Shown here: positions 1-64,000 of the stretch, in pieces | How the letters are laid out: each line of letters begins with the position of its first letter | How positions within the stretch are numbered: the stretch's first letter is position 1 | DNA from: an uncultured Planctomycetaceae bacterium | Lineage (GTDB): Bacteria > Planctomycetota > Planctomycetia > Planctomycetales > Planctomycetaceae | Direction: 5' to 3' | DNA length: 64,000 nucleotides | Assembly (NCBI GenBank): GCA_963815195.1 | Contig: CAWFGE010000023.1 | Location: 416,001 to 480,000, forward strand | Program-made: the position numbers and the translations under genes | Notes under the pieces: model-generated | The model's database searches: none | The model's input: only the letters and a program-made list of their open reading frames with translations | What the model was told of the DNA's origin: nothing

Positions 1-503
1 TGCAGTTTTACGCCCGCGAGCATGGCCTCAAGACGGTGGCGCTCCGCTATTCCAACGTGTATGGGCCGCGGCAAAACCCGCACGGCGAAGCGGGCGTGGT
101 CGCGATCTTTTGCCAGCGGCTTCTCGCCGGGCAGCCCGCGACCATCAACGGCGACGGCAAGTACATCCGCGATTACGTCTATGTGGAGGATGTGGCCCGC
201 GCCAATTACGCCGCCCTCGCAGGCGACCGGGCGGAGCCGTTCGTGGCTGTAAACATCGGCACCGCGGCCGGCACCGACGTCAACGAGTTGGAAGCCGCCC
301 TCAGGTCCATTTGCGAAAAAATCCGCCAGAGCCAGGGCCAAACCGAACCGGTTCCGCCGCCCACTTACCGCGAAGCCCGCGCGGGCGATCTGCGGTCGAA
401 CCTCGTGGACCCGGCGTTCGCGAAAACGGTCCTCGATTGGGAACCCCAGGTCCCGATCAAAGCAGGCCTCGAAAAAACCGCCGCGTGGTTTGCGAAGCCG
501 TAA
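1..503 (+). CDS. NAD-dependent epimerase/dehydratase (UDP-glucose 4-epimerase-like), 5'-truncated by window edge
   Basis: Extended-SDR C-terminal motifs LRYSNVYGPRQ...GVVAIF, GDGKYIRDYVYVEDVARAN, VNIGT. Confidence 0.9.
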   Translation, partial: QFYAREHGLKTVALRYSNVYGPRQNPHGEAGVVAIFCQRLLAGQPATINGDGKYIRDYVYVEDVARANYAALAGDRAEPFVAVNIGTAAGTDVNELEAALRSICEKIRQSQGQTEPVPPPTYREARAGDLRSNLVDPAFAKTVLDWEPQVPIKAGLEKTAAWFAKP

Positions 504-536
504 ACGGCCGCGGGTTCGCTAACCCGAATGATTCAT

Positions 537-589
537 TAGCCCAAAGCGCAAGCGAGGGACATCAAATCCCTCGCTTGCGTTTCGGGGTA
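537..589. repeat. Palindromic REP-like hairpin
   Basis: ccaaagcgcaagcgaggga (541-559) pairs almost perfectly with tccctcgcttgcgtttcgg (567-585). Confidence 0.7.
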
Positions 590-601
590 ATTCAAACAAA
601 G

Positions 602-737
602 TCAGTAGTTCCAAAAATGCCTGAGCCGCGCACGAAGTAAGCGGTCCTTGCGTTGTCTGCGTCCCTGAAAACCGCTTACTTCGTGCGCGGCTCTTGAAAA
701 CGAAACCAATTACCTGAGTTTTTTTTGGAAGTACTGA
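602..737. repeat. REP doublet (family A) enclosed by an outer 16-bp inverted repeat
   Basis: Perfect 23-bp IR gagccgcgcacgaagtaagcggt at 623-645 and 671-693; outer IR 602-617 / 722-737 with one mismatch; same core recurs at 34757-34931. Confidence 0.85.
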
Positions 738-850
738 AAGTGCATTTGCGCTTAATCGGCAAACGGATGATCCCCCAACAGCTTTCGTTGAATCATCAAA
801 ATCCGGGCTAAGGACCAGCCGGAACGCGCTCGTGTCCGGTTCTTTCCATG

Positions 851-877
851 AACCGGGGCTAGCGCCCTGCGGCTAAT
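851..877. repeat. REP-like palindrome (family B)
   Basis: aaccggggctagcgccctgcggctaat; reverse complement matches 56890-56916 with one mismatch. Confidence 0.8.
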
Positions 878-905
878 AAATCGGACAATTATTCATCGAG
901 CGATC

Positions 906-2210
906 CTAACGTTTTGCGTCGATGTGCAGCGTCCGCGTCACCGGCTCGGCTTTGGTCACCTTGCCGAAGGGGATTTTTTTGCGAAAGGCCTCGAAATCCG
1001 CCACCGGGCCGACGATGACTTGGATCCCGCCGGGCATGGGATCGAACTGCACGTCCACATCGCCCGGCAGCGCCCTGTGCAGGGCCTCGAAGATGCGGTC
1101 TTCGTCCGCGGTCCCGGCGGCTCCGCGCACGAGAAGCGTGACGGAACTGGCGTCCGTGGCCGATTGGGGCGGAGTGCCGGCGGCGCGCGGGTGGGATTTC
1201 ACGGGAGCCGACGTCCCACCGCTGAGCGTGCGGATGAGCACGGCCAGTTCGACCACCGCCTGTTCGCCGAGTTCATCGGCCAGGGTTTGCTGAAACTGCT
1301 CCGCGGTGTTCGCGGCAAGCAGGGCGTCTAACGTCTGATCCACACGCGAAAGTGTTTTGAGTTTTTCGCGGCTTTGTTGCTGGAAAGCTTCGGCGGGGAG
1401 TTCACGGAGCTTCGCCTGGGCGGCGCGGATTTGTTCCCAGAACGCGACCCAGCCCGCGGGAATCCAGCCGCCTTCGACTTTGATGAGATTAAATGTCGAA
1501 ACCGGCTCGGCAGACCCCGCGGTCATCCAGGCCATTTTCGCCTTATCTTTATCCACCGAGAGCGTCTTGGGCGTCAGTCCCGCGAGCATGCCCGATAGGG
1601 AATCTTGTCCCAGCGATTCCGACAGAGCCGCCAACTGCGACAGCCACCGCCCGCCGGTCTGTTTGAGGAATTGGCCCGCATCGAAGGTTTGCAGCCGGGA
1701 CAGATCCGAGAGATCGCTATTCACCAGAATCGTCAACAGTTCGACCAGCCCGTCCCAGTTCTTTTCGAGCGCGAGCCTTTGTTCGGGGGAGAGCGTCTCG
1801 ATGCTCGGATGGCTCAAGATGTATGTTTTCTTTTCCGCGAGCACGCGGGCGAGTTTCTTCCAGGTCGCGAAGCTGCGGGACCAAAGCGCGGGGTCCATTT
1901 TCTTGGCGAAGTCGTGAACCAGGCCGTTGATGTCGCCGCGGAACCGCCGGGGCATCGCCTGCCAGATCACCTCCGGCCGGTTTTGGCGGAGGCCTTCGAC
2001 CATCTGCCGGACGGTGGCTTCGGGAGCCAGCGGGTCGGTGGGATTTTTCTCTGCAGCTGGCTCTTTCGTTGGATTCGTCGCCCGGGTGGTTTCGCTCTTT
2101 TGCGGTTCGGGCGACTTGGAACCCTGGCAGCCGGGGAGCGCTCCCCAGACCAATCCCAAACACAAGGCCCACGCGGTCGCGGGGCGAAACTGAAAAACCG
2201 GCAGGCTCAC
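906..2210 (-). CDS. Hypothetical exported protein, probable lipoprotein
   Basis: 434-aa ORF with hydrophobic signal and lipobox-like LPGC, then a low-complexity linker and helical body. Confidence 0.7.
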   Translation of the reverse strand: MSLPVFQFRPATAWALCLGLVWGALPGCQGSKSPEPQKSETTRATNPTKEPAAEKNPTDPLAPEATVRQMVEGLRQNRPEVIWQAMPRRFRGDINGLVHDFAKKMDPALWSRSFATWKKLARVLAEKKTYILSHPSIETLSPEQRLALEKNWDGLVELLTILVNSDLSDLSRLQTFDAGQFLKQTGGRWLSQLAALSESLGQDSLSGMLAGLTPKTLSVDKDKAKMAWMTAGSAEPVSTFNLIKVEGGWIPAGWVAFWEQIRAAQAKLRELPAEAFQQQSREKLKTLSRVDQTLDALLAANTAEQFQQTLADELGEQAVVELAVLIRTLSGGTSAPVKSHPRAAGTPPQSATDASSVTLLVRGAAGTADEDRIFEALHRALPGDVDVQFDPMPGGIQVIVGPVADFEAFRKKIPFGKVTKAEPVTRTLHIDAKR

Positions 2211-2312
2211 TGCGGATCACTCCGTTGGAAGGCTCACTTGGGACCGCGCAACGGGAACCCGCACTCCACAGAAGGTCATCCCGGGACGTTCTGGAGACTG
2301 TTTGGTCCGGGG

Positions 2313-2498
2313 TTATTCCGCCTGCGCGGTTTCTTCCTCCGCCAGGTTCACGAACGGGCTGATCCGGCGGACTTTCTCTTGGATGGCGGCTTTGTCGCCT
2401 TCGTTGGTCGCGGCCCGGTATTTGGCCCGCAACTTGCGCAACTTGGCCCGGCGGCTACGGCGGCGGGCAATTTCACGATCTCGCTCCACGCGTCCCAT
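2313..2498 (-). CDS. Small basic protein, DUF6800-like
   Basis: 61 aa, MGRVERDREIARRRSRRAKLRKLR...RISP; resembles a conserved planctomycete small protein. Confidence 0.65.
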   Translation of the reverse strand: MGRVERDREIARRRSRRAKLRKLRAKYRAATNEGDKAAIQEKVRRISPFVNLAEEETAQAE

Positions 2499-2652
2499 GG
2501 AAGGGTCCTTGAAAAAATAAAAGTGTTCACCCGACTGATTGATGGTTTGGAAGTTAAATTTTTATCAGCACCGCTGCGCCGGGTCAACCAGACGGACCTC
2601 GTTTCCGGCGATTTGATCGTGTCTCTCGCGAAAGATCTTGGCTTCGCGAAGG

Positions 2653-2681
2653 TTGGCGAGGGTTGGCAGGCGGATTACAAT
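2653..2681 (+). promoter_or_regulatory. Putative sigma70 promoter for asd
   Basis: TTGGCG-17 nt-TACAAT about 75 bp upstream of the asd start. Confidence 0.35.
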
Positions 2682-2756
2682 GTCTTGTTTTGGCGGTTCC
2701 GCGTCCGGAATCCGCCGCGAGTTGCCTCGTCCGAAAATATTCAAAGAGAGTTCGTC

Positions 2757-3779
2757 GTGTTTGAGACTGTCGCCCTTGTAGGGGCCACCGGAGCCGTGGG
2801 CCGCATCATGCGGCATCTTTTGGAAGAACGCCAACTGCCTGTGCGGAATTACCGGTTCATTGCCTCCGCGCAAAGCGCCGGGCAGACGCTGATGTTCCAG
2901 GGCAAACAATATGAGGTCGAAGCGCTGACCCACGATTGCTTTGCCGGGGCGGACCTGGTGCTCTCCAGCACACCGGACGACGTGGCGGCGGAGTATTTGC
3001 CCTCGGCTGTCGCTGCGGGTTGCCGGGTCATCGATGAATCGGGCTATTGGCGGATGAAGCCGGACGTGGCCCTCGTGGTTCCGGAGATCAACCCCGCAGC
3101 CGCGCTCGAGGCGAAAGGCATCATCGCCAGCCCCAACTGCTCGACCACGCAAATGGTGATGGCCTTAAAACCCCTCCACGATGCGGCCCGCGTTCGCCGG
3201 GTCATCGTGAGCACCTATCAGGCTGTCAGCGGGGCGGGCCTGCAAGGCACGACCGATTTGATCGAAGGCACGAAAGCCCACCTCGCGGGAGCGGACTATG
3301 CCTATCAAGCCTTCACCCACCCGATCGCGTTCAACTGCATTCCGCAGATCGGCAGCGAAAAAGCCGACGGATATACCAGCGAAGAGCTGAAAATGGTTTA
3401 CGAAACCCGCAAGATCCTGGGCGACGAGTCGATCCAGATCAACGCGACCTGCGTGCGGATTCCGGTGTCCAACTGCCACAGCGAGAGCATCACCGTCGAG
3501 ACCCAGCGCCCCGTTTCGCCGGAAGAGGCCCGCGAGTTGTTTTCTTCGTTTCCGGGCATCGTCGTGGATGATGACCTCAAAAACGGCAAATACCCGCTGC
3601 CCAGCACCGGCACGAACCGCGATGAAGTCTTCATCGGCCGCATCCGCCGCGACATCTCGCACCCCAACGGCCTGTCGTTCTGGTGCGTCAGCGACAACCT
3701 CAGAAAAGGCGCCGCCACCAATGCGGTGCAAATCGCGGAGTTGCTCATCAAGCACGCGGCAAACTTGCAAAGCCGATGA
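2757..3779 (+). CDS. asd: Aspartate-semialdehyde dehydrogenase
   Basis: GTG start; VALVGATGAVG, catalytic SPNCST, STYQAVSGAG, ATCVRIPV, DNLRKGAATNAVQIAE. Confidence 0.96.
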   Translation: MFETVALVGATGAVGRIMRHLLEERQLPVRNYRFIASAQSAGQTLMFQGKQYEVEALTHDCFAGADLVLSSTPDDVAAEYLPSAVAAGCRVIDESGYWRMKPDVALVVPEINPAAALEAKGIIASPNCSTTQMVMALKPLHDAARVRRVIVSTYQAVSGAGLQGTTDLIEGTKAHLAGADYAYQAFTHPIAFNCIPQIGSEKADGYTSEELKMVYETRKILGDESIQINATCVRIPVSNCHSESITVETQRPVSPEEARELFSSFPGIVVDDDLKNGKYPLPSTGTNRDEVFIGRIRRDISHPNGLSFWCVSDNLRKGAATNAVQIAELLIKHAANLQSR

Positions 3780-3948
3780 GGATCGAGCCGACGATTTGGC
3801 CGTGCAATTTTTTTGCCGGGTCGTTGTTGTTTTGCGCCCGGCGCAACAAATTCCCATGATCCGGAGACTGTCAGCCGGCGTTTCGATGAGTACAATCAAC
3901 TTCCGATCACGGAATCACTTCAACAGACGACTATTGCAGGCAAATCGA

Positions 3949-6033
3949 ATGCCGATGTTTTTTTCATTTTGCCGGCCGCGGGTTGTGCCTTCGTTGGCGC
4001 TCGTTTGCGGGTTTCTGTTTCTCGGGGCGTCCGGTTTTCTCGACGAGCCGGCACGGGCGGGGGGCAGCAGCGTGAGCCACCGGGCTTCCGACCTGATGGT
4101 GACGATTGATTCCCGCTGGGCGGGGGTGCAACGGGGCGGGTATTATCCGATCCGAATTCGCGTGACCAACGCGGGGCCGACTTGCAACCTGACATTCCGT
4201 TTTCTGCCGCAGGAGGGGGAGCAAATTCCGACGGTCGAGCGGCGGGATTTGCAGGTCGAACAGGACGGGACGGCGGGGTTCACCTTGTCGATTCCCCTGG
4301 TGGGCCGGGGCTCGGAGGGGAATCTCGAAATCGAACGCGACGGCGTCGTGCTCGATCAATTCACCACGCGGGTCCGCATGTCGGACGTGGATTACAATCC
4401 CGCCCGGCCCAGCTTTCTCGTGATCTCGCCCAACGTCGTCGGCACCCAGACGATCGAGTATGGAATCAAAACGGCCGTTGCCGGCGGCGAGGTGGCGTTC
4501 TCCGACGACCACCAGGTTCTCCCCCCGGTGATGCTGCCCAAGTCGTGGGTCGACTACACCGGCGTGGACATGGTGATGATCTCCTTGAAAACCCTCGCCG
4601 AGTTGCCCGCGGACGAACGCGCGGCAATCCTGCAATGGACCCAGACGGGCGGAACCCTGGTGATTTACGAGGTGGGAGAACAGCCCGATTCGTCGCCGGA
4701 ATTAAAGAAGCTGCTCAACCTCGCCGATTCCGGCCGATGGACGCCGGCGAACCCGCTGTTGTGGAGGGGGGTTGTGAGTCAGTTGCAATCCCCGAACGAC
4801 GGACGCCCGATGTCCGAGATCGTGGGCGAGGAACGCGAGCCGGAGTCGTCCCAATGGGGCGCCCGGTCCGACGCCTTTGCCCGGCACGATTATCTCTTGG
4901 GCCGGGTTTACGCCTTTCCGGAAAACCCCTTTCCCGGCGCGCCCGTGGATTGGGCCTGGTGGTGGGCCAACACGCCGGTGGAATCCCGTACCTGGGAAGC
5001 CCGCAACGGCGTTTTGCCCCGGCGGTCGAATCCCGACTTTTTCAATTTTCTGATCCCCGGCGTCACCAGCGTTCCGATTTATGCCTTTCTGGTCTTGATG
5101 ACGCTGTTCACGATTGTGATCGGTCCCTTGAATTACGTCCTCCTCCGCCGCCGGAAGCGGATGTACTTGCTGCTGTTGACCATTCCCGCGATCGCCTTTG
5201 TGACCAGCCTGACGCTGTTCGTCTATTCGACGCTGTCTTACGGATTCAGCGTGGCTTCCAGAGCCCGCAGCGTGACGCTGCTCGATCAGCGCACGAACAC
5301 CGCCGTCTCGCTCAGCCGCATCTCGCTGTTCGCGGGGATGGCTCCGTCCGACGGGTTGAAATTCTCGCCGAACACCGCGGTCTATCCCGTTTGGCCCGCG
5401 ACGCATTTGCGCGAAGGGTCGAAGTTTGAATCGGCCCGCACCGTGTGGGGAGAGCAACAGCACCTCGCGGACGGCTGGCTCAGGTCGCGGACGCGCACGC
5501 AGTTCGCCACGGTCCAACACCGCACCGAGCGGGGCCGGCTTGAAGTCGGCGCCGCGTCCGATTCCAGGCTGTCCGTCTCCAACGGCTTGGAATGGGACAT
5601 CGAAGCCCTCGTTCTGGTGGACGGGGACGGAAACATCTTTGAAGGGGATACCCTCGGGGCGGGCAACAGCGGGACGCTGACCAAGGTTGCCCCCCACAAC
5701 CTCGGGAAGTTGGGGGGAGTCGTCAACCTGCTGAGACAGTATCCGCTCGAACTCCCGGAAGATTTGGCCCTCGACACCCAGCGCGATCCATTCTCCCGGC
5801 CCTTTGAGCCGCGGTCCCGCCGCTCCCTCTCCCAAATGCAAAGCGGCGGGATGATGGAATCCCTGATCGAAGCGTTCAAATCCATCAACACCAAATCCTC
5901 GGCCCGCGACCTCGAGCAGATTCTTCCCCGCCGATCGTATTTGGCGGTTCTCGCGGATCGGCCCGGCATCGAACTCGGCCTGGAAGACACCGACGAGCGG
6001 GCAGGCTACCATCTGCTTTGGGGACGATACTAA
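3949..6033 (+). CDS. Hypothetical membrane protein with large extracytoplasmic domains
   Basis: Signal-like N-terminus, WTQTGGTLVI (amidotransferase-like fold segment), TM pair around IGPLNYVLLRRRKR; start uncertain. Confidence 0.7.
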   Translation: MPMFFSFCRPRVVPSLALVCGFLFLGASGFLDEPARAGGSSVSHRASDLMVTIDSRWAGVQRGGYYPIRIRVTNAGPTCNLTFRFLPQEGEQIPTVERRDLQVEQDGTAGFTLSIPLVGRGSEGNLEIERDGVVLDQFTTRVRMSDVDYNPARPSFLVISPNVVGTQTIEYGIKTAVAGGEVAFSDDHQVLPPVMLPKSWVDYTGVDMVMISLKTLAELPADERAAILQWTQTGGTLVIYEVGEQPDSSPELKKLLNLADSGRWTPANPLLWRGVVSQLQSPNDGRPMSEIVGEEREPESSQWGARSDAFARHDYLLGRVYAFPENPFPGAPVDWAWWWANTPVESRTWEARNGVLPRRSNPDFFNFLIPGVTSVPIYAFLVLMTLFTIVIGPLNYVLLRRRKRMYLLLLTIPAIAFVTSLTLFVYSTLSYGFSVASRARSVTLLDQRTNTAVSLSRISLFAGMAPSDGLKFSPNTAVYPVWPATHLREGSKFESARTVWGEQQHLADGWLRSRTRTQFATVQHRTERGRLEVGAASDSRLSVSNGLEWDIEALVLVDGDGNIFEGDTLGAGNSGTLTKVAPHNLGKLGGVVNLLRQYPLELPEDLALDTQRDPFSRPFEPRSRRSLSQMQSGGMMESLIEAFKSINTKSSARDLEQILPRRSYLAVLADRPGIELGLEDTDERAGYHLLWGRY

Positions 6034-6623
6034 TGGATGAACAGATCCCGACGGCGAACAGCGAAAACGAGGCCCGCCTCTCGCAGACTCTGGAAGAAAA
6101 ACGGGTGGCCGAACTCACCGAGCGGGTCGAAGATTTTCTCTGCGAGGGGGAGGAGTTTCTCGTTCGCTGCCTGGACGACGAAATCGAAGTCATCCCGGCT
6201 CAGCAGGCGAGCGCGGTCCGCCGAACCCACGAAGACCTTTACGGGTTCATGTTGTCGCTGAATCAGCAGCTCTCCGAAGCCGCGGCCGTTCCGCGTTGGA
6301 TTGTGCGGTTGGGCGTCCTCGCGCTGATTCTCGGCTTGCACCTGGACTGGTTCGCGGGACTGCCGGTGCCCATCGAAATGGCCAAGCTGCAAAGCTGGTG
6401 GGTCTACGGCTTGATGCTGCTGTTGGGGTATGCGGTCAATTCCCTGGTCCATGAATGGCGGCAGCATCAGATCTACAACAACCGCCGGGCCGAGTTATTG
6501 CATCTGCTCAATGAGAGCGGCTTGCCGAAGTATCGCTTGCTGACGCAAATCGAAGGCGATCCGGCCGTGTCGGACTTTTCCAGCATGCTCAAGAAAGACC
6601 ACACCCAGGAAGCCCGCTATTGA
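6033..6623 (+). CDS. Hypothetical two-TM membrane protein
   Basis: ATG overlaps upstream TAA (taATG); two hydrophobic helices. Confidence 0.7.
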   Translation: MDEQIPTANSENEARLSQTLEEKRVAELTERVEDFLCEGEEFLVRCLDDEIEVIPAQQASAVRRTHEDLYGFMLSLNQQLSEAAAVPRWIVRLGVLALILGLHLDWFAGLPVPIEMAKLQSWWVYGLMLLLGYAVNSLVHEWRQHQIYNNRRAELLHLLNESGLPKYRLLTQIEGDPAVSDFSSMLKKDHTQEARY

Positions 6624-6668
6624 AGGGCCGGCGTTTACACGTTGGCAGCGCGTGCTTTCCAAGGATCA

Positions 6669-6705
6669 AGCCGGAACGCGCTATGAGGGCGAGCGCGTTC
6701 CGGCT
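6669..6705. repeat. REP-like inverted repeat between convergent genes
   Basis: agccggaacgcgct / agcgcgttccggct perfect 14-bp IR; related half-sites near 817 and 56978. Confidence 0.65.
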
Positions 6706-6718
6706 GATCGCGGGGAAA

Positions 6719-7999
6719 TCAGATCAACTCATGGATCGGTTGCCGGTGCTCCAGGAGGTACTGCGGCCGGCCGGCGGGATCGATGAACTGGGTGGTGTCC
6801 AGGTCGATGCCCAGGTTGTGGTACAACGTCGCCAGGACTTCCTGATAATCCACCGGGCGGCTTTCGGCCTGCTCGGCGTAGCGGGTCGTTGAGCCGATGA
6901 CCTGGCCGGTCCGCATGCCGCCGCCGGCGAGAAACGCCATCGCCACCCGCGGCCAGTGGTCGCGGCCCGCGCGGCTGTTGATCCGCGGAGTGCGGCCGAA
7001 CTCGCCCCAGACCACGATCGACACATCGTCCAGCATGCCGTGGCTTTCGAGGTCGGTGATCAACGTGGAGAGGCCCCGATCCATGGTGGGGAGATTCCGC
7101 GTGCTGAGGCTCTTGAAGTTGTTGGCGTGCGTGTCCCAACCGCCCCAGGGGGCGTTCATCGCGACGACGCGGACGCCGACTTCGATCAACCGCCGGGCCG
7201 TGAGCAGGTTGCGATTTTCGCGGCCGTAGCGTTCGACGACGCGGGGATCTTCCTTCTTGATGTCGAGGGCATCGGCCAACCGGCCCGAAGTCACCACGTC
7301 GATGGCGGTTTCGGTGAAGCTGTCCATCGCGGTCATCTGGCCGGAGGCGTCGGCTTCCCGCCGCATCCGGTCCAGCGAATCCAAAAGCGATTTGCGATTC
7401 GAAACGCGGTCGGCCGTCAGCGAGCGGTCCAACGTCAAATTGGTTCCGCCCCGGCTGGGATTGAAGGGCTGATACGTCGCCCCCAGATAACCTGAACTGC
7501 CTCCGTTGTACGACGCGAACGGCGGAGACCCGTTGCCGCTGGAACCCTTCAGCTTGGCGATCACGCTGCCCAGGCTGGGCCGGCCGCCGATGCTTTCCAG
7601 GCTCTTCTGGTTGTAGCCGGTGTGCGTTTGGAAATTGCTATGCCCGGCGTTCGAGCCGACGAGCGAGCGCACGACGGCAAACTTGTCCGCGATCGTGGCG
7701 AGGCGCGGCAGATGCTCGCAGATTTCGATGCCTTCCACATTCGTGGGAATCGGAGCGAACTCGCCGCGGAACTCCACGGGGGCGAGCGGCTTCAAATCGA
7801 AAATGTCCTGATGCGACGGCCCGCCGCTCATGTGAATGTTGATCACGGCCTTGGTGGAAGAACGGATCCCCGCCGCCGCCTCCGCCCGCAGCAAATCCGC
7901 GAGCGTCAAACCGCCAAGCCCCAACGCCCCGGCCTTCAGAAAACTCCGCCGGGAGACGCCGTCGCAAAACTGTTGTTTTTCACCCCAAATCGTCAGCAT
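6719..7999 (-). CDS. DUF1501 domain-containing protein
   Basis: SRRSFLKAG Tat-like motif, GGPSHQDIFDLKP, WDTH, GEFGRTPRIN..GRDHWP; GGAGG RBS upstream. Confidence 0.93.
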   Translation of the reverse strand: MLTIWGEKQQFCDGVSRRSFLKAGALGLGGLTLADLLRAEAAAGIRSSTKAVINIHMSGGPSHQDIFDLKPLAPVEFRGEFAPIPTNVEGIEICEHLPRLATIADKFAVVRSLVGSNAGHSNFQTHTGYNQKSLESIGGRPSLGSVIAKLKGSSGNGSPPFASYNGGSSGYLGATYQPFNPSRGGTNLTLDRSLTADRVSNRKSLLDSLDRMRREADASGQMTAMDSFTETAIDVVTSGRLADALDIKKEDPRVVERYGRENRNLLTARRLIEVGVRVVAMNAPWGGWDTHANNFKSLSTRNLPTMDRGLSTLITDLESHGMLDDVSIVVWGEFGRTPRINSRAGRDHWPRVAMAFLAGGGMRTGQVIGSTTRYAEQAESRPVDYQEVLATLYHNLGIDLDTTQFIDPAGRPQYLLEHRQPIHELI

Positions 8000-8666
8000 C
8001 GGTTTTGCCTCCTTTGTATTGGTGAACATTTTCAGAGTCGTTTCGCCCTGCACTCTTCAGCAGCGTTGCCTTTAGCATACACAGATAAGGCGACACTTCA
8101 ACACGTATTGATGAGATCGAACCGTTTTTGCGGGTTTTCGAGTTCGCGGCGATTCTTCTTCCGAGGCGTCAAACCTCCTGATTTTCAGGCTCTGGTTGCT
8201 CTCGGCCGGCTTGTGGCGCAAATCGCCCCGGTATGATAGAGGGACTGAAACTTGGAACTCCGCCCCGCGAGGGTTTCCCGTCGCCGGTTCGAGAGAGGTT
8301 TCCACCAAGACACGAAGGCCGGAAAAACGCCCAGCGAAAACGCCCCCGAGTCTTTTGTCCCTTTGTGATTGTCTCTGCCCATTGTGCCTTCGTGGTCGCC
8401 TTTTTTTCGTCGATTTTCAAGTGTCCGCGGTGGGTCCTTTTGCCCGCAATTCTGAGAATAATTCCCCACGCCGGGGCAAACGTCGCTACAATAAAAATGG
8501 GCACAGCGAATGGGGATTTTCCCCCCGAAACCTCACAACGTCTCCGCCGTGCCGTTCACTTCTAGCCACACTTTTTTCAATCTGGTAAAGTCTTAAGCAG
8601 AAAACAGGCACGATGTTTGCCTGAGGCCCGCTGGTTTTTGTTGTTACGGTGAGTACACGCACGCTC

Positions 8667-10071
8667 ATGGATCCTGAACAAGCCAAACGCATCGCCAACG
8701 AATGTTGGAAGTCGGGGACGGCCGCCGTCTCCAAGCAGAATTTTGATTATGCCGTGGAACAATTCTCGACAGCCGCCAAATTGGTGCCGGAGAATCTGGT
8801 TTATCGGCAGTGTCTCCGCGGAGCGGAATATGCCAGATACAAAAACAACGGCTCGGGCGCCCGCATGTCCGGTCCGAAGCTGATGGGCATTCGCTCGCGG
8901 ATCAAAAAGGCCAGAGGCAAACAGGACTGGTCCACGATGAACCAGGAAGCCGAGAACGGCCTGATGCTCAATCCGTGGGACGCCCAGCTCGAAGCCTCGG
9001 TCGGCGAAGCCTCCATCCAGTTGGGTTTTCCGGACATCGCGTTGTTCGCGTATTCGAATGCGGTCAAGCAGGACAAGGAAAACGTCGCGCTCCTCCAGGC
9101 TTTGGCCGAGGTGCACGAAGCCCGGCGGAACTACGACGAGGCCATCAATCTCTGGGAAAAAATCCATAAGCTCCAGCCGCTCAATAGCGCCGCCCGGTCC
9201 AAACAGACCCAGCTCCAGGCCGAAAAGACGACCGACCGCGGCGGCTACGACGAAGCCGAAAACACCCGCGACGTCAAAGCCGGCCAAACGGCCTACGACC
9301 TGGACCGCAAGAAGAAGGACAGCGGGGCCGACCTGATCGGGCCCGGCGACGATCCCGAATCGGACCTGAAGCGGGCCATCCGCAAAAATCCCGACAGCTA
9401 CGAAGGCTATCTCAAGCTGGCCCTGTTTTACCGCAAGGAAAAACGGCTCGACGAATGCATCGAGCAGTTCAAAGCGGCCCACGAAAAATCCGGCGAGAAT
9501 GACGACATCCGCGAGCAGTTGGAAGACGTTCAACTGGAAAAACTGCGAAACCAGTACGAAGACGCCAAAGAAGACGCCGCGAAGAGCCCCGACGACGACG
9601 AACTGCAAAAGAAACGCACCGCGCTCGGGAACAAACTCATCAAGAGCGAAATCCACGTGTTTTCCAAGCGGATCGAGCGCCACGCTCAGGACAGCCGGCT
9701 GAAATATCGAGCTCGGCAAGCGCTACATGCGGATCAAGCGAAACAAAGACGCCATCAAGCTGTTCCAGCAGTCGGTGGCCGACAAGCGGCTCGAGACCGA
9801 AGTCTACGTGCTGATGGGCGAATGCTTTCTGAATGAAAGCCAAGTCCCGCTCGCCAAGCGGCAATTCGAGAAAGCCCTCCCCAATCTCAACTCGCACGAC
9901 GACGAAGAGCTTTTCAAGACCGCCCATTATGCCTTGGGCCGAATTGCGGAAAAAAACGGCGAACGCGAAACCGCCGAAGATCATTACAACGAGATTCTGG
10001 CCGTCGATTACGGCTACCGCGACGTCGAAAAACGCATGAGAAGCCTCGGCGAAGAAGAACGGGCGAGTTAG
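8667..10071 (+). CDS. TPR-repeat protein, frameshift near 9708
   Basis: TPR helices in both ORFs; removing one base in tat-c-gag restores LKYELGKRYMRIK and joins them. Confidence 0.8.
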
Positions 10072-10309
10072 GGGCCTTCGATCGTAGCGGGGGCTTCCGG
10101 CCGCCGAGATCGATCGACGGCGGCAAGATGCCGCCATTACGTTGGTTCCGGGTTTCGGTCCGCGAGACCCGCACGATCGGCGCATTCGATACGGGGGCCA
10201 CAGTGCGGGGCGATTTTCGGAAGAATGTTCCGGCGCACCCGGATTTGTGCTGTAGAGTTCCGTCAGTTGACGAATCGTTTCCTTACATCTCACATAGCAG
10301 GGACTGGCG

Positions 10310-10513
10310 ATGTTAGTACTCAGCCGCAAAAAGGACGAACGAATTATTATCGGCGATCAGATTACCGTTATGGTCATCGAGATTCGTGGTGATAAAGTCC
10401 GTTTGGGGATCGACGCCCCGAAAGAAGTCACGGTCCATCGGGAAGAAGTTTACGAAGCCATTCGGCGGGAGCAGCAGTCCAATCTGCCTTCGGTCGATCC
10501 GGTGGAAAACTGA
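10310..10513 (+). CDS. csrA: Carbon storage regulator CsrA
   Basis: MLVLSRKKDERIIIGD...VRLGIDAPKEVTVHREEVY. Confidence 0.97.
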   Translation: MLVLSRKKDERIIIGDQITVMVIEIRGDKVRLGIDAPKEVTVHREEVYEAIRREQQSNLPSVDPVEN

Positions 10514-10568
10514 GTCCCGAAACCAGCCCAATATAAAATCGGCCGAGGGAATCCGTCGACCGATTCTG

Positions 10569-10615
10569 AAAATCCAGGGAGCGCAATTCACGAGTTGCGC
10601 TCCCTGGATTTTTTT
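10569..10615 (+). terminator. Rho-independent terminator after csrA
   Basis: aaaatccagggagcgcaa / ttgcgctccctggatttt stem followed by a T-run. Confidence 0.8.
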
Positions 10616-10631
10616 GTCGCGAGCTTTTACT

Positions 10632-10784
10632 GGCGAGCGTGGGGCGTCAGCCCCATGATGGTGTGAATCAAGAACCCGCGCCGGCCCCGTGATCGTTTTG
10701 AATACGAAAACACAATCATTGTCTTGAATTCGGAAGCGTATTCTTCCTTGGGAGAAATCAGCCGGCTTACGCCGGCCGCTCGCC
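10632..10784. repeat. REP doublet (family C)
   Basis: ggcgagcgtggggcgtcagcccc (10632-) and inverted atcagccggcttacgccggccgctcgcc (10757-10784); same family at 54853-54936. Confidence 0.7.
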
Positions 10785-10884
10785 TTTTGGGGTTCGTTGC
10801 GTGCGGTTTGCGGTGCGGTTATAACGGCATTGCCCGATTGGACGCGACACCTCGAAGAAACCGAATCTCCCGGATGCGCCGCCG

Positions 10885-12786
10885 ATGAGTTTGACGAACG
10901 AACACGACACGCTGCCCCCGTCCCAAGATCCGGCTGTGGACGGCGGCGTGATCGAGCCGCCCCGCGGCTTTGGGGGCATCCTCAGAAAAATCGGGCCGGG
11001 CCTCATCATCGCGGGCAGCATCGTCGGTTCGGGGGAATTGATCGCCACGACCAAAACCGGCGCCCAGGCGGGGATTTCGCTGTTGTGGCTGATCATCATC
11101 GGCTGCCTGATTAAAGTCTTCGTGCAGATCGAACTCGGCCGATATACGATCACCCACGGCGAAACCACCCTCTCCGCGCTCGACCGCGTGCCCGGGCCCC
11201 GGCTTCGCGTGAACTTCATCATCTGGTTCTGGCTGGCGATGATGCTCTCCGGCGTCGCCCAGTTGGGCGGGATCGTGGGCGGCGTGGGACAGTCGCTGGC
11301 GCTGTCCGTGCCCATCACCGGCGATTATCTTTCCGCCATCGAAGTCCCTTCCGAAAAAGAGATCAAAAAATACCTCACCTGGAGCGATGTGCTGCTCTCG
11401 TCCTGGGATTTCCAGCGGTACGAAGACTGGCCCCTTGGCAGCGAATCCAACGTGCCGCCAAAGAGCATGACGGAAGAGGAATGGACCTGGACCGAACATC
11501 GCCTGGAAGCGAAGCAGGCCCGGTTGGAAATGCTCCGGCTCAAGGGCCTCGATCAACTCAACGAAATCAACCGCCAAGCCCTCAAAGATTTTGAGGCTTC
11601 AGCCTTTGAACCCGGCTCTTCCGAGAAAAAACGGCAGGATTTGCTTAAGGAACTCACGCCCGGCGGCCGGCGGCGATTGATCCGTGGCCACGCCGTGTTG
11701 GGCGAGCAACTGCGGGAGTTGGATCGAGACGATTACCGCGCCACCAAAGCCGTGATGGCCGTCGATCAAGACGCCGAGAACGTGGACGAGCTTCTCGAAC
11801 CCCCGACGGTCGATGACAAATACTGGGCCCTGTTTGTGACGCTGCTCACGATGGCTTTGCTCTACCGCGGGCGGTACGGGCTGATTCAAAACATCTCGCT
11901 GGTCTTAGTGGTTTCGTTTACCTTCATCACGCTGGGCAACGTCGTATCGCTGCAGGCGTCGAAGCCGTTTCACATCTCGGCCGACCAGTTCGTCCGCGGC
12001 GTGTCCTTTGGCTTGCCCCGCGCGATCGGCGACATCAACCCCTTGGCCACCGCGCTCGCGGCGTTCGGGATCATCGGGGTGGGGGCGTCGGAACTCATCA
12101 CCTATCCCTACTGGTGTCTGGAGAAAGGCTACGCCAAGTTCACCGGCCGCCGCTGCGAGGGTGACGCGTGGGCCAGGCGGGCGCGGGGTTGGATGCGGGT
12201 GATGCACGTCGATGCATTTCTGTCGATGATCGTTTACACCGTCGCGACGCTGGCGTTTTTCATCATGGGCGTCGCGGTGCTTTATAACGAAGGCCGGGAT
12301 CCGGACGGAATGCGAATGGTGAGCACGCTCGCCACCGCCTATGTGCCGGTGTTCGGCGAGTACGCCCGCTGGCTGTTTTTGATCGGAGCGGTGGCGGTCC
12401 TGTATTCCACGTTCCTCGTCGCCACCGCGGGGAACGCGCGGATGTGGACCGACGGCCTCAAAATCTTCGGGCTGATGGACCACCATAACGAAAAACTGCA
12501 CGACCGCTCGATCGTGATCTTCAGCCTGCTGATTCCCGTGTTGTGCCTCGCCTCGTTTTGGAGCGGCATCAACCCCGTGACCGCGGTGCTCATCGCCGGC
12601 TTTATGCAGGCCACCATGCTGCCTTTGATCGGTTTCGGGGCCTTGTATCTCCGCTACACAAGGACCGACCCCCGCCTGAAGCCTTCCGCCGCCTGGGACG
12701 CAGCCCTCGTCCTCTCCTGCATCGGCCTGCTCATCACCGGCGCCTGGGGCGCGATCCAGCAGATTCTCAAAGCCTTCGGGAGCTGA
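10885..12786 (+). CDS. Nramp-like (APC superfamily) divalent cation/solute transporter
   Basis: IGPGLIIAGSIVGSGELI TM1 motif, YPYWCLEKGY, about 11 TMs, large hydrophilic insertion. Confidence 0.85.
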   Translation: MSLTNEHDTLPPSQDPAVDGGVIEPPRGFGGILRKIGPGLIIAGSIVGSGELIATTKTGAQAGISLLWLIIIGCLIKVFVQIELGRYTITHGETTLSALDRVPGPRLRVNFIIWFWLAMMLSGVAQLGGIVGGVGQSLALSVPITGDYLSAIEVPSEKEIKKYLTWSDVLLSSWDFQRYEDWPLGSESNVPPKSMTEEEWTWTEHRLEAKQARLEMLRLKGLDQLNEINRQALKDFEASAFEPGSSEKKRQDLLKELTPGGRRRLIRGHAVLGEQLRELDRDDYRATKAVMAVDQDAENVDELLEPPTVDDKYWALFVTLLTMALLYRGRYGLIQNISLVLVVSFTFITLGNVVSLQASKPFHISADQFVRGVSFGLPRAIGDINPLATALAAFGIIGVGASELITYPYWCLEKGYAKFTGRRCEGDAWARRARGWMRVMHVDAFLSMIVYTVATLAFFIMGVAVLYNEGRDPDGMRMVSTLATAYVPVFGEYARWLFLIGAVAVLYSTFLVATAGNARMWTDGLKIFGLMDHHNEKLHDRSIVIFSLLIPVLCLASFWSGINPVTAVLIAGFMQATMLPLIGFGALYLRYTRTDPRLKPSAAWDAALVLSCIGLLITGAWGAIQQILKAFGS

Positions 12787-12845
12787 ATCCCCGTTCGCGA
12801 TTTTGCGTGATCCCACGGCGGACCATTCGAAATCCGAATCGATGC

Positions 12846-14231
12846 TTACGGATTCGTGGTCAGAAACCGCATGCGTTTGTGCACGTCGACGTTGATGCTT
12901 TGATACCGGCTGGTCACGTTGCTGGGGCTGAACAGGTTCGTGCGGATGTATTCCACGTCGCCGGTGCCGATGGCGTTGGTGAAAATCGGCAGCAAAAACT
13001 CGACGCCGAGTTTGGACGGCTGAAAGCGATGGGCATCGTAAAACAGCGGATGCAGGGCGCGGGGATGGATGGTGTTCCAGCGGTCGCGGAGCTTGTTCGC
13101 GTTGATGGAATCCATCGTGAACCCCTTGGCGCGGGACCATTGCAGCGTGGCGATGTAGTTGTTTTGATGCTGGAGCAAAAGATCGACCGCCGTCCCGCCC
13201 AACTGCGCCGCGTGAAAACGGTCGAAGCGGATCGGCCGCCCGCCGCGCTGCGTGTGGCCGACTTTCCGCGTGAAGATGGCCGAGGCGGCGTTTTCGTGCC
13301 GGCGCTTGCTCTTGAAGAACATGTCGCCGAGTTGCCGGGCGAGGATCGATTTGAGCGACTCGGCCGCCCCGCTGAACATGATGTTTCCCGCGGGGTCGCG
13401 GGATGAGGACATGGCCCCCAGCGGCATTCCTTTGTCATCCGTCACGCCTTCGCCCACGACGATCACCGCGTGCTTCTGCAAGTCGTAAAGCTCGCGGACC
13501 CGCGATTCCAAAGCGGCCATGTTGATGGGCACTTCGGGGATGAGAATAATGTCCGGCTGGCCGTAAGCCGACCCCAAGGCGATGTAGCCCGACTGCCGGC
13601 CCATGACTTCCACGATCGCGATCCGGCGGTGGCTCTCGGCGGTCGTCCGCACCCGCTGAATGCCCTCGGCCACAACCATCACGGCGGTCGCATAGCCGGG
13701 CGTCGCGTAGTTGATGAGTTCTTCCAGGTCCAGGTCGCTGCGGGATTCCGAGCGGCGGTAGGCCGGCTCGCCGTCGGGTTGGACTTCGCGGATCCATTCG
13801 TTGGGTTCTTCGAGGTAATTGAGACCCAGATCGTTGTCGATCGTCTTGGGGGCGAGCACGCAGGGGAAAAACTCGGACAGAGGCTGCATCCCGTTGATCG
13901 TCCCATCGCCGCCGATGCAAATCAATCCCTCGATTTTGAGGCGGTCGAGTCGCCGGGTGACTTCTTTGAGTTCTTCGGTGTGCTCGGGATCGATGTAGGT
14001 TCGCGACGCCCCCAGAATCGTGCCGCCCAAACAGGGATCGAGTTCCGGAATGGTGGTAAACAAAGGATTCAGCGGAACGTGCGGGACGCGGGGGTCCACC
14101 ATGCCGCCGAAGCCTTTCACGATCCCGTAGATTTCGATATCCAACTGGTTCGCCCGTTGGACGGCACCGTAAATGGTGGCGTTGAGCGCGGGGGTGTCTC
14201 CCCCGGCGGTCAGAATCGCGATCCGTTTCAT
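12846..14231 (-). CDS. pfkA: 6-phosphofructokinase (PfkA family)
   Basis: ILTAGGDTPALNA, GGTILG, IGGDGT, PKTIDND, VEVMGRQSGYIAL, GHTQRGG. Confidence 0.92.
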   Translation of the reverse strand: MKRIAILTAGGDTPALNATIYGAVQRANQLDIEIYGIVKGFGGMVDPRVPHVPLNPLFTTIPELDPCLGGTILGASRTYIDPEHTEELKEVTRRLDRLKIEGLICIGGDGTINGMQPLSEFFPCVLAPKTIDNDLGLNYLEEPNEWIREVQPDGEPAYRRSESRSDLDLEELINYATPGYATAVMVVAEGIQRVRTTAESHRRIAIVEVMGRQSGYIALGSAYGQPDIILIPEVPINMAALESRVRELYDLQKHAVIVVGEGVTDDKGMPLGAMSSSRDPAGNIMFSGAAESLKSILARQLGDMFFKSKRRHENAASAIFTRKVGHTQRGGRPIRFDRFHAAQLGGTAVDLLLQHQNNYIATLQWSRAKGFTMDSINANKLRDRWNTIHPRALHPLFYDAHRFQPSKLGVEFLLPIFTNAIGTGDVEYIRTNLFSPSNVTSRYQSINVDVHKRMRFLTTNP

Positions 14232-14485
14232 GTCAGGCATCCTCGAAGGAGATTTCGAGCCGACTCGTCTTGAAGGCTCTTGGCAAACACAATATACCAA
14301 GGGAAGAACACCGGCCACAAAGCAGCAGGAGCACCCCGCACCGCGCCGATCCCGCCTTCCGGTTCGATGCCAGCGCCCTTCTGCTCTCGGCTCGTGCGTA
14401 TCGTGGCTTGTTCGCGCGTCCGCGGCAAGAGCGATCTGCTGAGTTTCCGGGCACGCCCGTCCATTCGACGATCGGAAGGAAGACC

Positions 14486-15703
14486 ATGAAAACCTACTTC
14501 GGATATTTCTGCTCGGCCTTGCTGGGAGGCTGTTTTGCCGCGTGGCTGACGCAAGCCGGCCCCGTGACGGAAATCTCGGCCCAGGTCAATTCCAACCCGC
14601 CAGGGGCCAAGGCAAACCAGGGGCCGAACCTTCCCAATCTTCCGGCGCGCCCCGATTTCCAAGCCCCTAAAACGCCGCCGCGCGACCCGGCCCAAACGCC
14701 TGATGCGCTCCCGCTTCCCAACGACGGTTTAACGCGGGAAGAGGTGATCAACGTGGCGGTCTATGAAAACTGCAACCGCTCCGTCGTGAACATCACCACG
14801 CAAGGCGTTCGCGCCGACGGGTTCTTTGTGATGGAAATGCCGGCGAAGGGCAGCGGCTCCGGCGTGGTCCTCGATCAGGCCGGGCACATTCTCACGAACT
14901 ATCATGTCGTCGAAGACGCCGGACAGGTGGAGGTCACGTTGTTCGATGGCAAATCGTTTGCGGCAAACGTGATCGGGGCCGACCCGATCAACGATTTGGC
15001 TGTCTTGCAGATCGACGCCCCCAAAACCGTGCTGTTTCCCACCACCTTCGGCGATTCCAACATTCTCCAGGTCGGGATGAAGGTCTTCGCCATCGGGAAT
15101 CCTTTCGGCCTCGAACGAACCATGACCACCGGCATCATCGCCAGCTTGAACCGCTCGCTGCAAGTGCGGGGCAACCGGTCGATCCGGGCGATCATTCAAA
15201 TCGACGCCGACATCAACCCCGGCAACTCCGGCGGGCCGCTGCTCAACGCCCGCGGACAACTCATCGGCTTGAACACCGCCATCGCGAGCCAGAACGGACA
15301 AAGCGCAGGCGTGGGTTTTGCGATTCCCGTGAACCTCGCCAAGCGCGTCGTGCCGCAGTTGATCCAGCACGGCCGCGTGATCCGTCCGGACATCGGCATT
15401 CAGCGGGTCTATGAAACCGAAAAGGGCCTGTTAATCGCCCGGCTCACGCCGAACGGTCCCGCCGAGAAAGCCAACCTCCGGGGTCCGAAGATCGTCCGCA
15501 GTCGCCGGGGCGTGTTCATTGTGGAGAACATCGACCGCAGCGCCGCGGATTTGATCGTCGCCGTGGACGGCAAGAAGGTGGAATCGACGGACGATTTTCT
15601 GAGGTACATCGAATCGCAAAAAATCGGCCAACAGGTGGAACTGACCGTCATCCGCGAAGGCCGCCGAATTGCTGTGCCTGTGACGCTCGGCCAGAGTGAA
15701 TAG
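14486..15703 (+). CDS. HtrA/DegP-like S1C serine protease with PDZ domain
   Basis: LTNYHVV (His), DLAVL (Asp), INPGNSGGPL (Ser), C-terminal PDZ. Confidence 0.94.
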   Translation: MKTYFGYFCSALLGGCFAAWLTQAGPVTEISAQVNSNPPGAKANQGPNLPNLPARPDFQAPKTPPRDPAQTPDALPLPNDGLTREEVINVAVYENCNRSVVNITTQGVRADGFFVMEMPAKGSGSGVVLDQAGHILTNYHVVEDAGQVEVTLFDGKSFAANVIGADPINDLAVLQIDAPKTVLFPTTFGDSNILQVGMKVFAIGNPFGLERTMTTGIIASLNRSLQVRGNRSIRAIIQIDADINPGNSGGPLLNARGQLIGLNTAIASQNGQSAGVGFAIPVNLAKRVVPQLIQHGRVIRPDIGIQRVYETEKGLLIARLTPNGPAEKANLRGPKIVRSRRGVFIVENIDRSAADLIVAVDGKKVESTDDFLRYIESQKIGQQVELTVIREGRRIAVPVTLGQSE

Positions 15704-15726
15704 CGGAGGAAAATCCGAATCGTGAT

Positions 15727-16120
15727 CTCGTTCCCAAGCTCCAGCTTGGGAACGCACTCGTCGCCAAGCTCTGCTTGGCAACGCGCGAATCAACGGGCGA
15801 GTCACATCCGGCAGTCCCGCGTAATTACGGGCGCTTGAATAGTGCCAGTGAATCGGATCATCGATGTAACCCCGATTTACGGGATTGAAATGCACGTACT
15901 CCAGTTTCTGCCACTTCACATGATCTGTTCGGATTTGTTTGGGTTTCGATCCTTCCTGCCAGAGGTGGTACGCCGAGTCTTTCTTGTGTGACAATTTCAA
16001 CCGGGCGAACTGATTCCAATCGTTGACAACTGAGTTTTTTTCAAAAGCGTTGATAGATCATGCACGTTGCGAAGCGGAGCTTCGCGAGAGTGCGTTCCCA
16101 AGCTGGAGCTTGGGAACGAG
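15727..16120. mobile_element. Internally deleted RAYT (REP-associated tyrosine transposase) cassette bounded by ~55-bp inverted repeats
   Basis: ctcgttcccaagctccagcttgggaacgcactc... at 15727-15782 and its near-identical inverse at 16066-16120 enclose a transposase C-terminal fragment. Confidence 0.8.
15800..16000 (-). pseudogene. C-terminal remnant of Y1/HUH REP-associated tyrosine transposase
   Basis: LWQEGSKPKQI...QKLEYVHFNPVNRGYIDDPIHWHYSSARNYAG; N-terminal HUH part absent. Confidence 0.85.
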
Positions 16121-16217
16121 GGGGAAAAACCTCTGTTGCATGGAACACGGAAAGCCGAAGGAGTGGGTTGTCACGCCTTCGGCTTTTTCGTGTGTTTTGT
16201 GGTAATTCAAACCAGGA

Positions 16218-17147
16218 CTACGCGGCGTGGGCGAGGCAGTCTAGATCTTCCGCGCAGAGGCGGTCGCGGGTGCCGGTTTCGGATTGGTCTCGCAGCCGCT
16301 TCAAACATTCGGCGAGCATCGGGAGTGCCGTGCCCACGGCCCGGCGGAAGCGGCCGGAGTTGAGCGAAGTTTCGCCCTGCCCGAAGCCGGTCTCGGATTG
16401 CGGCATGTGGTGAAACCGCGGGCGGGTCAGTTGAAATTCCTGCGCGAGGCGATGGGCAAAGTGCACGAAGTTGACCCGCTCGCTGCCGCCGATGTGATAC
16501 ACGCCTTCCAAGCCCCGGTCCCAGGCTTGGATCAAGAGTTCCGCAAACCGCGAGGCTTCGATGGGCGTGGCATAGTTCGCCGCCGGGACGGTCAGCCGCG
16601 ATTCCCCGGCCATCCGGTCGAGCAACGTTTCCAGCCAACCGCCTTCGGGGAGCGGACTCCAACCGAACACGTTGGTCCGCAAAACCAGGGCCGCGGGACA
16701 CGCCTTGAGCACTTGGGCTTCCATCCGGCGAATCGACTGCGCGGCGTCGGACTCGCAACAGCCGTTGCAGTCTTCTTCGTGGAACATCCACGGGCCGTGG
16801 AACACGGCATCGGTGGAAACCGCGATCAGCTTCGCGCCGGTTTCGGCGACGATCCGCGCCCAAAGGGCCGCCGATTGCAATCCGTCCCTGTCGAATTCGC
16901 TTTGATCCGCCAGCGACCAAAGCGGAACCGCGGCCGGTCCGCACAGCACCACCAAATCGGGCGAGGTCACCGCCAATTCGCGGCGAATGTCTTCGGCGGT
17001 CTCGGGAACGGCGTGGCGAATGTCACAGCCCGCGATATGGACGCCGTCCGCCTGCGAGAACCCCGTCACGCGATGATGATGAGAAAGGGTGGCTGCCAGG
17101 TTGCCCCCGGCAATGGTTTCCACGCCCACAACGAGAACACGTTTCAT
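16218..17147 (-). CDS. RmlD-like sugar-nucleotide-binding SDR protein, degenerate motifs
   Basis: LIAVSTDAVFHG, LVLRTNVFG, GVYHIGGSERVN resemble dTDP-4-dehydrorhamnose reductase. Confidence 0.8.
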   Translation of the reverse strand: MKRVLVVGVETIAGGNLAATLSHHHRVTGFSQADGVHIAGCDIRHAVPETAEDIRRELAVTSPDLVVLCGPAAVPLWSLADQSEFDRDGLQSAALWARIVAETGAKLIAVSTDAVFHGPWMFHEEDCNGCCESDAAQSIRRMEAQVLKACPAALVLRTNVFGWSPLPEGGWLETLLDRMAGESRLTVPAANYATPIEASRFAELLIQAWDRGLEGVYHIGGSERVNFVHFAHRLAQEFQLTRPRFHHMPQSETGFGQGETSLNSGRFRRAVGTALPMLAECLKRLRDQSETGTRDRLCAEDLDCLAHAA

Positions 17148-17383
17148 AAGTCGCCTCCCTGCAGAGTTTGAAAGGGGAGTTCGTTCCACGAACTCCCGGA
17201 AATCTTAAACGAAATCCGCCGAAATATATTCCAACGTCCCGTGCGGCGACAAGCCCAGTTTGCCCAGTTTTCCCGGCGTCAGTACGCGGAAACCAGAAAC
17301 GAAGCGGCGTGTTTCTGGTAATTCCAGAAGGGTTCCGCTACCGTGGCGACCGAGATAGGATATTATTGCTGCACGGAGTTTTT

Positions 17384-17689
17384 GTGGAAAAATCCGAAAA
17401 TCCTGCCGATCTGTTGAACTCTGTTTGCGATGAAGAAACGTTGCTCACGTTTGTCGAAGCGTTGATCGGCGATCGCGAAGAGCAGGTGCGAGAACAACCG
17501 GACGGCCCGCCGGCGCACTATCAAGGTCAGGGAAGCCGCGGATGGTACAATCATACGATTGAGGGTTTCTTAGAGGCAGCGGCGGCCTGGGGACGAAGCA
17601 CCCAGATGGGCAAAACGCAGACGATGGAAAACGACTCGCCCTGGAAACGTTTTGCCGTGTTTCTCTATTGCGGCAAGATTTACGAGTGA
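17384..17689 (+). CDS. Small conserved hypothetical protein, DUF7660-like
   Basis: GTG start after GGAG; WYNHTIEGFLEAAAAW and C-terminal WKRFAVFLYCGKIYE. Confidence 0.65.
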   Translation: MEKSENPADLLNSVCDEETLLTFVEALIGDREEQVREQPDGPPAHYQGQGSRGWYNHTIEGFLEAAAAWGRSTQMGKTQTMENDSPWKRFAVFLYCGKIYE

Positions 17690-17692
17690 ATC

Positions 17693-18187
17693 ATGAGCGA
17701 AGACGAATCGCCCTGGGTGGGGATTATTATGGGCAGCAAGTCGGATTGGGAGACCATGCGGCTTGCGGCGGAGGTGCTGGAAGGCTTCGGCGTGCCGCAC
17801 GAATGCCGGGTCGTCTCGGCCCACCGCACACCGGAATGGATGGTCGAATACGCCAAGACCGCCGAAGGCCGGGGCCTCGAAGTCCTGATCGCCGGGGCGG
17901 GCGGCGCAGCGCATCTGCCGGGGATGGTGGCTTCGCTGACATTGCTGCCGGTGCTCGGCGTCCCGGTGAAAAGCCGGGCGCTGTCCGGATTGGATTCGCT
18001 GCTTTCGATCGTGCAAATGCCCGGCGGCGTGCCCGTGGGGACCTTGGCGATCGGTGATTCCGGTGCGAAGAACGCGGCACTGTTGGCAGTGCGAATCCTG
18101 GCGAACCATCACCCCGAACTGCGGGACAAACTGCGAACCTTCCACCAAGAGCAAACCGACAACGTTTTGGGCGATTCCGAATTATGA
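17693..18187 (+). CDS. purE: N5-CAIR mutase
   Basis: [41 protein letters not shown]. Confidence 0.97.
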
Positions 18188-19326
18188 GCGAAGTCATCCT
18201 ACCGGGTTCCACGCTCGGCGTGTTGGGCAGCGGGCAGTTGGGGCGGATGTTCGCGATCGCGGCCCGGCGGCTGGGCTACCGTGTGCATGTCCTGTCCCCC
18301 GATACCGACACGCCCACAGGCCAGGTCGCGGACGTGGAAATCAAAGCCGACTATCGAGACCTGGAAAAGGTCGCGGACTTCGCCCGGCGGGTCAGCGTGG
18401 TCACATTTGAATTTGAAAATGTCCCGGCCGAGACCACCGAAGTCGCCGCGAAATATGCCCCGGTGCGTCCCGGCGGCGATGTGTTGCACACGTCGCAAAA
18501 TCGGCTGAGGGAGAAAACGACGCTCCAAACCGCGGGTCTGCCGGTCACGGCGTTCGCCGCCGTCCGCTCGGCCCTCGAACTGGAATCGGCCCTGGAAAAA
18601 CTCGGCTGCCCCGCGGTTCTCAAAACCGCCGCCTGGGGCTACGACGGCAAAGGACAAACCGTGATCCGCGACCGCGCCGCCGCCGAGACCGGCTGGAAGG
18701 AACTTCGCACGGACGAAGCGATTCTCGAAACGCTCATCGATTTCGAACGGGAACTCTCCGTGGTCGGAGCGCGGGGACGGGACGGCTCGTTCGTGTTCTA
18801 CGGGCCGATGGAAAATCGTCACGAAAACCACATTCTCGACGTGTCCCTCTGCCCGGCGGAATTGCCCGAAAACGTGGTCCGCGACGCCGAGGAGATCACC
18901 CGCAGCGTGTTCGAGCGGTTGAGCGTGGTCGGCGTGTTGTGCGTGGAGTTTTTCCTGACGCGGGACGGGCGGCTGTTGATCAACGAGTTGGCCCCTCGGC
19001 CGCACAACTCCGGTCATCTCACCGTCGATGCCCACGTAACCTGCCAGTTCGAGCAGCAAGTGCGCGCCGTGTGCGGATTGCCTTTGGGATCGACCGAACA
19101 AACACGGCCCGCGGTGATGGCGAACCTTTTAGGCGATCTCTGGCAACAGGGCGAACCAGACTGGTCCGCCGCCCTTTCGCATCCCGCGGTGAAACTGCAT
19201 CTCTACGGCAAACAGGAGCCGCGCCCGGGCCGCAAAATGGGCCACCTCACCGCGCTCGCTCCCACGCGGGAAGCCGCCTTGGAACATGCCCTCGCCGCAA
19301 GAGCGGCTCTTTCGACGGAACGCTGA
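18184..19326 (+). CDS. purK: N5-CAIR synthase
   Basis: [40 protein letters not shown]; overlaps purE. Confidence 0.97.
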
Positions 19327-19363
19327 AAGATCGTCCGCCGGACGGGGCAGGATTTCGGCGGCT

Positions 19364-19372
19364 TGCTATAAT
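19364..19372 (+). promoter_or_regulatory. Extended -10 promoter upstream of ubiE
   Basis: TGcTATAAT about 60 bp before the start codon. Confidence 0.45.
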
Positions 19373-19430
19373 TCCAGAGATGGCAAATCGCAAATTGGCA
19401 AGGGACGATATTTGACCTGGGGCGGATGTT

Positions 19431-20222
19431 GTGACGGTTGATAAATCGGAAAAACGCATTCAGGAGATGTTCGGGGAAATCTCGCCGCGCTACGATTTCC
19501 TGAACCATTTTCTTTCCGGCGGCACGGATTACTATTGGCGGTGGCGGGCGGTGCGGGCGGTGCCCCCGGGCGAGGGGCCGATTTTGGATGTGTGCACCGG
19601 CACAGGGGACTTGGGAATCGCCTATTGGAAAAAAGCCCGCGGACGCGTGCCGGTCGTGGGCAGCGACTTTACGCGGGAAATGCTTGTGCTCGCGCGGGCC
19701 AAGTCCGCCCGGCACACGAAACCGGCCGCCGCGCCTATAAACTTCGTAGCCGCCGACACCCAGCGGCTTCCGTTTGCGGAGGATGAGTTCCAAATCGTCT
19801 CGGTCGCCTTTGGACTCCGAAACGTCACGCACACCGGGCAAGGCCTCGCCGAGATGGTCCGCGTGTGCCGGCCCGGCGGGCGGGTGCTGGTTTTGGAATT
19901 CTCCATGCCGCGGAACCCAATCCTCGGCAGGCTCTACCGCTGGTACTTTCGAAACATCCTGCCCCGCCTCGGCCAGTTCTTCTCCCGCAATCGGCAGTCG
20001 GCCTACAACTATCTGCCCGAGTCGGTCTCGGAATTCCCCCACGGCCGGGCGCTCGCCGACCTCATGGAAGCCGCCGGCTTGGAGCATGTCGTCTTTAAGC
20101 CGCTGACCTTCGGGATTGCCACGATGTACTGGGGCACGAAACCGCCGGCCGAGGAAAGAACAGGAGAAGAAGAGATCGGGAGAAGGGGAGAGCACGCGGC
20201 TCGGCTCGCCAAAAATTCATAA
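19431..20222 (+). CDS. ubiE: Demethylmenaquinone/ubiquinone methyltransferase UbiE/MenG
   Basis: MFGEISPRYDFLNH, LDVCTGTGD, AFGLRNV, AYNYLPESV. Confidence 0.93.
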   Translation: MTVDKSEKRIQEMFGEISPRYDFLNHFLSGGTDYYWRWRAVRAVPPGEGPILDVCTGTGDLGIAYWKKARGRVPVVGSDFTREMLVLARAKSARHTKPAAAPINFVAADTQRLPFAEDEFQIVSVAFGLRNVTHTGQGLAEMVRVCRPGGRVLVLEFSMPRNPILGRLYRWYFRNILPRLGQFFSRNRQSAYNYLPESVSEFPHGRALADLMEAAGLEHVVFKPLTFGIATMYWGTKPPAEERTGEEEIGRRGEHAARLAKNS

Positions 20223-20242
20223 CGAACAACGGACGCATTCCC

Positions 20243-20929
20243 ATGAATGATATTGTTTTGGCGATTACCGGGGCGAGCGGTTCGATTTATGCCCTCAGGC
20301 TGCTCGAAGTGCTGCTGGCGGCGGGGAGCAATGTGCAGCTCACCATCAGCCCGGCCGGGGTGGAAGTCCTCAAGCAGGAGTTGGACATCCAACTCGATTT
20401 GGACAACTTCGACGAATCCCAGTTGATGCCCACCGATGCCGACCTCGCGGCGGACAGCAAGCTCGCGGCCCTCAGGTCGTCGAGCGGCGACAGCAACGTG
20501 CTGAGTTCGGTCTTCAGCGAGAACGAAGTCACGCCGGGCCGATTGGTCTATCACCACTATCAGGATTTCTCCGCGGGGATTGCCAGCGGTTCGTTTTTGA
20601 CGGCGGGGATGGTCGTCTGCCCGTGCTCGATGGGCACGCTGGGTAGTTTGGCCAACGGGATTTCCTCGAACCTGATCCACCGCGCGGCGGACGTGCATTT
20701 GAAGGAACGCCGCAAGCTCATCGTCGTCCCCCGGGAAACGCCCTTGGGCAGCATTCAACTGGACAACATGAAACGCCTCGCCGACGCGGGCGCGGTGATC
20801 CTCCCCGCGATGCCCGGCTTCTATCATAACCCCGTGAGCATTCAGGACCTGGTCGATTTCGTCGTGGGCCGCATCTGCGACCAACTCGGCATCGCCCAAG
20901 ACCTGTTCCACCGCTGGGGCCAAAGGTAA
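20243..20929 (+). CDS. ubiX: Flavin prenyltransferase UbiX
   Basis: AITGASG, IASGS, PCSMGTL, RAADVHLKERRKL..VPRETP, PAMPGFY. Confidence 0.95.
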   Translation: MNDIVLAITGASGSIYALRLLEVLLAAGSNVQLTISPAGVEVLKQELDIQLDLDNFDESQLMPTDADLAADSKLAALRSSSGDSNVLSSVFSENEVTPGRLVYHHYQDFSAGIASGSFLTAGMVVCPCSMGTLGSLANGISSNLIHRAADVHLKERRKLIVVPRETPLGSIQLDNMKRLADAGAVILPAMPGFYHNPVSIQDLVDFVVGRICDQLGIAQDLFHRWGQR

Positions 20930-21396
20930 TGTCGATCTGCCCCATGTGCGGCCACGCGGTGAGCGAAGGCCGACACCGCTGCCCGAACTGCGGCGAACAA
21001 AGGGAACTCACGGTTGCGGCGTTGGCGGTTGTCGTTCCTTGCATTTGGAAATTGAGATCAGCGAGCATTGCCAATTGTCTTGGCGTCGTGCCTGTCGCGG
21101 GGAGCTTCGGTTCGCTTTGCTTTTTCACGTTTCTCAATCGCTTGTCGCGCTTCATTTATCGCAGGGATTTGGAGCGAACGCTGTTTGCAGCAACGGGGTT
21201 TTTCTTGATGAGCTACATCATCGGCCTGATTGCCCTTCCGCTCGCGATTCTTCGTGGCGAATCCTCTCAAGTCTGGATTTTAGGTGTTGTCTATTTTGCA
21301 TTGTTCATCCATTTGGTCGGATGGTTCCTTACGGTTCGACTGGTGAGTAAAATGCGCAGAGCGTTAAACCCGCTCTCAAAGAAGCGAGTTCCTTAG
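20929..21396 (+). CDS. Hypothetical zinc-ribbon membrane protein
   Basis: CPMC...CPNC followed by 3-4 hydrophobic helices; start overlaps ubiX stop; visibly AT-richer than neighbours. Confidence 0.55.
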   Translation: MSICPMCGHAVSEGRHRCPNCGEQRELTVAALAVVVPCIWKLRSASIANCLGVVPVAGSFGSLCFFTFLNRLSRFIYRRDLERTLFAATGFFLMSYIIGLIALPLAILRGESSQVWILGVVYFALFIHLVGWFLTVRLVSKMRRALNPLSKKRVP

Positions 21397-21434
21397 CTTA
21401 GTTTCGTATGAGAAAAATGTGTCCTCGATTCTTT

Positions 21435-21500
21435 GAGCGGCACGGCCCTAGCCGCCGGTTTTTCACGTTCCGCGAACCGGTGGCTAGCGCCATTCCGCTC
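21435..21500. repeat. REP doublet related to family B
   Basis: gagcggcacggccctagccgccggtt / aaccggtggctagcgccattccgctc imperfect IR. Confidence 0.65.
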
Positions 21501-21546
21501 ACATATTTCTCGAATAATCCTTAATTTCGTTTGCAGCGATGAGACC

Positions 21547-21963
21547 ATGGCCTGGTATCAACAGCAGATTCGGTTGCCGGCGTTTTCGCGGGGCTGCCAT
21601 TTGATTACCGAATATGTGGCGGCGATGCCGGAGATTTATGAAATCCGGGTGGGGCTCCTGCATGTGTTTATCCAGCACACCTCGGCGTCGTTGTCTATCA
21701 ACGAGAACGCCGACCCGGATGTGCCGTTGGATTTGGCCTCGTCGCTCGATGCGATCGCCCCGGAGGACTTTCCGTACCGCCACACCTGCGAAGGCCCGGA
21801 CGACATGCCCGCCCACGTGAAAGCCTCGCTGATGGGCAGCTCGGTCACGATCCCCGTTACAGACGGCCGCTTGTGTTTGGGCACCTGGCAAGGCATTTAT
21901 CTGTGCGAGCACCGCAACCACGGCGGCCCGCGGAAATTGGTGCTCACGCTCCAAGGCGAATGA
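21547..21963 (+). CDS. yjbQ: YjbQ family protein (UPF0047)
   Basis: HTSASLSINENADPDV, EGPDDMPAH, LGTWQGIYLCEHR. Confidence 0.93.
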   Translation: MAWYQQQIRLPAFSRGCHLITEYVAAMPEIYEIRVGLLHVFIQHTSASLSINENADPDVPLDLASSLDAIAPEDFPYRHTCEGPDDMPAHVKASLMGSSVTIPVTDGRLCLGTWQGIYLCEHRNHGGPRKLVLTLQGE

Positions 21964-22243
21964 ATATGAGGATAGAGGTTGGAGGGCGGAGGTTAGATTT
22001 CTTCTCCGCTATCCTGCAACTTCCAATCTCTAATCTCATTCCCAATCTCCGACCGACGGCCTCGGAATTAGGAGGGCGGAGCCGAGTAGCCAAGTGGGGT
22101 CCGCTGTGCGGAGCGTTGGGTTTGTCTGCAATGGCGTAAAGGATTTGCAGGATCGTGCGCATTGATGCATGTTCCCTACCGCCACGCAACAAAAACCGTC
22201 CTACTTCACTGTAGGGCATAGGTCCGGCTCCTCCCGCCGGCGC

Positions 22244-22330
22244 TTATTTCAATTTGCGGATCACGCGCATCGGCAGGAAGAGATGGTGTGGATCATCGTC
22301 GAGCGGAACGAAGCCATATTAGAGATAAAA
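22244..22330 (-). pseudogene. Remnant of GNAT acetyltransferase toxin (TacT/AtaT-like) C-terminus
   Basis: Manual translation FYL*YGFVPLDDDPHHLFLPMRVIRKLK*, with an internal stop. Confidence 0.6.
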
Positions 22331-22449
22331 CGGTTCTTCCGGCGAATGAGGGGGGCAACGACGACGGTGTTAAAGAATATCTTGTGTGCTCTTTCACCTC
22401 CCCAAACGGACATCTATCGCGGACCCAAAAACCAGTATGGAAAGATCGC

Positions 22450-22520
22450 CGGCGTTCTCGCGGAGTTCATGAAACTCCTGGGAGCGACGATCGAACACGG
22501 ACGCGGGCGGCGCATTCGAG
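22450..22520 (+). pseudogene. Possible HicA-family toxin remnant
   Basis: FMKLLGATIEHGRGRRIR resembles the HicA LGAEIEEGRGSRVR segment; no intact start or end. Confidence 0.35.
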
Positions 22521-22541
22521 GACAGGCCGAGCCGCGTCTTG

Positions 22542-23489
22542 TCAGGCGGTTCTGGATGATGCCACATCCACGCGGCCGCAGAGGGGTTCCAGGATTCGGC
22601 GGACCTTTTCGCGTTCCGGGGCTTTGAAGCGGTGAAACGGCTCCGCCATGAAGTCGTCGCAAATCTCCAAGAGCGACAGCGCGCACTTGGTGGCTTTGAT
22701 GAACCGGGACGCGTACTTGCCGATGTCATAAATCCGCTGGAGTTCCAGGATGTGCTCGCGGAGAACTGCCACGCGATCGGCATTCGCGCCGGCGGCGGCT
22801 TCGTAACATTGCACGAACAGCTTGGGAAAAATGTTGGCTCCGCCCGCGACGCCGCCGTCGCCGCCGAGCGCGACAGCTTCGGGCAGGAGGTGTTCGGGAC
22901 CGATCATCATCGACCAGTCCGGGCGTTCGGCCTTGAGCAGTAACAACCGTTTGAAATAGTCCAAATCCCCGCCGCTGTCTTTGACGCCGACGATCTGAGG
23001 CAACGCGGCGAGTTCCTTCAGCGTGTCCCATTCGAACCAGACTTTCGTCAGGCTGGGCATGTTGTAGAGCATCAAAGGCAAGGGCAATTCCAGGGCGATG
23101 TGCTCGATGTAGCACCTGAGTTCCGTCTGCCCCGCCGGGAAATAATAAGGCGTGGACAAGACGACCGCGGCCGCCCCGGCGTCGGCGGCGACCTCGGCAA
23201 GATGCACCGATTCCACGAACGCTGTGTCCGTGATACCCACAAGCACGGGCACCCGCTGTTGAACCAACTCGCAGACCCGCCCGATGAGATCGCACCGCAG
23301 GCGGTAGCTCAAACTCGGCGCTTCACCCGTGGTGCCCAAAATGAACAACCCCGAAACGCCGCCCCCCAACACGTGTTCGATCAGCCGTTCCAAGCCGGCT
23401 TCGTCGAGCGCATCGCGATCGGTCAACGGCGTCACCAGCGGAGGGATCACCCCCCGAAACAAGGGCTTTGGATTTGGTTCGTGACTCAC
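22542..23489 (-). CDS. Dihydrodipicolinate synthase (DapA/NanA) family aldolase
   Basis: [20 protein letters not shown], Schiff-base GVKDSGG. Confidence 0.9.
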
Positions 23490-23689
23490 GGCGGCGAACT
23501 TTCTAGTGCTTGACAGAGGGAGAGAGGACGACCATCATCCTAAGAAGTGAGCCATGCCACGCATGGCCGGCGGCTATGCCCGAGCCGCTCACTTTTGGTT
23601 TGGCCTTTCAATGTAAGGTCCGAAAACCCGGTTCGACAAGTCCCAATCGTCCGACCGGCCGGTTCCCGCATCAAAAGGAACACGCTCTG

Positions 23690-25145
23690 ATGTTATCTCG
23701 CATCTTCGTTCTGTTCGGCACAATCGGACTATTTCTCCTCGCCGCGATTGCCCAGGCCGACGAGCGGCCCAACGTCTTGTTTATCGCCGTGGACGACATG
23801 CGGGTGGAATTGGGATGTTACGGCGATACTTACGTGCAATCGCCCCACATCGACCGCCTCGCGTCCGAGGGGACGCTGTTTAACCGGGCCTACTGCCAGC
23901 AGGCGGTGTGCAATCCATCGCGGGCTTCGCTGCTGACGGGGCTCCGATTGGATACGATCGACATTTGGGATCTGCCCACGCACTTTCGCGAGCATCGTCC
24001 CGACGTCGTCACGCTTGCCGCAGTTGTTCAAGCAGCAGGGCTACTTCACGCAGAACATCGGCAAGATTTTCCACAACTGGCGGCAGGATGCTTACAAAGG
24101 CGATCCTGCTTCGTGGAGCGTGCCCGCGGTGATGCACTACAACAGCCACGGCAACGACAAAGCCCAGGTCAAAGGCCCGTTGCCGCCCGATCTCGCCGGC
24201 GTTCCCCGTTGCGAAATGCGGGACGTGCCGGACGAGGCTTATTTCGACGGCCGGATTGCCGAGAAAGCGATGGACGCCTTGCGGACATTCAAAGCCGACA
24301 ATCGGCCGTTCTTTTTAGCCGTCGGTTTTTGGAAGCCCCATGCCCAGTTCAATCCGCCGAAGAAGTATTGGGATCTCTACAAGCGGGAGGACATCAAGCC
24401 GCCGGCGAATCCCGATCCGCCGGCGAACGTGCCCGCGATGGCGCTCCATGACAGCCGGGAGATTTGCCGGGGGTTCAAAGATCGGCCGGGCGGAAAACCC
24501 ACCGCCCAGGACGCGCAGGTGCTTCGGCACGGTTACTACGCGGCCATCAGTTATGTCGATGCCCAGGTCGGCAAGGTGATCGAGGAATTGGGCCGTTTGG
24601 GCCTGCGGAAGAACACGATCGTCGTCTTCTGGTCCGATCATGGCTACCACCTGGGCGAGCACGGCCTGTGGGCGAAGACTTCGAACTTTGAACTCGACGC
24701 CCGCGTGCCGCTGATCATCAGCACGCCCAATCACAAACCGGGACAGCGGAGCGATTCGCTCGTGGAGTTATTGGATCTGTATCCCACGCTGGCGGACCTG
24801 TGCGGGTTAAGGGCTCCCAACGATCTGGAAGGCAAAAGCCTGAAGCCGATCTTGGAAGACCCCGGAGCCCAGGTAAAACAGGCGGCCCTCACGCAGCACG
24901 GCCGGCCCGCCTATCCTGCCGCCGGCGAAAACCCGGAGGCGATGGGCTATTCCCTCCGCACCGACCGCTATCGCTACACCGAATGGCGCGAGTTTCGCGG
25001 CAAGAAAATCCTGGCCCGCGAACTCTACGACCATCAAACCGATCCCCGCGAGACAAAAAACCTCGCGGACCAACGCGACCGCCGAGCCGTCATCGAGCAA
25101 CTGCACCGGCAGTTGTCGGAGATTGTCGATCGCAAGCTTAAGTGA
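23690..25145 (+). CDS. Secreted sulfatase (iduronate-2-sulfatase-like), frameshift near 24015
   Basis: [20 protein letters not shown] (CxPxR), [21 protein letters not shown]; one extra base joins the two ORFs. Confidence 0.9.
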
Positions 25146-25359
25146 TCTCTTTCATCGGGCGGATTGTGGGAGCGGGGAGTTCGCGGCCCGAGTTTTGGAA
25201 ATCGTCGATCACTTCTTCCAAAACTTCTTCCAACTCTCGATAAACCTGCACCGGATCGTCGCCGTGAATTCCGGTGATCAGATCCGGGCACTTGCCGATA
25301 TAGACCTGCTCTTCCTCGCTCCATTCGACCCATTTGTGGTACTGGTCGATCGTCTTCAC
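25138..25359 (-). CDS. hicB: HicB-family antitoxin, short form
   Basis: [23 protein letters not shown]...GRELPAP; directly downstream of and overlapping hicA. Confidence 0.8.
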
Positions 25360-25559
25360 TCTTGAACCTCTTGTATCGCCTGTTTGACCTGTTTTTCCTG
25401 ATAGTGCTTTGCGTCATCGCCATCTTTACCGCTGAGGGTCACGGCCCGCGGATAATCTCGGTGAGTGAATTTCCGGTGCGAGCCCTTGCCCGCACCGGAA
25501 ATCTGCTTAAAACCCGCATCCTCCAAATCTTTGACCAGTTCTCGAATCTTCCTGGCCAT
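25356..25559 (-). CDS. hicA: HicA-family mRNA interferase toxin
   Basis: RELVKDLEDAGF...GKGSHRKFTH...VTLSG. Confidence 0.88.
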   Translation of the reverse strand: MARKIRELVKDLEDAGFKQISGAGKGSHRKFTHRDYPRAVTLSGKDGDDAKHYQEKQVKQAIQEVQE

Positions 25560-25631
25560 CTAAGTTTCCCCTGACGAACCGGCAATTCTCTGTCGTCGGT
25601 TATTTGACTTTATCTTCCGCAATTATCCGGA

Positions 25632-26213
25632 TCAATCTTCCTCCATTTCCCGGCGGCGCGGGCGGCGGGATTGCGGGGGCGGGCGTCTTCGGCGGCGGGG
25701 CGTTTCGTCCCAGTCGTCGCGGTCGTCGTGTTCCCGCGGTCGCCTGCGGCGGCGGGGCGGGCGATCGTAGTCGTCCTCTTCCTCATCGTAATCCACTTCC
25801 GCCTCGCGAAGCGGGCCGCCGCTCGCCAGGTTGAGAATTCCGCCCACGATCATCACCACGCTCGATCCCAGCGCGAGCCAGGCCCCCGCGCCGATTCCCG
25901 TGGGAATGTGTCGACCGGAGACAATCACCGGCTCGCTGTTATAGAGGATGAAATACAGCGTTAATCCGGAAGAGAGAACGCAAAGCACCAACTGGACGAT
26001 GCCCAGGGCGAGCCAACCCCGCCCCGAGATCCAAACCGCGGCCAGGAGCCCTATCGCCAGCAGCATGCAAACCACCGCCGCCACGGATTCCGCACCTTGC
26101 CAGCCGTTTTCCTCCAAGGGAAATTCGCCCGCACCCCAGAACCAGGTGAGAAAGGAGGCCAGCAAAACGCCCGCCCCGCCGACGATCGAAACAATTCGGC
26201 CCGCCAGAAGCAT
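25632..26213 (-). CDS. Hypothetical 4-TM membrane protein with acidic/Arg-rich tail
   Basis: Four hydrophobic helices, then [21 protein letters not shown]... Confidence 0.7.
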   Translation of the reverse strand: MLLAGRIVSIVGGAGVLLASFLTWFWGAGEFPLEENGWQGAESVAAVVCMLLAIGLLAAVWISGRGWLALGIVQLVLCVLSSGLTLYFILYNSEPVIVSGRHIPTGIGAGAWLALGSSVVMIVGGILNLASGGPLREAEVDYDEEEDDYDRPPRRRRRPREHDDRDDWDETPRRRRRPPPQSRRPRRREMEED

Positions 26214-26327
26214 CACGCGGCTCCAGACCTCAAAAACGAATTGGAACGAAAGCTCTCGCGTTATGTCGATGAACACGTCAACATCCGGATTGTACACCGC
26301 CTGATCGCCGAAACGAAGCGCGAAAAA

Positions 26328-26750
26328 TCATGACTCGCGGCGCGGCGGGCGTTTGGGCGAAAGCGGTTTCTCCTCGCTCAATTCGCTCAACAGCCGGCGG
26401 AGGGAGTCGCATTCGTCGGCGGTGAGGCCGCGGGTCTCGACGAGGTGCATCAACAAAGGCGACAGCGATCCGCCGCACAAATCGTCCGCCGTCGATTGCA
26501 GCCGGCGGCCGATGAGTTCCTCGCGGCTCAGCGTGGCGGTGTAGGTGTGCGGCCAGACGTTCCGGTTCTGCGAAACGCAGCCTTTGCCTTCGAGCCGTTT
26601 GAGGAGCTTTTGGACCGTCGCCAATTCCGACTCGCGAACGGTCTCGTAAAGCTCTTCGGTAATCTCCCGCACCGTCGCCTGCTCGCGTTCCCATAACACT
26701 CGCAGAATCGCAAGCTCGGCATCGGTGACGTGTTGAGGTTTTCGCGGCAT
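26328..26750 (-). CDS. BlaI/MecI/CopY family transcriptional repressor
   Basis: TDAELAILRVLWE...ATVREI...TVQKLLKRLEGKG; GGSLSPLLMHLV. Confidence 0.92.
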   Translation of the reverse strand: MPRKPQHVTDAELAILRVLWEREQATVREITEELYETVRESELATVQKLLKRLEGKGCVSQNRNVWPHTYTATLSREELIGRRLQSTADDLCGGSLSPLLMHLVETRGLTADECDSLRRLLSELSEEKPLSPKRPPRRES

Positions 26751-26849
26751 GAACGGCCCGGATGACAAACAAGAGAGGAGAAGCTTCGGGGAGGTATGGA
26801 TGCAGGAGGCGAGTTTATCCTACCGAAAGGGCAGGTGGATATGCAATTA

Positions 26850-27033
26850 CTCAAACTGTAAGTGGTTGGGTGGCTGGGGCGCAAATCCCCCTTTGAGTAA
26901 AGCTTGAATTGCGAATGCTGGGGCTGTGACGGGCGAGAAAAATCTCACACGGCCCCAGATCTTAAATCGCTTTTTTCCTCGGAACATTCCTTTGCGCCCA
27001 GCCACCCCCTCCACTTTTGGCTTATGGTTTGAG
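26850..27033 (+). mobile_element. MITE-like element, copy 1
   Basis: TIR ctcaaactgtaag / cttatggtttgag, inner IR gggtggctggggcg / cgcccagccaccc; colinear with 36957-37141. Confidence 0.8.
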
Positions 27034-27078
27034 CAATGACAGCAGTGATAGCGAGCTCTCCCCATCTCCCCATTTCGC

Positions 27079-27357
27079 TCAGCCGCCGGAGATCGGGGAC
27101 AGGATCGTCAGCACGTCGCGGTCTTGCAATTCGCGTGAATCATCCCAGCGGATTTGCGAATCGCCCACGAACAGCAGAATCGAAGGATGCAACTGTCCGC
27201 GGCCGTTGAACAAGAGCGCCCGAGCGGCTCGCCGTGCCTGTCGACGATCCGCGCGAGCAGAATCCTGCACGGTGCAGGAGGTGTCGCATTCAAACGTCTC
27301 GCTGGCCCGGCCGGCCGCCCGCTTGATTTGAGCTGCATACTCGACGGTAATCTGCAT
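27079..27357 (-). CDS. moaD: MoaD/ThiS family sulfur carrier, two compensating indels
   Basis: MQITVEYAAQIKRAAG..., C-terminal ILSPISGG; middle segment LLARIVDRHGEPL lies in another frame. Confidence 0.85.
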   Translation of the reverse strand: MQITVEYAAQIKRAAGRASETFECDTSCTVQDSARADRRQARRAARALLFNGRGQLHPSILLFVGDSQIRWDDSRELQDRDVLTILSPISGG

Positions 27358-27420
27358 GGTTCTATTTCCTGGATTTCTATGAAAACCGAAGAGGCGAGGC
27401 GGACGAAGCTTCATTCGGGC

Positions 27421-27457
27421 CCCTCACCCTAACCCTCTCCCCCAAGGGGAGAGGGGA
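27421..27457. repeat. REP-like palindrome (ccctcaccctaaccctctccc...ggagagggga type)
   Basis: Hairpin-forming intergenic motif between modB and moaD. Confidence 0.65.
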
Positions 27458-27465
27458 CCAGAATT

Positions 27466-28324
27466 TCAAAACCCCAGGTTGCGGTCGCCCCAGGTGCGGG
27501 CGATGACGAGCACCGTCACCGCGGCGAGCACCATAATCAAGGACACCGCGACCGCGGCTTCGAGGTTCCCGATACTTAGTTCCAAAAATACGGTTGTGGA
27601 GAGGACCTCCGTTTTGTTCCGCGTGGCCCCGGCGAACACCAGGAGCGGCCCGAACTCGCCCAGCGACCTCGCCCACGCCAGCGTCGCCGCCGTGAGCATA
27701 CCCTGTCCCGCCTCTGGCAACACGACCATCCCGAACGCCTGCGCCCGGGTGCAGCCCAGGGTCAAAGCCACCTGCTCGTGGCGGGGATCGATCTGATCGA
27801 AGGTGTGCCGCATCGTCCGCACGGCGAACGCGGCCGCGACCATGAACTGCGCGAGGATGACCGCGGGGATTTGATAGACCACGCTCCGGCTGATGAGGCT
27901 GAACGGCGGAAATTGAAACAGGATCAACAAACTCAACCCCACCACCAAAGGCGGGAGGACAATGGGAATATCCAGAATCGCATCCATCAGATTCCGGCCG
28001 GGAAAACGATACCGCGACAGCAAATACCCAATCGGCACCGCGACCCACACCGACAAAATCGCCGTCACCGTGCAGGAAATCAGGCTGAGCTTGATCGAGT
28101 ATTGGATCTCCGGCTTCCGCAAGGCGTCCAGCATCGGAGCGACGCGCGCTCCACGCCCCGCTCGAATCGTCCGCCATGACCATATAGGCCACGTCCGCAA
28201 TCATCAGGCCCACGAGCAGGACCACATAGGTCCCGCCGATCACGCCGAGCACCAAAAAGAACGGCACGTCCGAGCCGACTTTGTGCTCGGAGGACATGTC
28301 AGGCTTGACGATCGGGTCAGGCAT
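27466..28324 (-). CDS. modB: Molybdate ABC transporter permease, frameshift near 28140
   Basis: DIPIVLPPLVVGLSLL, EQVALTLG (EAA loop), WARSLGEFG. Confidence 0.88.
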
Positions 28325-28357
28325 GTGTCGTCAATAAAACGGGGCGGAAACGGGACG

Positions 28358-29940
28358 CTATTGGGGGAGATCTCGCAAGCGCCAGTTGAAACCGACGGCT
28401 TCGAATTTGTCGCGGGAGCGGGCAATGGCCTGGTACAGCCGGCCCGCGAGGTGCTTTTTCTCGCTGGTCTTGGCGATGCTGTAAGGCTGGATGGCTTTGG
28501 CGCCCGGCGAATGGAGGGGAATGATCTGCAGCTTATCCTTCTCGGCCTGGCAGTCGGTGTTGTAGGCGAGCGTGGCATCCGCGGTCGGGGTGGCGTTGTC
28601 GGAGGCAATGACGCTCGAGAGCAAGAGTGCCGAGGACGTGACTTCCGCCACGATGTTTCTGTTCTTTTCGATCTCGTCGAGAACGCCTTCGTCTTCGAGA
28701 AGCTTTCGCGTCAACACGCCGATCGTGCACTGCTGCGGCTGACCCACGACCAGCCGCACGCCGGGCTTGGCGATGTCTTGGATCGAGCGGATGTTTTTCG
28801 GATTGTCTTTGGGGACGGCGATCACGATGTCGGTGTCCGAAATGTTGATCCCCGGCTGAAACCAGTCCTTGACCGTATTCAGATAATACACGTCGCAGGC
28901 CATAAAGATGTCGGGGAAGCCCCGCTTGGGGTCCTGGTCTTTGATGATCTTCATATCGCCGGTGAGGATTCCGCAGCCGTTGAACTTCGTGTTGACCGTC
29001 ACGCCTTCGCGGATTTGAAACTCCCGGAGGATCGGTTCCAAGGCCCGGCGGTTCACGGAGCCGGCGTAGAACGTGAGTTCGGGATGCTCCTCCCACACAT
29101 CGCCCTCGACGACTTCGAAACCTTTCTCTTCGAACACCTTGAGCCCTTTGTCCCGCGCCGGCGTAGCGGGCGAACTTGAGGGCGGCGGTGGGGTTCTCGG
29201 AGCTGGTCAAAACGCCGATGGTGATGCGGCCCGTGCCTGCGTCGAGTTCTTTGGTGCGGACTGCTTTTAATGTCGGGTATTGGGCGGCGGTGGCGTCCCA
29301 GACGATCGCCGCATCGACGCTGCCGACTTTGACGGCGTTGGCCGTTTCGGGCACGGTGGGCAGAAACACGCCGCCTTTGTTTGTCACGTGTTTCTCCAAC
29401 TTCGTCCCAATGGCCGCTGGCTTTGAGCACTTTCCGCGTCTTGCGGCCGATGGCGGCCTGATCGGGATTGCCGAGGGCCGTGCGGACATCGTCCCGCAGC
29501 AAATCGTCGATGCCTTTGATTTGCTTCGGGTTGTCTTTGGGGACCAGAATCACCGGCCGCATTTTCGCGAGCGGGATGTCTTCTTTCACCAGGTGCCGTT
29601 CCCGGGCGGTTTTGATGTAGCTCTCGTCCGCCGCGAGGTACAAGTCGCCGACGTTCGCAATCCCGAGTTGCTCGAGCAGCGTTTCGGATCCGCCATATTG
29701 CAAGTCGATCCGCACGCCGAATTCTTTTTCGTACTGTTTGGCGATGGGCTCCATCGCCGGCCGGATCCCGGCGGCACAATACAAGCTCAGTTGCCGGGCG
29801 GCGGTTTTCCCGGAATCGGACGCGGGGGCTTCCCGGTCGGCCATGCTGTATAACATCCAGCCCAAAAGGCAGAGCACGACCGCCGAAGCCCCGACCCAGA
29901 CGACCAAACCGTTCATTGCAACGGGACGATTATTCGACAT
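28358..29940 (-). CDS. modA: Molybdate-binding protein with two tandem ModA domains, frameshifts near 29400 and 29160
   Basis: Domain 1 LYCAAGIRPAM...QYGGSETL...DLYLAAD; domain 2 TFYAGSVNRRAL...FNGCGIL...DIFMACD. Confidence 0.82.
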
Positions 29941-30189
29941 GAGGAGATTCCACTGTGAAGTTGTTGAATGCCGCTTCTTTTCATCGTATCCGGTCGGCGG
30001 CAAACTACAACCGCGCCGGCCGCAAGTTAAGGTTTGGCGAAGGGGTCTGATGAACAGAGGTGGATTCCATCGCGTGGCGACAGTTGGCCTCGGTTTCGCG
30101 ATACCGTTCGATTGGCTATGGGTGCGTATTCGAGCGGGTTTGTGTAATCTAATAGATCAACTGATGTTGTTTTTTGGGAGGAGCCACAC

Positions 30190-33100
30190 ATGTTCCAACG
30201 CCTTGCTTCGAACCGTTTCCTGGGATTCCTGTCCGCGATTGGGTTGTGTTTGGGGCTGGGTTCGATGCCGCGCGCCTCGGCGGAGGACTCGCGGCCGAAT
30301 GTGGTCCTGATCATGACCGACAACCACGGGGCGTGGACGCTGGGATGCTACGGAAACAAGGATATTAAGACGCCGAACATCGACCGCCTCGCCGACGAGG
30401 GCACGCTGTTTACGCGGGCGTTTGCGTCGAACCCGGTGTGCTCGCCCACGCGGGCCACTTTTTTAACAGGTCTCATCCCTTCGCAGCATGGCGTGCATTG
30501 CTACCTCACCGCGGGCCGGTTGCAGGTCGGCCCCGAAGCCCGCTCGACGCTGGACCAGGTCACGTCGCTCCCGGAGATTCTCAAAGACGCCGGCTATGCG
30601 TGCGGGCTGGTCGGCAAATGGCATCTGGGCGATAACCTGCATCCGCAAGAGGGCTTTGACGATTATTGGATCACCATGCCCCACGGCGGCACGAGCACGT
30701 TCTATAACGCCCCGATCATCGAGGACGGCAAGATTCGTCAGGAACCGAAATATCTCACCGACTTCTGGACGGACCACGCCGTCCGCTTCATCGAACAGGA
30801 GAAACACAAGCACCAGCCGTTCTTTCTGTTTCTCGCCTACAATGGCCCCTATTCGCTCGGCGGTCTCTTGCTCAAAGACAGCCAAAACCGGCACGCGGCC
30901 TATTATGCCAATAAGGAACTGCCGTCCTTCCCCCGCGAGCCGGCCCACCCTTGGCAACATAACAACCGCGAGTTTATCAATAACCCCACGTCCATTCGCC
31001 GGGTCGCGGCCGAAGTCAGCGGCGTGGACGACGGCGTCGGCCGCGTGATGCAGACGCTCAAACGAAACGGCCTCGATGAAAACACGCTCGTGATCTTCGT
31101 CGCCGATCAAGGTTGGGTCGGCGGGCACGGCGGGTTCTTCGGCATGGGCGACCACACCCGCCCGACCACCGCCCGCGACGGCATGATGCACATCCCCATG
31201 ATCTGGCGGCACCCCAAGAAAATCGCCGCCCATCATCGCTCCGACCTCATGGTCTCCAACTACGACCTTCTGCCCACGCTGCTAAACTATCTCGAGCTTT
31301 CGGACAAGCTCCCGGCGAAGCCGAAATCGCCGGGCCGCGATTTCTCCGCCGCGCTCGCCGGGCGGAACATCCCGGAATGGGACAACCGGGTGTTTTATGA
31401 GTTTGAGACTCTAAGGTGCATCCGCACGGAGGATTGGAAGTACATCCATCGCCATCCCAACGGCCCGCAGGAACTCTATGACCTGAAACACGACAAGGCC
31501 GAGTTCAACAACCTGGCGAATCAGCCGCAGCATGCGGAAAAACGCGACGAGCTGAAGCGGCAGCTGGGCGACTTCTTCGATCGCCATGCCGAGCCCAAAT
31601 ACAACCTCTGGAAAGCCGGCGGATCGCAGACGCGGATTCTGGCGCAGATTGAAAAGGAGATTCCGACCGCCAAAGCCGCCCAGCCGCCGCCGTTGCCTGA
31701 AGGATTTGAAATTCCGAAGATTCACGTGCCCGAGGGTTATACGGTGGAACTCGCGGCCGGTCCGCCTCTGGTCACGCATCCCACGCTCGGGTGTTTTGAC
31801 GACCGCGGCCGATTGTTTATCTGCAACAACGCGGGCTTGAACCTGGGACCCCAAGAGCTGGAAGAGCAACTGCCCAACTCGATCCGCATGCTCGAAGACA
31901 CGGACGGCGACGGCCGCTTCGACCGCTCCACGGTCTTTGCCGACAAGATGACCTACCCCATGGGCGGAGCCTGGCACGATGGGGCGCTCTATGTCGCTTC
32001 GCCGCCTTATATCTGGCGGCTCGAAGACACGACGGGCGACGGCGTCGCGGACCAGCGGGACATCATCGTCAGCCAGTTCGGTTATTCCGGGAACGCCGCG
32101 AGCATCCACGGCTGCTTTTTCGGTCCCGACGGCCGGCTGTATTGGTGCGACGGCTATCACGGCCACGAGTTCCGCGATAAAACCGGGGCGATCACCAGCC
32201 AACGGGAAGGCTCCTACATCTTCTCCTGCCGGCCCGACGGCTCGGACGTGCGCCTGCACTGCGGCGGGGGAATGGACAATCCCGTCGAAGTGGATTTCAC
32301 CGCGGAAGGCGATGTCCTCGGCACCGTCAACATTCTCTACACCCGGCCGCGCGTGGACTGCTTCGTGCATTGGCTTCACGGCGGGGCCTATCCGCACCGC
32401 GAGCGCGTGCTCAAGGAGATCAAAACCACCGGCGATCTGCTCGGTCCCGTGCACCGGTTTGGGCACGTCGCCACCTCGGGAACGCTGCGGTATCGAAGCG
32501 GGGCCCTCGACCATCGTTGGCAGGACAACTTCTTCGCGACGTTCTTTAACAGCGGCAAAGTCGTCCGGCTGGAACTTGCCAAAAAAGGTTCGACCTATCG
32601 CGCGACCCAGCGCGAGTTTCTCTCCTGCGATTCGCGGGACTTTCATCCCACGGACGTCATCGAAGACGCCGACGGGAGTTTGCTCGTCGTCGATACCGGC
32701 GGCTGGTTCTACCGCGGCTGCCCCACGTCGCAGCTTTCGAAGCCCGAAATCCTCGGTGCCATTTATCGCATCCGCCGCCAGGGCATGACGCCGCTGGTCG
32801 ATCCCTGGGGAAAGCGAATCGATTGGGCCCAGCTCACGAACGAGCAACTCGCCCGCCTGCTCAACGACAGCCGGTATCAAGTCCGCGAGCACGCGGTCGA
32901 GGAATGCGTGAAACGTGCTGCGACAATCATTCCCACCCTGACGCGCGCGATCCAGCGCCGCGATGTGCGGGAACGGCTCGGCTCCGTTTGGGCCTTGACC
33001 CGCATGCTCGGGAAAAACGCGGGGGCCCAAGACGAGATCCAAACCGCCATTCGGCTGGCGCTCAACGATCGATTAAATTCCATCCGCCAGGCCGCTTGCC

Positions 33101-34746
33101 GAAGCCTGGCGACGTATCCCGATCCCCGGGCGTTTCCGAAACTCGCGGAGCTGATCGCGCATGATGAACCCGCGATCCGCCGCGAAGCCGCCAAGGCGCT
33201 CGGCCGCTTGGGGGATGCCAAAGCGGTTCCCGTGCTGCTCGACGCCTTGTCCCATCCGATGGACCGCTCGGAAGAACACGCCGTGATTTATGCTTTGATC
33301 GAGCTCGGCGACGTGGATCAAATCACCAAAGGCCTCGAATCTCCCTCGGCCCCCATTCAGCGCGGAGCCTTGATCGCCGTTCAGCAGCTTGATCCGATGC
33401 GGCTGAAACTGAAACAGGTCGCACCGCTCTTGGAGACCGAAGACAAAACGCTCAGCCGGACCGTGCTGGGAATTTATCAGCAACACGCCGGCGATCCCGA
33501 GTGGGCGAACTCCGCGGCGGCGGCTTTGCAAAAATGGCTCGCCAAGAGCGACGCCAACAAAAGCCGGGCGCAAACCGTGCAAGGTTTGATCCAGACCTTC
33601 GCCTCGCAGGAACCGGTGGCGAAGCTCCTCGGACAAAAGTTGCGAGAGGCGGAGCTTTCGGGTGAACCGCAAATGCAAATCCTCGAGGCGCTCGCAGGCG
33701 GGAATCGGCTGCCTTTCTATGAAACCTGGACGGCTCCATTGGAAGCGGGACTGAAGTCCCAGGATGCGGCGGTTGTTCAGAAAACAATCGCCGCCGTCGC
33801 CGCCATCGAGACCGCGCGGTTCAATGAGCCTTTGAATCAGCTTGGCCAGGACGCTCGCCGATCGCCGGTGTTAAGAGTGCTCGCGATCGAGGCGGCCGCG
33901 GGGCGGGACAGTCGGCTGTCGAAGCCCGCTTTTGATTTGCTCGTCCGCATCATTCGCGACGGCGGCGAGTCGAAAGAGCTTTCCCGGGCGGTGCAGTTGG
34001 TCGGCGGCGCCTCGTTGACAAAAGAGCAACTCTTGGCGCTGGCTCCGCTATTGAAAACCGCGGGGCCGGTGGCGATACAGAATCTGGTCTCGGCCTTCGA
34101 GCGCAGCGGCGACCACGAAGTGGCCGAGGCTTTCTTGCAATCGATGGAGCAGAGCCGGGCCTTGTTGAGCGTGCCGACGCCTCAACTTTCCGACGTCATC
34201 AAGCGGTACCCTGCGGACTTGCGCGGCCGGGGCAACGCCCTTTTGGATCGGCTGAAAGAAGAGGAGCAACAGCGGCTGGCGAGGCTCGATCAATTGTTGC
34301 CGCGATTGAAGGCAGGCGACGCCGAGCGCGGCCGGGAGTTGTTCTTCGCGGAGAAGTCCAAGTGCGCGACCTGCCATCGCGTGGGCGAGAAGGGCGGCCG
34401 CATCGGTCCCGACCTGACGACGATCGGAGCCAACCGTTCGCCCGCGGATTTGCTGGAGTCGATCGTGTTTCCCTCGGCGACTTTGGTCAGAGACTATCAG
34501 CCCTATACGGTCCTCACCACCCAAGGCCAAACCATGACGGGCCTGGTCGTGCGCGACACGGGCGATGAAATCTGGCTGCAGCAACAACTCGGCGAGCCGG
34601 TCCGCCTGGCCCGCGGGCAGATCGAAGTCATGCAGCCCAGCACCGTGTCCATCATGCCCAACGGACTCGAAAAAACGCTCACCGAAGCCGAGCTCGCAGA
34701 CGTGATCGCGTATCTGGAGAGCCTGAAAGCCAACAGGAGCGAGTAG
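30190..34746 (+). CDS. Fusion: secreted sulfatase + PVC-type heme-binding CxxCH protein (propeller, HEAT repeats, cytochrome c)
   Basis: Signal peptide; CSPTRATFLTG and GKWHLG; LEDTDGDG propeller repeats; HEAT repeats; CATCH heme motif, GPDLT and SIMP axial Met. Confidence 0.9.
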   Translation: MFQRLASNRFLGFLSAIGLCLGLGSMPRASAEDSRPNVVLIMTDNHGAWTLGCYGNKDIKTPNIDRLADEGTLFTRAFASNPVCSPTRATFLTGLIPSQHGVHCYLTAGRLQVGPEARSTLDQVTSLPEILKDAGYACGLVGKWHLGDNLHPQEGFDDYWITMPHGGTSTFYNAPIIEDGKIRQEPKYLTDFWTDHAVRFIEQEKHKHQPFFLFLAYNGPYSLGGLLLKDSQNRHAAYYANKELPSFPREPAHPWQHNNREFINNPTSIRRVAAEVSGVDDGVGRVMQTLKRNGLDENTLVIFVADQGWVGGHGGFFGMGDHTRPTTARDGMMHIPMIWRHPKKIAAHHRSDLMVSNYDLLPTLLNYLELSDKLPAKPKSPGRDFSAALAGRNIPEWDNRVFYEFETLRCIRTEDWKYIHRHPNGPQELYDLKHDKAEFNNLANQPQHAEKRDELKRQLGDFFDRHAEPKYNLWKAGGSQTRILAQIEKEIPTAKAAQPPPLPEGFEIPKIHVPEGYTVELAAGPPLVTHPTLGCFDDRGRLFICNNAGLNLGPQELEEQLPNSIRMLEDTDGDGRFDRSTVFADKMTYPMGGAWHDGALYVASPPYIWRLEDTTGDGVADQRDIIVSQFGYSGNAASIHGCFFGPDGRLYWCDGYHGHEFRDKTGAITSQREGSYIFSCRPDGSDVRLHCGGGMDNPVEVDFTAEGDVLGTVNILYTRPRVDCFVHWLHGGAYPHRERVLKEIKTTGDLLGPVHRFGHVATSGTLRYRSGALDHRWQDNFFATFFNSGKVVRLELAKKGSTYRATQREFLSCDSRDFHPTDVIEDADGSLLVVDTGGWFYRGCPTSQLSKPEILGAIYRIRRQGMTPLVDPWGKRIDWAQLTNEQLARLLNDSRYQVREHAVEECVKRAATIIPTLTRAIQRRDVRERLGSVWALTRMLGKNAGAQDEIQTAIRLALNDRLNSIRQAACRSLATYPDPRAFPKLAELIAHDEPAIRREAAKALGRLGDAKAVPVLLDALSHPMDRSEEHAVIYALIELGDVDQITKGLESPSAPIQRGALIAVQQLDPMRLKLKQVAPLLETEDKTLSRTVLGIYQQHAGDPEWANSAAAALQKWLAKSDANKSRAQTVQGLIQTFASQEPVAKLLGQKLREAELSGEPQMQILEALAGGNRLPFYETWTAPLEAGLKSQDAAVVQKTIAAVAAIETARFNEPLNQLGQDARRSPVLRVLAIEAAAGRDSRLSKPAFDLLVRIIRDGGESKELSRAVQLVGGASLTKEQLLALAPLLKTAGPVAIQNLVSAFERSGDHEVAEAFLQSMEQSRALLSVPTPQLSDVIKRYPADLRGRGNALLDRLKEEEQQRLARLDQLLPRLKAGDAERGRELFFAEKSKCATCHRVGEKGGRIGPDLTTIGANRSPADLLESIVFPSATLVRDYQPYTVLTTQGQTMTGLVVRDTGDEIWLQQQLGEPVRLARGQIEVMQPSTVSIMPNGLEKTLTEAELADVIAYLESLKANRSE

Positions 34747-34756
34747 CGATCGCAAA

Positions 34757-34931
34757 GAGCCGCGCACGAAGTAAGCGGACGGCGCTATACCGAGAGGAGC
34801 CGCGCACGAAGTAAGCGGACGGCGCTATACCGAGAGGAGCCGCGCACGAAGTAAGCGGTAGCGTTTCCGCTTACTTCGTGCGCGGCTCTTTGCAGGCAAT
34901 CCCGCTATCCCGCTTACTGCGTGCGCGGCTC
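34757..34931. repeat. REP family A cluster with 40-bp tandem duplication
   Basis: gagccgcgcacgaagtaagcggacggcgctataccgagag x2 plus a third core, then inverted cores at 34867-34888 and 34910-34931. Confidence 0.9.
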
Positions 34932-36900
34932 TATTCATACTCCTGGTAGGATTTCTCTTCGACGATCCTGGACCCCAAGAGCGTGTTGATCTCCCGCTTG
35001 AGCTGCGCCCGGCGGTCGTTGGTGCGATACACGGCGCGGGCGAGTTCGATAAATTCCTCGCCAAAGTTCTGGTCGCGTTCGCAGTCGCGGATGTCGTCTT
35101 CGATGTCCCAGAGCTTCTGGTTGACTTCTCTAAGCGAGACGGTCAAAGCGTCCAACTCGGCCGAAGCCGGAAGATGCCGCCGCCGGGTTTCCTTCAGGAC
35201 TTCGAGTTCCGTGCGGACGTGGCGGAGCTTGTCGTCATCGGCGATCCGCTCCGCTTTGATTTCCAGAATCGTGATTTTGTCAACGAGTTCGCCCGGTGCG
35301 ATTTCGGCTTGGAGCGAAGGGATCTGAGTTTCTGATTTTTCTTTTAGGCCATAGAGTTTCGGCGCGGGGGCAGCGAGTTGGGTTTGCAGTTCGGCCGCCA
35401 TCTCGGCGAAGACGCCGTCCCAGTCGCCGAGCGCTTTCTGCCGAAACAGCCGCATCGTCGGATACCAGGGGCAGTCGCTGCGGTTTCTGAGCCAACGCCA
35501 ATCGGCCGCCGTCGACAGGGGCAGCCAGGCCGGCCGGCCCAATGCGCCTGCGAGATGATTGACCGACGTGTCGCAGGCGATGATCAAATCCAGATGCTGC
35601 ATGACGGCGGCGGTGTCCGTGAACGCTCCGCCCGACGCATCGAGGCCGTCCAGAATCACCACGGGCACGTCGGACTTCATCTCCTCGAGTTGCTCGGCTC
35701 CGTGATTTTTTTGCAGGCTGACCAGCGTGACGTGGGGCAGGTTCGCAATCGCGGCGAAATGTTTGAGGGGAATCGACCGGAGCTTGTCGCCGCGAAACGT
35801 GGGACTGCCCTGCCAACTGATGCCGATTTTGAAACCGTCCAGCGCATCGATTCTCGATTTCCAAAGCTCCACGTTCGCGGGATCGGGAAACACATAGGGC
35901 ACGGTCTTGGGGCAGTTCTCGCCGGTGATGTTCAAGAGGCCCGGAAGACTCAACAGCGGGATATGCAAGTCGAACGTGATCGCGCCTGGCTCATCGATGG
36001 GGAACCATTCATCGATGCCTTCGCAGCGGCTGAGGAGTTTTTGGAGCGGTTTTTGACAAGCGAAGACGATCCGCGCGCCTTGGGACTTGAGCAGCGGAAT
36101 CAGCCGGATGAATTGCAGCACATCGCCCATGCCCTGCTCGGTGTGGATGAGCAAGCCGCGGCCGTCCAGCGGCGAACCGTCCCATTGCGGGCGCGGATCG
36201 GCGGCCGTTGGGTCTGGCCGGTGCGGAACCGCCATTCGTATTCCACCCAGCCGTCGTGATACCGCTCCTCGGCCAGCCACGCGAGCGCCCGGTTGAAGTG
36301 CGCATGCGGGTTGCCCGGTTGGAGCCGGAGGGTGGCTTCATATTGCCGGAGGGCTTCGTCGCAGCGGCCGACCTGGTTAAAGCAAATTCCCAGATAGTTG
36401 TGCGCGAGCACCAGATCGGGCCGATAGGCGAGCGCTTTTTCGAGTGCGGGAATCGCATCGAGCTGCCGCTCTTCCTTGCAGGCCACCAGGCCGAGCGTTT
36501 GCCAGGCGAGGGCGTTGTCCGGCTGCTTTTCGACGACCGACTGCGCGAGTTCCCGCGCCTCGACCAGCCGGTTGAGTTCCCAGTGGATCAGGCTCAAATG
36601 CGCGCGGGCCGGCAGGTGCTCGGAATTGAGTTCGAGCGATTTGCGAAACGCGGTTTCGGCCTCGGCAATGCGGGCGGCATCGATCAGCGCCGAACCCAGC
36701 TCCGCATGGGCGTCGGCGGAAACGTCGCGGCGGCCCTGCTGCTCCAACAGCACCGCCATCCCATGCCAGGCCCCGATGTGGCGCTTCTCGGCGTCGAGCA
36801 CCTGCCGGTAAAGGGTTTCCGCTTCCGCAAGTTGCCCGTTTTGGTGATGCTGCCCCGCCGCCTGAAAAATTGCTTGCACGTTCGCGCCTGCAGAGTTCAC
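34931..36900 (-). CDS. TPR + glycosyltransferase family 9-like + DUF6165-like protein, frameshift near 36220
   Basis: N-terminal TPRs, GWVEYEWRF, EQGMGDVLQF, DTSVNHLAGALG, WYPTMRLFRQ, C-terminal GELVDKITILEIK...EEKSY. Confidence 0.88.
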
Positions 36901-36956
36901 GAAGAAGCCTCCCGGAGATTAGAGCGTTAAGGACCGCACGAACAGCAGCTTATCTT

Positions 36957-37141
36957 CTCAAACTGTAAGCCTTTGGATGGCTGGGCGCAAATTCCCCTTG
37001 GAGTAAGGCTGGAACTGTGAATGCTGGGGCTATGGCCGAGCGAGAAAACTTTCACACGGCCCCAGACCTCAAATCTGCTTTTTCCTTGGAACATTCCATT
37101 GCGCCCCAGCCACCCCCTGCACTTTCGACTTACAGTCTGAG
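36957..37141 (+). mobile_element. MITE-like element, copy 2
   Basis: Colinear with copy 1; TIR ctcaaactgtaag / cttacagtctgag; flanked by direct repeat ttatctt. Confidence 0.8.
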
Positions 37142-37150
37142 TTATCTTCT

Positions 37151-37185
37151 TTCGATTCGAAGGTTCGATTCGAAGGTTCGATTCG
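37151..37185. repeat. 13-bp tandem repeat
   Basis: ttcgattcgaagg x2 plus ttcgattcg. Confidence 0.75.
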
Positions 37186-37325
37186 TGGACATCACAGTTT
37201 GTCTTAGCCGCTTCGCGGCTCAGGAATTCCCAACAGATTCACGTCCAAAAATCGTTTGGGTGATGAAGCTCGTGAGCGATGAGACTTCTGAACGATGAAA
37301 CAGGATATTTATTTCTCGATCCATC

Positions 37326-37985
37326 CTAACGATTGGGGTCCGTGTTTCGCAGCGGCAGGGAGAGATGGCGGCGGATTTCGTTTTGGACTTCGGGAATCAT
37401 TCCCGTGCCGTCCACTTCGACGACCAACTCCTTGCGACGGAAGCGTTCGAGCATAGGCTGGGTTTTGGAGTGATAATCGCGGAGCCGATTTGCCAGGGCT
37501 TCTTCGGTGTCGTCGGGCCGGCTGACCAACTTCCCGCCGCACACGTCGCAGGTTTCGGGAACCTTGGGGCGGTGGTGGATCAGGTTGTAATCCAGGCCGC
37601 AAAAGCTGCATAGCCGGCGGGAGAGCACGCGTTCGCGGACGGCCTCGTCCGGCAGCGTGATGTGAATGACGGCGTCGATGTCGTAGCTTTCCAGAAAGAA
37701 CGCGGCCTGCGTGGAGTTTCTGGGGAAGCCGTCGAGAATGAAGCCGAAGTTCCAGTCGTGCTCTTTCAGCCTCCAGATGATGATTTCCTCGACGACCTCA
37801 TCGCCGACGAGTTCGCCGTTGTCGATGGTCCGCCGCACGCGGGCCCCGAGCTTGGTGTGGTTTTCGATGTGCCAGCGAAAGATTTCGCCCACGCTGATGT
37901 GGACCAGGTCGAGGTCGTCTTTGAGCATGCGGGCCTGCGTGCCTTTGCCGCAGCCTTGCACGCCCATGATGATGTATTTGTGCAT
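37326..37985 (-). CDS. adk: Adenylate kinase with Zn-binding LID
   Basis: GVQGCGKGTQA, FILDGFPR, CSFC...CDVC, RPDD. Confidence 0.9.
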   Translation of the reverse strand: MHKYIIMGVQGCGKGTQARMLKDDLDLVHISVGEIFRWHIENHTKLGARVRRTIDNGELVGDEVVEEIIIWRLKEHDWNFGFILDGFPRNSTQAAFFLESYDIDAVIHITLPDEAVRERVLSRRLCSFCGLDYNLIHHRPKVPETCDVCGGKLVSRPDDTEEALANRLRDYHSKTQPMLERFRRKELVVEVDGTGMIPEVQNEIRRHLSLPLRNTDPNR

Positions 37986-38040
37986 GCCGACGCCTCTGAA
38001 TCGCATTTGCGAAAAAACGAACCGAGTTCCATCCGCGGTA

Positions 38041-41000
38041 TCAAGATGGCTTTCCAGAATCTGACCCAGCGAACCACGGATAGATAGCCGGTACGACCAG
38101 GGAGGTCAAGAGCGTGCTCGTGATCAGGCCGCCGATAACGACCGTCGCCAGCGGGCGCTGCATCTCGGCCCCGTCGCCGTGCGAGAGAGCCATCGGCAAG
38201 AATCCCAGGCTGGCGACCATTGCGGTCATCAAAACAGGCCGCAACCGGACCAGCGCGGTTTGATGCGGGACTTCGTGAATCTCGACGCCTTCCTGCCTAA
38301 GATGCTCCGCCGCGCTGACCCACACCAATCCGTTCAAGACCGCCACCCCGAACAGGGCGATAAACCCAACGCCCGCGGAGATGCTGAACGGCATGTCCCG
38401 GAGTGCGAGGGCAAAAATCCCTCCGGTTGCGGCCATCGGGACGGCAAAAAAGATCAACAGCGCCAGCCGCGCCGATCCAAACGTGGTGTGCAGCAGGAGA
38501 AAAATCACGAGCAAAACAATCGGCGTGATGATCGCCAACCGGCGGGAGGCCGATTGCAGGTTCTCAAAATCGCCGCCCCAACGGATTTCAAAGCCCGGCG
38601 GCAAGTCCACTTCTTTCTCCACCGCCCGGCGGGCCTCGGCCACGAATGTCGCCACGTCCCGGCCGCGGACGTTCGCCTGCACGTACGTTCGGCGGCGGTT
38701 GGATTCGTGCTCGATCGAAGGCGGCGTCTCCTCGTAGCGAATCGTCGCCAGTTCCTTGAGCGGCACCGACTTGTCGCCCGATTGGAATACGGGAAGCTGC
38801 TCGAGCAGATACACGTTTTCCCGCCAGGGTTCCGGGATGCGGACCCGGATCGGAAACCGCCGGGCCTCGTCGAACACCAGACCCACATCATGCCCGCCCA
38901 GGGAACTCACGACATCCATCACCCGCGACGCATCGACGCCGTAGAGGGCGAGTTGCTCGGGACGCGGCTCGATCCGCAGCGTCGTGAGGTTCGCCTGATA
39001 GTCCGCTTTCACGTCGGCCGCGCCGGGGATTTTTTTGAGGACCTGCTCGATCTGGCCGGCTTTCTTGTTGAGGACTTCGAGCTCGTTGCCGTAGAGCAGC
39101 ACGGCCACGTCCGCTTTCACGCCCGCGACCAGTTCATCGACGCGCATCTCGATCGGCTGCGTAAATCCGAACACGACGCCGGGGACGTTCTCGTTGAGGA
39201 GCTTCGAGATTTCTTCGATCAAATCCTCGCGGGTCTTGCCGTCGGGCCATTCATCGTGATGTTTGAGGATCACCCACACGTCGGTCTGGTGCACGCCCAT
39301 CACATCGTTGGCGATTTCGGGCCGGCCGGTTTTGCAGAAGACGGTTTTGACTTCGGGCAGGTCGCGGAGCAATGTTTCAATCTGCGTCGACATCGTCAGC
39401 GAATCTTCCAGCGAAGCGCTCGGCAGACGCACGGCTTCGATCAACAGGTCGCCTTCCTCCAACCGCGGCATGAACTCGGCCCCCAGATACAGCCCGACCG
39501 GAATGCTCGCCGCGAACAAACCGACCGCGACCAGCGTCGTGCGGATCGGATGGGCGATCGTCCGCGTGACCAGCGGATCGTAAACCTTTTTAATCATGCG
39601 GATCAGCCAGACTTCTTTTTCCTCCATCCGCTTGGGGAGCGCGAGCGACGCCAAGGCCGGCATCAGCGTGAGCGAAAGCACCAGCGAACCGGCCAAAGCG
39701 AACAAAACCGTCAAGGCCATCGGGCGGAACAGTTTGCCCTCCGTACCCTGAAGCGCGAGGATCGGCACGTACACCACGGCGATGATCAGCTCGCCGAACA
39801 TCGTGGGTTTGCGGACTTCGATCGCGGCATCGCGGATGACTTCGTTATGCGGCCGGCCTTCGTGGTTTTCCGAGACCCGGCGAATGCAGTTCTCGACCAT
39901 AATCACCGAGCTGTCGACGATCAGCCCGAAGTCGATCGCCCCCAGGCTCATCAGGCTCGCCGTGATGCCCGTGGCCCACATCATGTTCGTCGCGAACAGC
40001 ATCGAGAGCGGAATGGCCAAAGCCACCACCACGCCCGCGCGAAAACTGCCCAGCATGAATAACAGCACGATGATCACGAGCGCCCCGCCTTCGGTGAGGT
40101 TCTTGAGCACCGTGTGGAGCGTGCGGCTGATGAGGGCGGTGCGGTCGTAAGTGATGTCGAGCGAAACCCCCGGGGGCAAGGTCTTTTCGATGTCCTCCAA
40201 ACGGGCTTTGGCGTTTTGCACGACTTCGCGGGAGTTGGCTCCGATGAGCATCATCACCAGCCCCGTGACCGCTTCGCCGCGGCCGTCGCGGGTGACGGCT
40301 CCCTGACGGGTCATGGGGGCGATGACCACGTCGGCCACGTCGCCGAGCAGAATCGGCGTTTCGCCGTCGACGGAATGCACGACGATCTGCCGGAGGTCGC
40401 CTTCGCTTTTCACGAGCGATTGGCCGCGGATGAACTGCTGCTCGCCGTGATGCACCACATACCCACCGCCCGCGGTGACGTTGTTGTTTTCGAGCCTTTG
40501 AAACAGATCGGCCAGAGAGATTCCATAACTCGCGAGGCGGTCGGGGTTGGGGCGGACTTCGTAGGTTTTATAAAACCCGCCGTGGGTGTTGATTTCCGTA
40601 ACGCCGGCAACTTCGCGGAGACGGGCGCGATGTCCCAATCCAGAATCGTGCGGAGCTCCATCGGCGTGTAGCCTTCGCCTTTAACTTCAAACTGCAGGAT
40701 TTCGCCGAGGGCCGTCGTCAAAGGTCCCAATTCCGGTTTGCCGTAGCCGGGCGGAATATTGGCCTCGGCCTGCGTAATGCGGTTGGCGACTTGCTGCCGG
40801 GCCCAGTAAATGTCGGTTTTTTCCTTGAACACCACCGTGACAACCGAAATCCCGAACCGGGAAATGCTGCGGACTTCCTCCACGTCCGGGAGCCCGCCCA
40901 TCGCCCATTCCACCGGGTAGGTGACATACCGCTCGACTTCGATCGGCGAGAGCGCCCCCGCATCGGTGACCACCTGGACTTGCACGTTGGTCATGTCCGG

Positions 41001-41117
41001 GACGGCGTCGATGGGCAGATTCAGCGCGGCATACATTCCGCCCATCGCCATCAAGCCGATCAACACGAACACTAAAAAGCGATTGTTGAGCGAAAGTTCA
41101 ATCAGTTTCGATAACAT
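38041..41117 (-). CDS. czcA: CzcA/CusA heavy-metal RND efflux permease, frameshift near 40625
   Basis: LPIDAVPDMTNVQVQV, MSLGAIDFGLIVD, EGKLFRPMA, RLRPVLMTA, GAEMQRPLATVVIGG. Confidence 0.93.
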
Positions 41118-41194
41118 CTTACCACCGTGCTCATTTCGTCACATTGATCTCAACAAATCCGAAATCCGGATTTCGTGCTTCGGATTTCCCTCGG

Positions 41195-42679
41195 CTATTC
41201 CTCTTCTTCCAACAGCAGTTCCGACTTTAAGAGGAACGCGCCCTTGTCCACGATTCTCTGCCCCGGTTTGAGGCCGTGCTTGACTTCGACCCACTCCGGC
41301 GTCTCCATGCCCGTGACGATATCCAACCGCTCGTACCGCCCCGTGCCCACCTCGGCGAACAGGAACGTTTTGTCCTCGTGCTTCATCAGCGAATCCGGGG
41401 AGACAGCCAGCACATCTTTGGACCCGCCCACGGGAACTTTCACCCGCACAAACATCCCCGGCCGCAATCGGCCGGCGGCGTTGTCGATCTCGGCGAACAG
41501 CGGCAAGGCGTGCGATTGCCCGGACACCTCCCGCCCGATGTAAACGACCTTGGCTTTTAAGATTTCATCCGGCAGCGCGGGCGTTTGCACGAGGACGGTG
41601 TCCCCAAGATGAATCGCGAGCGCCGACCAGTCCCCGTCGCGAATCTCGGCGTCGGCCCACAATGTTTTCGTATCGGCCACGGTCAAGAGCGATTCGCCTT
41701 GCGTGACCCGCTCGCTCGGAGCGAACAGCAACTCCTCCACGGTGCCCGCGATCGGCGAGCGCAGCTCCACGGAAGACAGGTTCCGGGACTCATCGCCCGA
41801 GAACTCCTCGTCCTCGTATCCCAACAGGGTATTGAGCTTTTGGCGGCCGATCTCCAGTTGCCTTTGGGCATTTTTGTATTCGGCCTGGGCTTGGATGGAG
41901 CTTTGCCGCGTGTCGAACAAGACCTGTTCCGACAGGGCCCGAAACGCCGCCTGGGTCATCCGCTGGTTCGCGGTCCGCTCTTGCAAGGTCTTTGTGGGAA
42001 TCACGCCTGCGCTGCGGATGGACTCGGTTCCGCTCAAGAGTTGATCCGCCAACTGATAGCGGGCATAGGCCGACATCAGCGTCTCCCGGCTTTTGCCCAA
42101 GGTCCGGGCCTTGAACGTCTTTTCCACGTCCATCACGTCCGGCGCCGTGTTGAGGACTTCGATCAAATCCTGCGTGTTGGCGACGACTTTCTGCTCCCAA
42201 TCCCAACGGCGGGACGCGAGATCCAACTTTGTCTCGAGCTGCAGGACTTCCGCCCGCGCCAGCCCGACCGCGGGGCTGTAAAACAAAGCCAACAAACCGC
42301 CCGGCTCCACGGTGTCGCCGGGCTTGACGGCCATCCGCTTGAGCATGCCGTCCGTGGGGGCCCGCAAGGCGATGTGCTTCGTCTGGTTGTACTCAAGCCG
42401 GCCGGGAATCATCCGCCAGTCCCGGAGCGGGCGAATCTCAGCCGGGGAAGCGTGCAGGTGGGCGTTTTGAAGATGGCCGGACGACATGGTGACCACCGGG
42501 TTTGGGTTGGACGAAGCATTTTCGCCGGCATCCATCGGCCCGGCGTCTTGTGGTTCGCCCGCAGGACTCCAGAACCCCGAAAGGCCGCCCCAGACCCCGA
42601 CGGTGAGCAGCACAACAATCAGCAGGCCCCCCGACAACAAAATGGGATGGCGGAGCCATTGGACGGCAGAAGATTTCAT
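41195..42679 (-). CDS. czcB: RND efflux periplasmic adaptor (CzcB-like)
   Basis: N-terminal TM, lipoyl half-motifs (VKPGDTV; LRSPIAGTV), LRPGMFVRV, long coiled coil. Confidence 0.88.
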   Translation of the reverse strand: MKSSAVQWLRHPILLSGGLLIVVLLTVGVWGGLSGFWSPAGEPQDAGPMDAGENASSNPNPVVTMSSGHLQNAHLHASPAEIRPLRDWRMIPGRLEYNQTKHIALRAPTDGMLKRMAVKPGDTVEPGGLLALFYSPAVGLARAEVLQLETKLDLASRRWDWEQKVVANTQDLIEVLNTAPDVMDVEKTFKARTLGKSRETLMSAYARYQLADQLLSGTESIRSAGVIPTKTLQERTANQRMTQAAFRALSEQVLFDTRQSSIQAQAEYKNAQRQLEIGRQKLNTLLGYEDEEFSGDESRNLSSVELRSPIAGTVEELLFAPSERVTQGESLLTVADTKTLWADAEIRDGDWSALAIHLGDTVLVQTPALPDEILKAKVVYIGREVSGQSHALPLFAEIDNAAGRLRPGMFVRVKVPVGGSKDVLAVSPDSLMKHEDKTFLFAEVGTGRYERLDIVTGMETPEWVEVKHGLKPGQRIVDKGAFLLKSELLLEEEE

Positions 42680-42814
42680 GGCAGTTGTCTCAGCAAAAAT
42701 GGCCGCGAGGCAGCAGGAAAGCCTCACATCGACTCAGGGACCGAACCGGATTAATGCGCACGGGAAAGCGGCGGCGGCTTCGATGGAAGACGAAGCGGAA
42801 CGATCAAAATCCGC

Positions 42815-43332
42815 TTAGCAACGAGCGACGCTGAGAATGTCGCAAAGCGAAATCCGCGCGGAGAATGTCTGCAGAAACTGCCGGGCGCGGGCGGCGAAGC
42901 GGTCCCGGGTGCATTCTCGAACTCTTCGCAATCCCGCTGCCACGCTTGGAAAGAGTCCGCCCACGCGAACTGCCGCTCCATGTCGAACTGCGGCGAAGAC
43001 GCGGGACCGTCCAGACACGGGCTGTGGTCTTCCGTCATCAACACGGGCAGCCGCGGTGATTCGGGATCCTTGGGGGCCTGTTGGTCGCAGCCGCCCATCT
43101 GCCACAAGAGGGCAAAATGCACATGCCACTCGGAACGGGCGGGATGCATTTTCAATCCGGGATGAAAATGCTCGAGATGCCAAGCCAAATCGCGGTCCGC
43201 GGCTTCCTCCGCCATTTCATGCCGATGCACCCAAGGCAGGGGGGCATTCCACAACGCGAGGCACACAGGCAGGAAGATCAAAGATCGAACCCACCCTGCG
43301 GCGTGCCAGGTTGTGGAGAATTTGGTCAACAT
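42815..43332 (-). CDS. His-rich exported hypothetical protein upstream of czcBA, frameshift near 42890
   Basis: PLPWVHRHE...WHLEHFH...EWHVHF; alternative-frame C-terminus ...LCDILSVARC*. Confidence 0.6.
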
Positions 43333-43561
43333 CGAACGATGGTGCTGGCCGGAGAAATAGGAACCCACGTTGTTTAGATATATAGTATTTCACCCGGCCC
43401 ACCCTGGGTCAAGATCCCCCTCCAAATTGAGATTCATTCCCAGGGCCGGCCTTTTTTCCGATTTTTGGAGAAAAATCGCAAATCTTATAAATCCGCGCCG
43501 CCAACGTTTCGTAAAGAGGACTACTTCCCAGATCTCTCCCCCTCAATCCAAGCGAAAACCC

Positions 43562-44446
43562 ATGAAACAATCTTACGATCAATGGCAAATTCTTCCCGGC
43601 GACCGATTTTCCGTTTGCGGCCAAACCGTCCAAGCCCTTCCCGCGGCGGCCTATCTCTGCGAACTGGATTGTTACGGCAAGGCGGTGCTCAAACGGCATT
43701 CGCTGCAGGTGGACGATTTGATCGACATTCCCGACTCCCTCGCCAACCGAGTGCTCGAAGAAGTCGAGGACTTTTGGAACCGGGGCGATTTGTTTGCCCA
43801 GTTCGGCTTTCTCCACCGCCGGGGTTATATGTTCTATGGAATCCAGGGCAGCGGCAAGTCCTCGCTGATTCATCAAATCGTCGCCAGAATCATTGAAGCC
43901 GGGCACGTGGCGTTCTTCTGCGTCCATCCTTACGCCTTCCTGAATTGCGTGCAGGAGTTCCGCCGGGTCGAAGAAGATCGGCCGATGGTCTGCGTGTTTG
44001 AAGATGTGGACGCGATCATCGAAAACTTCGGCGACAGCGAAATCCTGCAATGGCTCGACGGGAATTACCAGGTCAACACGGCCGTAAACATCGCCAGCAC
44101 GAACTATCCCGAAAAGCTCGACCCCAGGCTCGTGTCCCGGCCGCGGCGGTTCGACCGGGTTCTCGAAATCGGCCTGCCCTCGGCCGACCAGCGCGAGGCC
44201 TACCTCAACCGCAAACGCCCACACATGGCTCCCGGCGAGCGGGAAATCTGGGTCCAGGAAACGGAAGGACTCTCCTTCGCGAGCTTGGCGGAACTCATCA
44301 TCAGCGTGTGCTGCTTGGGGAACGATTTCCACGAGACCCTGCAAACGCTCCGCGACCAGCACGTGGCGGGGCGCTTCGGCACGGAAAGCCCGGAAGAGGA
44401 ACGCCGTCAACTCCAAATGACGGGTTCGGATTGCGAAGAGTTTTAG
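43562..44446 (+). CDS. AAA+ ATPase, BCS1-like
   Basis: HRRGYMFYGIQGSGKS (Walker A), VCVFEDVD (Walker B), STNYPEKLDPRLVSRPRRFD (SRH). Confidence 0.85.
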   Translation: MKQSYDQWQILPGDRFSVCGQTVQALPAAAYLCELDCYGKAVLKRHSLQVDDLIDIPDSLANRVLEEVEDFWNRGDLFAQFGFLHRRGYMFYGIQGSGKSSLIHQIVARIIEAGHVAFFCVHPYAFLNCVQEFRRVEEDRPMVCVFEDVDAIIENFGDSEILQWLDGNYQVNTAVNIASTNYPEKLDPRLVSRPRRFDRVLEIGLPSADQREAYLNRKRPHMAPGEREIWVQETEGLSFASLAELIISVCCLGNDFHETLQTLRDQHVAGRFGTESPEEERRQLQMTGSDCEEF

Positions 44447-44466
44447 GGGCTTCCCACCGCTCCGTC

Positions 44467-45586
44467 TTAGCTCGCCTTGGTGGTGATGCCTTTGAGCCAC
44501 ATCTTGAGCTGTTCTGGGTTCGGGGAAATCTCGAAGGCGGCGGCGCGGCTGATGAATTCGCGATCGACAAAATCCTTCAGGCTGTGATTGAAGGCTTGCA
44601 TGCCGTCTTCCCGGTCGTAAATCACGCTGTAGAGCTTTTCGTCGGCGTTCTCCGAGACGTATTTGCGGACGCTCGGATTAAACCGCATGATCTCCACGAT
44701 CGGCACCCGGCCCGGCTCGTCCACAATCGTTTTGAGCAGCTTCTGGCCGCAGATCGCCCGCATGTTCATAGACATCGTCGCCCGGATGGCGTTGTGCATC
44801 ATCGGCGGGAACAAGTCCAGAATACGGGCAATCGTGCCCGGCGCGGAACTGGCGTGGATCGTCCCGAACACGAGGTGCCCGGTCTCTGCCGCGTGAATGG
44901 CCGTCTCGAACGTGTCCCGGTCCCGCATTTCCCCCACGAGCATGATGTCCGGGTCTTCGCGGACGGCGTGCTTCATCGCCACGTGGAAGTCGATCACGTC
45001 CTGCCCGATCTCTCGCTGGTTGATCAGGCAGTTGTCGGAGGTGTAAACGAATTCGATCGGGTCTTCGATCGTCAAAATGTGCTTGTTCATGTTGTGGTTG
45101 ATCCAGTCCAGCATCGAGGCGATCGTGGTCGATTTCCCCGAACCGGTCACCCCGGCCAAGAGCACCATGCCCTGGTCGTACTTGCAGAGGCTCTCCATCA
45201 CCGGCGGCAGGTAGAGTTTCTCGAACGGCGGGATGAAGCGTTCGATTTTCCGGGCCACCATTCCGACTTTGCTCAACTGCGTCAGCAAATTCACGCGGAA
45301 CCGCCACGGTTCATCGTTATAAACCATCGTCTTGGCAAAGTCCGCCCCGCCGTCGCGGTGGAAAATGTCGAGGTTCCGCTGGTCCATCATGGGGAACGTC
45401 AGCTCGATCATTTTCGATTCGCTGATCGGCGGCATGTCCAGCGTCTTCAGTCCGCCTCGCATCCGAAAGATCGGCGGGCGATCCACCTGCAGGTGTATAT
45501 CGGAAGCGCCAATTTGACCGCTGCCTTGAAGATTTTGTCGATTTCGATTTCTTTTTTCGGATCGAATGTGGACTTGGTCCACTCAT
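44467..45586 (-). CDS. pilT: PilT/PilU type IV pilus retraction ATPase, N-terminal frameshifts
   Basis: IDKIFKAAVKL/GASDIHL, GVTGSGKSTT, TIEDPIE, AVREDPD..VGEMRD, AETGHLVFGTIH. Confidence 0.92.
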
Positions 45587-45996
45587 GAACCATCACCATG
45601 AATGTTCCCTCGCCGGCATGGATCGATGCCGGTTAATGAAAGGCTGCGAAGCAATTTTAGATAACACGAAAAGCCCGCCAATAAATATCCTACCCGATTC
45701 GTTCCCGCCCGTCCAAGATTATTCCCCCTCATTTGCCCATGGGGTGAATCAGGGTGGCACCCCGATCTACCTGCTTTTGTGAGACACACTCTTCTCCATC
45801 ACAAGCGGAGGCTGCCGGTGCCTGCGGCGGGGCGGTTTGGCATGACTCCGCGGATCTGCTAAGGTTCATTCGAGGAGATTTGGAACCGGGCACGGGCGGG
45901 GAGATATACAGTGGGACAGCGATTCCCGCCGGTGCCGAAGTAAGTTTGACGATCCGCATGCAAAGGATGGTCTGTCCCACAAGCAAGGGGAATTTC

Positions 45997-46479
45997 ATGC
46001 AAATTACCAAGGACAAAGTCGCCACGATCGACTACACGCTCAAGAACGATGAAGGCGATGTGCTCGATACGTCCCAGGGTGGGCCACCGCTGTCGTATCT
46101 GCACGGAGCCCGCAACATTATCCCCGGCTTGGAAACCGCCTTGGAAGGCCAAAGCCCCGGCGATGAGGTGAACGTCTCCGTTCCCCCCGAGCAGGGTTAC
46201 GGCGAGCGGAACGAAGGCCTCCGCCAACAGGTGGACCGCAGCCAATTCCAAGGCGTGGACGACCTCGCCGTCGGCATGCAGTTCCGCGTGCCGACCAACC
46301 AGGGCGATATGGTCGTCCACGTCGCGGAGATCGAGGGCGAAACCGTGACCGTCGACGGCAATCATCAACTGGCCGGCATGACGCTGCACTTCGATGTCAC
46401 TGTCCGCGATGTCCGCGAAGCCACCGAGGAAGAAAAAACCCACGGCCACGTCCACGGCCCCGGCGGGCATGCTCATTAG
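45997..46479 (+). CDS. slyD: FKBP-type PPIase SlyD
   Basis: LSYLHGARNIIPGLE, VDGNHQLAG, His-rich tail HGHVHGPGGHAH. Confidence 0.95.
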   Translation: MQITKDKVATIDYTLKNDEGDVLDTSQGGPPLSYLHGARNIIPGLETALEGQSPGDEVNVSVPPEQGYGERNEGLRQQVDRSQFQGVDDLAVGMQFRVPTNQGDMVVHVAEIEGETVTVDGNHQLAGMTLHFDVTVRDVREATEEEKTHGHVHGPGGHAH

Positions 46480-46699
46480 TTGAAGGGGCAAAGGCTTCGA
46501 ACAAGGGGCAAAGGCCACAGAGGAGCAAAGGGTTTTGCGGGGATGGTGCGCACTTTGCCCAACCGCTTCTGGCATTTGGATTTCCGTCATTCGGATTTCG
46601 AGATTTGCATTGGGGATTTCCCGCTTTGATCCGTTTCGGGCTTGGCTGCGTTTTCCTGTGTATTGGTCCAATGGTTGGCCCTCACACGGGAGAAATGTC

Positions 46700-47744
46700 A
46701 TGAAAAAACGGTCGATGTTGGCAGCGTTCGTGTTGATGTCGTTCGCGGTCATCGGTTGCCGGCCTTACGATGTGCCGGAGTTCAAGGAGATCGAAACCAG
46801 CCACTCGGCGTTTCTCGTGCCCTTGGAGAACGATGCGGAAGAGCAGATCGCCTTCGCGTCCGAGGCGTTCTTAAAGCAGCACAAGATCTCGACCAAGCGC
46901 ATCCAGATCCCACACCGCTGGGTCCAGAAGGGGCGGTTCTGGTTCGACGGCGAATGGGTGGGCACCAAGCGGCTCATTACCGTGGACCGCGCACCGATCA
47001 CCCGCGAATGGGTCGCCAGCCGCGACCAGGGCACCTCGGCCAAGGATGAAGCCCTGTGGGTGGAATCGCAAGATTCCGTCGGCTTTTCCACAGGCATCAC
47101 CTGCACAGCGCAGGATTCCCGACGAGGACGCGGCCATCAAGTTCCTGTTCAACTATCCCGGCGGTTCGCTGGCCAACGTGATGGACACCGAAATCCGCGC
47201 CCGCATCCAGAAAGTCATGGCCCGCAAGGCGGCGGAGTACATCATGGACGAACTGCGGGAAAAGAAAAACGAAATCATGGATGACATCGAAGCCGACGTG
47301 GTGCCGTTCTTTGAAGACCGGGGCATCGAGATCACCACCATCGGCCAGTTCGGCGGGTTCACCTATGAGAACAAGGAAATCCAGCAGGCGATCGACAACG
47401 TGTTCAAAGCCCAACAAGACGAGGAAGTCGCCAAGGCCGAGTACAAGGCCCAGGTCGAACGCAATAAGACCGTCGAGATGGAGGCCCAGGGCAAAGCGAT
47501 GGCGGTCCAGAAAGAAGCCGAGGGCAAAGCGGAGGCCATCAAATCCGTCGCCGACGCGAAGGTGTACGAAATCGAAAAAGCGCTCGAGAACCAGGAAGTC
47601 TATCTGCGGTTAAAGCAGTTGGAACTGGAAGAAAAGCGCATGGAAAAATGGGACGGCCGCTATCCGACCTATTTGATGAACGTCGGCGAAGGCGAAGCCA
47701 TGCCCAATCTCATCCTGCCCATGCCCGCCACGGCGGGGAAATGA
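46700..47744 (+). CDS. SPFH/band-7 domain lipoprotein, frameshift near 47112
   Basis: Lipobox AVIGC, VMDTEIRARIQ, Ala/Glu coiled coil (EAQGKA/EAEGKA), EKWDGRYP. Confidence 0.8.
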
Positions 47745-47946
47745 GCGGAGAGCCAAGAGCGGAGGGCTAAGAGCCGGAAAGAAGAATCAAGAGTCCACGC
47801 CCAACGGAAATCGGCCTGAGGGAAATCGCGAAGTTCTGCCTATTCCCAAGCCAAGCGTTTCCCGCTAAAAAGTGAATAGGCTGCCGGGCGTCCGGGGCCG
47901 CTGGGCTCTTGATTTTTCATTGATCGAATCACCGATTTCCGAGCTG

Positions 47947-48735
47947 ATGAACTCTTCGCCTCTGCACTTTTTTCCGCTGACGCTGCCTTACACGCTGATC
48001 CTGGTCCTGCTCGTTGCGGGACTCTTGATTCTGCTGCAATTGCAGGTTCTCAAATATGCCTACGAGAAACTGGGGCTGCATCCTTATGCGGTTTTGGGGA
48101 TTCTGATGTTGTCGCTGTTGGGCGGGTTTGTGAATATCCCCGTGGCGGAGTTGCCGAAGGAGAAGACCCTTGATAAAGAAGTGGTCCGCTTTGCCGGGGT
48201 GGATTATGTCGTCCCGGTCGTGCGAAGCTGGCCGGGGACGGTCATCGCGGTCAACGTGGGCGGGGCGGTCGTGCCGGCCTTGCTCTCGATCTATCTGGTC
48301 TTCAAATATCGGCTGTTTCTGCGGGGGTTGATCGCCACGGCGATCGTCGCGCTCGTGGTGCATAAGCTGGCCTATCCGGTCAAGGGTCTGGGGATCGCCA
48401 CGCCGACTTTTGTTCCGCCCATCGTGGCCGCGGGGATGGGACTTTTGATTGGCCGGCAATTCGCCGCTCCCTTGGCGTACGTGGCCGGTTGCATGGGCAC
48501 GCTGATCGGGGCGGACCTTTTGAACCTCGACAAAATTCAAGGGCTGGGCGCATCGATGGCGTCCATCGGCGGCGCGGGGACCTACGACGGCGTGTTTCTG
48601 ACGGGCATCTTTGCCGTGCTCTTGACCTGGAGTCCCGCCCCCAAATCCGTGCCCGCCGGCGCGAACGAGTCGCCCCCATCGAACATGCCCCAAACCGAGC
48701 CGAAGCCCTCATCTCGCGCTCCGGAGAACCCGTGA
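47947..48735 (+). CDS. DUF1614 membrane protein
   Basis: GGFVNIPV, IAVNVGGAVVP, GTLIGADLLNL, SIGGAGTYDGVFLTG. Confidence 0.88.
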   Translation: MNSSPLHFFPLTLPYTLILVLLVAGLLILLQLQVLKYAYEKLGLHPYAVLGILMLSLLGGFVNIPVAELPKEKTLDKEVVRFAGVDYVVPVVRSWPGTVIAVNVGGAVVPALLSIYLVFKYRLFLRGLIATAIVALVVHKLAYPVKGLGIATPTFVPPIVAAGMGLLIGRQFAAPLAYVAGCMGTLIGADLLNLDKIQGLGASMASIGGAGTYDGVFLTGIFAVLLTWSPAPKSVPAGANESPPSNMPQTEPKPSSRAPENP

Positions 48736-48738
48736 CCT

Positions 48739-49512
48739 ATGCCGCCCAAATCCGAACTCGTCAAACTGCTCGCCCGGCTCGAAGCCGGCGAATTGGACAT
48801 CGGCGAAACAGCCGATGCTCTGCTCGCACAGAGCGGCGCTCCGCGCTCGGCGATCACCGACGACGCCCACATCGACCTCGATCGGCATTCGCGGTGCGGG
48901 TTTCCGGAAGTGATTTACGGCGAAGGCAAAACGCCGGCGGCGATGGTCGAGATTATCGAGCAGTTAAGCGGCCAAGGCCAGGCGGTGCTGGCGACGCGCG
49001 TCTCCGCGGAGCAGGCGGCCGCGGTGAGGAGCCGGTTTCCGCAGATGATCCACAACGAAACCGCCCGCACACTGCGGATGCCGAGCGAACCTCCGCAGCC
49101 GATCCGCGGGCGGGTGCAGGTGGTCACGGCGGGCACCAGCGACCGCCCCGTGGCCGAGGAAGCGCTCGAGACGCTCTGGTGGATGAACTGCGAAGCCGGT
49201 TTGGTGATTGACGTCGGCGTCGCGGGGCCGCATCGCTTGCTCTATCATCTGGAATCGCTCCGCGGTTGCGACGCGATCGTGGTCGCGGCGGGGATGGAAG
49301 GGGCGCTGCCGTCCGTCGTGGGCGGGCACGTCGATTGCCCGGTGGTCGCGGTTCCGACGAGCGTGGGCTACGGGGCGAACCTGGGCGGATGGTCGGCCTT
49401 GTTGGGGATGCTCAATAGCTGTGCCGCCAATGTGACGGTGGTGAATATCGACGCGGGATTCAAAGCCGGCTACATCGCCGGCCTGATCGCCAAACGTTGC
49501 TCCAAATCTTGA
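48739..49512 (+). CDS. larB: Nickel-pincer cofactor biosynthesis protein LarB (PurE-like)
   Basis: GFPEVIYGEGK, TAGTSDRPVAEEA, DVGVAGPHRL, AGMEGALPSVVGG, VPTSVGYG, VVNID. Confidence 0.9.
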   Translation: MPPKSELVKLLARLEAGELDIGETADALLAQSGAPRSAITDDAHIDLDRHSRCGFPEVIYGEGKTPAAMVEIIEQLSGQGQAVLATRVSAEQAAAVRSRFPQMIHNETARTLRMPSEPPQPIRGRVQVVTAGTSDRPVAEEALETLWWMNCEAGLVIDVGVAGPHRLLYHLESLRGCDAIVVAAGMEGALPSVVGGHVDCPVVAVPTSVGYGANLGGWSALLGMLNSCAANVTVVNIDAGFKAGYIAGLIAKRCSKS

Positions 49513-49529
49513 CGAAGCGGACTTCGCGA

Positions 49530-50045
49530 ATGACGCAAGACGACGCAAACGAATCACCCCCACCGCGCCGGCGTTCCTCGCGGCTTCGTCGGGGGTTATT
49601 TCTGGCCGGGGGATTGGGAATTCTCTTGGGAGTGATGGTCGTGGGGAATTGGTTCGCGGGAAAACCCGAAGGTCTGGGCGTGCAAAACGGCCGCCTGGCG
49701 AATTGCCCCGATTCGCCGAATTGCGTTTGCTCCCAGGACGAGCGTGAATCCCATTACGTGGAACCGTTCACGTTCGAAGGCGCTCCGCAGGCGGCGTTTG
49801 CGCGGTTGGCTCGAATCATAAAATCCCAGCCGCGCACGAAGATCGTCGAAGAGACCGACACGTATCTCCGCGTGGAAGTCACGACGCGCGTGCTCCGGTT
49901 TGTGGACGATGTGGAGTTTCTTTTGAAACCGGAAGAGCAGCGGATCCACGTCCGCTCCGCGTCGCGGGTCGGCCATTCCGACATGGGCGCCAACCGCGAC
50001 CGCGTGGAACATCTCCGCGAAGCCTTCAACAAGGCGGCGGAATAA
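49530..50045 (+). CDS. DUF1499 domain protein
   Basis: LANCPDSPNCVCSQ, FVDDVEF, RSASRVGHSDMGANRDRVE. Confidence 0.9.
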   Translation: MTQDDANESPPPRRRSSRLRRGLFLAGGLGILLGVMVVGNWFAGKPEGLGVQNGRLANCPDSPNCVCSQDERESHYVEPFTFEGAPQAAFARLARIIKSQPRTKIVEETDTYLRVEVTTRVLRFVDDVEFLLKPEEQRIHVRSASRVGHSDMGANRDRVEHLREAFNKAAE

Positions 50046-50046
50046 C

Positions 50047-53000
50047 CTACTCGGGAGCCATCGCCGCTTCGAGGTCTTCCCGCGTGTGCGACAGATCGCC
50101 TGGGACGGAATCACCCGCCAATTCGATGGCCCGGATGGCGGATTGGAACACCGGGTGGAGGTAGTGCTGGCGGATTTGCGGATTCCCACGCCGGGCGGCT
50201 TCCGTAAACAACAGCAGCCGCTTCGCGAGGATATCCAGTTCCGCCTCATCCGTGAGCGTCCCGGAATCGAAGACCTGTTTGATGACCAGGAGCAAGACTT
50301 CAATGTTCGTGCGGTTGACCTGCTCGGGCTTGATTTTGGCGATGACGCGATTGAGTTCCTCCCAAGCCTGGGCATCGTAGGTGTTGTCGGCTTTTCGGGA
50401 TAAGAGGGCCTGGACGGCTTTCTTCTCGATCTCGAACACCTTTTGCTGCTTCTGGAAGGTTTCCCGGGCGCTCGCCATTTTTTTCTCGAAGTCGGCTTCC
50501 AACGCGTTCGCCTGCGCGAGCCAGTGTTTGGGCGAGTTGGGGTCTTTTTCGGGGAGCGCATCGTCTTTGGGGCCGGCGAGCGCGAGCGCCAAGCTTTTCT
50601 TGTAATACAGCCGGGCCAGGTAGAACCACAAGGTTGCGCTGTTTTTAAAGCCTTGAAGCTCGGCTTGGGCGGCGGCTTCTCCCAGCGCCTCTGCGCTCGC
50701 TCGTAATTGGGCGGATCGCCGAAGAGGTACACGTCCGCCTGGCGTTCGTAGATGTTGGGCAGCCGGCTGCGGGCCTCGGCTTCTCTGCCGGAGAACCGCT
50801 CGCCGTCGTTGTCGTGCTCGATCGATTGGATCAAATCCTTATAGATCGCCAGCGCCACGGGCGGTTTATCGGCGGGATCGGTGCCGCCCCGCCCCTGGAA
50901 GTGGAGTGCCATCGCGGTGCCTTGCTTGTTGAACAGTATCGGCCGCCAGGCGAAGTCGTTCCCCTGTTTCCGGTTGGCCGCGCGGATCTTGGTCGCCTTC
51001 TCGAAGGAGTCGATCGCTTCCTGCATCTGCCAGCCGTCCACGCGGAGCCAGGCCTGCCGTTCCAGCATCTCCGCTTGGAGCGGGTGGCCCGTCGCGAGGT
51101 TCATCCGCTTCGCCCAAGCTTCGGCCGCATCGTCGCCGACGTGAAGCTGCTCGAAGGCCCGGTCCAGGTTTTCCAATTTCCGGTATTGGTCGGCCATCTG
51201 GCAATGCAAGCTGATTTGGAACAGCCCCGCTTCGGGAACCGCCGTTGCGGCCTCCTGGGCCCGGAGAATGCTTTTGGAATACTCCCGGCGATCGCCCAAA
51301 AACCGGCTGAAGTCCGACCGGGCCAAGGCCCCGAGCACCTTCTCCACCGGATCGGACTCGTCGTAGCTGTCGATGGCGGCTTCGTAGAGCTGCTCGGTGC
51401 GGACCGCGTGCTCGCTGTTGTTCGCGCAGAGATGATGCAGAATGCCCGCAAACAAATGCAGTTCGGTCGGTGACCAGTCGGCCTTCAATGCCTCGTCGTC
51501 CGCCTGGGACGAATCGCCGCCGAACGGCGGAAGGATTTTCAGCAAGTCCTCATCGTAGGAGGAGTGGGTTCGGTCGACAATCAGCACCAGCCCGGCATAA
51601 GAGCGTTCGCGCTCGGGGAGCCGGGATTCCAATTCCTGCGCGACGGTTTCCAGATCGTTCTGCACGGATTGAGTGTCGGCCGAGTTCAGGCGGGATTTGA
51701 AGTCTTCGAGCGAAATCCCGCCGATCTCGGTTTCGCCGCTGCGGATCGCCTGCATGAGCGCTTTGCGAAACCCTGGTCCGAACCACGGCGTTTCCTCGAA
51801 CCACCAATCGCCGTTGAGTCCCGGAAGCGCCCCCACCTGCGCGGCGAAGACCGGGTCTTGAGCGGGGCGGAACATCAGCCACATGGCCGACAAAAACACG
51901 ACCGCCAACACTCCGAGCGAAGCCTGCCATTTGCGGGACTTGAACCACGCCGGCCGCGGCGGTTGAATTTGGGAGTCGGAATCGATGTCGGTCGAGGATT
52001 CGTGCGGCCGGCGGGTTTTTTCGCCGCTGCCGTTTTCCGCCGGGGCGAACTCCTCGCGGAGTGGATCCGCATGCCCGCTGCCCAACAGGTCGTTGCTCGA
52101 AACATTCACGGTGGGCACCGGGGCGTGGCTGAAGGCCGTGCTCGTGACCGTGACTTTGGGAGCCGGGGTGTCGGCGTACCGCGGGACGTCCGTATGATCC
52201 GAAAGCGGCCCGAGGGCGTCGACGACTTCGTGCGGCGACGCGAACCGCTCCTTGAGCGCCTTCGCCATCATGCGGTCGATGATCGGCTGGAGTTTTTCGC
52301 CGTGCTCGTGCTCCACGCGCGGCACCGGCCCCAAGCGGTGGGCTTCCTGCTTCTTCAGCCAGTGCGTGTAGCTTTCGCCCCCATAGGGCGGCGTGCCGGT
52401 GACCAGGTAATACAGCGTGCAGCCCAGGCTGTAGATGTCAGACTGGATCGTGGCCCCCATCGGGTCTTCCCATTGCTCGGGGGCCATGAAGTCGATCGTG
52501 CCCATCACGCTGCCGCGCTTTGTCAGCCGCGACGCATTGGCCTCGGCTTGGAGCCGGGCGAGTCCGAAATCGAGAATCTTCACCGAGCCGGTTTGGTCGA
52601 TCATCAAGTTCGAAGGCTTGATGTCGCGGTGCACCAGGAAATGCTCGTGGGCGTGCTGCAAGCCTTCCGCGGCCTGCCGGATCAACTCGCACGCGACGCC
52701 CAGACGGCAGCCGTTCGTGGTGTTTGACCAGATGATCGAGATTGACGCCGTCGACGTATTCCATCACGAGATACAAGACGCCGTGCTCGCGGTTGGCTTC
52801 GTGAGCCCGCACGATGTTGGGATGGTTCAGCCGGCCCGCGAGTTCGATCTCCATCGAAAAGCGGTTGATGTCGTCCTCGTCGAAATCGCTCGGCAGGACC
52901 TTGATGGCCCGGTACTGTTTGAAAAGCTCGTGCCAGGCTTTATAAACCACGCCCATCCCGCCCCGGCCGCAGGCTTCGATGATCTCGTAAGGACCGATCC

Positions 53001-53424
53001 GCATCCGTCCCGCGGGCGTTTGGTTTTGCAAGTGCGCCGGCGAGGAACCGGACGAAGACTTCGCGGTGGGCGAAGGCGTGTGCTGCGTTTCGCCGGGCCG
53101 CGGCTCGTCCGGCTTCCGCCGGCGGACGCTCACCACCAACTCGGCGACGGCGGATGCGTGCTCCGGAAAGCGGAGCGTGTATTCCTCCGCCGTGAACGAG
53201 TCCCCCGCCTTCGCCCGGTAATCCAGTTCCAGCCCCAAGAGTTCTTCGAGCAGCCGGTCGCGATGATCCGCGGACACTTGGGACAGGGAGGTTTCGATTT
53301 TGGGCGATTCGCCGGCTTTGAGGAGGCTTTCAAAGGCCTCGCAAATGCGGTCGATGCGCACGCCGAGCGAGACCTCCGACGATGAAGGTATGGCGGGATG
53401 TCTGTCTTGCCCGTTGTCGTTCAC
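50047..53424 (-). CDS. Hanks-type Ser/Thr kinase with TM and TPR-like extracytoplasmic region, frameshifts near 52705 and 50695
   Basis: GRGGMGVVY, AIKVL, HRDIKPSN, DFG, GTIDFMAPE; GTG start overlaps the ECF stop (GTGA). Confidence 0.9.
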
Positions 53425-54104
53425 TCCGCTTCCTCCGAGGCGGCTTTGTCGTCTTGATCGAATCCAGGGTTCCCCCATTCCACGAAACCCAATTCTTTTG
53501 CCCATTTGTCGCGAATCAATCGTAGTTTGCGTTCCACCGTGCGGGGCACGCATTCGAGGAAATCGGCGATCTCGTCGTTGGTGTAGCCCTCCAGCTTGTA
53601 CCGCGCGACCGCCACCAGCGACTCATCGTCCAAAACTTTGAACAATTGCTCCAAACCCTCGGCGGCGAGCGCGGCGAGTTCCGGCGTGGGCTCGTGGCCC
53701 AGCACCTGCCCGATGCCGCCCAGGTCGGCCTCGTCTTTCCCGGGTTTCAGAAAAATCGATTCCCCGCGGACCTGACCCTCGCCGCGTTTTTTCGCTTTTT
53801 GCCGCTTAAGCTCCGCATAGGCTTTACGGACGGTAATCGTCACCAGCAGCTTCCACAACTCCTGGCGGTCGCCCAGGCAGAACTGCCCGTCGGCGGCCCG
53901 TTTGTAAAAACTGTTCATGGCGGACAGGGCGACATCTTCCTCGTCCGCGGCCCGGCGGTTGATGCCGATTTGATCGAACTTCCGGCGGGCCAGACGCACC
54001 AAGCGGTCGAAATATTGCTCCCAAAGCAGATGAGCGGCGCGCTCGTCGCCTCCGCTGAGCTTTTCGATCCAAACCGTGACCTCGTCCGAACCCGGTCCAT
54101 CCAT
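53421..54104 (-). CDS. ECF-type sigma factor, kinase-associated planctomycete type
   Basis: LWEQYFDRLVRLAR, DEEDVALSA, LWKLLVTIT, GYTNDEIA...RTVERKL. Confidence 0.9.
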   Translation of the reverse strand: MDGPGSDEVTVWIEKLSGGDERAAHLLWEQYFDRLVRLARRKFDQIGINRRAADEEDVALSAMNSFYKRAADGQFCLGDRQELWKLLVTITVRKAYAELKRQKAKKRGEGQVRGESIFLKPGKDEADLGGIGQVLGHEPTPELAALAAEGLEQLFKVLDDESLVAVARYKLEGYTNDEIADFLECVPRTVERKLRLIRDKWAKELGFVEWGNPGFDQDDKAASEEAE

Positions 54105-54428
54105 TTCCGCTGCTGCCCCCAGAATTTCCCGAACCGCAAATCGGTTCCTTGCCCGATGTTTCCATTCTAGGGACAACCGAAACCCCGTTCAAATGGTTTT
54201 TTTCATCGGAACGCCTCTATATCAGACCATCGTCAAATCGTTTCACCCGCCCGGCACATCTTCCTCGCCCTCAGCGAGATCGCTTTTTCCCGCACAACCC
54301 GGACAGCCTGCCTAACCCGCCGCTTCGCCGCCGTGAGCGGCCGGGCGCTCGCCGCCGGTCTTAATTTTGAGTCATTCCTCTTCATCACGACCCGAGTTTA
54401 GAGCCGCGCCACAGCAAAAACGTCTCTC

Positions 54429-54713
54429 TCAACGTCTTGGGGGCTTCAACTGCGGGAATTGGTCGTGAAAGCGGAATCGTTCCCACCAACTCGGACGGCG
54501 GACGCATGGGTTGCTGTTGTGCGTGACGTGCATTTCGCCGGCGTGCGTCAGGAGGACCAGCGTGCCCCGGTTTCCGGATTCCATGACGGTCATGTAGTGG
54601 CAGATGATGGAAGAATCGTCATCGTCTCCCACAGGAGCCCCGCCTTGGGCAGCATTGGCGTTTGGCCTCGTTTCTTCATAAATGACCGGATCGCCCGTGG
54701 AAAACCTGCGCAT
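54429..54713 (-). CDS. Small conserved hypothetical protein
   Basis: GDPVIY...LLTHAGEMH...RRPSWWERFRF..QFP, similar to a planctomycete hypothetical family. Confidence 0.55.
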   Translation of the reverse strand: MRRFSTGDPVIYEETRPNANAAQGGAPVGDDDDSSIICHYMTVMESGNRGTLVLLTHAGEMHVTHNSNPCVRRPSWWERFRFHDQFPQLKPPRR

Positions 54714-54852
54714 GCTCGTGGTCTCTGTGAGTTAAAGAGAATTCTTTACGGCAAGTGCAATTGAGGATGGGAAGGGGTTTGTGTTTTGCGTCCTGCGCTT
54801 GCTGTCCAATAAGAAGATGGCGGTTTGCCGGTTTGCGCGGACAAAGAAATCA

Positions 54853-54936
54853 GGCGAGCGGGAGGTGTCAGCCTCCTGGTGACTCCGGCGAACCCAAAGC
54901 TCAAGGAAACGAGGAGGCTGACGCCTCCCGCTCGCC
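54853..54936. repeat. REP doublet (family C)
   Basis: ggcgagcgggaggtgtcagcctcct / aggaggctgacgcctcccgctcgcc near-perfect IR. Confidence 0.8.
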
Positions 54937-54959
54937 TTGATCCTCGCTTCGCGCCGAAA

Positions 54960-56210
54960 TTAAGACAGGCCGGAATCGTCGAGGTTGGGAAGGTTGCCGT
55001 TGTCCCAATCGTTTTCGAGCGAGAACACCGAATCGCCTCCGGTCAGGTCTTCGCCGGTGCGGTTGAGGACGGCGGGGCAGACCACGGGCGATTTCTTGAC
55101 TTCGATGGTGAGCGTCGGCCATTCCTCGGCGGGAGTCATGAGTTCGATCCCCCGCTCGCTGAGCAGCACCGAATCCCCCAACACCGCCGGCCCCACGGAG
55201 GGATGCCAATAGAGTGCCATATGGGAATCGAGCCGGAACGTGCCGCCCGGCACCAGGGGGACTTCCGCCGGGCTGTAGCCGATGACCTCGGCCTGCGAAG
55301 CCAACTGCCATTCGCTGGCGTGGCCGAACTTCTCATAAATCCGAGCCACCCGCTCCCAGACGTCTTTGAGTTCCCAACCCGGCAGGGAGAAGTGCATGCC
55401 GGTGGCGTGAATCAGCGCGGCCGTCTGGTGGGCGGTTTGAATTTCCGCCGGGATCGAATCGAAGCACACGGTGCGCGAGGCCCCCACGCAAATTCCCCAC
55501 CGCCGGCCGATCGCGGAAATCGCGCAGGTGCGGTCGATCGGACGCCCGTCGAACGACCAATGCCGATACCGACCGCGCCGGCCTTCCGCGACCACCTGGA
55601 TCAATTCGGGGATGATGCGGTGCTTCATCATGCGGTGCGCGACTTCGGCGGCGACTTCCGCTTCGGTCGCTCCGCGGGGAAACCGCCGGGCGGTGGCTTC
55701 GACGGCATGCGCGACCGCTTTGCCCATCTCCCGCATCCGCGCGCATTCCAGTTCGGTCAGCGGCAGCCGGAGCTCCGCGAGTTCAGAAGAGACGTCGGTC
55801 ACCCCCGCCAGCGGAAAATCGCCCGCGACGTTTCGGCCGCGGACAATGTCTCCCATCAACTGCTGCCGGGGCTGATGCCAGGGCCGTTCCTTGAGTTGAA
55901 ACCCCAGGCCCGGCAATTCGTGATCGAACAACAGCGGCGAGTTGACGTTGTCCGTCACCAGCACCCGCGCGTCGGGCGTGATGAAAATCGCCGCCGCGCT
56001 TTGCGAGGAACCGCCCCGCGAGTTGTCGCCGCCCGCCGTAAACCAGGCGAAGTTCGCCGGCTGTTGGAGCAGAAGGGCATCGTAGCCGGTCCGCTCCAGA
56101 AACTCCGCCACAATCCGTTGCTTGGCGTCGACATCGCCCGCGCGGTCGGGATTCCGCCGCGCCGGGATCTCGGCTTCGGATTTGGAATGAGTCAGCGAAA
56201 CGGTTGACAT
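54960..56210 (-). CDS. M24 (creatinase/aminopeptidase P-like) fold protein
   Basis: ALLLQQPANFAWFTAGG N-domain, LRLPLTELE, GATEAEVAA, ASRTVCF. Confidence 0.8.
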   Translation of the reverse strand: MSTVSLTHSKSEAEIPARRNPDRAGDVDAKQRIVAEFLERTGYDALLLQQPANFAWFTAGGDNSRGGSSQSAAAIFITPDARVLVTDNVNSPLLFDHELPGLGFQLKERPWHQPRQQLMGDIVRGRNVAGDFPLAGVTDVSSELAELRLPLTELECARMREMGKAVAHAVEATARRFPRGATEAEVAAEVAHRMMKHRIIPELIQVVAEGRRGRYRHWSFDGRPIDRTCAISAIGRRWGICVGASRTVCFDSIPAEIQTAHQTAALIHATGMHFSLPGWELKDVWERVARIYEKFGHASEWQLASQAEVIGYSPAEVPLVPGGTFRLDSHMALYWHPSVGPAVLGDSVLLSERGIELMTPAEEWPTLTIEVKKSPVVCPAVLNRTGEDLTGGDSVFSLENDWDNGNLPNLDDSGLS

Positions 56211-56372
56211 GAGCAATCCTCGATGGTGGCCCGACGGTCAGCAATAAAGGAACTCCGGAAACCAAGCGTTCTCTTGTGAGACAATAACCGTCGCACTACT
56301 TTAAGTTTACCACGCCGCCCACCACAACCAAGCACTTCCGTCAAAAACTTTCGCGCCCAAGGGACCCTCCCA

Positions 56373-56862
56373 ATGGCCCGGCAGGAATCCGACCGCGAAG
56401 ATCTGATGCGCGAAGCGAAAGCTCTCGCGCCGCGCGGAATTCCTATGCCCCGGCGAAGCGGAACTCGTCGTCGCCGGTTTTTTCCGAGATGGCCGGTTGG
56501 CGATTTATTTCGGCCCCGATCCTGTCTTTCAATTCGATAACGGGCAGCGGCTCCGGCGGGCGTATGTCGCGGGTTCTCTGTATCGCACCCAGGGAGAAAC
56601 CCTGGCCCGGTTGGTCCGAAAGCGCTCCCAGGACCAAACCCTGCTCCTCCGCCACGACTTGGACCCCGCCGAATTGGAAGCCTTTCGCACCTCCGCAGTC
56701 AAACGCCTCGTTGGGCTGCGAAACGCCCTCGCCGAGAACACCGTCAAAGTCACGGCGCAAATTCCGGAAGAGGAAAACTTTCTGCCGGATTTGAGGCAGG
56801 CTCTGACGGCCGTCTTGGAGCACAATCTCCCGCTCGCCCCACGCATCCCCGGCAAACGCTGA
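56373..56862 (+). CDS. Conserved hypothetical protein, frameshift near 56430
   Basis: MARQESDREDLMREAKAL... joins ...VVAGFFRDGRLAIYFGPDPVFQFD...LRRAYV. Confidence 0.7.
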
Positions 56863-56889
56863 GCATTTTTTTCTTAAACGGGATCCTTC

Positions 56890-57035
56890 ATTAGCCGCAG
56901 GACGCTAGCCCCGGTTCGGCCCGAAAACCGGACCTTGTCGCGTTCAATGCTAACCTTACTCTTGCGCACCGCATCCTCCGGAACGCGCCTGCGTCCAGTT
57001 CGCTCCGCGAAAACCGGGGCTACGCCCGGCGGCTA
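56890..57035. repeat. REP doublet (family B)
   Basis: attagccgcaggacgctagccccggtt (56890-56916) and aaccggggctacgcccggcggcta (57012-57035). Confidence 0.75.
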
Positions 57036-57249
57036 GTTTTTTCAACCCGAGAAATCATGCGCTGGCGCGTTCGGGCTGATTGCCTCCCATTGTTGTTTTT
57101 TGGGAAAAGTTGGGAAAAGCGCTGTTGACTGTATGGGCGTTTTGTTAAGCTATAAATTCTCTGTACCCGTTTCACATTTTCCTGACCGCTATCCATCGTC
57201 TCGGCTCTGAGACTCCGTACTTCCTGCGCTCCATGAGGAGATTTGACCC

Positions 57250-57723
57250 ATGGCACCGAAACCCGTTCTGGCCAAAAACATCATGGTCACGAAACTCGTG
57301 ACGCTTTCGCCGGACATGGATGCGTTTGAAGCGATCGACCTCCTCCTCAAGTACCGCATTTCCGGAGCCCCGGTGGTCGATTCGGAGCGGAACTACCTCG
57401 GCGTGTTTTCCGAACGCTGTTGCATGAGCTTTCTGGTGGAGGGGGCCTATCAACAGTTGCCCTCGATCCAGGTTTATGCCTACATGGACACCGAGGCGTT
57501 GACCATCGACGAGGACATGGACCTGTTGAGCATCGCGCAGATTTTCATCAACACCCACGCCCGCCGGCTGCCCGTGCTCAGGGAGGGAAAACTCGTCGGC
57601 CAAATCAGCCGCCGGGATGTGCTGAGCGCGATTCATGCGATGTGCGCGTTCGCGAGCAACGAAGAGTCCGCGCTGTTGTATCTGAGTTCCCTCGTCGAAC
57701 GCCACGAAGCTCCGATCGCCTAG
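57250..57723 (+). CDS. CBS domain pair protein
   Basis: ISGAPVVD...GVFSE, RRLPVLREGKLVGQISRRDVL; GAGGAG RBS. Confidence 0.9.
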   Translation: MAPKPVLAKNIMVTKLVTLSPDMDAFEAIDLLLKYRISGAPVVDSERNYLGVFSERCCMSFLVEGAYQQLPSIQVYAYMDTEALTIDEDMDLLSIAQIFINTHARRLPVLREGKLVGQISRRDVLSAIHAMCAFASNEESALLYLSSLVERHEAPIA

Positions 57724-57752
57724 CCAGGAAAGTCGGCGACTGAAAACCGCTC

Positions 57753-60744
57753 CTATGTCACGGCGGGTTCATTTCGCGCGCGGAGGGCGGCGTAGAGGAA
57801 CTCGTCGATCGCTCCTTTCCAGAGTTCGTTGATATTGTTCGCCGTCACCCCAGTGCGGGCGTCGCGGACCGAAGGCCTGGGCCGCAGCGTGTATTTGCGG
57901 ATGATGTCTTCCACCTGCACGGCTTCCTGCGATTCGGGATCCTCGCCGCCGGCCTCGAGCATTTGCCGATAGGCGAGTTCCGAATGCAATAAGTCTTCCA
58001 CGAGCGGGGCGGCCTCTTCGGGAGAAAGATCGCTCGTCGCCGAGATGCTGGTGGCGGACGGGCGGTGCGTGGCCGTCACCTTGGATCGGTAGCGTTTGCA
58101 CCGGAGACCCCGGCCGTGCGTTTTTTGCTTTTCGAGGGAAACCTCGGACGGCGGGATGTCCGAATCGTCGCTGTCGGCCACCGGCAGCACCCGGACTTTG
58201 ACGAACTTCGACTTCTTCGCGTGCTTGGGCGTCCGCCCGTAAACCATCTCATGCATCCCCGCTTCGCCGCGGAGCATCCCGAAGATCGCCACGCCTTCGA
58301 CCAACAGCGTCAGCTGCCGCGTCTGCTTGGGCGAGAAGAGTTCCTCATCGATAATCTTCGCCTCGAAACCTTTGAGCTGCGCCCAATGGATGTACATGTC
58401 AGCGACGTTTCCCACGAGATCGTCCGGGGCATCGTCATCGACGGTCGAAATCGCCACGAACGCATCGCTGCGGTCCAGTTCGCTTTGACACTCCAGGCTG
58501 AACCGCACGAGGTCGGCGTGCTGTTGGCTGTGGGCCGCCTTCTCCGCGACGGCCGCGAGCTTGTCTGCGTCGCCTTGGCTCTTCGCCGACTCAAACTGCC
58601 GCACCAATTCCTCCGTGCGCTTCCGCACGCGGGCGACGGCTTCGAGCAGGCGTTCCAGCCGATAGATTTCCCCCAGCACGTCGCGGGCTGCTTCGGGATC
58701 GTCCCAGAAATCGACCTCGGTCGTCCGATGCAAGAGGTCGGTCTTTTGCTGCTCGAGCTTGCGGTCGGCACATTGCTGCTCCAGGTTCGCGATCGCGGTT
58801 TGCAGGAGGGTGATGCGTTCTTCGATCTGGCCGGGCTTGAGCTTGCTCTTGGTGCCGTGGATCGGATCGACGACCTGCACGCCCTTGGCGATGGATTCCT
58901 GTTTTCGGCTCAGGCGGTCCTGCACGATCCGCACCGTGATCCCGTTCCCCGCCGGCAACAAACGCAACAGCGACTGCCGGTTTTCGCCGGTCATATGCAC
59001 AATCTGCCGGGCGATGGGCAGGAGCGCAAATTTCTCGACGGCCCGCTTTAAGGGTCTGGCTCCATAGATCGGACTGAAACCTTCGCGGACGAGAATGTCG
59101 ATCACGCCGGGGTCCACATCGACCCGCAATTCCCGCCGGGTGATGCCGCTGCGGAGAAGCACCTGCCCCAGTTCCCGCTGGGCCAGAATCCGCACGTGCT
59201 CGCGCTCCAAAGGCCTGAAGGAAACAATGCGGTCGATGCGGTTCAAAAACTCCGGCCGGAAGAAACTTTCCATCGCCCGCACCGATTCCTCCTGCAGGCT
59301 GTTTTCGGGCGGCGTATGGAAGCCCAGGGGCGGAGCATCGATCAAATCGCTGCCCAGGTTCGAGGTCATAATGATGATCGTCTGCGTGAAGTTCGTGGTC
59401 CGGCCCGCGGGATCGGACAGCCGCCCGTCGTCGAACACCTGCAAAAGAAGATCGAAAATATTGCTATGGGCTTTTTCGATCTCATCCAACAGGATCACCG
59501 AGAACGGTTGCTGGCGAACCCGGCTGAGCAGGCTGCCCATGTGGAGCGGCGAATCCGCCCGCGCCGGGGCTGCCGATGAATTTCTCGAACGAGTGAAAAT
59601 CTTTGAACTCGGACATGTCGAAGCGGATCATGCGGTCGCTCGAGCCGAAGATGAACTCCGCGAGCGCTTTCGCGAGTTCCGTCTTCCCCACGCCCGTCGG
59701 CCCGACGAAAAACAGCACGCCCATTGGCTTTTCGGGATCGGTCAGGCCGGCTTTGATGAGCGTGATCAAATCGATCACCGATTCCACCGCCTGCGGCTGG
59801 CCGATGACTCGCGACTCGAAAAACTGTCGGACCTCGGGGAGCTTGAGCGGTTGCGAATCGTCCAACAACCGTCCCGGAATGCCGGTGAAGGATTCCAGCG
59901 TCTGCACCACGTCTTCGTGCTGGATTTCCGTCTCGAATTCCGCCGGCAGCCGTTCTCCGTTGGTGGCGGCGGCGGTGTGGTTCAATTTCAAATTGACGAG
60001 TTGCTCGAGGAGTTTGATCGCTCCGCCGGGCGCAGCGAGGCCGGGGAAATAGAGTTCGCCGAAGTCCAGAATCGCGGTCAGCGTGTTTTCCGGGAAGATC
60101 AGCTTGCGGCCGGATTCCAACAGGGCCCGCTCGGCGATGGCGTCGGCGGAGCGGCGAACGATCTGGCGGACGTCCTGCTCGGACGGTTCCTCGATGCGGA
60201 ACACCGTGAAGAGCTTGTTGAACGAAGGATGGCGTTCGATCCCGCTGCGGAAGGAATCCGGCGTGCATTCGCCGATCAGCGTCACGTCGCCGTTCTCGAC
60301 GAACGACGCCAGGAACGCGGCCATGTTCTCGTCCGACTTGGAATGCTTCCCCGCGTCGGGGAGTTGATGGATGTCGGTGAAATACACGGCGATCGACAAC
60401 GGCCGCTGGGCGAAGCCGGCCAGTTCCTGCACGCGGGTCTGCCATTCGCCGATGTACGAGGTGCCGGCCATCAACATGGAGGTCGAGGTCTCGAGCACGA
60501 GCCAGGGTTTTCGTTCCCGCTGAGCGACCCGGCGGAAGAGTTCGTACAAGATGGCCGACTTCCCGCCACCCGATGGGCCGACCAATAAAAACGAATTGTG
60601 CTTGGCGTGGTCGAGGTGGCGTTCGAGGAGTTCAAGCTCCGCATCGCGAAAATAAGCCCGCGGCCCGCGCGAATCCTGCAAACGGGTCGAGAGCACGTTT
60701 CCATAAGGTTCCAGCGTGCGGATCAGATCGGGATCGAAAGACAT
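57753..60744 (-). CDS. Clp/Hsp100 double-AAA ATPase fused to a release-factor-2-like (PCRF + RF-1) domain lacking GGQ; frameshift near 59560
   Basis: NBD1 GPSGGGKS; NBD2 GPTGVGKTELAKALA, FDMSEF, LLDEIEKAH, FRPEFLNRID, YGARPLKR; C-terminal DFWDDP, MYIHWA..KGF, GEAGMH, IRKYTL.P...VRDARTG. Confidence 0.85.
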
Positions 60745-60910
60745 GGCGGGAAGAGTCAAGGGGCAAAGGCCACAGAGGAGCAAAGACCACAAAGTGACAA
60801 ACGGGAAGCGATCGAACAACACCGAATGAGTATATCACATCGAATGTTTGGCCGCGTGTCATTGCAAAAACCGCCCAACCGCGGAGAATGGCAGAAATTG
60901 CCCCCTTAAC

Positions 60911-61078
60911 TACTCAAACTCAGGGGGGGTGAGGGTGGCTGGGGCGCACAGGAAGGGATCAAGCGAAAAACGCGTTTCGAACGCTGGGGCCATGGGAGTG
61001 ATTTCTCTCGCCTCCATAGCCCCAGGATTCGCTGGCCTCACTTTATCCCGAGAGAAATCTGCGCCCCAGCCACCCAGT
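60911..61078 (-). mobile_element. MITE-like element, copy 3 (diverged, reverse orientation), between 32/33-bp direct repeats
   Basis: Matches reverse complement of the copy 1 interior; direct repeats at 60880-60911 and 61079-61111. Confidence 0.7.
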
Positions 61079-61125
61079 CGCGGAGAATGGCAGAAATTGC
61101 CCCACTTAACTTGGAGAGACCCACC

Positions 61126-63303
61126 ATGACCGCACGCTCCGAAGCATCCCGTTCGATTGATCCCGCCGCCCAACACGCTGCCTTTCTTCTCATCTGCCTG
61201 TTGATGGGTTCGCTCTTTCCGAACGCGGCGTTCGCTCAATTGGACACAAGCCGCGGCGACAAGATGATCGCGGAATACTTTCGCCGGGAGACCGAAAAAC
61301 TCACCCGGCAATCGCTGGCCGAAATTCAGACTCGCGAGGATTGGGAAAAACACCGGGGCGAATATCGCCGGCAACTGCGGGAAATGCTCGGCCTCGATCC
61401 TTTCCCCGAAAAGACGCCCTTGAAGCCGGTTGTCACCGGGACTTTGGAAGCGGATGAGTTTGTCGTGGAGAAATTACACTTTCAATCCCGGCCCGGGTTC
61501 TACGTCACCGCGAACTTCTATAAGCCCAAAACCTTTGAAGGCAAACTCCCCACGATTCTTTACGTCTGCGGACACGGCGGGAAAAAGAAGGATGGCATGA
61601 GCCTGGGCAATAAGACGACCTATCAGCACCACGGCGAATGGTTCGCCCGCAACGGCTATGCCTGCCTGACCATCGACACCGTGCAACTCGGCGAGATCGA
61701 AGGCCTCCATCACGGCACTTACCGGTATGGGATGTGGTGGTGGAATGCGCGGGGGTATTCCTCGGCGGGCGCGGAGGCCTGGAACTGCATCCGCGCTTTG
61801 GATTATCTGGAAACCCGCCCCGAAGTCGATGCAGACCGCCTCGGCGTCACCGGGCGGTCCGGCGGCGGGGCTTACAGTTGGTGGATCGCAGCGCTCGATG
61901 AACGCATCAAAGTCGCCGTGCCGGTGGCGGGGATTACGAGTTTGAAGAACCACGTCGTCGATGGCTGCGTGGAAGGGCACTGCGACTGTATGTATCCCGT
62001 CAACACCTACCGCTGGGATTTCGCCCAGGTCGCGGCCTTGGTCGCGCCCCGGCCGCTGCTCATCTCCAACAGCGACAAGGACCGCATCTTCCCGCTCGAC
62101 GGCGTCGTGGATGTGTACTTCAAGACGCGGCGGATTTATAAGCTCCTGGGAGCCGAGGACAAGATCGGCCTCCAAATCACCGAAGGCCCGCACAAGGACA
62201 CGCAGAACCTGCGGGTGCACGCCTTCCATTGGTTCAACGAGCACCTCAAAGGCCAAAACCCGTCGCCTTTGATCGAAACCGCCGCCAAGCCGTTTTTCGA
62301 CCCGGCGGAGCTCGCGGTGTTCCCGCCGGGCGAACTTCCCCAGGATCAAATCAACACGAAGATCCAAGAAACCTTCGTCCCCCAAGCCGCCCCGCCGAAA
62401 GTTCCCGCGTCGAAAGAAGAGTGGAACAAACAAAAAACCGAATGGCGGCAGGCACTCGAATCCCGCTGCTTCCGCGGCTGGCCGACGGACGAATACCCGC
62501 CCGGCGAAAAGCTGGATTTGAAAGAAGCTTTTTCCGCCCTGAAAGACGGCGTGCGGCTGTCGGCGTATGACTTCACCAGCCGGGATGGGATTCGACTTCG
62601 GTTGTACGTGGCCCACAGGGATGGGCTGAAACCGGAGGAATTGAAGCTCGCCGTGCTGAATGTCCTGGATGCCGAGGCTTGGAAGAATTTCGTCGCGATG
62701 ATGCGGGCCGGTTTCCCAGAGCAGTTTGCGGAGGAAATCTCCGTCGCAAAAAACGCGGAAGAATTTGCACAAAACAAGAAGATGTTCGAGTCTTTCCCCT
62801 GGGCAATGGCCTACATCGCTCCGCGGGGCATTGGGCCGACGGCTTGGAAACAGGATCAGCGATCGCAAACCCAGACCCGCAGGCGGTTTATGCTGTTGGG
62901 CCAAACCTGGGACAGCATGCAGGTCTGGGACCTTCGCCGGGCCGCCCAGGCGCTCCGCAACGTGAAAGGCATGAAAGACACCCAGCTGTGGATGCAGGGC
63001 GAACGCAATATGGCGGGGATCACGCTGTACGCGGCCCTGTTCGAACCGCATGTTTACCGGCTGGATTTGTGGAACCTCAGCCAAACCCATCGCGACGGGC
63101 CGATTTTTTTGAACGTGCTCCGGTTTTTGGACATCCCCCAAGCCGTGGCGATGGCGGCCGAGAATTCCCAAGTGCGGATTTATCAAAAAGACAAAACCGG
63201 CTGGGAATTCCCGCAAGAAGCCGCCAAGACCCTCGAATGGGATTCCAAGCAGATTCAAATTCGCGAAATCCCCCCGCCTAAGCCCGAGTCGGCCGGCCGC
63301 TAA
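61126..63303 (+). CDS. Secreted alpha/beta hydrolase (acetyl xylan esterase/dienelactone hydrolase-like)
   Basis: Signal peptide, ILYVCGH, IRALDYLETRPEVD, nucleophile GRSGG, ALVAPRPLL; second degenerate hydrolase-like half. Confidence 0.85.
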   Translation: MTARSEASRSIDPAAQHAAFLLICLLMGSLFPNAAFAQLDTSRGDKMIAEYFRRETEKLTRQSLAEIQTREDWEKHRGEYRRQLREMLGLDPFPEKTPLKPVVTGTLEADEFVVEKLHFQSRPGFYVTANFYKPKTFEGKLPTILYVCGHGGKKKDGMSLGNKTTYQHHGEWFARNGYACLTIDTVQLGEIEGLHHGTYRYGMWWWNARGYSSAGAEAWNCIRALDYLETRPEVDADRLGVTGRSGGGAYSWWIAALDERIKVAVPVAGITSLKNHVVDGCVEGHCDCMYPVNTYRWDFAQVAALVAPRPLLISNSDKDRIFPLDGVVDVYFKTRRIYKLLGAEDKIGLQITEGPHKDTQNLRVHAFHWFNEHLKGQNPSPLIETAAKPFFDPAELAVFPPGELPQDQINTKIQETFVPQAAPPKVPASKEEWNKQKTEWRQALESRCFRGWPTDEYPPGEKLDLKEAFSALKDGVRLSAYDFTSRDGIRLRLYVAHRDGLKPEELKLAVLNVLDAEAWKNFVAMMRAGFPEQFAEEISVAKNAEEFAQNKKMFESFPWAMAYIAPRGIGPTAWKQDQRSQTQTRRRFMLLGQTWDSMQVWDLRRAAQALRNVKGMKDTQLWMQGERNMAGITLYAALFEPHVYRLDLWNLSQTHRDGPIFLNVLRFLDIPQAVAMAAENSQVRIYQKDKTGWEFPQEAAKTLEWDSKQIQIREIPPPKPESAGR

Positions 63304-63510
63304 TTTTTCGTACAGAGCGGGTTTTCGGGGATTTCGCTCATCCGAACCGGGCCGGTTTGCGTTCTCTGAACGACTTTTCCCCAAATTTCAGGGGATTATC
63401 GGCCTTCAGACCCTCATATCCGGCCAAGGAATGAGAAAACTCCCGCGGATTTCGGTGAGGAACCGGGAATAATCCGGCCCCCTTGCGGGTCCTACTTGTT
63501 AGGAAGGACT

Positions 63511-64000
63511 ATGGACAACGGCAAACGCTCTGCGAAGTGTCCCACTCTGCCGGAATTGGTGGACGTTTATTACGAACGTCTGTACCGATTCGCCTACCGG
63601 CTGAGCGGGTCCGCGGCGGATGCCGAGGATTTGACCCAACAAACGTTTCTCAGCGCCCAGACGAATCTTCACCAACTCCGCGAACCCGAACACGCCAAGT
63701 CCTGGATGTTCACCATTTTGCGGAATACCTATTTGAAAGGACGCCGAGCCCGAAAAACGGCGGACGTGGTTTCGCTGGAAAAGACTCCGGAACCGTCGGA
63801 AACGACGGACGAAGCCGCGCATTTGCGGATGGAGGAACTTCAGTCGGTCTTGGACGAGTTGCCAGACGAGTTCCGCGAACCACTCGTCTTGTTCTATTTT
63901 CAGGAGTTCAGTTATAAAGAAATTGCCGAGCTGTTGGAGGTGCCCCTGGGCACGGTGATGAGCCGGCTGGCCCGTGGGAAGCAGCATCTCCGCAAACGCC
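63511..64000 (+). CDS. ECF sigma-70 factor (RpoE/SigW-like), 3'-truncated by window edge; missing from the ORF track
   Basis: Manual translation: YYERLYRFAYRLSGSAADAEDLTQQTFL...SWMFTILRN...SYKEIAELLEVPLGTVMSRLARG. Confidence 0.92.
   Translation, partial: MDNGKRSAKCPTLPELVDVYYERLYRFAYRLSGSAADAEDLTQQTFLSAQTNLHQLREPEHAKSWMFTILRNTYLKGRRARKTADVVSLEKTPEPSETTDEAAHLRMEELQSVLDELPDEFREPLVLFYFQEFSYKEIAELLEVPLGTVMSRLARGKQHLRKR

Follow-up and report, generated by a model that had tools for sequence, protein, structure and literature searches.

A candidate ribosome-directed machine: a bacterial protein family joining a Clp-type double AAA+ ATPase to a release factor 2 body without catalytic and decoding motifs

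Sequence, profile and fold data support a protein in which a Clp/Hsp100 double AAA+ ATPase without N-domain is fused to a release factor 2 (RF2) body without the GGQ and SPF motifs, as proposed in a first-pass annotation of this DNA. The gene lies in a stretch of 64,000 nucleotides (the window; contig CAWFGE010000023.1, positions 416,001 to 480,000) from an uncultured Planctomycetaceae bacterium. About 70 clusters of the family share this anatomy, and the Clp-RF2 fusion is a real, conserved bacterial family. Judged from its motifs, the C-terminal RF2 copy appears complete, yet dead for catalysis and decoding. We suggest, with a probability of about 0.45, that the protein is a ribosome-directed, possibly ClpP-coupled AAA+ machine in which the pseudo-RF2 acts as the targeting module.

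Two overlapping minus-strand open reading frames cover the gene (Table 1): ORF1 (59482..60822, 446 aa) and ORF2 (57753..59540, 595 aa), the latter in frame +1 relative to ORF1. Because the homologues begin at MSFDPD, the true start is placed at 60744, in agreement with the end coordinate given in the first-pass annotation. With the two absent bases restored, the gene comprises 2994 nt, corresponding to 997 aa and a stop codon, and the earlier proposal of a single frameshift in a protein of about 1000 residues is borne out; relative P0002 also has 997 aa. A repair of the indel, as had been proposed, is offered by an environmental contig of 297 nt (run X1, depth 3.9) that carries CG at 59559/59560 and has 0 other differences from the window. 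The inserted CG restores the frame as FIGSPGARADSPLHMGS; relative P0004 reads GSPGARADSPLQM at the break site, and all aligned relatives are unbroken there. Given that an otherwise identical contig carries the CG, the break most probably reflects an error of the assembly or strain variation and not a property of the gene.

Alternatively, a real 2-bp deletion could have inactivated the gene in this genome alone, functional copies being found only in relatives. The reading frame is interrupted at 59559/59560 in the sequence as deposited, and the restoring contig is a single metagenomic contig of low depth that may come from another strain. However, the break is the only one over 2992 nt, without any other stop or decay, and the sequence on either side of it is 82-84% identical to intact relatives. 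Moreover, a frame break likewise splits a housekeeping gene of this assembly, its second clpP copy, and this suggests that the assembly contains indel errors. We consider a pseudogene quite improbable. Programmed +1 frameshifting as in prfB was rejected as an explanation of the break, which has no stop codon at the site; it is ruled out also by the relatives, all of which are in frame, and by the contig with two extra bases.

Table 1. Coordinates of the Clp-RF gene and its features within the window
Feature	Position	Strand	Basis or detail
Whole Clp-RF gene	57753..60744	-	two-frame reading; ORFs and homologue-based start
D1 Walker A, GPSGGGKS	60556..60579	-	Lys in 60/63; the other 3 rows gapped
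D1 pore loop, AGTSYIGEW, aromatic residue retained	60442..60468	-	aligns to ClpB AGAKYRGEF; aromatic in 57/63
D1 degenerate Walker B, VYFTDIH	60367..60387	-	aligned with FIDELH of ClpB/ClpC rows
D2 Walker A, GPTGVGKT	59680..59703	-	Gly, Pro, Thr, Gly, Gly, Lys, Thr each 63/63; Val 58/63
Frame break, 2-nt deficit in GCGCGG run	59559..59560	.	environmental contig has CG inserted
D2 pore-loop-equivalent segment, GSPGA/RADSPLH	59541..59574	-	aligned to APPGYVGYEE of ClpB/ClpC
D2 Walker B, ILLDEIEKAH, intact	59466..59495	-	Asp-Glu 63/63
PLGFH loop, hydrophobic-Gly-Phe tripeptide at ClpA/ClpC ClpP-docking position	59316..59330	-	Gly 63/63, Phe 62/63
Sensor-2, GARPLKR, within ClpB_D2-small	59043-59063	-	GAR 63/63
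ClpB_D2-small domain	58995..59210	-	PF10431, 38.8 bits, ORF2 residues 111-182
Linker from D2-small to RF module	58809..58994	-	beta-hairpins and low-confidence stretch in P0005 full-length model
RF2-like module, domains 1 to 4	57777..58808	-	phmmer, TIGR00020, AlphaFold, Foldseek
PCRF match	58224..58754	-	PF03462, E 4.3e-15, 56.5 bits, ORF2 residues 263-439
DFWDDP	58695-58712	-	ORF2 translation
MYIHWAQ	58377-58397	-	ORF2 translation
GEAGMHEMV	58242-58268	-	ORF2 translation
GRTPKH in place of SPF stop-codon tripeptide, recognition loop shortened	58221..58238	-	alignments
VKVRVLP	58182-58202	-	ORF2 translation
GRGLR in place of GGQ catalytic loop	58101..58115	-	alignments
KVTATHRPS	58056-58082	-	ORF2 translation
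IRKYTLRPRPSVRDARTG (IRKYTL...DARTG), best-kept RF2 motif, domain 4	57849..57902	-	alignment

In a Pfam scan of both ORFs with a reporting limit of E<=1, ORF1 matches AAA (42.9 bits) and, over its first third, AAA_2 (50.3 bits), and ORF2 matches the remaining AAA_2 (103.4 bits), ClpB_D2-small and PCRF. The domain order is thus (i) AAA+ D1, (ii) AAA+ D2 (AAA_2), (iii) ClpB_D2-small, (iv) a linker, and (v) the RF2-like module, and the AAA_2 and ClpB_D2-small profiles, against which the Clp assignment was to be checked, both match. Clp_N (PF02861) gave no match in the protein at this limit, and the N-terminus corresponds to the linker ahead of D1 in ClpB. Two AAA+ modules and ClpB_D2-small are also present in the 10 relatives' loci examined. 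In the full-length model of relative P0005, the linker contains strands at 592-607 and 622-635, and pLDDT is below 50 at 610-617.

The two rings differ in which ATPase features they retain, as counted over 63 aligned family members. In D1, the window's protein keeps the Walker B Asp and has Ile instead of the catalytic Glu; Glu is found at this position in 0/63 members, the Asp being followed by Ile, Leu, Val or Phe. In D2, the segment in place of the GYVG pore loop is non-aromatic and has the frame break inside it; across the family it is variable, with any aromatic residue in only 6/63 members and none of these aligned. From these motifs, D1 appears to be degenerate, with Walker A and the pore-loop Tyr and without the Walker-B Glu, and D2 to be a conserved ATPase without an aromatic pore loop. 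The two-ring Clp ATPase of the first-pass annotation therefore stands; its label "unfoldase" is doubtful, as is ClpP-coupled degradation, because D1 lacks the catalytic Glu and D2 the aromatic pore loop.

The PLGF of D2 lines up with SLGF in the rows named ClpC and with IGL in the ClpA part of the BAP chimera, and the ClpB-named rows of the alignment have no hydrophobic-Gly-Phe loop. This ClpC-type loop, which went unmentioned in the earlier annotation, points to possible docking of ClpP. A predicted complex of D2 (P0005 residues 300-590, with alignment) and two copies of the intact ClpP of the genome (score 0.02, mark 0.32) is neutral on ClpP binding. Rows of the family have gaps where the ClpB-named and ClpC-named rows have their M-domain columns, and the gap between the D1 and D2 matches is about 75 residues vs about 180 in ClpB. 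P0005 falls far short of the NCBIfam whole-protein cut-offs for ClpB (367 vs 1232), ClpA (344 vs 993), TssH (287 vs 885), ClpK (283 vs 1900) or ClpG (273 vs 1900).

The C-terminal module is colinear with the entire RF2 to a degree that far exceeds chance. By phmmer against PDB sequences, module residues 48-364 align to residues 35-358 of 359 of E. coli RF2 with E 7.9e-23, vs 4e-9 for RF1, which bears out the colinearity noted in the first pass, and the peptides quoted there are all found in the ORF2 translation. In the relatives P0005, P0007 and L030, the TIGR00020 prfB model scores 113-131 bits and covers positions 2-352 of 353, whereas RF1 models score 44-57 bits; the prfB equivalog cut-off of 370 is not reached by any of the three. 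The proposed comparison of an AlphaFold model with RF2 gave a concordant result: the module is predicted with a pLDDT of 93.2 and a pTM of 0.90, every top Foldseek match is RF2 (E 3.6e-22 to 5e-22), and the best TM-score is 0.66, to 1gqe, the free closed form of RF2. The profile check of this part of the protein was successful for PCRF, which matches over profile positions 2-180/194 and above the Pfam cut-off of 24, and failed for RF-1 (PF00472), which has no match in the protein (E<=1) or in a genome-wide scan at the gene. Domain 3 is therefore recognizable only by means of the full-length RF2 alignment and the fold.

The phmmer alignment places GRGLR opposite the GGQ loop and TPK opposite SPF, confirming the earlier reading of a replaced catalytic loop and a degenerate stop-codon region. 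The homologue survey for GGQ loss extends this to the family, with GGQ in 0/63 and SPF in 0/63 aligned members. Furthermore, the GWG switch-loop motif is lost in every member examined, the His/Thr recognition loop is shorter, most members have Glu in place of the Arg that follows the conserved His (GVHR in RF2), and domain 3 is absent from 8/63. Elsewhere the same genome encodes an ordinary RF1, an ordinary RF2 with both SPF and GGQ, and a small RF-1-domain protein. The family retains VRRYTLxP..KDxRTG of domain 4, whose Arg, Asp and Gly are invariant in alignment A2; the counterpart of IRKYTLRPRPSVRDARTG in the genome's own RF2 is ARNYVLHPEQYVKDTRTG. Given that the family-invariant residues of the module are the RF2 core positions W55, W162, G192, G204, H206, R324, D336 and G352 (alignment A2), we argue that the RF2 body is under purifying selection.

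A dead RF2 body could also have been put to a use unrelated to the A site, as an RNA- or protein-binding adaptor through which the ATPase would act on an mRNP, an RNA-bound protein or another client. A precedent is described in the available text of PMC5897788: plant PrfB3, a chloroplast RF2 paralogue, has lost SPF and GGQ, no longer terminates translation, binds the petB 3'UTR and stabilises petB mRNA. As far as that text goes, PrfB3 resembles the module by description, not by sequence, in being RF2-derived with both motifs lost, and differs from it as a stand-alone land-plant plastid protein without ATPase. Such reuse would agree with the loss of all termination-specific motifs, switch loop included, with the dispensability of domain 3 in the eight members lacking it, and with the domain-3 tip of closer members, a conserved basic stretch (GxG[LIVR]R[CV]xR[YF][KR]S) that could bind RNA. 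On the other hand, the whole four-domain body, domain 1 included, is retained with core residues invariant over three phyla, which exceeds the needs of a simple RNA-binding surface, and the module as a whole lacks basic character; the median pI of 6.2, vs 5.1 for the genome's own RF2, discriminates between none of the readings. We regard this main rival to a ribosome-directed machine as unlikely.

Among the matches listed, PF03462 occurs together with Clp domains in 70 of 119 non-self relatives, most of them 930-1030 aa long, with source names from Planctomycetota, Verrucomicrobiales, Polyangia and Haliangiales. A long-frame match is present in 17/400 other genomes sampled from the phylum, and the Clp-RF gene was found in 0/20 genomes of the same family. 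In the ESM Atlas, a look-up of the module returned only PCRF-containing fragment clusters below 0.9, one of them "ClpB_D2-small/PCRF". A locus search of the genome contigs with AAA+-derived patterns gave 602 candidate stretches, none of which was confirmed against the RF module, and hhalign of the C-terminal 363 aa of paralogue L003 with the family profile does not support an RF-like module there (probability 0.57%, E 0.1).

An N-terminal HEAT_2 domain is present in 5/10 of the relatives' loci examined and could be what actually binds the client; the HEAT-AAA-AAA core also occurs in relatives that have no RF module. The idea that HEAT repeats replace the RF module at the C-terminus of the RF-less relatives was dropped, the repeats being N-terminal. 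These observations, together with the compact closed form in which the module is predicted, would fit a module that has no external target and caps, gates or oligomerises the hexamer or forms an auto-inhibitory plug, the client being chosen elsewhere, e.g. by N-terminal HEAT repeats in some members. However, many relatives, like the protein of the window, lack any N-terminal domain, and the RF module is then the only accessory part left. In the full-length model, moreover, the module is not placed against the rings with confidence (pTM 0.60; low-confidence linker at 610-617). An internal structural or regulatory role thus seems improbable.

The survey of gene neighbourhoods proposed in the first pass brought no conserved partner to light: no conserved neighbour gene is shared among the 10 relatives' loci or between them and the flanks of the gene in the window, and none points to translation. 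This bears on a further reading, in which the dead RF2 acts as an anti-phage or stress decoy that mimics RF2 and traps a phage or toxin factor aimed at release factors, the ATPase then destroying that factor. The sporadic distribution (17/400 and 0/20 as above) and the HNH, Uma2 or HTH-S24 genes near two relatives could be taken in its favor, but PADLOC gave only generic AAA_2-domain matches (DolB and PDC-M37B), no defence neighbourhood is conserved, and the phage and plasmid collections contain no family member, only ordinary prfB-level matches of 24-28% identity. The decoy idea of the first-pass annotation is thereby left unsupported, and we consider it highly improbable.

Combining these data, we favor a ribosome-directed machine, for which we count the architecture, the RF2 descent, the kept RF2 core, the conserved D2 ATPase residues and the Gly-Phe loop. 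To our knowledge, the characterised RF-derived proteins other than PrfB3, i.e. RF1/2, ArfB, PrfH, ICT1 and Pelota (a list drawn in part from PMC6514570), all act on ribosomes. In this model, the pseudo-RF2, retaining an RF2 body that fits the ribosomal A site and being unable to read a stop codon or to release a peptide, would dock a D2-driven hexamer on ribosomes, most plausibly on stalled or vacant ones. The docked machine would remodel the complex or pull out the bound polypeptide, which would pass on to degradation if the Gly-Phe loop docks ClpP as in ClpC and ClpA.

Several findings count against this model. The motifs by which RF2 is coupled to the decoding and peptidyl-transferase centres (SPF, recognition loop, GWG and GGQ) are all gone, and from the loss of domain 3 in 8 members it follows that reach to the peptidyl-transferase centre is dispensable for the family. 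PrfB3 is a dead RF2 that works as an mRNA-binding protein. The RF module is located at the C-terminal (D2) end, which in known Hsp100 proteins is the exit face, not the entry face, and the gene is sporadic and has no conserved translation-related neighbour. Neither ring fits a canonical threading motor, D1 being without the catalytic Glu and D2 without the aromatic pore loop.

Compared to known systems, the family shares with the ClpP-coupled class-I Hsp100 proteins ClpC and ClpA the two AAA+ rings, D2-small, the D2 Walker A, Walker B and sensor-2 motifs, and the Gly-Phe loop at the ClpP-docking position. It differs from them in the lack of Clp_N, UVR, M-domain, D1 Walker-B Glu and D2 GYVG and in the added C-terminal RF2-like module of about 350 aa. 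Some source records name relatives "ClpC". The best D2 sequence matches are to ClpB/Hsp104 (P0005 vs E. coli ClpB constructs, E 3.6e-89); nevertheless, a long M-domain and an N-domain are present in ClpB and the Gly-Phe loop is missing, and the Clp-RF family is the opposite on all three counts. With RF2 (PrfB), the module shares colinearity over four domains, the fold, an RF2 score well above that for RF1 and a PCRF match above cut-off; unlike RF2, it lacks SPF, GGQ and GWG, has a shorter recognition loop, is silent for PF00472 and is fused to an ATPase.

As described in the available text of PMC6514570, Dom34 lacks the catalytic Gln and Vms1 has a Cdc48-binding motif. To the extent covered there, the Vms1-Cdc48 and Dom34(Pelota)-ABCE1 pairs resemble the proposed machine in logic, combining an RF-like protein in the A site of a stalled ribosome with an ATPase; this is an analogy without homology, as the factors of these pairs have the unrelated aeRF1 fold and are separate polypeptides, and ABCE1 is not an AAA+ protein. 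The same text presents ArfB and PrfH as RF paralogues serving outside normal termination (PMC6514570). Both are small, stand-alone proteins that retain the catalytic Gln, and ArfB has no codon-recognition domain, whereas the Clp-RF family retains domains 1, 2 and 4 and loses catalysis.

No description of a Clp-RF fusion was found in the literature searched, including the available text of PMC6514570, PMC7159879, PMC3472500 and PMC5897788; "clp" has 0 occurrences in the text of PMC6514570 available to the search, "release factor" has 0 in that of PMC7159879, and the RF-family supplement of PMC6514570, which lay outside the search, might mention it. The joining of a Clp ATPase to a dead RF2 is apparently a design undescribed so far. 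In archaea and eukaryotes, RF-like proteins lacking catalysis (Pelota/Dom34) are the entry point of ribosome rescue, and in eukaryotic quality control the RF-like Vms1 is paired with the two-ring AAA+ motor Cdc48. No bacterial protein joining a catalytically dead RF and a two-ring AAA+ motor is described in the literature searched.

The Clp-RF family is a bacterial case of a release factor turned pseudo-enzyme, plant PrfB3 being the only other example found. The family would merit attention in AAA+ biology even without a ribosomal role, as it combines an inactive D1 that has the pore-loop Tyr, an active D2 without an aromatic pore loop and a ClpP-type docking loop. If it is ribosome-directed, the fusion of a dead RF2 and a Clp ATPase would represent a new rescue or quality-control route and would offer a natural tool for occupying the A site with no release of the peptide. 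It is possible, though doubtful, that the protein is a single-polypeptide bacterial counterpart of Dom34-ABCE1 or Vms1-Cdc48, in which the pseudo-RF2 would occupy the A site when the ribosome is stalled or vacant, with no peptide release, and a Clp-type hexamer, docked to ClpP by its Gly-Phe loops, would pull out the nascent chain and degrade it or force the ribosome apart. Planctomycetota, Verrucomicrobiota and Myxococcota would then possess a further, so far unrecognised bacterial route of ribosome rescue or quality control.

The minus-strand Clp-RF gene is read in two overlapping open reading frames, ORF2 being +1 relative to ORF1. In Pfam searches of both, ORF1 matches AAA at residues 79-186 and AAA_2 over its first 57 profile positions, and ORF2 contains the remaining AAA_2 (profile 65-165), ClpB_D2-small and PCRF (E 4.3e-15, profile 2-180/194); neither Clp_N nor RF-1 has a match in the locus at E≤1. 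The first-pass annotation had proposed two AAA+ modules without a Clp N-domain followed by a release-factor module: the AAA+ part is recovered as AAA and AAA_2, and of the four profiles that it had named PCRF, AAA_2 and ClpB_D2-small matched and RF-1 did not. As aligned relatives begin with MSFDPD, the true start is the ATG at 60744 and not the upstream GTG, in exact agreement with the upper coordinate in that annotation, and the peptides that it quoted are all found in the translation, with GRGLR at 58101-58115.

Open reading frames of the Clp-RF gene and neighbouring genes (window numbering)
Feature	Coordinates	Strand	Length	Remark
ORF1	59482..60822	-	446 aa	
ORF2	57753..59540	-	595 aa	
CBS-pair protein	57250-57723	+		flanks gene
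Alpha/beta-hydrolase, S9/AXE1/glucuronyl-esterase-like	61087-63303	+	738 aa	flanks gene
M24-peptidase-like protein	54960-56216	-		window neighbour
ECF-type sigma factor	63496-63999	+		runs past window end

The junction between the two frames reads FIGS-(5 residues)-DSPLxMGS in aligned relatives; in the window the first frame carries FIGSPGA (59560-59580) and the second ARADSPLHMGS. In a comparison of contigs from four public metagenome runs with window 59000-60100, a single 297-nt contig of run X1, spanning 59353-59647 at a depth of 3.9, has CG inserted behind 59559 and is otherwise identical. With CG added, the junction reads FIGSPGARADSPLHMGS and has the same length as in relatives (the equivalent in the relative P0004 is GSPGARADSPLQM), and the gene comprises 2994 nt, i.e. 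997 codons and a stop, the same length as the relative P0002. The single frameshift suspected from the sequence is thereby borne out, both in the two frames and in the insertion that mends them. In the same genome, a second clpP copy (contig C13:548600-550500; locus L038, 165-836 and 233-496, minus strand) is also split between two frames, within the conserved GKR..LPNSRIMIHQP stretch, and the upstream clpP copy on this locus (1092-1829) is intact; the second broken gene suggests indel errors in the assembly. We attribute the frame break in the window gene most probably to an error of assembly or to variation between strains. Programmed frameshifting is an unlikely cause, and there is a slim chance that the window copy is a true pseudogene in its own strain, a chance that applies to this copy alone and not to the role of the family, and that is compatible with any reading of the family's function. 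In the relative P0005 (84% identical) the final ~25 residues (about 975-998; WKGRWTNSSMPRCEPG...) diverge from the family ending LDEFLYA and have a pLDDT below 50, which looks like a frame error in the record.

Several lines of evidence relate the C-terminal module to RF2. In a phmmer search of the last 371 residues against PDB sequences, residues 48-364 align with E. coli RF2 35-358/359 (E 7.9e-23), in agreement with the colinearity with the whole of RF2 noted from the sequence, and the RF1 match of the same module reaches 4e-9 at best. The NCBIfam prfB model, run on relatives, aligns over 2-352/353 at 113-131 bits, well short of its cut-off (370); RF1 models give 44-57 bits. An AlphaFold model of the module (pLDDT 93.2, pTM 0.90; alignment of 64 sequences) also matched RF2, as the first-pass annotation had expected of the fold: RF2 structures lead the Foldseek results entirely, the best TM-score being 0.66 to 1gqe, the free closed crystal form, and ~0.45 for the ribosome-bound open forms. 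Motifs were counted in a 63-member family alignment to which the genome's own RF2, which carries SPF and GGQ, was added as reference. GGQ and SPF, read from the window gene as lost and degenerate, respectively, are each present in 0 of 63 members. GxG[LIVR]R with a basic stretch after it occurs in about 35 members, the recognition loop is shortened, the GWG-type switch-loop region is variable across the 63, and domain 3 is wholly missing in eight (P0066, P0074, P0080, P0081 and P0083-P0086); the domain-4 motif VRRYTLxP..KDxRTG is retained. Residues that are invariant in the module fall on core positions of RF2. Though derived from RF2, the module lacks the functional hallmarks by which RF2 is defined. 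A genome-wide scan with the Pfam RF-1 model gave no match at the Clp-RF locus itself and matched three other genes, RF1, RF2 and a 158-aa open frame (contig C12:129980-130354, 66.5 bits). The last probably represents a rescue factor of the ArfB type; besides the dead RF2 fusion, the genome thus has RF1 and RF2 together with a small protein of the GGQ-domain kind.

The ATPase part was compared with ClpB, ClpA and ClpC sequences, and its motifs were counted over the 63 members. The protein starts at the linker preceding D1 and therefore has no N-domain, and the M-domain is absent in this comparison. D1 keeps Walker A and, in 57 of 63 members, the pore-loop aromatic residue, and the Walker-B Glu is found in none of the 63; D2 keeps Walker A and has both the Walker B Asp-Glu and sensor-2 in all 63, with a variable, non-aromatic segment at the position of the GYVG pore loop. 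A hydrophobic-Gly-Phe tripeptide (Gly 63/63, Phe 62/63) lies at the position of SLGF in ClpC-named proteins and of the ClpA IGL segment in the BAP chimera, whereas ClpB-named rows have nothing there. All scores with NCBIfam Clp equivalogs are far under cut-off. In the full-length model of P0005 the single domains are confident (pLDDT 87.9) but their arrangement is not (pTM 0.60), with low confidence in the linker 610-617. In its working the ATPase would be most like ClpC or ClpA, yet it departs from each named Clp class in several of the features that define the class. Three tandem paralogues on another contig of the same genome (C15:713928-724315; L003, L004 and L002 of 832, 859 and 690 aa) have the same atypical Clp-like core with a degenerate D1, no GYVG, a Gly-Phe loop and no Pfam domain beyond D2-small; the C-terminus of L003 has an ExGxH-like stretch, but hhalign against the family gives a probability of only 0.57%.

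A search for relatives with the 595-aa ORF2 as query listed 119 non-self clusters, 70 of which contain PF03462 (PCRF), AAA_2 and ClpB_D2-small together. Among the matches listed, PCRF-bearing relatives are mostly 930-1030 aa with identities from 83% down to ~33%; relatives are named 'AAA family ATPase', 'ClpC' or 'release factor', with source organisms given as Thalassoroseus pseudoceratinae, Pirellulaceae, Pirellulales, Verrucomicrobiales, Polyangia and Haliangiales. At E≤1e-30, 18 of 400 other sampled genomes of the phylum have a match, 17 in open frames of 979-1285 aa and one, probably an ordinary RF2, in a 382-aa frame; as the 20 genomes from the same taxonomic family gave no match in this search, the gene is conserved yet sporadic. 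An N-terminal HEAT_2/PBS-lyase-HEAT domain precedes the AAA-AAA core in L030, L032, L033, L034, L037, P0064 and P0076 (HEAT_2 in 5 of the 10 relatives' loci examined; proteins with the RF2-like module have 1176-1266 aa), and RF-less relatives (about 984-1004 aa) have the same HEAT-AAA-AAA core, again with N-terminal HEAT repeats. With plus-strand genes on either side, the gene looks monocistronic. The neighbourhood survey envisaged in the first-pass annotation yielded no neighbour gene conserved among the 10 relatives' loci; at L028 a peptidase S9 gene lies two genes off, a weak link to the hydrolase beside the window gene.

The family combines this architecture with the loss of every termination motif, a pattern of active and inactive ATPase features and the Gly-Phe loop. 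We suggest that the pseudo-RF2 may serve to target a D2-driven hexamer: (i) conservation of the entire RF2 body would make the ribosomal A site, where this body fits, the most economical target, (ii) with SPF and GGQ lost, the module would bind the A site without reading stop codons and without releasing the peptide, and (iii) the Gly-Phe loop is suggestive of delivery to ClpP. We give this reading as a whole a probability of about 0.45. The reading is weakened by the loss of decoding and switch elements, by the dispensability of domain 3 in eight members, by the non-canonical pore loops and by the location of the RF module at the D2 end. It is also weakened by plant PrfB3, an RF2 relative lacking SPF and GGQ that, according to PMC5897788, binds an mRNA 3'UTR instead; with this precedent, reuse of a dead RF2 off the ribosome is conceivable, albeit somewhat unlikely. 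That the module is an internal structural or regulatory part of the protein we consider improbable. PADLOC returned generic AAA_2 matches only, phage and plasmid collections gave ordinary prfB-level matches only, and a function as an anti-phage decoy appears very improbable.

No account of a Clp-RF fusion came up in full-text literature searches. In its main text, the principal review of how release factors evolved (PMC6514570) lists RF1, RF2, ArfB, PrfH, ICT1, C12orf65 and MRPS35 and does not contain the term 'clp'. New, as far as these searches reach, are the accessory module of an Hsp100-type ATPase and, in that module, a bacterial pseudo-release factor.
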